Assembly (NCBI GenBank): GCA_021613535.1
Contig: CP075494.1
Span: 9,672,001 to 9,736,000, forward strand
Direction: 5' to 3'
Origin: Adineta vaga
Taxonomy: Eukaryota; Animalia; Rotifera
Length of the DNA stretch: 64,000 nt
Within the stretch, counting starts at the first letter, position 1. Each line of letters opens with the position of its first letter. Shown here piece by piece: positions 1 through 64,000 of this stretch. The notes beneath the pieces were generated by a model. That model saw only the letters and a list, made by a program, of their open reading frames with translations. It searched no databases and was not told where the DNA came from. Both the position numbers and the translations under genes were made by a program.

Positions 1-446
1 ATTAATTTAAAGTTATCCTTGATAAATTCAATACAATAAATGCATTCTTTCAAAATAGAAGACCTTCTTTTCGAGGAATTTTGTTAGCTAAAATTTGACG
101 GTAATAGTTATGGGTCAAATTATTTCATATCCGGATGCATGTCATCAGTTTTTGACCTTTTCATATGTTTGAACGAACGAACAAAAGTATGATACAAAAT
201 AGATTTCTTTTTATTATAATGTTGTAAATAGGAATGACGATGAACATGAAAAGAAAAGAGAAAGAGAAAAAAAAGACTTGTTTCAAAGGGTAAGAATGCA
301 GCAAGTGAAACAAGAGAAAAGTCAAGCAATAGAGCATAGGTTAGGTTTGGAATGTTTGATCTGTGTGAAATTAATATCTACATGACGTTGATTGAGAAAA
401 AAGAAAGAACGAAACAAAAAAATGAAGAAGATATTTTGTTTAATTT

Positions 447-1807
447 TCACAATGTAGTCGGTTGCGCTGCATACATTGTTGGATGATGATAATAATCAGA
501 TGAGGACGAAGGAACAAACGCTGTTTGTGGTAATTGCGATGCATAATAAGCATTTAATGCTGCTGGATTATCACCAAAACCTTGATGCATTATCAGTGTA
601 TTTATCGCAAACGGTGAATAACCAGGAAATGTATGTGGATCAAACGGCATCTGATTAAATTCACACTGTTCCTGTTTAAGTTGTTTAATACCAACAGTTG
701 TTCCTGTTGATAAAACTTGTAAATCACGAGTATCTAGTGATTCTAAGGATTGCTGTTGTTGTTGTTGTTGTTGTTGCATATACATAGGTCTTTGTTGTTG
801 TGGCATAAGTAAGGATTGTTCATCACATGATTTTTCAGATGCTGAAGAAAGTGGACTTCGTTGTCCACTACCTGTGGATGTTGTTGATTTATCTAAACTA
901 TTATTTATTCCATTACGTCGACTATTATTATTTGAATCACGATCGTGTTGTAAACGTTTTGTACCTATTCAAAAATAAAGATTTTTCATATGTTGCAATA
1001 GCTATGTTTTATTATTTACGAAAAGAATTACATTTAAAACGCTTTTGTCGTCGAAGATAACAGCCATTTTCAAACATATTTGTTGCTTCTTGATGTAACG
1101 CCCAATATGAACCTTTACCGGGTCTATATAGAAAACGACATGTGTTCAGTTAGACAGAATACATTGTACATAACATACCGATCAGGACTTCGTGGTACTT
1201 TAACAAAACAATCATTAAAACTTAATGAATGACGAATAGAATTTTGCCATCGTTGTTGATTTTGACGATAGTATGGAAATGAATCCATAATAAATTGATA
1301 AATTTCAGACAAAGTGCACATACGACTTGCTGATAATTGTATTGCCATTGTAATTAAAGATATATAACTGTAACGAAAGAAAAGAATTAGTTAAGATATG
1401 TCTGGAAAAAATGTTTTTATTCAATAATACCTATATGGTGGTTTTGCACACGCATTAAAATTTCGTCTGTAATTTGCTCCAGCTGATAATGCTGTTGAGT
1501 TATTTGTTATTGATTGTTGTTGTCCATTGGCTATAGCGGATGATAAACTGTTACTAGTTTTGTCGGTAATTTGTTCATTTTGATAACGTGCTTGCATAAT
1601 ATTTGATGCATTTGATGGCTGTTGATTTCCATAAACCATTGATAAAGATGTTGGTGATAATGATTGAACATTATTGTTGACTAGTTGCTGTTGATGATGA
1701 TGGGATGGCGGTAAAAGTGAATATTGACCAATATTATTTCCATAGGTTGATTGTTGGTAACAACAATTTGTCTGATAATTACCTGGTGTTTTGGGTGATG
1801 ATGACAT
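447..1807 (-). CDS. FoxA: Forkhead box A transcription factor (3 coding exons: 1807-1431, 1367-1179, 1123-447)
   Basis: The spliced forkhead domain reads [16 protein letters not shown]...[36 protein letters not shown]...[16 protein letters not shown], a FoxA-type signature. There is a C-terminal EH1-like PFAINTLI and poly-Q. Introns are GT-AG. A further upstream exon is possible. Confidence 0.93.
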
Positions 1808-4392
1808 GGAAACTGTAAATATATCAAAAAAAGATCTTTTTGTCAATAAAGTTATTTATATTAGTTTTGTTAATATGTACTTATAATCTTTTTCTCGCTC
1901 CCTCTTTCTCTTTCCCTTTCGGATTTTTTTCTTCTCTTACTTTGTTTTAATTTTCTTTAAAAAAGATCGTTTTATGTGTACGGTACGTGTATGTGTATGT
2001 ACACGCGCGTGGATATGTTTGTGCGTTACAAATAAATGGAAACAATATTTGCTTCGTACGTTGACGTGTGTTACTGGCTGCTTGCTAGAATAATATTGGT
2101 TCCTATGTAAAGATTTTACATCTATCAAACGGAAGAAAAGAGAAGAAGAAAAAAACTCTAACGCGATGTTTGATAGAGAAAAGAGAGGGAGAGAGAGAGA
2201 GAGAGGGGAAGAGAGAATGCACTGTTTTTTTATGACCTTCATCCAATAGTAATGTTGTTTTCTGTTAACCAATCGTATGCTTTAACATTCATAAACGAAT
2301 GAAAAAAAATCCTTTGGGAAAAAAATGTTGATGAGTAGGTGTATGTGTAATTGTATTGATTGAAATCGATGTGATCATAGTTGAAGTAGGAGAAAATGAA
2401 TTTATTATATACTTGATAAAAATCAAATGTAGAGAAGTGTCAATAAATTTCTTCTTCAGTTTTTCAAGTAACTGTGATAATAGTATTTGTTTATTTTTAT
2501 ATTCTTTCCTAAGCTTGCCAATTCTTCTCTTTTGCTTGGTAGACAAAAATTAAATCTTCAATGATATAATTGTTTTTTCTGTCGGATGACCCTGACATAA
2601 ATAAATCCTTTTGATAAACATTAAATTCGATGTTTGTCATATCGAACATGAATGTATACATATATGTGTATATTGTATGAGGGTCGATGGTCATCTTCAG
2701 TATATGCCTGAGCAAATTAAACAAATATAACCAAGTAGTAGTAGTCGTCGTTGTCTCTAATCCCGCCTTGACGTGTGTTTGATTGGACAAAGATGTATTG
2801 TTGCATTTCCGTTCAGGAAGAAGCTTTGAATACCTTGAATAATCACGTTCAAATATATTCGATTGGATTATGAAAATAAGCGAAACTATGAAGATTAATT
2901 TTTGGTCTATATTGTAGCATAATCGTCTAATAATATTAGATATGGATATATTTTCATTTGAACTTAAACTATTTTGTCTCTCTCTCTATGAATTCGTTTT
3001 AATTCTCAGCAGAAAAGTAAAAAAGAACGAGAGAGAATTCTCTCTATGTTCAATATTCTTAAGTAATCATGTATATCAACAAAGAAGTAAGAATACAATC
3101 GATCATTGTTTAATAGGTAGCATACGAAAAAACGAAGGAGAAAAAAAACCTCAGTACGGTTGCCAAAGGTAAATATCTCTCATAAAGGAACAAAAGTAAT
3201 TTGAGAATCGAGACATTGAAAAGCAAAAAAAATCTTTCTTTTTCTTCTTCTTCCTTTTTTTCGTGTCTCCATTAAATGAAGTTGAACGAATGACTTCATT
3301 AGAAGACTTACTAAGATTTCTATTCTACATAACAAAAGTTTGAATAAAAACCTCAATGTGTCAATATTGATTTCTCTTTTCGTTGAACATCAAAAAAAGA
3401 AAGCTTTTAAAAAAACGAACGGCAAAATCTTGAGAAAATCAATAATATTCAAGTCGCAAGAATAATAATTTATTTGATCAAAGAAGTATATAATCAAGCA
3501 AGGCAAGAAGTGTTGATGATGATGATGAGTCTCGTCTAAGTGAAAACAAACATTCTTTGGTAAAGTGATTTGATGCTTTCTTTTTGCGTTATACATCTCA
3601 ATCACTTTTGATCATCTACCGACAACAAACAGACAGTTTTTTTTCGAGAAAAACTGTCAAATGACAATTCGACATTCGATGACAAGAATGTTTCAACAGA
3701 TGGAATTCTTTCCCTTCAATTTTTTAGCAATGTAAATATCGAACGAGGAAAAAGAAAAAGTTTATTCATTAATAAACTATGGTCACACCTTATCATCATA
3801 CATCAATTTTAGATCGTGATCAACGTTGAGCTAGACGTTTGTTCAGAGCAAACAAGACATTCATTGTCTATACCTTTTTCAAGATAAAGCAAGTTCCGTT
3901 AGCGCATTCGATTGATCGAGAAAATGTGATTAAAATTTACATTCGATTTCCGTTTCTTTACTCTCTCTCTCTCTCTCTTCTTTCTATTGCGGACATCATA
4001 GATGAATACAAAAAGACAGATTCATTTAGCTGCATACTTATAGATGTATTTATGTAACACAGGTAATCGGATCGTAAACCTTCACATGTTCGAGAATAGA
4101 AGTAATCGATACCTGAACGAAGGTTTTTGTATGAGACTTGTCGTCGGTCAATATTTGTTTTTCCTGTTCTCTACTTTTACTTTGACATATATCAATATAT
4201 TGCAAAGAATGCAAGAGAAAAAGAGAAATAAGATAATTCATTTTAATCAGTTGGTGGTTATATGCAAAACCATCTGTTCATTAATCAAATGTGAGATTGA
4301 CATAGAAAACGAGTTAATTAAAATAAGATTATTTGTTCTCAAACATTGTTAAAACATGAATTTTTTTTCCTTGTTAATTGAAATTTGTTCTT

Positions 4393-5839
4393 CTACATTG
4401 ACGACAAAAAATTATTGAGTTTAGGAAAGAGCTCAGTACGAAGACTATTGACGATTTGAACAAATATATCTATTTGTTCGAATGATAAAGATGTCATTGA
4501 TGATGATGATGATGATGATTTAATTAAAGTATTTGACGAAGGGACCGATGGTATAAGATGATCTGAATAGAAAAGAAACGAATAAATTTTCAATTCAATT
4601 CATTTTGATAAATCACTTAATGGATATGTTCTATGAATTTGTATTGATTTTTTTGATGAATAAACGACAGTTGATGATGATAAAGATTTAACTAGAACAA
4701 AAAATTTACAATTTAATTCTTGAAAAACATATCAATAATCTTTACTATGATTAGCTAATTTCAATGGCATAATTGATGAACTCATTGTTGATATTGTTTT
4801 TAGAAATGCAATTCTTTCATAAGCACTTAACCAGACACTATCTGTTGATATTACATCGTATAAACATCGTAAAAATCGGTATCGTACATCATAATCTATT
4901 CCGAAATGACTATTAACATATTTGAATAAAACTTGCTCTTGTGTTAATGAATCTCTGAAATCAATAAAAAATCTTGAACACATATAACGTTGTAAATCTT
5001 TCATTTGATTTGGATTTGTTGGATGAAAACCTCGTGCAATTAGATCACAATATTTTAATAAACCTCCGCCACGTATTTCTTCGGGAGCTTTAACTGAAAT
5101 TAGACGATGATGTAAATGTTGTAAGGCTTCGGAAAAATTGCCATAACTGGAAAGAACAAGTATAGATGGATAGGAATCGATTTTTTTTGTTAAATAAAAA
5201 TAATTCAATAAAGGTTCAAGTAAGATTTGAAATGAATCAACAGAAAATTGATATTGTCTTTTCATATGTTCGACAAATTTCTATAAGGAAAAGAATTTTT
5301 AATTGATTTTCAATTCGTTTTCCTCGATTTACTAATTCTAAATTTCGTCCATCAACATTTCGTAAGGAAATTAAACTCCATCGATCATGTTCATTTAAAA
5401 TACGTATCATTTTATCTGTATAAAGTTCAGTTGATAAACATTGATTAACTTTTGTTGCTAATGGTAATGAAGTAAAAACAGCTTGCTTTATTCGAGACCA
5501 ATTCGATTCGGATCTGACATCATTTACAAAGATTAAAAAATCTAAATCACGAAATGCTAAATCACCTGTTGGATCAAGAACAAATGAAGCAGCACCGCCA
5601 CTTAATCGAATATCATGAATAATTAAACCTTGTTGTTTAATTTCATTTTTTAATCGTATTAGAAATAAAGATGGAATAACTGTTAATGTTGGTAATGAAC
5701 TTTGACTACTTATTAAAATTGGTGAATTTAGTAAGGCAAAAAGACGTTTTGTTTGAGAGAGATTTAGTAATGAACTATTAAAGTTCATGTTCAAGAAAGA
5801 ATTTGATGAGATGTGAGCCATTGATGGATAAATTTGCAT
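4393..5839 (-). CDS. TENT5: Terminal nucleotidyltransferase 5 / FAM46 non-canonical poly(A) polymerase (4 exons)
   Basis: Motifs LSGGAAS, FRDLDF, DRWSLISL, GRNLELKFV, RQYQFSVDSFQI, EIRGGGLLKYC and RYMCSRFFIDF. The catalytic acidic residues are retained. Confidence 0.93.
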
Positions 5840-6107
5840 TTCTGTTTATTAGTTCACAAAGATTCCGAAAGAGATTGTTGTTTTTCTTTTCAAGTTTGAC
5901 CAAAGCAGGCGCCAATATATATATATATATATGTAATGATTAACTCTTTTTCTTTATCGTATCAATCAATGTGAAATTGATGTTTATTGTTAGGCATATA
6001 GATTATTTTACGATTAAAACTCACTGTTTTTCTTAAAACGAAAATACAAAACCGGGTAATTACATAGAATTTATACTGAAAAACAAAAAAAAAAAGATTG
6101 TCTCTTA

Positions 6108-6386
6108 TTAATTGAAATTGACCACATCGGAATCATCGTTCCATTGAACTAATTCTTGATGTAATACATTTGTTACGCCGAATTGATCAATTTGTTGACA
6201 AACAGAACGAAGACGTTCTACTTCTTGATGTAATTGTGCAATTGCTTTTTCTCGATCATCAACAAGTTCTTCTAAATATTCATAACGAAGTTTCTTTCGA
6301 TGACGACATTGTCGTGCACTTTCACGACTTTTTTCTAATCGTGTATTTGAGTCACTTTTCATCGGTTTACGACCACGTTTGCCCAT
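6108..6386 (-). CDS. CREBL2: Small bZIP protein, CREBL2/REPTOR-BP-like
   Basis: KRGRKP...LEKSRESARQCRHRKKLRYEYLEELVDDREKAI is a basic region plus zipper typical of CREBL2. Confidence 0.85.
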   Translation of the reverse strand: MGKRGRKPMKSDSNTRLEKSRESARQCRHRKKLRYEYLEELVDDREKAIAQLHQEVERLRSVCQQIDQFGVTNVLHQELVQWNDDSDVVNFN

Positions 6387-6526
6387 TTTTAATCTAAAAC
6401 AACCAAATAAATATTAAGATTTGTAAATATTCTTATCATGAGATACTGATTTAATTCCACGTATATGTATGTATATATTAACAACAACAAAAAAAAAAAC
6501 GAAAAGAAAATGAAACTAAAATAAGT

Positions 6527-8460
6527 TTATGTTCGAACTTGAAAACGACCATTTTTTACTGTAGTTATATATTTCACACCTTTAAATGGTTTATATTTCT
6601 CTCCGTGCATATCAACACGTTGAACACGTAAACCTGATAGTGCAATTTGATTAATTGTAAAACGAACGCTTAATGTCGGATTGCCTTCAGGAATGGGTTG
6701 ACCACTTATTAGAACAATATTGCCACGTATAGTGGGTAAATGTCCTGCATTTTGAGCGTTACTTTCAATTTTACCAATATCCCAGATAAGAAGTTTTTTG
6801 ACTGGATCAAACGTACATTTGCCTTGAGATGGTGTTAATGTACAGTTGAGAACACTTTTTGGCATTGCACATTCGATGAATACTGCTTCCAACTGCGAAA
6901 GATCAAGGATAAGAGGTAAATGTTTCGTAGGAATTAGAAAGGAAAATACGAACAGATTTGCCCATAGTTTGTTTTGGTCCAACTGTTAATTCAAATCGTC
7001 CGGAACCACCTTCACGATATTGTATATTAGATTTGACATAGATTGGAATGGATATAGAACTTGAATTTAAAAAAAAAACGTTTTAGATTTAATATATCTG
7101 TCGCGATATTACGCAAATAACTTACTTTTGTGAACCAATATGGTACGAAATCAACCGAAAATTACCATCCGGCGGAACGAATGATAAAACATGTTCACTC
7201 TAAATAAAATAGTATCGAAAAAATCTTCATATGAACAAAAAAGAAACAAGTAACATACCTCCCATTTTTTCAATCGTACACATGGATGAAAACTAACATC
7301 ATCAAGTAATCTTGGATTTACAAAGAGTAATGTTAATTCTGGCATACCACTTAATTTTACACAACAATCAATCTAAATTGAAATAAATAAGAAGAATTTT
7401 TAGCATAATTCCATTGATTCTTATGTCAACTAGAATCAATAATAGCATTGACTATGTCAGTACCTACTTTTCAAGAAAACTGTTCTGCACCTTTAGATAA
7501 AATTAGGATATTTCGATTGAAAAAGACATTAGTAAGAATACATATCTTATACTTACATATCCCTGAATTTCACCCATAACTGTTACTCCATTTCGATCAA
7601 TAATTGCATCGATTTCTTCAATCATATCAAAATAAGCTTCATTACTGGCATATTTAATACCTAAACGACGCCATGGAATATTTGATAATTGATTTGATGA
7701 TAAAGCATCACTAACACTAAAGAAATTCATATTATTCTCTTTCTTCATCTTGAATTTAAATATTTCAATTACTTTGTACTATCTCCAGTAACTAAATGCG
7801 CTACTTTACGTAAAAGATTGGGTGGTTTAATCAGTTCTTTGAGAACACCTGTTTCTGTTGCTAGTGGTAAACCAGAATCAAGCATTTCATCTAATAACTA
7901 AATCAAATAATTTAATTTCAATCAGAAACCCAAAAAAAGAAATAATTCGTTCCATTACTTCATAAACAATGACATAATTATCTTTCAATGTTGTTTCAGT
8001 ACATGTGACAAAATATTCTTCGAATACATCCATTATACGATGAAGAAATTCAATAACGAACAATGGTGCACCTATAATTAAGATGAAACTTTTCGAATGA
8101 ACTATCCGTCTTGATAAGATATATACCTTCGGTAGTAAGAACTGCTACGAAATAGAGATTATTTCGACATATATTTATCAAATAATGATGAGGTGTCGCA
8201 ATAACAGGTGGAACATCTTCAGGATTAGAACACTAAAATTAAGATAGGAATTAGAACAAGAATAATAAACGGAATCGTTTTCTAACTTTTTTTTGAGCTT
8301 CAAAAAAATAATCACAGATTGATTTACTCACAACAGTCTTCCAATGTTTCTCCATGAAAATTTCTCTAAAATAAATAGATGATTAATTATGATCATTATA
8401 GTTTTTTTCTTAACTTAATATTTACCCTGATCCATTGATCATAAACAAACTATGGATCAT
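6527..8460 (-). CDS. AP3M1: AP-3 complex subunit mu (multi-exon)
   Basis: N-terminus MIHSLFMINGSG/EIFMEKHWK; IPWRR..KYASNEAYFDMIEEIDAIID; SFHPCVRLKKWE; C-terminus EKYKPFKGVKYIT..GRFQVRT. Confidence 0.95.
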
Positions 8461-8754
8461 TTGTTTTTCTGAAATCTGCAAATGAAACAAGAAAATACTT
8501 TTTCCATCCCATAATCATCTTCTTAATATCTATATTATTCTTATTAATCTTCTAATCAATTGAAGTAAAGAACGAATAAACATGTACAAAATATTAATAC
8601 ACAAATACAAAAAGAAAATATATGTATATGAGAATATATCCAAACAACGTGCGTATATCTTACAGCAAATAAAGAACGAAACAAAAAAAATATCTGACGT
8701 ATCTTTTTTTTTTCATTCGATACGAATGAAGAGAAAACAAATCGAAATTCGATT

Positions 8755-10152
8755 TTAATCAAATGCCATAGCTGATCGTGAATCAATATTATTGACAATT
8801 GTATCCATGGAATCAGCAATATCTAAATCTATAACTGCTTCAAATTTTGGTTCCAAATTACCCATTGCTTCTTCGAAATCATATAAATCTGGAAGAAAAT
8901 TTTCATCATTTTCGTCTATACTTATTGATCGTGAAGAAGGTGTTGAATAGCCATCACTACGTTGCGATGATGAAAACGAATCATCATTTGTACTTTGACT
9001 ATCTTTATTTCTAAAGAAAAAGTAATGCATGATTAACAGATAAATAGACTAATTAAAGGCAAGGTTATGATCATCAGACATGTCTACTTTGTTTTCTTCT
9101 CCTTCTCATTAAAATGAAAGACGCAATAGGAAACGACGTATACGTCATGAATTCTTTCTTGGAAAATTCTGATGGACATACTTTTCGCCAGTGAATTCAT
9201 GAAGTTTTCGACGCCATGCTTTAATTGCACCATCGAAACCACGTCGAGACATTTTCGCATATTTACATGGTGTACGTGGATGTTGTCGTGTACGAGATTT
9301 TCTGTGAAAATAAAAAAATTAGTTATGCCCAAAAAGAAACGACGATCAATTACCGTGGAACAGTTGATATATAAGTTTCATATGCATTGGATAATTTTCC
9401 TTTACTAATTTCTTTCTGTCGCCGAAGAAGTTCTATTTGACAAAAACAACAAAGAATATTTTTCTTTCAGTTAACGAATCAAACCTTTCGGACTACATTC
9501 AATAGAAGCAAGAAGTTGTTCGGTTGTTTTATTTTCATGAACTCGAAACTGTTTAAGATATAATACAAAACTAAAACAAAGAACGATAACCTTCATCGAA
9601 ATGAATAAATTAGTTCATTCATTACCTATGAAGTTTCTTCTCTTCTGCTTCTTCATTGTCCATTTTATCACACCAATCTTTTGATAATGATTTCTTTAAT
9701 TCTTCTTGTTCTTCTTCGAAACTAAAGGAAATAAAAGCGATAAATTTTATCAAACATCAAGTAATTCTTCTCTTACCTTGGTTTTGGTGTTCGAGGCGTA
9801 TTTTCATGTTTTACATTAAGTTTATTCGTTGATTTGCTTGGGGTGTGTTCTGTATGAAATTGATCATTGGCATTTTCATCAAAATCTTCATCCATTTTGT
9901 TCCTCGGATATGAACTAAATAGTAAAATATTTATATACTGATTTGCACAAAACACAAGTGTTTACTTTTCATTAAGACGATTTCGTTTTAATCGATAACG
10001 ATTTGGACTTGGCGTCGTATTATCACTGGAATGATAGCCACGATTAGTTCTAGGTGTATGACGAAGTCGACTAATAAAGTCAAAGAAAAAATTCATTGAT
10101 TAATTATAAATAAAAGAAATAAATAATACTTTGGAGTGTTGTGTAATGACAT
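8755..10152 (-). CDS. SLBP: Histone stem-loop binding protein-like (multi-exon)
   Basis: The spliced exons at about 9437-9183 give LLRRQKEISKGKLSNAYETYISTVPRKSRTRQHPRTPCKYAKMSRRGFDGAIKAWRRKLHEF, matching the SLBP RNA-binding domain pattern. The C-terminus is acidic and the N-terminus is TP/SP-rich. Confidence 0.82.
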
Positions 10153-11574
10153 AGTTTGAAAGAGAAAGAATTTTTTGAACAAATGATATGATATTATGAG
10201 GAAATGAACAATATCCGTCCGTTAGATGATTTTCTGCAAAGAGAAAAGACAAAGAAATTCTTATTTTCAATTATGATTGTTAAAATCAACCAACCAATCA
10301 GATAAATTAGCTAAGTATAAAGACGTCGCTACAATGAATCGAAGAAATAAGATTGATTGTCACGCCAATGAATTGACCTTCTGTTTTTGTCTTATCGACG
10401 ATCAATGTTTATTTTCTAAGGAAAGAAAAAAAAATCGAACTTATTATATTTATTGGTATTGTGGTTTTGCGTAATTGTCTATGAGATTGATACAGGTTTA
10501 AAGTAAGCATCTTATTTTTTTTCGAAAGAAAAGAAAAGAACTAATGTATATAAACGGGTTTTTTTCCTTTTCTAATCTATGGTTTATATTTTTGTCATTG
10601 GAAAATATATGTATAGATAATAATCGTTGACAACTATCACAGCCGTTTTCTTTCTCTTTTACTTTTGTTATTCAACCATCTGTCACATCGATCTTGTCAG
10701 CAACAATAATGTATTAATATATGTTATTTTTGTTAGACAAAAACATGTTTATCGAATCAGTCAGTGAATGAGTGAGTGAGCGGGTCTCACGAGAGATTAT
10801 GTATTTCTCACCCTCACATATTTGTATCTTTATACGTTGTAAATGAGAACGATGTTGTTCAAATAAATATTCGGATGTCTCGTCGTTTTCTTCATCTATT
10901 TGTTTTCGTATTTCGTTTTTTTCGGTATTGTCACCTTTATTGTATGATCATTGTCTCGTTGTTTTTAATGATCACAACGTTGAAGATGACAATATCTTTG
11001 ATCACACGATTTTACTTCTCATTCGTTATTTCGACATCATATCCATAAATCCTGTACATGATGTAATTCAATCTAATTCTTATATCTGATAGTGTCAAAC
11101 ATGTTCATTCATTTGTGTTGAGTTAAGAATATCCTTCTATGAAAACATATTAGAGTAGTTGTTGACAGATATATAAACTCGTTTGATTGGAAAGGAAATG
11201 CTTTTCAAGATTTTTCTTTCTATGAACAGATTTGGTCCATTGTGTATCAACGACATAGTTATACATCGTCCTGAGACCGAATGCATAGAAAGAAAGAAAG
11301 AAAAAAAAAGAGAGGAAAAAAAATGAACGACAACGAATGATACATATACAATTGCGCTATCACTATCGTTTCTTTTACTTTATATGTTTCAGTGAGTTAC
11401 CTGTCGCGTCAAGTATCGTTTTCTTTCTCGCTGAATGTCATTACCCATCTAATTATTTGTTTTCTCTTTTAACAAAAACTATTTTCTTGTTTGGATGTAG
11501 AATTGATAGTAACATTCTCTTTTCCAGAAGAAATAGACACTAATACGTATATGTATATATTTCATCTAGATCGA

Positions 11575-13310
11575 ATGCCGTCGACATTATTACAGCAATA
11601 TGCAACAAAATAATACTAGCATTAGTAAGTTTGTGTTTATTCTTGTTAACGTTTGTATGATAATCTTTTTAGATGGTAATAATGAAATTGTTATTGCAAA
11701 ATTTAATTATACAGCACAAGAAAATCATGAATTATCAATAATTAAAAATGAACGTCTTGTATTAATTGATGATTCATGTCTTTGGTGGAAAGTCAAACGT
11801 GTCGATTCCGATGATGCAGGGTAAATATATATCTTCTCTTAATCCACATGAAAATCATCATTCATTGTCCATATCTCTCGAGGTTATACGTTTCATCATT
11901 CTTTCTTTTCTTTTTTAATTTGAGAATAAACCCTTGACATGATACATCTAAGAAATCAAATGAACTCCTAGCCTTGATCATATTTGTAATGTTATGCAAA
12001 TTTTCGAGTAGTCAAGCAGAAAATGAATATGATATTGAATGACTTCTCTCTTAGATACATTCCATCAAATTTTGCACGACGAGAAAAACGTTCATTACTC
12101 GATAAAATTATATCAAAACGTATCAATAAAAAACAAATTCTATCGATCGGATACAATCATGAACGAGTACTATCATCAGCACTGGTTAAATTTCGATATG
12201 ATGCGGAAAGGTAAAATGAAAAAGACTAAAAGATTTTATCAGCAAGTTTCTTCGGTAATTTTTAGTGAAGATGAAATTAGTTTAAATAAAGGTATTTGGA
12301 TAAATGTATTACAAAAGAAAAATGATGGTTGGTGGCTTGTACAATATGAAAAACAACGTGGATGGTTTCCATCAAATTATCTCATTGAAGTAAACAAATA
12401 AATTTAACATAAATATTCAACTTTTTTGTTTATTATTTAGAAAACAACTGATGGTTTAAATTCTCTTTCTTTATTAAATCAATTAAAACATCATCATTCT
12501 TCCTCATCATCTAATGGTCTCTCCTCATCTAGTAGTGCTAATTCCAATATCGTCGAACCTGATCATCCAAATCCTAGTAACAATAACAACAATAATAATA
12601 ATAATAATAATAATCTCCAACAAAATCGTCATAATTCTCATCCTCCTCATATAACAAATACGACCGATGAATATGCTTTCGTTATCAAACCATCAAAATT
12701 CGCTCATTCAGATGGCAAACTTGATTCATGTTTGACATGTAATAATCCACAACCAAAGAATAGTTCCTGGTCAGCTTTACTTCCATATGATAATACAAAT
12801 TCTGGTTATGCTTCTTCATCAATTATAAGTAATGAGCCAATGAATGTTATCGATGGTTTAACAACATTAACATTAAAATCATCCAAGAAATATTTGAATG
12901 ATTCACCATATGATAACGAAAGTTGGTATTATGGTTCGATAACACGAGATGAAGCTGAGAAGATTTTAAAAATCAATGAAGTAGAAAAAGGCGATTTTCT
13001 TATTCGAAACAGTGAACGAAAAGTAAATGAAATCTTTATATTTAATCGTATTTTTGATTTTATGTATTCGTTTTTGTTTTAGATTGGTCATTATTCTTTG
13101 AGTATCCGAGCTGAAGAAGATCTTGTTCGTCATTTTCGTATTGAATCAACTGAAGATGGTAGTCGATTTATTATTGGTAAACGTTCATTTAAAAGTTTAA
13201 ATGATCTTATTGAACATTATAAAACGCATCCCGTGTTCGATGCTGATCCAAATCAAAAATTATATCTAAATCAACCGTTGATTATTAACGATTCCAATCA
13301 ACATTTATAA
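11575..13310 (+). CDS. Nck/Dock-like SH3-SH3-SH2 adaptor
   Basis: SH3 ([28 protein letters not shown]), a second SH3 ([28 protein letters not shown]), a poly-N/S linker, then a C-terminal SH2 ([27 protein letters not shown]). Confidence 0.85.
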
Positions 13311-14235
13311 TTGATTTTCTTTCTGTTTACAAGTTGTATATAGATTTGTATACATTTCTACATATGTACGAAAAAATGCTCAAAACATAATTCAAAAAAC
13401 CTAATCTATCAGTTGATGTTTCTTTTTTTTTCTTCTTTTTCTTGTATCTGATAATAATAAAAATAACAATGTGCTCGTTGCTTGATCAAGAACAATTCAT
13501 CTACAACTATATGAGCAAATCTATGAGTTGTCTTTTCTTCAATCGATCTGAACTCATGAACATTGATTCATATGTTAAATTTAATCATACCTGTGTTTAT
13601 ATACTATCGTCTTTATAATTACATTAAACAGACATCAAGATTGTTTTCTTCTATATCTAAGTGCATCAGGATACTGACACACTTGAAAATCGACTCTTAG
13701 CCATAATGCCCATAATAAAAGCTTTGTTTCTATATATAGAACGTTTGGTTGCAATGAGATAATCCAATAACAATTTTGATTATTCATAATATTACATAAG
13801 ATATGATTCATATTTAGTTATGATTATATTTCTTTCTATACCAACGCAAAATATATGTAATAAATAACAACAGAAAGAGGAAAAAAACGAAGCAAGAAAG
13901 AAAAAGACAAAAAATATATGTATAAATAAACTAAAGATCGAATGGAATCAAAGAAAAACAAGAAAATCTCATCATCTGACTTGCCTTTTGACACAGACAC
14001 TAATGGATGGTGGATTGTTACATACATAGATATATGTAAAGAGAAAAAGAGAGAGAGAGAGAGAAAAAATAAACAGATTTTCTTTTAAAACGTGCAAAGC
14101 AGATATATTATCAGCACAATGAGACTTTGAGCGGACGGTAAAAAGAAAGAATACAAAAAAGATTTTTTTAAAGAGATTTTCTTGTGTAAAGAACGGACTA
14201 ATGTACAGACGAAACGCGCAAAGATTTCTTTCCTT

Positions 14236-17200
14236 TTAGGCTGTTGCATTTAAAGACATTTGTTTCTGTAATTGAATTGATTCTGCTCTCGATCGGCGTG
14301 TACGATTAGGACGTGGACCTAAAAAGTAAATAAAAAGATAAACAGAAAATTATTCTTTATCTCATTTACCAATATAACTAAGTAGAACAGGTAAAAAGAT
14401 TAAACCATGTGCAGCACCAAAGGAAACAATACAAATGAACATTCGAAAATAAAATATATGAAATAATTGAGAATGTGAAAAACCGAGCACAACGATGCCA
14501 CCGATTTTTGTTAATGTAATTCCACTGAATACCTATTAATAACAAAATAATTTTCTATCTTTAAAAACAAACACTATTTATCATTTACCGAACTACCCAT
14601 ATCAGCAAGTGCATGCTCAGCACGTTTTAATTTTGATCGTTGTATTGAAAGAACAAAATCTCGACAAATATGCGCACAAAATTCAAGTGAAATACCAACA
14701 GACATAACAAGATTAACTAATGATACAGCATTTAATTCAATATTCCATAAATACATCATACCAAGCATATCGCACGTTATCCTAAAATGAACAAATTCTT
14801 TTCTCTTTTCATTCAAATTATTATTCTAATTCTTACATTGTTATAGTTAAAGTAATAATAAATGCTGAAATAATGTCCAATCCAAGGAGAATAAATGTGA
14901 CAATAAAGATCGCAGTTGCTGATATGGCAAGATTCATAAAAGAATCATGCCATATAGTTAAATATTGTTCATAGAAGACATAAAATATACTAAAAAAAAC
15001 AAAGTAATTATTGAAAATGTCTCTCATTTTTGATTGTCTTACCTATATGGAAATACTTCAATATCATAACCTTCTTTTTTCAATGCTTTTGTTATATTAT
15101 CAGTTAAACTGTAAGCTTGTTGCATTGCATCAATAAAATCATTGGAATTTATTAATAAACTATGATAACCCATGATAAGACTTGTTTCAACTGAACGATT
15201 ACTTTCAAATAATTTCACACTACTACCATGTGCAGCATGTCCACCTTTTGCACATTTTAAATTTGGATTATCTTTTAAGAAGAATGGTAAGAATTCTTTG
15301 AATTCATTTTCGGTTAAATCTTCACGTGTTGTCCCATCTGTACACACGTGACATTTGGCATGTGGCGATGATTTTGTTGAACAAAATTCGTTTGTTTCAT
15401 CATGTAAACGACAGCATGGTGTTGAACCACGATGACGTAACCAATCATAATAATCATCTAACCATGTTGTACCAATTTGTGCAAGACGTGTTTCAGCAGG
15501 ATAAAGAGAAGCGATGCCCAATTGATTTGCAATTGATTGTGATGAACAACCAGCACTAGAACATATCATATTGCTTGCATTTGAGTGACCATAATTAATG
15601 CCTAAAAAAAAATAATATTTAATCAAAATAAAATAAATTGAAATCGATTTACCTGGTTTAATGATAAAATAAACTGGTGGTCCAACAGCAAAATATTGTT
15701 TTAATGAAGCGAAATAATCATTCATATAAGAATCTTTTGGCATAGCTATATTTTGTTCTAAACCAATTTTAACATATGGTATTAAAGCAATACTTGATGC
15801 AAGCCAAGTAAAAAATATAAAGATCACAAATGGTCGAACATAATCACTCATAATAAATGGTGCATAGTAACGTTTGAATATTCGAAATAGAAATCCATCG
15901 GTTTCAGTAAGATTCTCTTCATTTAATTCAGTTTCTGTTGGATGTGGATGTCGAGATTTTGATGATTTAAAACAACAAAATACATCGAAACGTTTGTTTA
16001 GAGTACGCTTTTGATCCAAGGTAATTAAAGACACAAAAACTGTTATTTGAAGAAGAAAATCAATTAAAACAGACATTCCAGCATATAAACTGAACAATCG
16101 AACGGCAGGCATTGGTGTTAATGCTCCAAGAAAAAATGCGATACTTTCCGAAACTGATGTTAATAACATTGCTGGACCAACACGACCAACAATTCGAGCT
16201 ATTTGACATTCAACATCTTCATCAGGTAAACGACGATCACGTTGAATTGTTTGTGTTAAAATAAAGATATTATCTAGAAATCGAAATTGAAATTATTAAT
16301 AATTCAAATATCATCCATTCACTTACCAACACCAACTGCTAAGACTAAAAATGGTATAACTTCAAAGATAATCAATGTTGTTGGTATTCGCATATAGGAA
16401 AATATTCCCACACTAGCCCATACACTCAAGGCTACTAATATAACACCAGCAATACCTAATGAAACTTTCATATCAACTAGAATATGTCGAACATTTCGAA
16501 TGCGACCCAATGCAATAGCAATATATAAAAACATGATCATATAAGAAATAAGCACTGTTTTTATATCTGAATTTGATTCACGTTCAATTTCATCTTCAAT
16601 CGATCGTTCTGCACGATAACTAACATCGAACCATTTGGAATTATAATTTTTCATATATTCAAGAAAATGTTTTTCCCAAAGAAGAGCATTTTCAAGTTCT
16701 TCTCCCTGTCGTCGATTGTTAATCGTTATTGTAATTACTAAAGCTTGCGCTTTTGTATAATCAGGAACATTATCATGTGTTGGAAATGCTCCAAGAACCA
16801 TGTAAGGATCGACGGGTCCACCAAATTGTGCCATACATGTTCGTTCAAATGATTTTGTTTCTTGCGTAATCGGTGATTGCATACATTCGAGATATTGAGA
16901 TGAGTATAAAGATTCATTGAGAAGAAATGTGAGATTATTTTGATGATATTGAAATAAAGAAAAGATTGCACAATGATTATTATCGGGTTCAAGTGGTTTA
17001 AAACAAGTTTTATTTAATGAAATAATTTCACCAGACTTGGTTGTTGCATTTAAATTTTCAATTGATAATTGTAAACGTAATGCATCGAGAAGAAAATTTC
17101 GTTCGAAAACAGGTCCAAAGGTATGTTTTTCTTCAGCTTCTAATGGAGTTTTATATCGAAGAACAAGATTATCCTTATTTTTCGGTACAAGAATTAAATG

Positions 17201-19341
17201 AGCAATACGATAAAACGGTCTAAAGTTAAAAAAATCTATAGAAAATTTTCATCCTTCAGTTTTCCTATTCATACCCGAATTTCTCATCGAAATAGGCTTT
17301 TTCTTGACGTGCACGAGAATTTGGTGCAACCCAAAGATCAACAGGATCTGTTGTTACGGTATAATATCGACTGCCATAACACAATACAAACAAAATTGCT
17401 ACAACAGGTACAATAGTATAAAATGGATTATAAGCACAAAATCGTCCGATTCTAAAATTTAAAACAAATCATATATTCAACACTCATATATTCAATAACA
17501 TGAAACAACATACGCTGTAAACATTGTATGAAGATTATCATCGATTTTGACACCTAATCGATCTAATAGTCCATTACTATCATCACCATCGAATGATGCT
17601 TCGGATTCATCTTCATCTTGTGTTGGCAATGGTATATGATGATGATCCGAGAAGTTCTTTGTTCCATCATCACTTTCAACCGATTTACGATTTCGTAGAC
17701 CTGGAAAAACAAACAAAGAAAAAAGAATGTTATCTTATCAAAAAAGATCAATCAATCAATCATTTCTTACTTGAAGGAGAATTTCTTTTTCGATTGGTTT
17801 TTACATTCCATACACACATAAGAACATTAGTAATAGTAAAAACAATAACAAATAGAAAATAAAGAACAATTGCTGCAATTGTAATTCGATGTAATTCACT
17901 GAATTTTGATTTAATTCGTTCAATGAATGAACTCTTCGATGTAATAATTACTTTATTTTTCGTTATATTTGCTACTTTTGGACACATTGCATTACAATCC
18001 TAGAAAATCAATCTCAAATTGTAATAAATCTGAACATTTTTTTCTCTTCAAGTTTACTCGATAGCATTTATTACATATATATTTTAATTCGTTATTGCCC
18101 TTTTCAAATCGACTATACTGTCAAAAACGTGATAAAAACATCTCTAGTGCTCCATAATCAATAGGTCATTTGCAAAGGTTATTATGTTTATTTTTGCGCC
18201 ATAAAAAAGAGATCTGTTATGAATTTCCTTGAAATAACAACAAAACATCAAAATCAATCTTTCTGACGAGATTAAAACCCTTGATAATTTCCTCTTAATG
18301 GGTCTAATAACATCTGCTATAAATCAAATTACTGAGGCGTTCATTTACAATAGAAATCAATTACATACCATGCAGGTACATTTCTGTCTGGAAACATGTG
18401 GTAAAATAACGGGTTGATCACAAGCAAACATTGTTGCTGATGATGGTTGAAATGTTCGTTGAAGTTCATGATCAAAATAAGTATCATTAATAAAAACAAA
18501 ATCAATTTTAATAGGTGATTGAGTATTTTTTAAACCAATATATTGAAAAAGTTTTTTCACATCACAAGCACGATTTAATGAACCACAGAGAATATCAATA
18601 GCATATTGAAAATTGATTCGAACACTCCTATTGAAAGGAAAAGAAAAGATGAAAGACGATCAAATGAATGAAATTTACCAGCATGAATCAATAAAATCTT
18701 GAGCTTGTTTTTCCGATAAGAAATAGCGTAGTTTACTTATAACATTCACCGTTTCAATTGGTTTCGATGGAAGTTTTCCAACTGATTTATCTTTTTTTTC
18801 TTCGTCTTCTTCTTCTTCTGGATCTTCATAATCTTGCAAAGCCCACTCTGATCTGATCGTTTCATCTGTCATCACGTTTCCATCATTATTTGGTCGAACT
18901 ATATTTGTCGTTTCTAATGGCCATAAGAACTGATCTTGATCAGGACTACAAGCCATTTCGCATAAAATTCGTAAGAAATTATAATAACACGATGGACAAC
19001 GACCAATAAGATTATCTAACATATATTTAAATTTTCGCATTTCTGTTAATTGTTTTCCATCACAACATAAATTTGGTGAAGCACCTGAAAAAAAAGAAAA
19101 AAGAATCTTCATGCATATTCCTGTCAAAATAAAACAAAATCCTGAATTATTTACCATTTTGTGTTGCTATATGTGGACACATTTCATTCAAAAGAAAGGT
19201 ATCATTTAATGGCAACGGTTTTGGTTCACCATGCAAATAAACTTCATTATAACTATCACGTATACCTTCATACCAAATGCATTTTGAATTAATATTTGGT
19301 AAGGAAAAAGTTAAAATAAGAAAGATTAGAATTTGGAACAT
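14236..19341 (-). CDS. NPC1: Niemann-Pick C1 sterol transporter (multi-exon)
   Basis: Signal peptide followed by CIWY; N-terminal domain [12 protein letters not shown]; sterol-sensing domain [20 protein letters not shown]; TPMPAV; VGPPVYF; CAKGGHAA; [23 protein letters not shown]; [15 protein letters not shown]. Confidence 0.96.
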
Positions 19342-19855
19342 TTGAAATTAAAAGAGATTCGGAACGTATGCGGATATTTGTAAGGTTATATATATATATA
19401 TGTATATATATGTATGAATGACGTCAAATTGTCAAGATAATATAGCAGTAAATATTGGTAGTGTATAGATGAGTAACATTAAGGGATGTTTGATGTAAAG
19501 AAAAAAGGTTTTGTATGTTTTTTTATATATATTATGGCCTTATTATCAGCTGTACGTACTACGCATTCATTCTTCGTTCTTTTTTTTTGTTATGATAGAT
19601 ACGACCAATCAGTATTGATCCTCAACATCGAACCATACGTTTCGTCTGTTCTTTTATTTGTTACGTCCGTCCCGCAATTGCTTCTCGTTCTTCTTCTTCC
19701 TCCATCTTCGTCCGCCTCCAACGTTCTTTCTCTCGCATACATAGAACTCACTCTAAGCCCTCCTTTTTTTATTTGTTCTGTCAAACAGACATACTTTTCA
19801 AGTATTATTATATAAACATTTGAAAGAAAAGCAGACACATTGCGTGATGATCGTC

Positions 19856-20780
19856 TCATTCTTTCGTGATTGAGAAAAGAAGAATGTCATGTCCCGCCAC
19901 AATATTTGGATAAATTGTTTCGCCATTGAAATTCTTTAATGGCACCATTTCTAACTTGAAATCCCACATACCAATCAGATGATTCAATTTTAACATTGTG
20001 CTTCGACTAAAACAACAACAAGAAAAAAACAAATAAGAATTAGCCAAACATAGCAACACTGTTTCTCTCTCTACCTTCGTCGTTCGATAGTTCCAATAAA
20101 TTTCAATGATGATTGTCCATGTGAAAACAGTTTATCGAGTAGAGCAAGAATTGTTTCAAAATCTATAGAAATTTCGTTTATTTTCTATGAAAATTCTTCT
20201 TTTACCTTTTTTATGAAAGAATATATCTGAACCCAATATGATATCGATATTCATCGACAAGTATTTCTGAATTAGTTCATCGATACTTTTTTCATCATAC
20301 CAATCAAGAAATTCAATACGAATCCGATCGGCTATCATTTGATTTTTTGTGATCGCCTCACGTATCAATGGTAACCATTTATCTGGTTTTGGATCATCAC
20401 ATAAAACAACATTATGTGCACCGATTTTTGCGGCGACAAGACCTGGTAACGAAGTGCCTGCACCAATCTTGACAAGCATAGAAGGACAAGTAAATTATTG
20501 ATCAATGACAAACTTTGCTATACTACTTCAAGGATATTTTTTCCGATAAAATCATTTCGATGATACCAAATATATTGAGCAAGTATTGGTGAACATGGCC
20601 AAAGATAAAGACCATAGGATGATGATGATGTATCAAATGTCTAATTAAAATAGAATACACCAATTTTGTTTATTCATTTTTCGATTCAAACACCTCTAAT
20701 ATAGTCACAGAGATTGATGCTTTATCATTCTTATCATCATCAGAAAATACTAATTGACGACTGGAATATAATTGTGACAT
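19856..20780 (-). CDS. METTL23: METTL23-like seven-beta-strand methyltransferase (5 exons)
   Basis: YGLYLWPCSPILAQYIW, SAM motif ILEIGAGTSLPGLVAAKIGA, LDW and ILGSDIFF. Confidence 0.85.
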
Positions 20781-22287
20781 GCTAAAAACAAACAAACTGT
20801 TTATTGTGCATGAAAAATAAAGATATCTATGCAAATTAGTATGCTTCAAAAAACAGAATAACAAATATGATATTTCCTTTCGGTTTGTTTTTTTGATAAT
20901 ATGTTATTGATCAAATATTAGCTGAAGTGGATAACAACGTTATATCCAAATGAATTATCAAACGAAAAAGAAAAATCTTTTGTACAAAGAATGAATGTAT
21001 TTGCTAATGAACGTTTTTACATAAAACATACTTTTTAGGAATGAATAGGATTTAATATTTATATTGATTTAAATTACATCAACTTTGCTTAGATTGTTAT
21101 ATTATATCATTTTCAAAAGCTATTATTCATTCATTTCATTTCATTTTAACATTGTTGAATCATAGACATTCTTCGAAGTAGCATGCAATTATTCGAAAGA
21201 GGTCAGTCTTGTACAATTGAAATAGCTTCATAAACTTATCAAAAAAAGTTGATGATAATCATTAAATCTATTCGCTATAAAGTTACTGTTTTTGAAATGA
21301 ACTCATCTTGAGTAATTTCATAGTCATTTAGAAAAGAAGACTCCAATCCTTGAAAAAACTATCTCAAGTATAAAGTCTTCTTGATCACTCCATTTATAAT
21401 GACAACTGACATATATTTTATGATCTATATTCATAGATTTGTTTTTGTTTTGTTTTGGAACAAAAATACATTCTAAACACACGTTTGTTTATGAATTACT
21501 TCAAAAATTATTTATAGAATATCTTCATAGATATCTAAATCGAAATATAATTACTCATATATTGTTTTGCTCTATTAACATATGATTCACAATGTCATAT
21601 ACATGACTTCCAACAACTATTCGAACTGTCAATCAGTTTTTCTGACGACTGTGTTTCGACATATGCATGCATGAAAGCATACGGCTGTTACAATAGCAAG
21701 ACGACAAGCATTGATGCTAGGATGATGTTGTCTTTAATCCAATAAACAAACTTCTTATACACAAGACGAGTCTCCATAGAGAAAATACTATGCGCATTAT
21801 CATATCTAATCGTTTAGAGAACGTTTCATGCAATTTCTTCGATTTCTATTGAAAAGTAAAGAGCTTTCGTATATCTTATCATTTCATGTACTTCAAATAA
21901 GTAGAAAATACGAATAAATCAGTATATTATATAGTACCTCTTAGCATAGCTACTAAGACGCAATTTTTGTACAGAGAGTATAACCATTTCTATACATTAC
22001 ATATATGTATAAGGTTTCAACATTTCTGTCTTCTCTTTCCGCATATCTATCGATGTATCTTTTCCACTTTCGCTTGTTTCCTCCTCCGCTTTCTTTTCTT
22101 CCCATATGCGTAATGTACAACCCACATAATGCAAGGATATTTTCTTTTTTTGTTTGCCTTCTGCCTGTTATGTCCACTATGGCTGGTAAATGGTTTCTAC
22201 ATATTCTAACTCGTTAACACATTCAATACAAAAGACTCGTTTTCTTTCTTTGATAAAACGGATATATTTTTAGATTATTATCATATT

Positions 22288-23142
22288 ATGGGGAATAAAA
22301 CGAGTAGTAAAGGAAAAAAAGATCCAACAATATTAACGGATGAAGATTTAAAAACATTAAAAGCAAATACACAATATACGGAAGAAGAAATTCAAGCATG
22401 GCATTTCGGTTTTCTCAAAGATTGTCCCACGGGTAAACTTGATCGAAAGCAATTCCTTCATGTGTATAGAGTAAGTAGAATTAACTCAATGAATTTATCA
22501 TTTATATCTTTGTATAGAGATTCTATCCCGAAGGTAAAGCAGATAAATATTGTAATTTTGTATTCAAAGCATTCGATACTGACAATAATAATTGGATTGA
22601 TTTCACGGAATTTTTGTAAGAAAAACTATCTTTGTTTTGCTTATTTTCATTTAAAAGTTTGTATTTTAAAGATTAGCTGTGGGCGTATCTCAACATGGAA
22701 ATCTTGAAGATAAATTAAAAATGGCTTTTGATATCTATGGTAATAATATTATTTTCTAAACTAACCGATATAGAAAACATTTTGTTTTTGTATTTAGATC
22801 AAAACAAAGATGGAGTTATTAATCGAAAAGATATGGTAAAAATTATTGAAGCTATGTATGATCTAGCTAATGAAGACGATCGAAGTGGTGATAAAGCACC
22901 TGATAAACGTGTAGATCTAATAATGCAACGATTAAATAAAGAGAAAGATGGTTCGATTAAAATTCTTTCATTTTTATTGAAATTTTCTTTTCTTTTCTAT
23001 AGATGTTGTAATTCGAAATGAATTTATTCAAGGTTGTCTTCGCGATGAATTATTACGTAAAATTCTTGCACCAAATACATCCGTTGTATCTGAGGAACAG
23101 GATTCTAATTCATCATCAACTATAGTGAATGAAAGTGTATAA
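22288..23142 (+). CDS. Neuronal calcium sensor (NCS/neurocalcin-like) EF-hand protein, copy 1
   Basis: MGNKTS myristoylation site; WHFGFLKDCPTG; EF loops DTDNNNWIDFTE and DQNKDGVINRKD; 5 exons. Confidence 0.92.
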
Positions 23143-23804
23143 AATTTAGAATGTATATTATATTCTCAGACTTATTTTCTTCTATTCTATCATATTAAAG
23201 ATCAAATATTAACGTTCAAGTTTTCTTTTTTAAATATTTAATTTATCGACAAACGAATGTATAGTATAGCTATAAATAAACATATGAAATAATCATTGAA
23301 TTTGTTGTTTGTATCCATTTCTGATATGATAAGTATAATATTCTGCTGACAAGTCATACGATTAGGTTCTCTTGGATACAAATAATCTACTCGAAAAAAT
23401 ATAATGAATTGTTATTCTTGAAAGTCAACTTTAAGTTCGATATAATCATCATGACCTGACAAAAAGTCATATGGTAAATCAATCGTTTTAGACGACAATG
23501 AATGCTTACAATGTGACATTATTCTCAGCAAATCAACGATTCGTTATTCATTATGGTTAATTTTAGATTGAAGAGATGTTTTGTTGAAAAGTCTTCCTCC
23601 ACCACCCATTCGGTTGTTTTTTTTTGACTGTTTGGAAGAAACATCGTAGCATTTCGATCGCTTTAGTGTGTCGAGAAATCGTCAGCGTCTTATGTAAACA
23701 AACGATTGCTCTTATTTTTAAGGCATTAATAGTGTTCTTTCGTCTGCTTTTTCAAATCTACGAAAAAAAATACAGTCACAACAGCATTCTTGCATAAATC
23801 ACAA

Positions 23805-25109
23805 ATGTCTCAATCATGCGCGATTTCAACATGTAGACGCGTATCACGCACATTATGCTATGGATGTAATCAAAATTTTTGTCGTGAACATATGGTTGAA
23901 CATGATTTATCGTTAAATTCACAATTAAATCCCTTATCAGATGAAATCAATGCACTTGGTGAACGTTTAAAATCTATAAATCTTAAAAATGCAATTGGTA
24001 TTACACATCAAAAACTTGAACAATGGCGTTTAGATTGTCGTAAAACGATTGATTCTTTTTTCGATCAAAAATGTCAAGAATTAGATCGATATGTTGCAAA
24101 ACGAATGGAAAAACAACGTGAACAAATTTCACATATGCGTACCAAAATGTCTCAATTAATCAGTGAACAAGAAGCCACACATAAAGATATTGATTCTCTA
24201 ACAGTAACCGTTCGTGATCTTGAACGTGAAATAGCTCAAATTGAGCAAACATCGATTCAAGTCGAAACGAAATCCTTAATTTTAGATGACAGTTTAATTC
24301 ATATTGAAAATTTAGATGTCAATCGTTTTGATTTATCGACTTTATCATCTGTTTATAAAACAATAAATTATCCACGAGAAAATTGGGCACCATTAACATG
24401 TAATAATCGATATTTATTAATTCATCAAGAACCAAATCTATGTTTAATTGATCAAGATTTAAATGTTATTAAACAAAATTCATGGATTTATGGAACCATT
24501 TATGATATGTGTTGGTCATCAACATTGAATCGTTTTATTGTTATTAATGGTAGTGATGTTTTTCTTGTTGATGAGACTCATATGTCTATTGAAAATATTC
24601 AAACGCTTCAAAAGCGTAAATGGTTATCATGTACAACATCGGAAACATCTTTATTTCTTTCCACGAAAGTTTGGGGTTCATCAATTATGGAATTTAGTCT
24701 ACTACCGACGATTGAACTTGTTAAACAATGGCAATCACCGGATACATGTGCACGTGATGAAGTTATTAATGGTATTGTTTATAATAATGATACACTTGTT
24801 CTTATGATTAAAAATCCATCGGAAAAAACGATTCATATCGAAATGAGATCATCAGCAACATTAGATCGTTTGTGGTCTGTACGATTAAATATTGCATATA
24901 GTCTAAATATTCGAACACGATGTTGTCTACTTTCAAATGATCAATGGTTAGTTGTTGATCGAAATACATCAAGAATTTTACATATATCAAAAGATGGTAA
25001 AGTGAAAGCATCAACGACATATACTCCCCCACCATTTTGTGCTGCTCTATTCAATCAAGATATGTTAGCGATATCAACAGCACGTGGTGTGAACTTACAT
25101 AGACTATAA
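23805..25109 (+). CDS. Intronless TRIM-like protein: Cys/His B-box-like finger, coiled coil and putative beta-propeller
   Basis: N-terminal C-x4-C-x7-C-x2-C-x4-C-x2-H-x3-H, a helical E/K/Q/L-rich segment, then beta-rich repeats (IYDMCWSSTLNRFIV; WLVVDRNTSRILHISKDG). Uninterrupted ORF of about 434 codons. Confidence 0.75.
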   Translation: MSQSCAISTCRRVSRTLCYGCNQNFCREHMVEHDLSLNSQLNPLSDEINALGERLKSINLKNAIGITHQKLEQWRLDCRKTIDSFFDQKCQELDRYVAKRMEKQREQISHMRTKMSQLISEQEATHKDIDSLTVTVRDLEREIAQIEQTSIQVETKSLILDDSLIHIENLDVNRFDLSTLSSVYKTINYPRENWAPLTCNNRYLLIHQEPNLCLIDQDLNVIKQNSWIYGTIYDMCWSSTLNRFIVINGSDVFLVDETHMSIENIQTLQKRKWLSCTTSETSLFLSTKVWGSSIMEFSLLPTIELVKQWQSPDTCARDEVINGIVYNNDTLVLMIKNPSEKTIHIEMRSSATLDRLWSVRLNIAYSLNIRTRCCLLSNDQWLVVDRNTSRILHISKDGKVKASTTYTPPPFCAALFNQDMLAISTARGVNLHRL

Positions 25110-25876
25110 TAAAAACAAAATGATTAAATTCCTATTTTTTTAATATTTGCATATTTCATCAAAATGATAGAATGAATGATTGACAACCATCGAGAAAGAA
25201 AAAGATCTTATTTAATATAAAAACACACAAAGAGAATGAGTTTCAACAAAAATAAATTTCTCATATTATAATTGTCAGATGATTAAACAAATGTTCTACT
25301 TGATTACTTAAGAGTAATAAAGATCAATTGGGATTATTCTAGTTTAATTATTTATAGTCTCTAAGGAAATAAATCTTATTGAAAATTTTCATGATTAGCG
25401 GTATGACTTAGATAAATCGGTTTGAAATTCATATATTGATATGCATCTATGTGGAAAATGTCTCTTCGTTTAATTGACAAATGTCATTTTAGATTTATAT
25501 ACACGCATTTCTGCTTTAACTGATAAGTTAATTGTATTTTTGTGAAGAGAATAGGTTGAATAAATTCTCCGATACAACTTTCCTCGACTAAACAAACTAG
25601 TAGAAAAAGAAAAAAACCGAGAGATGTAAGACTTAAGTAGTATGCTCGTTATTTTCTCTAACATGAATAGGAAGAAAAAAAACTCGAGGAGAAAAACATC
25701 GACGAATGCTCACAACATAGAACATGTATGCAAATGATCTATCTCGCGAGAGAAGGATAGAGAAGAGGAAAAAAATTGCTTCTATTCATTTACTAACAAG
25801 GACATAACTAAAAAACATTGTGTCTATGTTTTATGAACATTTTCAACATTAGTTTATTCGTTTTTCTAGATCGATC

Positions 25877-26665
25877 ATGGGTTCGTCTTCAAGTAAAATC
25901 AGTGCTGAAGTTTATGATTCCATTGCAAAATATACGGAATTAACACAAGATGATATTCTTGCATGGGAAGAACGTTTTACTCAACAATGTGATCCAGGTT
26001 CAACAAAAATGAATAAAGAACAATTTTGTAAATTTTATCAAGAACTTCGACCAACGGAAAATGTTAAGCGTTTAAGTGAAAATGTTTTCCGTGCATTTGA
26101 TTTAAATGGCGATCATGGTATCAGTTTTTCCGAAGTAAATCCATTAGTCAATTTTCTTTTTCTTCTCTCATCAGAACATCTGAAATATAATTTTCTATGA
26201 CATCTTGAGAAAAACTATTCACAACGGATTTTTCTCGACCAAGATAAATAGTTACTGATTAGAAGAATGCATCTTTTGTAGATAACCATTAAAAGATTGT
26301 TAGTAATTCAATTATGGAAAAATTTCGATTTTTCTTCTTTTGTTTCCTAGTTTCTTATTGCCTATGTAGCAACAACTGAAGCACCCTTAGAACAAAAACT
26401 TCGCTATGCATTCAATGTATACGATTTAGATCATAATTCTATGATTGATCGTGCTGAAATTTTATTTATTTTACGTGCAATGTTTCAATTATTAGGAATG
26501 AATGATGATAAACCGCATCAATATTCGTATGAACAATGTGCAGATACGATCATGAAAAATCTTGATGCTAATGATGATCAACGTATATCAAAAGAAGAAT
26601 TTATTCAAGGTTTAAAACAAGATCCATTCTTACGAAGTTTAATGAATCCTTTTTCAAATGATTAA
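25877..26665 (+). CDS. Neuronal calcium sensor-like EF-hand protein, copy 2 (2 exons, intron about 26135-26350)
   Basis: MGSSSS myristoylation site; FRAFDLNGDHGISFSE; YAFNVYDLDHNSMIDRAE; LDANDDQRISKEEF. Confidence 0.9.
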
Positions 26666-27162
26666 CACTTTTTTCTTATTTTTCTTATATTTTGTTGTTT
26701 CGTCATGTGTCCGTATATCGAGATGTTTTAGAATCAATTAAACCGACTTTATCATGAAACAATATTTTAACTGAAAAGACGAAACTATATGGTATTTGAT
26801 TTACAGAGAAAAGAATTCAAGATACACTTACTAAAGTTCTTTCGAACAACAGTTGATGACATGACAAGTAAACAATTCTTTTCTTGACTTCCTGCAATTA
26901 CTTCCTTATTGTGATGTGTAGTTGTTATATTATCATTGACATAACCAATGTATGCTTTGACGTAGTCGTTAGAATCATTTAGTAACTTTACTTTGCAAAA
27001 TGAGAAATTCAAGGGTACTTCGTCGTCATGTGTATCTCACAAATTACCATATGATGAATTATTTAATTCGCAATTTTATTTGAAAATATATCACAAATAG
27101 TTCGTAAAGATGAAATAAATATATTAATAGGAAAGAAAACAATGATTTCACTAATGGAGTAA

Positions 27163-28154
27163 TCACGAAAGATATGAGCGTTCAAGATTGAAATCGTAAT
27201 AAAAAATTTGTTCAATTTCGTAAGGCGAGAGAATTCGAAATGAATCACTATCGAAGAAATTGTCTTTATTATTACGATTAGTTGATAGATATTTTGCATT
27301 GATCTGAAATGGAATGCCATCAAGCATTTCTTTTCCATCACTTTTTTTTGTCATCGTATTCGTATTTGAATGTTCGGTTGAACCATAATGTGGTGAATAA
27401 TTATGTGGATTGGGATAAATATTCGAGGGAGTTTTGGAATAACTTGGTACAGTGCCTTCTTTTATACACATCTGTAAACCATTTATTTCTCCAATTATGG
27501 TATAAGATTGTGGTGGTCGTTTTGTACGATATAGAAATGTTATATCGCAGATACATTTGAGTCCTGTTTGTCGTTCGACTAGTTTGATACAAATCGTTCG
27601 TTTTGTTGTAGCTTTTTCTTGTCCATCGTAGGTGTGAGTTAAAGCAATGTATGGTGGTGGTGGAGTATCACGTTCATGAATAAGTTTGATATCCTCAAGA
27701 ACATAGGCTTTATCACTAATTAAAGTGTGAGGACTATGAGTTATACAAATAAAACGATCTTTTCGTTCAAAAAAAGTATCAGGCATTAGATCAGCATCTT
27801 TACTACGATCATCATATACTAAAATGGAAAAAGAGAAATTTTTCCTATGATTTATATTGATATCAGAATATTCTCTAGAAAATTCATAATTCGTATCAAT
27901 GCGTAATGATAAAGTTTCATAATTAATTATTTACCTTTTCGAATACATGTATATCCAGTTGGTACAGATTCAGGTTTGGAAACAAGACAAATACCAGTTA
28001 TTGGTAAATTACTTTCATCCATTGATGTTAGTGATAATGATTGTAAAGGATCAATATTATTTTCGTCACTATTGACAATCTCGTCAGAGTTATGTTGCTG
28101 TTGAGAGAATAATGTTGTAGGTAAAGAAAATAAAAAATTTGATATGGAGGCCAT
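27163..28154 (-). CDS. MVB12: ESCRT-I subunit MVB12 (MABP and UMA domains; 2 exons)
   Basis: PITGICLVS..VPTGYTCI..DADL..F..KDRFIC (MABP); LDGIPFQIN and YDFNLER (UMA). Confidence 0.88.
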
Positions 28155-29044
28155 AGCACAATTTTCCTTTAAAGGGACAGGTAAGAAAGATTATTTTATT
28201 GACATTGATGAATAATCAAGCATTTTCTTCAGAAAAAAAGAACGATATCGATGACGCAACGGAATTGTTTTGATTGGATAGGATACTCAATCAATGAAAT
28301 TTTATGAAGTAATTTCCTTTGAGAATGTTTGTTAGATATTCTCAAAAATTTCTATATTCATACTGAAGGTAAAGTTTAATATTCGAATTATTACTGGACA
28401 GCGACGTGTCTAATTATATTATATTTGATTTCCAGTCAGAATTTCTTCATTATCAAGTTTACAATATAGCTACTACGCTAATGAGAAAAATATTAATGAG
28501 GCGAAGAATTTATAAAACAGATTCTCTTTAATTCTTGATCCTTTTCCACACATAAATGACGATGAGTCATTTGTGATAGAATCGATTGATATGATGTGGG
28601 TTGATAAAATATCACTTTTTTTTCCACTTATTTGTTAAATAGAATGCATTCTCTCTGCTATCATATTGTTTTCGCATAACGAAAAAGTGTCCTTTTAATG
28701 GCAGACTATACGACGATTAGAACAAAGAATAAAACCATTCGTTTTCCTTTCTCTTCGTCGAAACATACTATTTGTGAAGACGAAAGACAGCGGTCTATTA
28801 GTTAGTCCACGTTTTTCTATGAGAATAGACAGAAAGAAAACAGTATGGCTTGTCGTTACGCACACACAGACACACGTTTTATGCTATTACATACAAGTGC
28901 GGGCAATAATCACACATTTTCTCTGTTTATTTCTACACATATGCTGCACACTTTCTCTTCAGCTATTCTGACAACACATCCGGACCAATCTTTTACAGTA
29001 GATTGATTGACTTAATGTAATTTCTTTTTTTCTAGATTCTATTT

Positions 29045-30929
29045 ATGTCTAATCAATCGAATAATCCTACGCAAGTGGATGGTGATGTTCAAGATTCACA
29101 AAAACCACCGAAACAACACTCAAGAAATTTCTATCGAAAACGACCTGGTTTGAAGTCTATTATAGTTTGTTTTCATACGATCTATTAGAAATTTATAGGT
29201 AATGATCGACAGAACCAAGATCTAGGAGAAGATGAAAATCAAGGATCTAACGACGATGATATACAACGATCCAATCATTCCGATGATGAGAATCAAACGA
29301 ATACACGAGGTATTTTAAATTAAACTGTTACAATGATTGTTAACTTCATACTTTTCTTTTCCAATAGGTGGTCGTGGTCGACGAGGTGGTTTTCGACGTG
29401 GTCGTGGTGAGTTTATTTCTCTGCATCCTCCTTCTTATATACGTATAAACTTTTAATCTTTCAAGGTCGTGGACGTTCTTCTCGTGGTGGTGGTGGTAAT
29501 GGTGGCGGATCATACTTTGGTAATTATTATCCAGCTTATTCGCCGTATGCTAATTATATGAACGCACAAGGTAACGAATACATTCTCATGGTTACGAATA
29601 AAATCCTAATCTGTGTATGTTCTTCTATTTACAAAGGGTTTTATCCTCCTGACAATGGTTATTATGGTTCAGCATATGTTCATGGTGATCAAGGAGAAGA
29701 AAATGGTTTAGATAATTATTCAGGACGTGGTAATCGTGGTGGTCGAGGAGGAGGACGCGGTGGACGAAGACGACGTACAACAAAAACGGAAAAGTTTGTT
29801 TTCTTTTTCAATAATGAACTAGTTTTATTTTGAAGTAACATTTCGTCTGGGTTTAGTACTGATAATAACAATGATAACGATCAACAAGAACAAAAACAAG
29901 GTGAAGATAATAAAGTAAATAAAGGTCGTCAACGTAGACAACGACGACGAACGAATGATAATGGTTCTGGTACTGAACAGCAAACTGATGGGTAAGAAAG
30001 CATATGATTTGTTTTTTAGTTCATTTCATGAAAGATCGATATTTCTTAGTGCTGTAACTGATGATCAACAACAACAACAACAACAAGAGAACAATAATGA
30101 TTCTAATCGTCAACCACGAAAGAAATCGGATCGACGGTAAGTAAAAATTCTTCTTCTTTTCCTTTTCTTTTATCGTATCATTATTTGAAAGACAACGTCA
30201 TAATACAAATGTAAGTCAGAGTGGCGCGGAAGGAGGTGAACGTACAAAATCCGAAAAACCCAAAGACGATGAAACAATAGTGAAAAATATGCTACGAAAT
30301 ATGGTTAGTAAAGTAGCTCGTCGTCTTGCACCAAGAAATCGACAACGTAGTCAAACGAATACAAAAGATGCAGCTGAAAATAATACAGATGTTGAACAAT
30401 CACAACCACGCAATAATCGTCGTACACGCCGTGGTCAACGTGGTGGTGGTGCTGGCCGATCGGGTAATGGTTATTTCATAGAACAAGGTAAGAAATTAAT
30501 CCGAAAATAAATGATTTATTCTATCAATTTCTATAGGGTATTATGATCCATATGCTTTGTCAGCTTATTACTATGGAATGTATTATGGTTATGGTAATCA
30601 AGGATATGGTGGTGGTGGCGGCGGTCGCGGTAAGTATCAGTTCGAATCGAAAGTTTTCCTACGAAGAAAATTTATATAGGTCGTGGTCGTGGTGGACGTG
30701 GTCGAGGTCGTTTTCGACAACGAGGTGGTGCTAATAAAGAAAACCAACCTCAAAATAACAATGTAGAAGGCAAAACCGAAGGTAAAATTGAGTGTTTAAT
30801 TTGATCTGCGTTAGTCTTTTTTAAATTCTCTTAACAGAATCGAATTCAACTGGTGAGAAACTGCAAAGTACATCAATTATCAGTGAACAAGTTAATCAAT
30901 CCTCAACTAACAGTGATTCAAGACAATGA
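29045..30929 (+). CDS. RGG/RG-rich intrinsically disordered protein, about 11 short exons
   Basis: Canonical GT-AG exons join in frame from MSNQSNNPTQ to STNSDSRQ-stop. Acidic/N/Q blocks alternate with RGG/poly-R blocks and Y/G-rich blocks. No globular domain is visible. Confidence 0.75.
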
Positions 30930-31997
30930 TAAACTTTTGTTTGTTTTTCGTTTCCCATTTTCCCAATAAAGTTTTTCTTGTTTTCTTTTGAGAATAAACT
31001 CGTTCTCCTATTCATTCACACAAAACAACCTTCCCCATGCAGTTTTTCTTGATGATGTGATCGTTTTTGCTTATTATTATGCTACTTTCTGTATATGTTC
31101 ATTATTTCTTCTTTTACAGTCTACATTAGGAAAAAACATAATCGAGATTTTATCTTTTGTTTCGTTTGGAAAATAAAAAAAACTTTTACACAAAATCATC
31201 TTTACATTTTTTTTCATATATCTCATTTCATAAAAAAGATAGAAGTACTCTAGGATCAAAAAGTGCTTTTATATTCTAGGTCATAACGTGCGTTATTGAA
31301 GATCGATTCTTTTTCTTTAGAAAAAAATCGATTATGTGTTTCAATATATAAGAATTCAATTGCATTGTACATGTTTTTTATTAAATCTTTCTATATATTT
31401 CATATGACATATGATTAATTAATTTATAATAAATGAAAACAAAATTGATTAAATGATATATTTCGTCATTCTAACCTCTGAGTGTAGTTAGATGGCTTTT
31501 AAGAATATTTCTTGCTGCGAGCTATACTTCAAAGTCATCTTATTGTTATTCACATTTTTAGATGAGAAATAATTACATAAAGTAATCAATTTCGGCTGGG
31601 ATTTATCGAAGATGACTTCAATGAAGTTAGATATTTGTTGAAGAGTTTATTTCATTGAAAAAGACTAGTCTATTTAAGAAAACAAAAGTTTTTCTAATAA
31701 TCTTGATATTTTTCTTATTTTCATTAATATAACTATATGTCTTACTATCGAACTCAGTAGGAATCCATCGATTTTGATAGTTATTCATCATGAATTTTAC
31801 TATTGAAGTCGCATTTACTATTCCTCTTCATTATTGTTGTATATGATAAAATTCTGAGACGGAAACTATCTGACTAGTGGCTCCACTTCTATTACTTCCA
31901 TGTTTATTGTGATGAGGAAGTTCCATGAAATAAAATATGGATGAGTTCTTGTTTCTCATTTATCTTGTGATCTCACCGATAGCAGACAACAATCACA

Positions 31998-33508
31998 ATG
32001 GCTGTAATCACGGAATCAATCGATGATCTTGTTCGTGAAGCTGAAAATTTAAAAACTCGTTTAGAAGAAGAACGAGCGAAATTCAATGACATGGAACGTA
32101 TGTTAATTCGAAATGATCTTTTCAATCAATTGATTTTGTTGATGTGTTTTTTTTTCGTCGATCCTATTTTAGTAACAACTGTAGCAGAAAAACTTGATTC
32201 ATTACCACCATTTTCTACGAAATCACGACGAATTTTAAAAGGTCATCAAGGCAAAGTTTTAGCTTTGGATTGGTCAGCAGATAAAAGACATATGGTTAGT
32301 ACATCACAGGATGGAAAATTGATCGTTTGGGATGCATTTTCTACCAATAAAGAGGTATAGAGATGTATTCGTTTAGTTGATGAAAATTTTCGATTTGTAT
32401 TCTAAAGCATGCAATATCGATGCCAACAACTTGGGTTTTAGCTTGTGCTTATTCGCCTTCTTCGACAACAGTAGCTTGCGGGTAATGAACTTGATATGTG
32501 AATATAGAAATCATATGTTTTGGTTTTTATTTTTTTGCAGAGGATTAGACAATAAATTGACTTTGTATCCTTTGAATACAGATGATGATGTCAATAAAAA
32601 TAAAAAGGTTGTTGCTACACATACTAATTACATCTCGGCATGTAAATTTATGCATTCAGATCAACAAGTAATTATAACTATTTTGATAACTACATAGAAA
32701 CAATATACAATATGATTTCGTTTAGTTATTAACAGCGAGTGGAGATAGTACAGCGAAATTATGGGATATTGAATGTAATGTACCAATTCAGACGTTTCAA
32801 GGTCATCAAGCTGATGTAATGGGTATTGATATATCACCATCTGAAGCTGGAAATATTTTTGTATCTGGAGTAAGAATAACTTTAATTCTCAAGAGGATAA
32901 CTCTCTAATAATTATTTCAGAGTGCTGATCATATAGCGATGGTATGGGATATAAGAACAGGTAGTTATGTTCAAACATTTGAAGGGCATGATTCCGATGT
33001 GAATGCCGTACGATTCTATCCCAGTGGTGATGCTTTTGTTTCGGCTTCGGATGATGCAACAGTAAGACTAGTAACAGAAAATATAACCGTTCTAACTTTT
33101 ATATGATATTTAGTGTCGTTTATTTGATCTACGTGCTGATAGACAAGTTGCTATTTTCAAAAAAGAATCCATTATATTTTCATGCAATGCTGTCGATTTC
33201 TCCCTGAGCGGTAAGATAAATCGAGAAAAGAAAAGAGTTTCCATTATATTACATGAATTGTTTGTTCATAGGTCGAATTCTATTTGGTGGTTATAGTGAT
33301 TATTGTGTCAATGTTTGGGATACATTGAAAGGATCACGTGTCGCAACTTTATATGGTCATGAAAATCGTGTTAGTTCATTAAAAGTATCTCCGGATGGCA
33401 CAGCTCTAGGAACTGGATCTTGGGATTGTACAATTCGCGTAAGTGCTCTAACGAAATATATTTTGTCAACATATTGTTTTCTTTTCTCATGAATAGGTAT
33501 GGGCTTAA
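31998..33508 (+). CDS. GNB5: G protein beta subunit 5 (WD40)
   Basis: [68 protein letters not shown]-stop are beta5-type residues. Confidence 0.93.
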
Positions 33509-35187
33509 TTCACCGACGAAAAAGGAACAGTATCGATTATTTGCTTCGCTCAGAGTCGTCATAAAACAGTCTAGTCAGCATTGTTTTTCGTAATCAATAT
33601 TTGAATTTAATTTTCTTTCTTTCTTTTTTTTGTATTTTTGCTTTTCATTTTCTTTCTATAACAATAATAAATAAGTGCCAATATATTTTATCCGAAAAAG
33701 AAAACAAAAAAAATCATCGTGTACTTACTAAATATCTAAAGATAGAGAATAATAATCATCGAAAAGCATTTGTCGAGAAAAACATTCTTGTTCTTTGTTC
33801 AATACAATGCATTTAGATAAGATGGGTGGTCTGATTGTTTTTCGACAGACAGACACACGCACACAAGAAAATCTTGTATAGAAAACAAGAGAAATATCCA
33901 TTTAGATACATTAGATATTAATGATCGGAAAATCTTATTCTCTCAACGGAGATTTTCTTTGGTAATGTAAGTGAGGTATCGATTTTCTGAGAAGTTTTAT
34001 TTAAAAAAAAAAAGGAAACAGAAAATCATTCCATCTAGATTTCTTCTTGACAACTTCCGTCATTTTGAGCTTTTTTTGAATGCGTCATCATCTATCCTTT
34101 TGTGTTTATGCAGAACTTTGATTATTTTGTCTATCCCACGAGAGAAAAAACTCGACTTGTCTGATGTTCTACTTGCTTGTAGTCATTTCCGCATGAGAGT
34201 TAAAAATCGATGACATATGCCAATCTTATCGCACGACTTTTCCTTTTCGATCAAAAAGGAAGATGTTGTATACATGTAATCAACTAAGTAAGAATTTCTT
34301 TGTTATTAACAGTTACAGTAAAAAAAAAAAGAAAAAGTAATAAGTGTCAAATAAAACGCGCATATATCCGTAGAGGAAAATTGAAACAAGTTCTATACTT
34401 TTCTCTCTCTCTCCCTCTCTCTGTCACATCATTATTTCATAGATGTTTAGTTCGTGTTTAATAGAGAATGAATATAAATAGATTATTGTGATTCGTTCAA
34501 CTAGAATCGAACGAATTGAATTTAAAATACAAACAAGTATGTATCCAAGCAAGAAAAAGAAAGATGCATGTTCAAAGAACAATATCTCATCTTAGTTATC
34601 TTTTGTTTTCAGGTGTAAAAATAGATGAGACATAGGTGTTTAAAGATCCATTATAAAATTGTATAGAAAATTGTTATTAAAACTTAATAGTGACATATGT
34701 AAATGATATAGAAAACATTAATCCGATTTTGAGATTGAATGATATTTATTCAAGCGGATTTCCTTTCGTTTTCTTTTTCTTTTCTAGAAGAGTTGGTAGA
34801 GAGAAAAAAAAACAAGTTGGAGATCATTTTTATCTTGCATATGTAAAAAATAGTTTGCTCAAGATATTACAAATCATTGGCAATTAGTAAATGTCATAAA
34901 CAAATGTTTACATAGATTCTAATTGATTACGTTTATCTTAACAAAGGTTTGAAGATATTTTTTCAATAAGAATTATCATTATTAGCGATATAGAGACTTT
35001 TTCTATGACATAAAGTGATTTATTTCTCTACTATTCTTCGTCTTTTATTATTAAGATAGATATTGTTTGTCTAACAGAGAGAGAGATTAAATGAGAAACT
35101 AACACGCACAACGAATCAATGCTGTTTCTGTTTTACTTTTTAGATCGAAATTTTCATGGTTAGCTTAACAAGAGAAATCTGCTTCTA

Positions 35188-37105
35188 ATGGATGTCGATT
35201 TAGTTTCATGTATGGCTGCATGTCATAGTGTCAATGATAGTGGTACACGTGTTGGCAATGAATCTTATGATCTTGAATGTGTAACTCGATGTACACAAGG
35301 CCATACAAAATTATTTGAAAATACAGCCGAAAAGTAAAGGAAGTTTGTACAAAATTTCGGGTAGTAAAAGAAAATCTTTGAGAAAGCTGTTTTCTTCCCG
35401 ATGTTTCTTTTTCGAATAATTCGATTAAGATAAGAACAAGTTCTTTTAACTTCAAGATAGAAGTTGTTACGATGTTTAAATGAATTACCAAGGACATCAA
35501 TATAGAAAAACAGATTCACAAGGGAAAACTAGCACTCTCAAAGCCAACTCGAATTTCCTTTTGTTAATAACGTTTTAAAATATGTCATCACTGACATATT
35601 CCATTCGCTTTGAATTAATATGAAATTCTACTTTGTCATATCTGTTTTCTAAGAATCAACGAAAACATAACAACGGAAGTAGACAATCTCTTAAGATGAA
35701 AATGAATACTTGAATGAAGAGTGAATAATAAAGTTCAAGAACTTAATGGATTTATATTCCTCTTTTCTATCTGATCCTCTATTCTTCTTCATCTTCTTCT
35801 TTTTAATATCGAATGTAGATATGCCCAAATCATCAAAATCATTGCACTTGTTCTCATTACATTTGGCTTAATTGGCAAAGTTTTTAATTGTATTATTTTT
35901 CTTCGAAAACCGGTTTGTATTTTTTTCAATTCTCTTCTCTATTTCCATACATTCATTTCTAGCTTCGTGGTACAACAACTGGTTTACTTCTTCTTTTAAA
36001 AACAATCTTTGATACAGTTCCATTACTATGGACATTCATCTTCGATACGAAATTTTTTGTTAAAGACGAACAAATGAATGCATCAAAACTTATTTGTGTT
36101 CTATCACGAAGTAGTGATATCTTTGTTTCTTGGTCAATTGGTTTTGTTATTCTTGCATGTACTGTTCGACTTATAACAATCATTCATTCAAAACATTTAC
36201 CACAACCAACTCCGCGACATGTTTTTGTTTTAATTTTATCCATGATGTTTTGTGGTTTAGTTTATAATTGGCATCTTTTTGTTTATCCAAATTTTCGACG
36301 TGTACCAGTCATTGATGATAAAACTCGAACATTCACTTATTGTAATATTTTATTCGGTCGACATATGGGTTATTTTTCTTATTCGGGTTTTCAAGCAACA
36401 CAAGAATTTCTATATAATGCTCCGATTGTTAATTTTATTGTTTCTTCTTTAATTCCATTTGCAATCGTTGCAGCAACAAATGTTGTTATTATTGTCTATG
36501 TTCTTAAAGCACCACCCAAACGTATATCAAGAATTAGTTTATATCCGAATGGTAACAATTCGTCGGAAAATTTCGAACGTTCAATTTCGACACGTTCATC
36601 TATTCGACATATGGCAACACAAGTTACACGAAAAAATGTCAGTTATGAGACAACTATTACTGTGACAACAAGTTGTGTCTTTCTCACAACGAATAGTATA
36701 GCAAGTATCTATGTATATTTAAGAACAAGTAATCGTTCCAATCGAACTTATTTAAAAGAAGATTTAAAAACGTCTAATGTCTATTTGATTCTACGAATGT
36801 TAACATTAATTGATACAGTTTTAGAATTTTATATTTATTTTCTAACGGGAAAGAAATTTCGTGAAGAAGTTTATCATGTTTTTGCAGAAATTCTTCAATA
36901 TACACCATTAGGAAATTATTTTAAATTCTCACGAACACCTTCAACCATTCGAACGATTAATACCCATAATCCAAGACAAAAATGTTCAAATAAACAATTA
37001 TCTACCAAGACAAATATTCATTTATCTGAACAACAAAACAAACTTCTTGATGCTAAACATCAAAATCTTCGAGAAACAATATGTGCAATCGAAAGTACTG
37101 TGTAA
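35188..37105 (+). CDS. Divergent rhodopsin-like (class A) peptide-receptor-type GPCR (exons about 35188-35333, 35819-35911, 35963-37105)
   Basis: In-frame splicing adds an N-terminal Cys-containing ectodomain, TM1 (IIALVLITFGLIG) and TM2 to the 36074 ORF. TM5 SLIPF and TM7 FYIYFLTGKKFR are present. Confidence 0.8.
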
Positions 37106-38358
37106 ACATTCACTTTTAAACAATTTTTGTCACGAAATTTTTAAGAAAATATACAATTATATTTGATTATGATGGAATATGTTTTTGCCAGCTTTTTCTC
37201 ATGAATAAAATAACAACAATATATATATTTTTTTTTCTTTTCGATTGTAAATTAAAAACATCTATTATTCAAAAGAAAGGTTCTGTTGAGAAGATTGATA
37301 TGTATCATACATATGAGATCCATATGGTGCCATTGATTTATACTCTTCGATGAAGATTAATGATGATTTACGAGATACATCTGCGTTGAAAACTGGGAAT
37401 CAACGAAAGTGAAATTTCCATCGATCATGAGTAAATTTATCTGTGAATAGCATGCACAATGAAAATAATCAGATAGAATTGTGAAACAATTAATAATTTA
37501 ATTGCGTATGACTTATATATATGATTAGAAATTAGCATGCTAAAAGTAAATCCTACGTTATTTATGACTAAAGTTCAAAACTAACGTTTAACTGAATCTC
37601 TGTTTATTTTCATATATAAAAGCAATTGTGAAAAGAAAAAACTTATGTTTGTTGTTTTCGATATTTTTGTTCAAATGTACAAAAATCATCATGCGCAACT
37701 GAATATTGTTCAATCAACTTCTGTGTAAATGACACAACGATGTTTTACAGAACTTCATCTGGTTCATGTATACCAAAATATCTTTATAATCAAAGATAGG
37801 TAGACAATCGAACAAGATGGTCATCAATGAAAAATAGTTTAATAAAGTTTTCTTATCTTGATATGATAGATAAGATCCGTTCAACTTGTAAAACAATATG
37901 ATTGATTCTATCTTTACGTGTCGTTCAATACATTTCTATTGAATGAGTTATGATTATTTGATCCTTCTTTCTACATCTCATAAGGTCAAAGCGAGTGCAC
38001 ATAGTTGACATGGGAAGAGAGAGAGAGAGAGAAACTTCTTCTCTTACTGTACAGCGCTCTCTATTCGGACACATTGATATCATTTTCTAATTGGCTGTAC
38101 ATATAATCACACTTGATTGTCACTACTTTCCTTCTCGCATTCGATCAGATTGTGGCGCCAAATCTAATGGCATTGTATGTCTAGCCAAATAGAAAGAGTT
38201 CAATTAATGTCAGTTAACTCATCATCATTAGTAGACGGACGGCATTATAGAGGAACGAACAGAAAAAAATCAAGATGGGAGAGAAATTTCGTTTGTCTTT
38301 CTTTCATTCTATTCATTTGTTATAGATGATATACTAGTACCGGAAAAAACTTTATATC

Positions 38359-44988
<6,630 letters not shown>

Positions 44989-45186
44989 ATTTCTTTCTCA
45001 CAATAAATGATCTGATGAAAAAATCTATCTATCTATCTATCTCTACACCGATCTGTATGTGTCTAGCTGTCTCTGTTCGTCTATTCAAAATAACTCACCT
45101 GTAAATGTATACATTTCTTTTTCCTCTTCTTTCTTCTCTCTTCTGCTCGTCATTTATTATTATTAGTTAGTACTTTTCTTTTTCTT

Positions 45187-45222
45187 TATTATTATTATTA
45201 TTATTGTTGTTGTTGTTGTTGC
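45187..45222. repeat. Compound (TTA)n(TTG)n microsatellite in the Mi-2 3' region
   Basis: Direct reading: ttattattatta...ttgttgttgttg. Confidence 0.85.
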
Positions 45223-45677
45223 TGTGTGTGCAAGAAGTTTACATATGTGTGACATATAAATATTAAAAGTACATAGACGTATAAAATCTATCAAAATGAA
45301 TATTATTTTCAATGCTATTTCATCAAGATAAAATGATTAACAATCGACATTGGATAAATTTTGAGATATTCAACACGAACTTCAGATTTTCGGTACTATC
45401 GTATTCATTGAGCTTCATTTGATTTTCAATTCAAACTGACGCAAGAATTCTATTTTAGTGAACAAAATTAGATGAAAATAAATGTTAAATTATTGAGAAC
45501 TCAAACTTATAGTGATTATAATTACTACTTCGTAACTTTTTTCTAAATTCCTACGTGTTTTCTCATCGAATACATTGATTATGCAAAAAAAAATGTTGAA
45601 AGATATTTCAGAATTAGTTTTATTTCACATCGAGTAAAAGGATTGATTTCGTTACATTGAAAAGTTGTGAAAAATAT

Positions 45678-46031
45678 TTAACCATATTTGAAAGGATTAA
45701 TATGATGACTATTGTCTTTAGTTTGACCTGAAATAATCAAAACAAAATTCGATGAAAATGATAAAACAAATACAAAGTACAAACCATAAGCGCAAAGTGC
45801 ATTTGTTAGTGGTAATGGTCGAAGTTGAAGACGATAATCACATAAAGCTGGATTGCGTTTATGTACCCATGGAGAAATTTCTAATCGTTTTGTTAAATCA
45901 TGCACTTCGACGTCATCTGAATTCTCCTGTTCGTCAATAATATCGCTTTGATAAAAATGAGGCCATGGTCGAGCTATAAGGAATGATGCATTGATCAAAA
46001 TAAGCATTAATACAAGTAATGAATACTGCAT
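45678..46031 (-). CDS. Secreted neuropeptide precursor A (C-terminal FKY-amide; 57-nt intron 45784-45728)
   Basis: Hydrophobic signal peptide, acidic spacer, two KR sites, and a terminal Gly amide donor directly before the stop. Confidence 0.82.
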   Translation of the reverse strand: MQYSLLVLMLILINASFLIARPWPHFYQSDIIDEQENSDDVEVHDLTKRLEISPWVHKRNPALCDYRLQLRPLPLTNALCAYGLYFVFVLSFSSNFVLIISGQTKDNSHHINPFKYG

Positions 46032-46373
46032 AGTTATTAATCTAATTTGAATCTTTCTCTTACTTTTACCGTTCTATGAATGAATTAGTTTAAAACAAAA
46101 TTCTAACTCTATATATTGATATTCGATAAAATTTGATGAAGATGACAACTATTCATCCAACCCACGGATTAAAGAAAATTAATATATGTAAAAGGAAGAA
46201 AATGTGATTAAATCTAAACAAATGATTGTCTTTTTTCATCATTCTTGAAACGTCTTCTAACTGTCTGTTATTGAACATTCAGATAGATTTTTGCATGTCA
46301 CTTTAGATTTATTAAAGCAAAAAAAAAAGGAATTTTTTTTCAATGAATATGTTGATTATGTTTAGTATTATTC

Positions 46374-46685
46374 TTATCGACCCCATCGCATAACATGATC
46401 ACCACCAGGTATTTCATCAGATCCTGATGGTTTGAATTGTTGATAAGTTGAGACACGAAACCATGTATTGCGATTTGCACGAGGATAATACGGTGCTGAA
46501 CGAAGATTTCGTGCTGATAATCGAAATGGAATGCGAGGTTCATTGTCAGTAATCAATGGTGAATATCGATCGTTTTGATAGAAAGATACTACATTTGAGG
46601 GAAGAAATATTGACGAACATGAGATCAACGAAGTAAGAAACAGAAGTGATAGAAGAGCTAGTGGTAATAAAAAATAAGACGACAT
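46374..46685 (-). CDS. Secreted neuropeptide precursor B (C-terminal MRW-amide)
   Basis: Leu-rich signal peptide, R-x-x-R sites (RNLR, RANR) and the ending HVMRW-GR-stop. A polypyrimidine-CAG lies immediately before the ATG. Confidence 0.82.
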   Translation of the reverse strand: MSSYFLLPLALLSLLFLTSLISCSSIFLPSNVVSFYQNDRYSPLITDNEPRIPFRLSARNLRSAPYYPRANRNTWFRVSTYQQFKPSGSDEIPGGDHVMRWGR

Positions 46686-47064
46686 CTGAAGTAAAAAAAA
46701 TTAACGAATAATTTATTTAAAAAAAATTTTATTATATGATGTGTATAACGGAAATTAAATCGAAACAAACCAGAAATGACTTGATATTTACGCATCTATG
46801 AAATCAAAATTATAATTGTGCAAATATTACCAGATTTACTGAATGAATCAGTTCTAATTGTTAATCTATAATGCATTCGGAAGTAAATTTAATATAATTA
46901 AACGAATGTGAATATGCACGCAACTCAACAACATCGATGCATTTTGTGCGGCTACGTTATACAAATATACAAATTAACATCATACTTGTTTCATGATTTA
47001 ATATATATTTCGTGTTGAAAAGTTCAGGATCATAGTGCGCGTACACATGATTTCCCACATGACA

Positions 47065-49541
<2,477 letters not shown>

Positions 49542-50165
49542 TTATAAAAAGAGAAAAACAAAGATAAGAATATTATGTTGATTAGTAACCATGTTAGTTG
49601 TTTTTCGTCAAGCGCTGAAGGACAATTGTCGAGAAACGTCTCCGTTCGCTTTGCATTATTACTTCCATATATTGTATGTGGTCTGATCTTTTCTCATGTC
49701 TGGATGTTTATTATATCGGAAAAAAAGCGAGAGAAAGAGAGCAAAGTTTATGAAATAACAAGTCTCGGCACACAATAACTCGCCTATGTTTAGGAAGATT
49801 ATGGATGTTTTTTCAAGACGTTTCATCTCTGTCGTTGTATATAGAAAGAAAAGAAGAAGAGAAAGAAGAAGAAGAAGAAGAAGGACATGATATTGGCTTG
49901 ACGAAGTTGATTAGTAAATAGGAATACCCTCATATGGATTATCTCGAACAGATGAATCGAGAGAGGAAGCCATCGTTTTTTTCCTTCTGTACAGTTGGGG
50001 ATTTTCTTATTTTTTCCTTCTCGGATAATGGATAGAAACTTGTCAACATATCTGCCTCGTTGTCGTCATTTTCTCTTATAACCACAACCGAACAAAATAA
50101 TATCATCAGAAACGAAGAGAGAGAGAACAAATAACATATCTTTCTATTAACGTTAATCATCATCC

Positions 50166-51347
50166 ATGGCAACTCTTCGTATTTTAACATTACTTGTCTT
50201 AGCAGTTATCTATTCAACGGTTACTGCTCAAACTAAACCATGTGGACCATGCGATCCATCGAAATGTCCATTGGTATATCATTGATCTTATTTTTATGTT
50301 TTGTTTCATTCTCTCGTGTATTGTTTTCTATAGACATCGGACAAGGAATGTCTTGCTGGATTAACACTTGATAGATGTGGTTGTTGTCAAGTTTGTGCTC
50401 AACGCGAGGTTCGTTTGTTGTTCATTTGTATAACCTTCATTTCATATCTGTATGATAAATAGAGTGAATTATGCAATCATCCGGATATCTCATCAAGCAA
50501 ACAATATGAAGCTTGTGGTGAAAATCTTCAATGCAAGTAAGACGAAAATATGAGATGAAGTTTTTTCATACTACTCTCTAATTGTTTTTGTCAACTTTAG
50601 AATCCGTAAAGATAGTCGCGGAGGACCTCGTGAAGCACGATGTGAATGTAATGATCAAGTAGAAATGTGCGGGTAAGTCTTTTTTTAACAACATCTTCAT
50701 TGAAATCAGAAGAATACTGATCATGTCATCACATAGTTCGGATGGTAAAACTTATCGTAACTACTGTCACTTAATGGAATCAAGTAAATTGGCTAAAGCT
50801 GAACAAAAATCAATCATCAAAGTATTCAAACGTAAACCATGTGACTCAGGTAGAAAAAAAAGTTTTATGAATCAAATTTTTCATAGTGAAATGGTACATT
50901 TTTTCTAGCACCTGAAATCACTTTCCCACCTGTCAGTGTATCAAATAAAACCGGTAGCAATGTTTTCTTAACATGTGAAGTTGCTGGTGTACCTTTACCA
51001 GTTGTCGAATGGGTTTATACATCATCTAGTGGAAAACAAACTGTCTATCCAAGTAAAGACTTAGTGTTTAGTTCATATCATGACGTACATGTTTGTTTCT
51101 AGCTGATGATGATCGTATCTCAACATTGGTTCGTGGTGGACCAAATGCTCATGTATTAACATCATGGCTTCAAATTCAATCATTACAACGTGCTGATCAA
51201 GGTACCTACACCTGTGTTGCTAGTAATGCATTGGGCAAAGTTGAAAAAACATGTACTGTTTCCGTTGAAGGTATATATAAGATAAGAAAATGTTCGAATT
51301 TATTGACATTTATTTAATTATTTATTTTAGCCGGCCGAGAATTTTAA
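50166..51347 (+). CDS. IGFBP7/KAZALD1/IGFBPL1-like secreted protein (IB, Kazal and Ig domains; 8 exons)
   Basis: Signal peptide; CGPCDPSKCP..DRCGCCQVCA (IB); CGSDGKTYRNYC (Kazal); LTCEVAGVPLPVVEW..VRGGP..DQGTYTCVASN (Ig). Confidence 0.92.
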
Positions 51348-51668
51348 ATGAAAACAATTCTATTCAAATTTCTTTTAATCGAAAAACTTAATTAATAATT
51401 ATTCATACAAGTTTGCAGTTGTTAAGAAAAATCTTTTTTTCTCTTTTCTTGTCATTCAATATGTGTGAGAGTAGCCTTTTTTTAGATTGATCTTCTTGTA
51501 TTACTCGTTTATTTTCTATGAACTTATTATATGTTTCATATTTAACAAATCTAAAGATAGATTATCACTAAGGAAATATATTAAGAGAATATTTAATCAA
51601 ATGTAAATGTTTATAACAATTATTTCATGTGAATACTTTCGAAAAAAAATTCAAAAATCGATTCACTA

Positions 51669-52991
51669 CTAATGTTTAGATAGATTCAAAGATCTCATAA
51701 TTAATTTAATTAACGATGGTGATACATATGCAAGCGTAGTAATAATAAACATATAAATAACAATGATGAATAACGCAACAAAATCTGTTGTATCAATTGT
51801 ATTAATATTTAAATTAATCACACCTGTTAAAACATTCGCTAATAAAAATACATCTAAACCTTTTTGATTTACATTTTTTAATAATAATGATTCAGTTGAA
51901 TAACCTTTTCTTCTTAATAAACATTGAGCAAGACAAAAACCTCCCAAAGTCATACAAGCTAAACCTGTTGTACTTGTAATATAACCAAAATTACATAATT
52001 TTCTTGATGAATTATAACTAATAGAACATAGAATAATTGTTGCTACGATCAATTTCAAAGTCATATCTTTCAAACGTTGTTCACGTTCATTGATAATTAT
52101 TAATCTTCCAATGTAAACTCCAATTAAATATAAGCATACATATCCACCTAATGAAAATATACCTTCACGATTTGCATCGATGAAACTTGTTCTTAACTGA
52201 TTTGATTCTATTAGATAATTATCAAATTGTAAATATCTTAATAAGATCAATTCATGAAAGACTAAACTGAAAATGATTGATAAAAGTACATTTTTTGTTA
52301 TATATAACAAGCAACTTGCGATTAATTTCATAAAACATAATGTTAGAAAGAAATTCCAATGAACACCATATTCACTAACATGTTCAACATATGACAAATA
52401 TTTTATTGAAATTAAACGAATGATTCCTAAGAGTAGAAGAACGAAATTTTCCAAAAATAAATCTTTAACTTTTGTTTGTTTATTTCGAGCTTCGGAACTA
52501 ACCATTCCATGAGCAATTGCAAATAGACCAACACCTAAATCCATTCCAGAGTAACCATAGTTTTCTGTTTTAGCATAACGTCGAGGAAAAATAGAAAAGT
52601 CAACAGCAAGAATACATATACAAGTTACAAGTATCATCTGACCACGAAAGTGTTCGAGTATACGAGAATAAGAGTTTTGATTATTCACTTGTTGATTATG
52701 AACTGGTAAAGGACTTTTGAGAACATAAATAAGCAATACAATACCACATAAAATAAAATGAGATATATCATTGAATGAAGATAACACAGTTGTGGTCAGT
52801 ATCAAAGGAATAACAAGAATAATATTTTCGAAAAGAAAATTAAAAATTCCGTATTTTGAATTTGGAGACTTCAATATTTGACATAAAAAATATGTTGTAC
52901 ATATATTTATCATTATTGAACCTGTTTCATATAGAGTTGTACCATTTAAATTACTCACAAATAATTCCTTTCGATGGCGATAATCGTCCAT
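51669..52991 (-). CDS. PIGW: GPI inositol acyltransferase PIG-W/GWT1, single exon
   Basis: KELFVSNLNGT, ILAVDFSIFPRRYAKTENYGYSGMDLGVG, HVSEYGVHWNFFLTL, ANREGI, FLLANVLTGVIN. Confidence 0.96.
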   Translation of the reverse strand: MDDYRHRKELFVSNLNGTTLYETGSIMINICTTYFLCQILKSPNSKYGIFNFLFENIILVIPLILTTTVLSSFNDISHFILCGIVLLIYVLKSPLPVHNQQVNNQNSYSRILEHFRGQMILVTCICILAVDFSIFPRRYAKTENYGYSGMDLGVGLFAIAHGMVSSEARNKQTKVKDLFLENFVLLLLGIIRLISIKYLSYVEHVSEYGVHWNFFLTLCFMKLIASCLLYITKNVLLSIIFSLVFHELILLRYLQFDNYLIESNQLRTSFIDANREGIFSLGGYVCLYLIGVYIGRLIIINEREQRLKDMTLKLIVATIILCSISYNSSRKLCNFGYITSTTGLACMTLGGFCLAQCLLRRKGYSTESLLLKNVNQKGLDVFLLANVLTGVINLNINTIDTTDFVALFIIVIYMFIITTLAYVSPSLIKLIMRSLNLSKH

Positions 52992-53269
52992 TTGATCTAA
53001 AAGAAATTTCTCAATTATTTCGTATTCGTCACACTCACGGGTCCGAAAAATGGTTCATTTTTAACAATTAAGTTTTAGTTGACCAATTCAATCAAAAAAG
53101 AAATCAAACCAATCTTTTTCCACATTATTAAATAACTTCCGACATCTAGCGATGAATAATATTGGTTTACTTTTGACGCTTACATTACTCTTGGTAATGT
53201 CCTTTTCTCAAAACAAATACTGACGTCGTTTAGTTTCACTTGGATACATTCAATTCGATTCAACTTCTT
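52992..53269. promoter_or_regulatory. Probable bidirectional promoter between PIGW and EDRF1
   Basis: Head-to-head ATGs 278 bp apart. CCAAT occurs at about 53083 and 53109, and CRE-like TGACG(TC) at about 53174 and 53221. Confidence 0.6.
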
Positions 53270-56200
53270 ATGGCTGAGTCTTCATCATCATCTTCTTCTT
53301 CCGCATTGCCTTCGTCAAGTCTTGTTTCGATTAATTCATCTTCAACACTACCTTTGTTCAAATGTACTTTTCTGGACAAAGATACAGGTATATATCTTAT
53401 CTTAACTCGAACGATATATTTGGATTATTGCTTCTTTTTTTTCTAGATTTGAATGAAATACCAGCATGGAACAATGATATTGGAATATTACTTTCATATT
53501 GGCTTCAACAAAGAGCTAATCATGATGATATTTTTGGAAGGTAAAATAGAAAAAGAAATATTAAGATGTTCACAGACAATTATCAAATGCATGAGAATAA
53601 AGTTATACGTTCTGTAATCGCTAAGCACTTCATATTTAGATTTTCTTCAACTTAATAAATAAGAGCAGTTCCAAATCGTTGATCGCACCATACTTAAAAG
53701 AGAAAAAAATTATCTTTTAAAAACACTAACTAACATCATTCATTTTTTCTTTTTAGTTTTCGTTCGGCGAATGCACATATTGACAGTCTGGGTGAAGTTG
53801 ATGTTATAACAGATGCTGAGGTTTGAAAATTTAATATTTACAAAAAGAAGTTACATTCTTCTCTTCTATCGCTTTGTTCTTTAGCATATAAAAAAATTAT
53901 TAAAAATGTCCTTCAATAAACATAGTCAAATATCTATGATTGTACATCGTTTGGGTCGGACGATACTACTAGATGAATTCGATGTACATTCACATTTATT
54001 ACGTCTCGAAAAGGTAACAAACCAGATGTTGTTCTATTTTCTTCGAAAAATGTTTACTTTACTTTAGAATGATTGGACATGGTTTCGAGATTTTTTTCTT
54101 GATACTATTCTACGTAATATATCAGTGAAACATTTTTATAAAAAGAATAAAACACGTGATGAACTTATACGAAAAGATCGTTTAGTTAGATTTTTATGTC
54201 AAAGGTATTAATAAAATTGATTGTAATTTTCTTGATATTTTTAATGGTATATACATCGTTCTAGTGTCGAATTACCTGAATTAAGTCGTTCAAATGCTGA
54301 CAATGATGAATCTCAACCATCATCAACCACGAATGATATAACTGCCGCAACAATTTTGCAACAAATCAAAGATATTGTTAATGCAAATAATCAGGTTGAA
54401 GATAATACTGATCATACTACATCTAATTCATCACCATTTCAACGAACAGTTAATTGGACGTTTGAAAATATGAAAATGTTAATTGGTTCAGATCTACCGA
54501 TTTTTGGTGATGAACAACATCCAGCTGTTAGCCTACGTTTAAGGTATTTATATAAAACTTTCAATAGGTTATAGTCATCGAAACGATCTTTGTTTTTTTT
54601 GCTTTTTTCTAATAGAGAAATGGATAAACCTATCAATGTGTTGACGGGCATTGACTGTTGGCTAGATAATTTAATGTGTAATGTTCCTGAACTAGCCATG
54701 TGTTATCATGTTGATGGCATTGTTCAATCATATGAAATAATGAAAACGGAAGATATACCATACCGTGAAGGTTGTGATTTTCATCCGAATGTTATACGTG
54801 ATTTAGCAACAAATCTTCTTTCATTTCTCAAAGCAAACGCTACAAAAGAAGGACATACCTATTGGTTATTCAAAGGTAACGGGATTATATACAAAATATT
54901 TCATAACAAGTTTTTCTATATTAGGTCCCGATGATGATATTGTTAAATTATATGATCTAACAAGTTTATGCGAAACAAATCGAGATGATAATCCATATAC
55001 ATTACCAGTAGCTACTTTATTTTATAAAATGGCTCATAATATGGTTTCAAAATCAGATCATGAGACACGTTCAAAAGAATCTGGTACTATACGTACACTA
55101 CTCAAACATTGTTTAGATATGCTGAATCCAGAGAAATTTCCTGAATATCATTGTGCTGCTGCATATATGATGTCTGATTTGTATATTGATGATAATGTTA
55201 GTGAACAGAGTTGGACATCAGATGGAAGTGATATTCAAGATCCTGATTCTTTGAAAGATGATGTATGATTGTTATCGATTTTATTCTATAGGTTTCATTG
55301 TGTGTGTGTGTGTGTGTGTGTTTTAGTTACCATTTGAGGAAGGTGATGATCCACATCTTGAAACTTGTGTTGATATTAAAACACTTACACAATCTCAACA
55401 ACATCGTTTTCGAAAAACTCCAGATGTCGAACGTTTAAGGCCAATACATGGAAATCTAGATAAGCGTGCAACAGAAGCATTGAAATATTTAGTTGAGGTA
55501 GTTCACATTTCTCGAACATTCAATTCATCTATGTCACAAACTTTTCTTTTCAATAGGCTCTTCGAAGTAATGCTATACATCGTCGAACACAAGCTGCAAC
55601 GGCTGCATCTGAACAGACAAATGATCAAGAGAAATCATCAACATCAACTGAGCAGAAATCAAAAGTGATCGTTCCATTACCATATAAAGCAACTCGACAT
55701 TCATCAAAGATTTTAATTGATAATAAAAATCATTTGACAACTGATGGACGTTTAAAATCCATTATATTGCATAAAGCAGCTGCAGCATATTTTTGTTTAG
55801 TTGATCGAAATGAAAAAGAGAAGAATTATGGTTCATGTTTACGTTATCTTCGTTTAGCATTAAATTGTTATAGTAAGTTTGTAATCTTATCTTCAAGGAA
55901 AACAACGTCTACTTTATTTTGTTTAGGTGCAGAATTAAAAATTCAATCGATGGACCATAGTAACAGTACTACGGAATCAAAGAAATTATTATCTTATATA
56001 ATGAGTATTGCTGGTGATTGTCGATTGATGATTGCACATATTACATCTGCTGACGAAATCGAAAAATATCGTGAACAATATCAAATGATGAGTGATGTGG
56101 ATTTAGAAATTCAAAAAGTCATTGATGAAGTCGGAATTGATCGAAATTCTTCAGGTAACGATCTTTTCATGTTTCATACTTGCTGATAATTGTCAATCTT

Positions 56201-57713
56201 TTCTCACTATTCATAGAATTCTCTTGGATATCAGAATTAACACCAGTTATTGATCGTAATCTATTTGCTAGTGTACATGCTTATGAATATGCGATTAATA
56301 TTGTGCGAAATCTGGGTGATCATGAAAAAAAACGTCTTCATTTACTAACAAAACGTTTTGGAAATGTTAGAAATGAAATGGGAGTTTATTGGATGAATAA
56401 ATGTGCACAAGCAGTAAAAAATATAGATCATGAAGCAGCAAAAGTAAGATCTGCAGATACATGAAAATATGATTGTCTTATCCAAGTTTTTTGTTTGTAT
56501 AGGAAATCAAAGATCAATTTCGAAAAAGTTTCGAAAGTTTTGATGCGGGTATTCAAGCATTTGAAAAAATCAATGATATATCAAATATTGCCTTGTTACA
56601 TTCAAATCTCGGTCGTCTCATGAGATACTATGCACAATTTTATGCTCCAATTGTGAATGGTGTTCGACAAGAATTTTCTCAACAAGAACGACAAAGTTAT
56701 CAAAAAGCATTTGATTATTATTTACAAGGTTTGAAACTTATTGAAAATCGTTCAGATTTAATCGAAGTTTATCGTACTCTATCATGGGAATTATCAAATA
56801 GTTATTTTACAATGGCAACAGCACTTCAAGATTATGCACCATTAAGTACTACATCTCAAGATGATGTAAGATCAGGAGAAGAAACATATATTTCATTCGA
56901 AATTTATCTTATCTATCTTAGATTGAAAAAGAAGTCATTGATTGTATGACACGTGCATTAAAATATTTGGAAAACGAACTAAACACTCCATCATCAGATC
57001 GTTATTCACTTGCAAAATATCGAGCTGCAACTATTCATCATCGTTTAGCATCTTTACTTCATAATGCCTTTCGTACACAAGTAAGACAACGAATTAAAAT
57101 AGGGATTTATTCCTTTTGATTAATTCGATATTTGTATTTTAGGATAATACAGCACGTCGAAAACGTTTACGTGCACTTGCATCATTACATTATCAAAAAG
57201 CTTTAGAATTATTTTCTCCTCATGATAATCCACTTGAATATCTACGACTGTTAATTGAAGAAGTAGCATTAGCAGACTTTGAACTTCAAAGTAACTTCTT
57301 TTTTCTCTATAAATATCTTGTATTCATTGTATCATAATCGAATAGATGCAACAGATAATCCTTCACGATTAAAACATTCTCAACAAGGTTTACGTGCATC
57401 ATTTCAATGTCATGAATGTATAGATATCATAGAACGACATCGCACAAGTTCTGATCCTGATGATTATAATGAAACATTTGCTCAAGAATCACAACGACTT
57501 CTATCCATATTAAATGGCCGTATTCAAACATTTCTCAAAGAGATCGTTAAACTAATCAAACCGGCAACAAATAAAAAATTAGCCTATGAAAATTATAAAG
57601 AAATGTATAGTATAGCATTACGTATCAATGATAAAGCAGTGACATTTCCTAAAGATTTGTACGATGGAATTGAACGTCTAAAAAAGATTCATGAAAAAAT
57701 GACCAGTGATTAA
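53270..57713 (+). CDS. EDRF1: Erythroid differentiation regulatory factor 1-like (multi-exon)
   Basis: LIGSDLPIFG..PAVSLRLR, KPINVLTGIDCWLDNLMCNVPE, FLKANATKEGHTYWLFKG..VKLYDLT, SNLGRLMR, YRAATIHHRLASL. Confidence 0.93.
55299..55321. repeat. (TG)n microsatellite in an EDRF1 intron
   Basis: About 11 TG units directly upstream of the acceptor. Confidence 0.9.
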
Positions 57714-57818
57714 ATGATCGTTTCTTTATTTTTCTTGTTTAATTGATTTGTAATTTATTTTTGTCGACGTTTTCATGATTTAATCATATTCTAGATGTGA
57801 ATTGAATAATATAATGAC

Positions 57819-59398
57819 ATGTTATCTCATCGTCATCCAACAGCGAAGAAAAATGAATGCGAATCTGATATAACATCAACAGAAGTTCCATCCACGACAA
57901 TGCGTCGACGAACACGATTTGTTACAAAGTATATTTCGAAACACTAGAATCGATTTTCATTATTGTGACTTTTGTTTTTGTTCTTTCAAAGATTGAAACG
58001 ATGGATATTAACAAGATATGGTGTTTTATTTTTGATTTCTTTTGTAGTTATTTATATCAATGAAGTTCTATTCTATGATTGGACACAAATCACTTGGCCA
58101 GATATTGATAAATTAGCTAATAAGTAAGAAAAGATAAATGAAATCTATTCTCATGCAATCTCAAACTATTTTTCATGAATCCATTTGTATAGATCGACTG
58201 TTGAACGATTATTGCTTGTTGCTGATCCACAATTGATTGGTGAAAAAGACGAAGGATTTTTTGGATTTATTACAAGAAACGATGCGGATAGGTAAGAACA
58301 TATACTGATTTGTTTATGTAGCCAAGAGATGTTAAGTTTCGATTAAAAATACCTATCAATCGTTCTTTTATTTAGATACCTTGCACAGACATTTTCTCGA
58401 GCACATGATTATGTGAAACCAAATTGGGTTCTTTTTCTTGGTGATATATTCGATGAAGGTTTATCGGCATCTAGTATTGAATTTCACCGATATTTTGAAC
58501 GTTTTGATACTATATTTCAATATAAAAAACATGAAAAAAAATATATTGTTATTCCAGGTGATAATGATGTTGGAGGAGAATATTATGGTGATAAAAAGCC
58601 CTATTTAAGGCTCCGTTTTAGAAATTATTTTGGCCGAATGATTAAATTGTATGAACTCGATGATATCGAATTTCTTAGAGTATTGTCTAGAGAAGGCAAA
58701 TATCCTTTCTAAAAATGTTTGTTTTTCTCTATATTTTAGTTAGATATCGATATGTTTGAATCGTATGTAGACGTAAATCAAAATCGTATTATGGAACAAA
58801 CACAAAATCGTTCTTTAATATCCATGTTTCGTATTGTACTTAATCATTGGTCATTAATAACTCGTGGTGCTATATTTCTGAAACCATTTCTTAATGAATT
58901 AAAACCAAATCTCATTCTCAAAGGTGATAGTCATCATGTATGTCATTCTTTTTTTCAAATTGAAAATTCATTTTATAACTAAAAAGAAATACTTTCTTTA
59001 GTTTCGCGTGACTTTACATGATCAAAGGAATTTTACGACGACTTCCATTTTCAAAGAATTCTTTCCACAATCACTTCTTCCAATAGATCTGAATCAAAAT
59101 CATTTTGTTTATGAAATTTCTGTTCCAACATGTTCATATCGTATGGGTGTAGACAGAATTGGATATGGTGTTCTTTTTCTCGATCGTGGTAAGATGACAA
59201 TTGATTTAATCTAATTGTAATTATTTCTATTTTTTCATTGATTTAGCGACGAAAACTGCTCATTTACTTATTCTTTCGACGCCAAGAAGATATATATCCT
59301 TATATTTTTATGCTGCGTACGGTATTTTTCTTGTAATTAGTTTAATTCTCATTGCTTTATTTCCAAGACTATGTCTAGGACGATGGTTGAGATCTTAG
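57819..59398 (+). CDS. Membrane metallophosphoesterase, MPPE1/PGAP5/Cdc1 family
   Basis: N-terminal TM; LLVADPQLIG; FLGDIFDEG; IPGDNDVGGE; GDSH; EISVPTCSYRMG; C-terminal TM. Confidence 0.85.
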
Positions 59399-59519
59399 AT
59401 ATCCGAAACTATAAAGAGAATGAATCTCAATTAAAGAATTTTTTTTACTCAAATAAAATTTGCACTTTGACACTATTGTGAATGCGCGCGTCCTTTTTTT
59501 TCTTTAGTATGTATTTTTT

Positions 59520-60364
59520 ATGTCCAGAATACATTTTCTTTCGGAAAACTTGACGGTATACTATTTACCTCGGTCTATCTCATACACATTTGTTTCTTCA
59601 ATAGACTAATTTTGTAGAAGATTTAAATTCAACGAAAAATATCACCAGAGATTCGATTTCTTATTCACGTCAAGGTTGGCAATATCTTATTGAACGAATT
59701 CTTAATAATGAATTTTCTAATGAGATACAAATTGTACGAGTTAAACTTGATACAAATATCTTTCAACAGTTACTATCAAATGAATATCAATTTCAAGAGA
59801 CTGACCGATCCTACAAAGTTCTTAAGATCAATAGTCTTTGCTTACCAAGTCAAGGAATAATTCAATCTACACTTATTCGAATTGGATGTACTCTACGATA
59901 TTCAATCGTAGAGATTGATATGGATCATACTATGATAATTCCATTGGAAATTCAACTTGATGTCGAAATAAAGTTGTCAAAGATAGAACCAATCATCTCA
60001 ATCGTACAAAAAAGTGTTAAAAGTAATGTGATTTTAAATAAGAATAACAAAAGATAGAGCCTTCTATTTAATTGAATGAGAATCTTTCTATCTATCTGTA
60101 TGTCTTCTAATGATTACAACAACTACTATCGAAGATTATTCAGTTTTGTAAACACTGATCTTTCATTTTCATGTAGTAGTTCCGCTAACTAAATATTTTA
60201 TACCCATATCAAATAAACGTATTTCAATTGTTGATGATGGTTCATTCGTTATATTATCACCAAAATGGCGTCGAAGTATCGACGAGCAACATTTTCCACA
60301 TATGCGAACTTTGTCACCAATTCAACAACGTCTGTCAGATGAAAAATTGATATTTAATCATTAA
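59520..60364 (+). CDS. Hypothetical protein of about 210 aa (exons about 59520-59555, 59604-60022, 60178-60364), absent from the ORF track
   Basis: A stop-free frame of about 150 codons in AT-rich DNA, with phase-compatible GT-AG junctions: MSRIHFLSENLT/TNFVEDL...QGWQYLIERIL...IVQKSVK/IVPLTKYFIP...LIFNH-stop. Confidence 0.65.
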
Positions 60365-61243
60365 AGTTAAAATAGATCATTCATCAATATTATCGAACTA
60401 TCGTTGAAGAAAAAACTTTCGGAAATAATCATCTTCGAATACTGCTTCATTGAATAGTACTCAATATTCTATTTAAAACATTCTTTTAAATATTAATTTC
60501 TTCGATTGTTAAACTATGCATATAAATAATTCACATGTAAATATCATATTCTTCTTGTTACATCAACATCCACACGTCGACTCCTATCTCTTCTAGCTCT
60601 TTACAACGATGACTTAACATCTGTAATCGAATCTTTTTTTTCTCATATGTATTCAATTCTGTCAAATGCATAAGTCACAAAGGTATAAGTTCATATTTAA
60701 TCTATTCATTTTTGTTCTTCTTATCTATCTAGTTCAAGGTTTTACCTTCGCCAATAAAAGATATCTAATATACTTGTCATATCAGTTTTGAATCAATATG
60801 ATACGTGTTATAAAAAAATTGAAAAATTAAATTTTCTTGCTATGCTTGATAGACTAGAACAATGTAGAGCTAGAAGAAGAAGAATGCTCGTGTCCAATTT
60901 CAAGTCAACAGCTGTTCACCGTAAATAGACTCGAGTTCATTTGTCTTCACGCATATATAACCAAACATTAATGAATTCATTGAAAAGATTGACAGGCTTC
61001 TCATCTAATTAACAATCGAAGTACAAAATTTCTTCAAAGTTCATGATGATATTGTCATGAGGATGAATATCGATATTTGTATATTCAAGTGTTTCTTATT
61101 TTCTCTATATCGAAATGTTAATTTTATTTAAAATAGTATTTTGAAAAAAAAAGAACGAAAGAAGCAGATGTTTTATTTTTCTTGATTGAATTAAGTACAT
61201 ATTCAGCTGTTTCCATTTCAATTCATATGTTACTAAATGATAT

Positions 61244-61984
61244 TTAATAATTATATTTTTTTTTCGCTTTTGCGGATGGTCTATAAGATTCTAATTCATG
61301 ATTTTTATATGATGATTGTCGATGAATTTTTCTTGCACATGCTTCACAAAATAATTCATCACAATCAAGACAACGTTTTGTCGCATTTTCATTACATACT
61401 GTACACCAAGGAAATTCTTCATCTTCATCATTCACTTCTTCTTCAACTTTTGTTTTTGATAAGACAACAGTATTCGGTGTTGCCGGTGGCATTGTTGCAT
61501 GTAGAACACGTAAACGTTCTTCAAGGGATTTTTGTTCATTCCGTTCATTTTGTTCGATTGCTAATGCATCATTCATTTGTTGAAGAAGATCATCGGGAGT
61601 ATCAGCTGTTGATGAAAGCATTGCATTTGCTCCTGTTGATGGGGTGGAAGATGGAAAAGCCATACGAAGTTTTTGAAGACGTTCTTCAAGTGCTTGTGTT
61701 TCTGGATCAAGTTGATTCATTGGTGGCATTCTTCTCTGTGCAGGTAATTGTTGTTGTTGTTCTATTCGTTGCATGAAACCTTTTGGTGGTTTTTGTAACA
61801 TCATTTGTGTACTAATGGAATGAAAACATGATGAACAAACTTCATGCATTTGATAATTTAATTTCGGTACAGCAATACGTTGATAGAGACAATTCGTACA
61901 GAATATCTGTTGACATGGTTGACAAATTTTTTTTAGAGAATTATTTACAATCGTCTGTTTACATGCTGAACAGATCGAAGTCAT
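61244..61984 (-). CDS. ZFYVE19: Abscission/NoCut checkpoint regulator (FYVE-like plus C-terminal B-box), compact form
   Basis: N-terminal degenerate FYVE-like Cys pattern, PPKGFMQRI, LEERLQKL, and EEFPWCTVCNENATKRCLDCDELFC..C..H..HELESY. Confidence 0.88.
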   Translation of the reverse strand: MTSICSACKQTIVNNSLKKICQPCQQIFCTNCLYQRIAVPKLNYQMHEVCSSCFHSISTQMMLQKPPKGFMQRIEQQQQLPAQRRMPPMNQLDPETQALEERLQKLRMAFPSSTPSTGANAMLSSTADTPDDLLQQMNDALAIEQNERNEQKSLEERLRVLHATMPPATPNTVVLSKTKVEEEVNDEDEEFPWCTVCNENATKRCLDCDELFCEACARKIHRQSSYKNHELESYRPSAKAKKKYNY

Positions 61985-64000
61985 GTTTATCTAGAAAAAC
62001 AAAACAGGAACAAAATTCAATTGCACAATCCATTCTATTTCCGATCGTTTTTCTTTTCTATTTGATATAGATCTATCATGATAATGGATGTTATGTCAAA
62101 TACATTAAACTAACACATTACAATTGAAAAATATATATCTCTCTCTCTCTAACGTTTTTCATATCTAAACACTAACAGCATTAATTAGATAAAGAAAACA
62201 ACTGAGAGCTTTACTTTAAACATCAAACAATCACACAAAATTTAGTCTATTCATTTATTGAATTCAATGCATCACCTAAAAATATCCATATTGATCGTTA
62301 TTATTCAAGTGTGTGAAACTCGAATAGACGATAGAAATTTCCTTCCGGGTGTAGATTTCACACACAAATGCACATTTATAATCATATGATTGAAAAACGA
62401 AATTTTTTCCTTTCTCAAATAAACAACACATCTGGAGTGGAAAAAGAAAATAACTGGTTATCGTTGTCGATGGTCAATATTGACATGACATATGAATCTA
62501 TCTAACAATTTTAATAAACAGGAAATGAACATGATAAAAATGCAAACACTCGATAATGATCATTAGATTTGCGACGGTGTTTATAAATTTCTTTTATTTC
62601 ATCTTAAGAAAACTGATCAAGATGATTATGTTTGTCGACGATGAGTTTGAATACAAATGAGTTCAAACGATTGAACTCAGTATGAAATCTCAACACATAT
62701 TCCTCTCATTTATAATTACCACTGATCAACTTCAAACAATAGATGTATAAAGATGAACCTGATTAAAATCTTGACATGATTAACAAATAAGAAAAAAAAG
62801 GAAAGAATATTTCTCAAACACAAATGTGTTACTTCATCTCTTCTTCTTGTTTATCGTCATCGTCATCTGAAAATTTTCTTTTCTAGTCAAATATTCAATA
62901 CATAAAGTTAGAAATTGAATATTATCTATGATAAAACAAGTGAAGCAGAAGGGGGAAAAGAAAATGATAAAATTGACTTTGACCGTTCGATGAACTCTCG
63001 TACATGCATGCATACATACATATACGGTACCGTACGTTGACTAGATCAAACAACATACGAATAGAACGGACATTAACCTTTATTGTAAAAACATAGACAT
63101 TCAAGGGTTTTTTTTCTTCGCGTTCTCTTTCTCACTTATTCACATAATGACATATCTTTTCTCTCATATCATCAATCATAAAAAAAACAATCAATAGATA
63201 GAGATAGACAGACATCATCAATGTCCCTGCATGTTTTATTCAAGCAAGAGAAAAAAAATATAAAAAAAAACTACACGCACATACACATAGATTTGTTTTA
63301 TACCTGAGAGGAGGTTCCTTCGAAATTTTATGTTTTCTTTTTCTCTTGAATAATGCGGAGCATACAAAAAAAAATAATAAAGAAGAAGAATAATAGCAAC
63401 TAATAAAGTGATAGATATGTGTGCAAGATTTTCACATAAATTTTTTTTTGTTTTTCTAAACACACAAACAGGTATTTCATACTAAACACACACCCGAAAA
63501 GAAAAAAAACCAGAGAGAGAGAGAGAAAATCTACGTGCCTAGACTTGTGTTGACAAACAAAAAGAAGAAATGACAGAAAAAAATAAGTTAGGCTCAAAGC
63601 TCACATACATATAGAGATAGATACCTACAACTAAAAAAAACAAACAAGAAAAAAACATGTTTTGAGCAGTTTGACTTCCTGAATAGGGAACACATACAAA
63701 TGACTTAGGACTAGTGGGTCACACACACACACACACAAAACACATGCTCATTCACAATGAGATAGATCTTATAGTATAATAAAGTAAAAGAATAATAAAC
63801 TTTATTTAATTTTTTTTCCGGGTTAATACATATAATGTCCCTGATCAAGATAGCTGTACACGATGACAAAACAAATAAAGGTAAAAAAATACACAGAATA
63901 AATTAAATAACACACACACACTAAGAATTATTCATACCTGAGAGTGCGTATGTATATAGATATTCATGATGTTTTCAATGATAAAAGACTAAAATTTGAC

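Follow-up and report, generated by a model that had tools for sequence, protein, structure and literature searches.

Among the neuropeptide systems described in Spiralia, the NKY family is the one whose precursors most invite comparison with the locus presented here. The family was defined by an N-terminal Lys and a C-terminal Tyr, and by two precursor types with distinct central motifs—FW[RQ]P[LM]G[YG] in NKY-1 and G[YF]WIWMPAQG in NKY-2 (PMC6425005); the Lys at the start of the mature peptide is described in a second report as well (PMC4200219). Type 1 precursors have been reported from molluscs, annelids, brachiopods, phoronids and nemerteans (PMC6425005; PMC8557429 supplement), and NKY-2 precursors from nemerteans and molluscs, with an NKY peptide sequence available for Crassostrea gigas (bioRxiv 10.1101/712687). 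The nemertean type 1 precursor contains the sequence GPLPVETR, the nemertean precursors end in PFRYG and LMRYGRR, and that of Phoronopsis harmeri ends in IRWGRR (PMC8557429 supplement). In annelids, NKY activates an orthologue of the sNPF receptor (PMC8557429), and which receptor serves NKY physiologically is a matter of dispute even in annelids and the oyster (PMC8557429; bioRxiv 10.1101/712687). An earlier note on this DNA, made from the letters alone, had described two NKY types, each with a single long C-terminal RYamide peptide, and a central PLP motif in type 1; this agrees broadly with the published record (PMC6425005; PMC8557429).

The DNA analyzed here (the window) is a stretch of 64,000 nucleotides from the bdelloid rotifer Adineta vaga; it is eukaryotic and rich in AT, with a G+C content of about 30%, and was placed at C5:9672001-9736000 of a six-contig, 100.8-Mb assembly. 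Two open reading frames, termed genes A and B, lie on its minus strand, with A located 342 bp downstream of B (from the stop codon of B to the ATG of A)—exactly the same-strand arrangement and spacing that the earlier note had reported. The size of about 100 amino acids given there for both products holds for B (103 aa) and, once one correction is made, for A, where the open frame of 117 codons (46031..45678, ending in NPFKY-G-stop) is interrupted by a 57-nt in-frame intron, so that the product has 98 rather than 117 residues. The spliced 98-aa product is identical to the NCBI model I4U23_025022 (P0009, Adineta vaga). The same intron position is common to five other loci (L002, L006, L007, L011 and L015), being kept in the ohnologous copy, in A. 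steineri and in three more, and the intron contains stop codons in most of them; NCBI models from Adineta and Rotaria are spliced identically. The in-frame openness of the A. vaga intron is a matter of chance. The coding region of gene B has no intron.

Several elements in the surrounding non-coding DNA recur at the related loci (Table 1). Each gene has an AATAAA signal of its own, and A is preceded by its own conserved upstream element and by a TATA-like box, for which we assume a promoter function; judging from this layout, A and B are probably separate transcription units. The poly-T tract and AG that abut the ATG of B have the appearance of a splice acceptor, belonging either to an intron in the 5' untranslated region or to a site of spliced-leader trans-splicing.

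Table 1. Sequence features of genes A and B (window positions; residue numbers refer to the spliced products; roles of the elements and processing of the precursors are predicted)
Feature	Position	Strand	Description
Gene B coding sequence	46374..46685	-	103 aa plus stop, single exon; ends HVMRW-G-R-stop; candidate precursor of an MRW-amide peptide
Gene A exon 1	45785..46031	-	Signal peptide, acidic spacer, K48-R49, LEISPWVH, K58-R59, start of the long peptide with Cys64-x15-Cys80
Gene A intron	45728..45784	-	57 nt, phase 1, GTTTGT...TTTCAG; within the Gly83 codon
Gene A exon 2	45678..45727	-	C-terminal 15 residues (...NPFKY-G) and stop codon
B signal peptide	46611..46685	-	About aa 1-25, up to a conserved C-S-S; the sole hydrophobic segment; cleavage position predicted
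B upstream furin-type site, R59-N-L-R62	46500..46511	-	R59 and R62 fixed among the 13 sequences of alignment A1; more variable in the larger set
B predicted mature peptide, S63..W101	46383..46499	-	39 aa; contains, together with the cleavage site, all invariant columns of A1
B amidation donor G102 and trailing R103, then stop	46377..46382	-	RWG in 38/38 homologues
A predicted mature peptide N60..Y97 (followed by amide donor G98)	45684..45854	-	38 aa, split by the intron
B AATAAA signal	46308..46313	-	Within the conserved non-coding block 46261..46321
A AATAAA signal	45619..45624	-	Seen in the sequence
Gene A conserved upstream element (TGTCATCTTCATCAAA)	46132..46147	-	GTC..CT..ATCA columns invariant in 7 loci
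Gene A TATA-like box	46109..46115	-	About 78 nt 5' of the ATG; similar distance in 7/7 loci
Poly-T tract and AG abutting the B ATG	46686..46700	-	Same poly-T...AG|ATG layout in 7/7 loci

To place the two genes in a broader context, word-based and exhaustive searches were combined, and yielded 38 B-type and 72 A-type proteins, with E-values between 1e-15 and 1e-37 in libraries of billions of proteins. All of these homologues come from bdelloids—the named sources being Adineta vaga, A. steineri, A. ricciae, Rotaria magnacalcarata, R. sordida and Rotaria sp. Silwood1 and Silwood2—or from metagenome contigs, and their public records carry the labels 'hypothetical' or 'unnamed protein product', just as had been foreseen for genes this small. 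A search of the literature retrieved no description of family A or B. In A. vaga itself, a second, ohnologous pair resides on contig C2 in identical order and orientation, its genes about 265 bp apart, with the ohnologue recorded as I4U23_008543; there is one copy per subgenome and no expansion of the gene family. The tandem linkage, which the earlier note had proposed looking for in related genomes, was found to be widely kept: the order PRKX-like protein kinase, B, A, followed by CHD3/4 in opposite orientation, is seen again in the ohnologous region of A. vaga and in A. steineri (L011), as well as in a 2.46-Mb ENA contig (L006), four JGI metagenome contigs (L007-L010), L014 and L015 (Logan). 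Furthermore, one fused gene call (P0045) reads through a divergent B and then a divergent A, and several additional matches to A and B that lie on contigs of equal length hint at more linked pairs. Divergent B members were also seen in P0046 and P0048. Two short NCBI contigs (L012 and L013), considered as possible transcripts, were rejected as such and proved to be fragments of genome assemblies.

A and B are two separate, real genes, spread across the bdelloids and held in a fixed order between a protein-kinase gene and CHD3/4. As an alternative, the two might be accidental open frames in AT-rich DNA, a reading for which nothing speaks beyond their small size. The homologue E-values, together with the conserved order and neighbors, place both genes beyond chance, and the dozens of homologues, the conserved intron position and the promoter elements add to the case; the probability that the two frames are accidental is negligible.

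What kind of protein the pair encodes can be read from the distribution of hydrophobic, basic and conserved residues. Signal peptides were judged by hydropathy alone, using 11-residue Kyte-Doolittle windows, and by this measure each protein has one strongly hydrophobic segment at the N-terminus—with maxima of 2.95 and 2.62, against values of at most 0.91 and -0.25 past residue 30—in line with the signal peptide ascribed to each gene beforehand. In A the predicted signal peptide covers aa 1-20. Among the homologues of A and of B, invariant columns fall in the sites of cleavage, in the mature peptide and at the final Gly. Both proteins combine what is generally looked for in a prohormone: an N-terminal hydrophobic segment, conserved basic sites with a C-terminal Gly, and constraint that is focused on the peptide. 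The basic cleavage sites and the single long C-terminal peptides ending in FKY-G and MRW-GR, all of which had been noticed at first reading, were recovered in the open reading frames, and the endings are conserved across homologues.

In precursor A, cleavage would occur at two KR sites (K48-R49 and K58-R59), and a [KR]R pair is located four residues ahead of the first Cys in 70 of the 72 homologues. Apart from the spliced proteins P0009, P0016, P0059, P0060, P0076, P0106 and P0112, models of A were treated one exon at a time, with exons 1 and 2 aligned separately (alignments A3 and A4). The core C-D-Y-R-[LF]-[QL]-x-R-P-x7-C is almost fixed (A2 and A3), and the final exon invariably reads [PLM]-F-[KR]-Y-G-stop: F, Y and G show no variation among the 7 exon-2 copies of A4 or among 11 spliced or read-through proteins, every complete A protein ends in F[KR]YG, and the Arg-bearing version PFRYG occurs only in L014. 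The two KR sites flank an octapeptide whose Trp is invariant (LEISPWVH in A. vaga), which may be a further product of the precursor. The predicted 17-membered ring between the two Cys residues resembles that of the natriuretic peptides in kind; the ring residues do not match. An internal amidation site at the Tyr-Gly that ends exon 1, apparently followed by K-K-R-R, was considered and rejected, as the KK in P0015 and P0018 is translated intron (GTAAGAA...). Because this 'KKRR' is an artifact of unspliced translation, and because Ser replaces the exon-1-boundary Gly in L007, we read the full stretch of 38 residues as one peptide.

Precursor B has no dibasic site and carries the R-x-x-R motif twice instead (R59..R62 and R69..R72), the inner copy being invariant and able to yield a shorter form of 29 aa that starts at N73. 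Besides R59 and R62, the invariant columns of alignment A1 are P68, R69, R72, N73, W75, F76, R77, T80, Q82, K85, P86, D96, R100, W101 and G102. The ending follows the pattern [LMVP]-[LM]-R-W-G in all 38 homologues, and in 35 of them the stop codon comes right after this Gly or after Gly plus R(RR). Codon comparisons (pN/pS) point in the same direction for both genes, each of which has an acidic, fast-evolving spacer, with values of 0.40 in the mature peptide of B against 0.93 in its spacer, and at 0.43 in the exon-1 part of the mature peptide of A against 0.80 in the spacer.

These features suggest that A and B are precursors of amidated signaling peptides, that is, of neuropeptides or hormones, and we put the probability of this reading at roughly 80%. 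In the sequence of events that we envisage, both precursors would enter the secretory pathway, lose their signal peptides and be cleaved at their basic sites; removal of the trailing Arg and conversion of the Gly into an amide would follow. Precursor B would in this manner give a 39-aa (or 29-aa) peptide ending in Met-Arg-Trp-NH2, and precursor A a 38-aa peptide with its Cys-x15-Cys segment presumably closed by a disulfide bond, ending in Phe-Lys-Tyr-NH2 and perhaps accompanied by free LEISPWVH. Domains of the enzymes that such processing calls for are present in the A. vaga genome, namely copper monooxygenase (PF01082) and the P domain of proprotein convertases (PF01483). The products, which may be released from neurons, would act as neuropeptides or hormones on G protein-coupled receptors, for which the RF/RY/W-amide type is the most likely class. 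A Pfam scan of five family members with E-values up to 10 gave no match. Look-alikes in the ESM Atlas were mostly small prohormones (DH31, PDH, NPFF, NPF, CCK, NPS and kisspeptin), alongside two unrelated clusters; since the best scores (0.89-0.91, with few shared features) fall within the range of chance, we treat the resemblance to prohormones as a weak lead.

Signal peptides and basic sites are common to many kinds of small secreted proteins, and A and B might accordingly be secreted peptides of a non-neuronal kind—antimicrobial, glandular, or related to eggs or desiccation—with no part in signaling. Against this stand the strictly conserved aromatic-Gly end and basic sites, which are typical of receptor ligands, and a spacer that drifts almost neutrally next to a peptide core that is nearly invariant across Adineta and Rotaria. 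Moreover, the gene family has stayed at one copy per subgenome. We consider a non-signaling role improbable, and read the products as neuropeptides or hormones because their features are those of receptor ligands.

As candidate signaling peptides, A and B work like the spiralian NKY peptides in architecture, as far as their predicted processing goes. NKY precursors are small proteins with a single peptide of 35-43 aa at the extreme C-terminus, ending in hydrophobic-R-Y-G-basic; the corresponding stretch in A has 38 aa after K-R and is followed by G-stop, and that in B has 39 aa after R-x-x-R and is followed by G-R-stop. The earlier note had gone further and suggested a linked pair resembling NKY-1 and NKY-2, or else a lineage-specific family. 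Architecture, length and C-terminal ends are indeed alike in a comparison that was made by eye against published sequences, with the resemblances selected post hoc; the published central motifs are missing, and neither profile search joined A or B to NKY.

The likeness of A is to the nemertean peptide with 38 aa plus G, which likewise follows a long spacer and a dibasic site. Both share P-L-P, an L at +5 and an aromatic-Gly pair at +8/+9 (F-G in NKY and Y-G in A), and the nemertean end H-K-P-F-R-Y-G corresponds to H-x-x-P-F-K-Y-G in A. Where NKY-1 has FW[RQ]P[LM]G, A has Y-R-L-Q-L-R; a Cys-x15-Cys loop and an additional KR-flanked octapeptide are found in A, whereas NKY has no Cys loop; and A mostly has Lys rather than Arg before the final Tyr, and stops at Gly without trailing basic residues. 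The P-L-P is not invariant within family A either, being replaced by RPVSAV in L015 and by RPWPS in P0045.

B, in turn, resembles NKY-2 in its single long C-terminal peptide with an acidic and Gly-rich middle and an L-[LM]-R-aromatic-Gly-Arg end. With the nemertean NKY-2 it further shares W-x5-Y near the N-terminus, and the distance from this W to the terminal aromatic residue is 27 residues in the nemertean and 26 in B; the respective ends are K-L-M-R-Y-G-R-R and N-L-M-R-W-G-R. However, B lacks the W-x-W-x-P-x-Q-G core. In its place stands N-[TSA]-W-F-R-V-S-T-Y, and agreement with the NKY-2 motif is limited to the second W of that motif and the aromatic residue that follows six positions later. 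B is also cut at R-x-x-R instead of K-K-R, and has an invariant P-R-x-x-R-N. Its terminal residue is Trp rather than Tyr, and the I-R-W-G-R-R end of Phoronopsis harmeri NKY implies that a terminal Trp occurs inside the NKY family. The N-terminal Lys is found in neither family, A mostly having Asn after K-R, and B having Ser (or Asn73). Nemertean NKY peptides likewise would have no N-terminal Lys if cut after K-K.

Might A and B, then, be true though diverged orthologues of spiralian NKY-1 and NKY-2, respectively? The shared architecture, length and C-terminal motifs, as judged by eye, speak for this idea, as do the likeness of each of two neighboring genes to a separate NKY type and the presence of a terminal Trp in the phoronid member. 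An exhaustive HMMER search with a profile of B against 1.84 billion representatives returned 23 matches, 22 of them B-type proteins ending in RWG and the last one (P0049) weak and likely spurious. The word-based profile search with A gave 68 matches, all of bdelloid type and with none between E-values of 1e-12 and 10. Within the libraries searched, neither profile linked the bdelloid families to NKY, and the literature search yielded no report of NKY-1 and NKY-2 lying together in other phyla. Because both central motifs and the N-terminal Lys are missing, P-L-P has been lost in some members of A, the Cys loop has no counterpart in NKY peptides, the profile searches gave no connection, RY/RF/RW-amide ends recur in many families by convergence or deep ancestry, and the likeness was picked post hoc, we do not file A and B as NKY. 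Orthology is plausible but less likely than not on the sequences compared, and it is as NKY-like in layout that we describe the two candidate precursors.

A further point concerns the relation between the two genes themselves. A profile-profile comparison of A and B with hhalign gave an E-value of 0.17 over 18 columns, confined to the signal-peptide region, and detected no relation; the idea of a tandem duplicate is therefore without sequence support. The earlier observation that the genes share little sequence holds, and is consistent with the conclusion drawn from it that a duplication, if there was one, must be old; the duplication itself is unproven.

It comes close to an even proposition that the two families are particular to bdelloids, or too diverged to be assigned, with RY/RW-amide ends that arose independently or descend from an NPF/NPY, sNPF or luqin-like ancestor. 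All detected homologues are from bdelloids or from metagenome contigs with the same gene neighbors, and the missing Pfam match, the missing central NKY motifs and a Cys-x15-Cys loop that is unique to A are consistent with this view; rotifer neuropeptides are, moreover, hard to assign in general (PMC8557429). The likeness by eye to both NKY types weighs against it, and so does what is known of NPF/NPY. NPY/NPF peptides (PF00159) do share with A and B a long (36-40 aa) amidated peptide with a basic-aromatic-amide end, but in NPF the peptide directly follows the signal peptide, ends in RPRF or RxRY, and is succeeded by GKR and a C-terminal tail, whereas the peptides of A and B stand at the C-terminal end after a spacer and give no match to PF00159. 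In addition, the Arg codon of the terminal RF/RY motif is split by an intron in NPF genes (PMC4200219); the intron of A falls within the codon for Gly83, 15 codons from the end, and B is intronless in its coding region. Since peptide position, end motif, intron position and Pfam all disagree, and since a rotifer NPF has been reported separately, an NPF/NPY origin of the pair seems unlikely. The sNPF, luqin/RYamide and other short RF/RY/RW-amide peptides match A and B in their C-terminal tetrapeptides (L-L-R-Y, M-R-Y and R-W-amide); unlike A and B, they have 5-15 residues and are often multi-copy, and luqin precursors end in a two-Cys motif.

Taken at its most probable, the pair comprises conserved and linked prohormone genes of NKY-like design, for which membership in the NKY family is plausible on present comparisons. 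Rotifers and other Gnathifera constitute the main gap in the spiralian neuropeptide map: a survey recovered hardly any precursors from Rotaria (PMC8557429), and the only wider screen for rotifer neuropeptides used arthropod models. Here, two peptide families that are conserved across Adineta and Rotaria had been filed publicly as hypothetical or unnamed. The suggestion that the pair represents the NKY-1 and NKY-2 of Gnathifera, still side by side, is a tentative one. If A and B were true relatives of NKY, the origin of this signaling system would shift to the base of Spiralia, ahead of the divergence of Gnathifera from all other members, and tandem duplication would account for the two NKY types; with their RWamide and their KYamide closed by a disulfide loop, rotifers would then provide a small and tractable system, and a new route to the receptor and function of NKY, which are listed as unknown or disputed. 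If they are not, A and B would still be clean candidates for peptidomics and receptor deorphanization in animals that serve as a model for asexuality and for tolerance of desiccation.

The two genes, B (a putative MRW-amide peptide precursor) and A (a putative FKY-amide precursor), are flanked by a protein kinase gene and by the exons encoding the C-terminus of a chromatin remodeller of the CHD3/4 type, the tail of which is rich in Thr, Gln and His; this neighbourhood is kept in all bdelloid contigs examined. Two divergent B-type genes (P0046 and P0048), both from ENA sample ERZ25069412, have Tc3/mariner transposase genes as neighbours where the pair has the kinase and CHD.

Features of the gene pair and its flanks (window positions)
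Feature	Position	Strand	Remark
CHD3/4-type remodeller, C-terminal exons	43718-44556	+	
LEISPWVH octapeptide, A precursor	45861-45884	-	KR-flanked; conserved; second such peptide
Non-coding block TGTCATCTTCATCAAA	46132-46147	-	Conserved; upstream of gene A
Non-coding block spanning B AATAAA	46261-46321	-	Conserved
R69-x-x-R72 of B	46470-46481	-	Inner; immediately before N73-x-W-F-R
Poly-T tract and AG	46686-46700	-	Abuts B ATG
Protein kinase	47065-48448	-	Many short introns

At the start of gene B, the AG that follows the poly-T tract stands immediately 5' of the ATG at all seven loci compared, i.e., the window, its A. vaga ohnologous pair (L002), A. steineri (L011), and the ENA (L006), JGI metagenome (L007), short fragmented-assembly (L012) and Logan (L014) contigs. 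We infer a putative splice acceptor, belonging either to a 5'UTR intron or to a spliced-leader trans-splice site; a TATA-like box just 45-60 nt upstream was found at two of these loci. Within the spacer between B and A, the block around the AATAAA signal includes an octamer-like ATGCAAA, and the second block carries an invariant GTC..CT..ATCA and lies just 5' of the gene A TATA-like box in 7/7 aligned loci. Both blocks are probably 3'-end or promoter elements.

Exon 2 of gene A departs from the common pattern in the Logan contig (L014:3410-3518), where the acceptor reads AG/G CAA in place of AG/GT CAA, so that a frameshift would result from canonical splicing. It is in the shifted frame that the conserved end of A is found here, reading NPFRYG, with Arg replacing Lys—an anomaly that could reflect an error in the assembly or a defective gene copy.

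As for the peptide products, R69-x-x-R72 of B is invariant in the 13-sequence alignment and retained by most of the wider B set, and cleavage there, as an alternative, could yield a 29-residue peptide. In the A precursor, the octapeptide, the Trp of which is nearly invariant across the family, may constitute a separate, non-amidated product.
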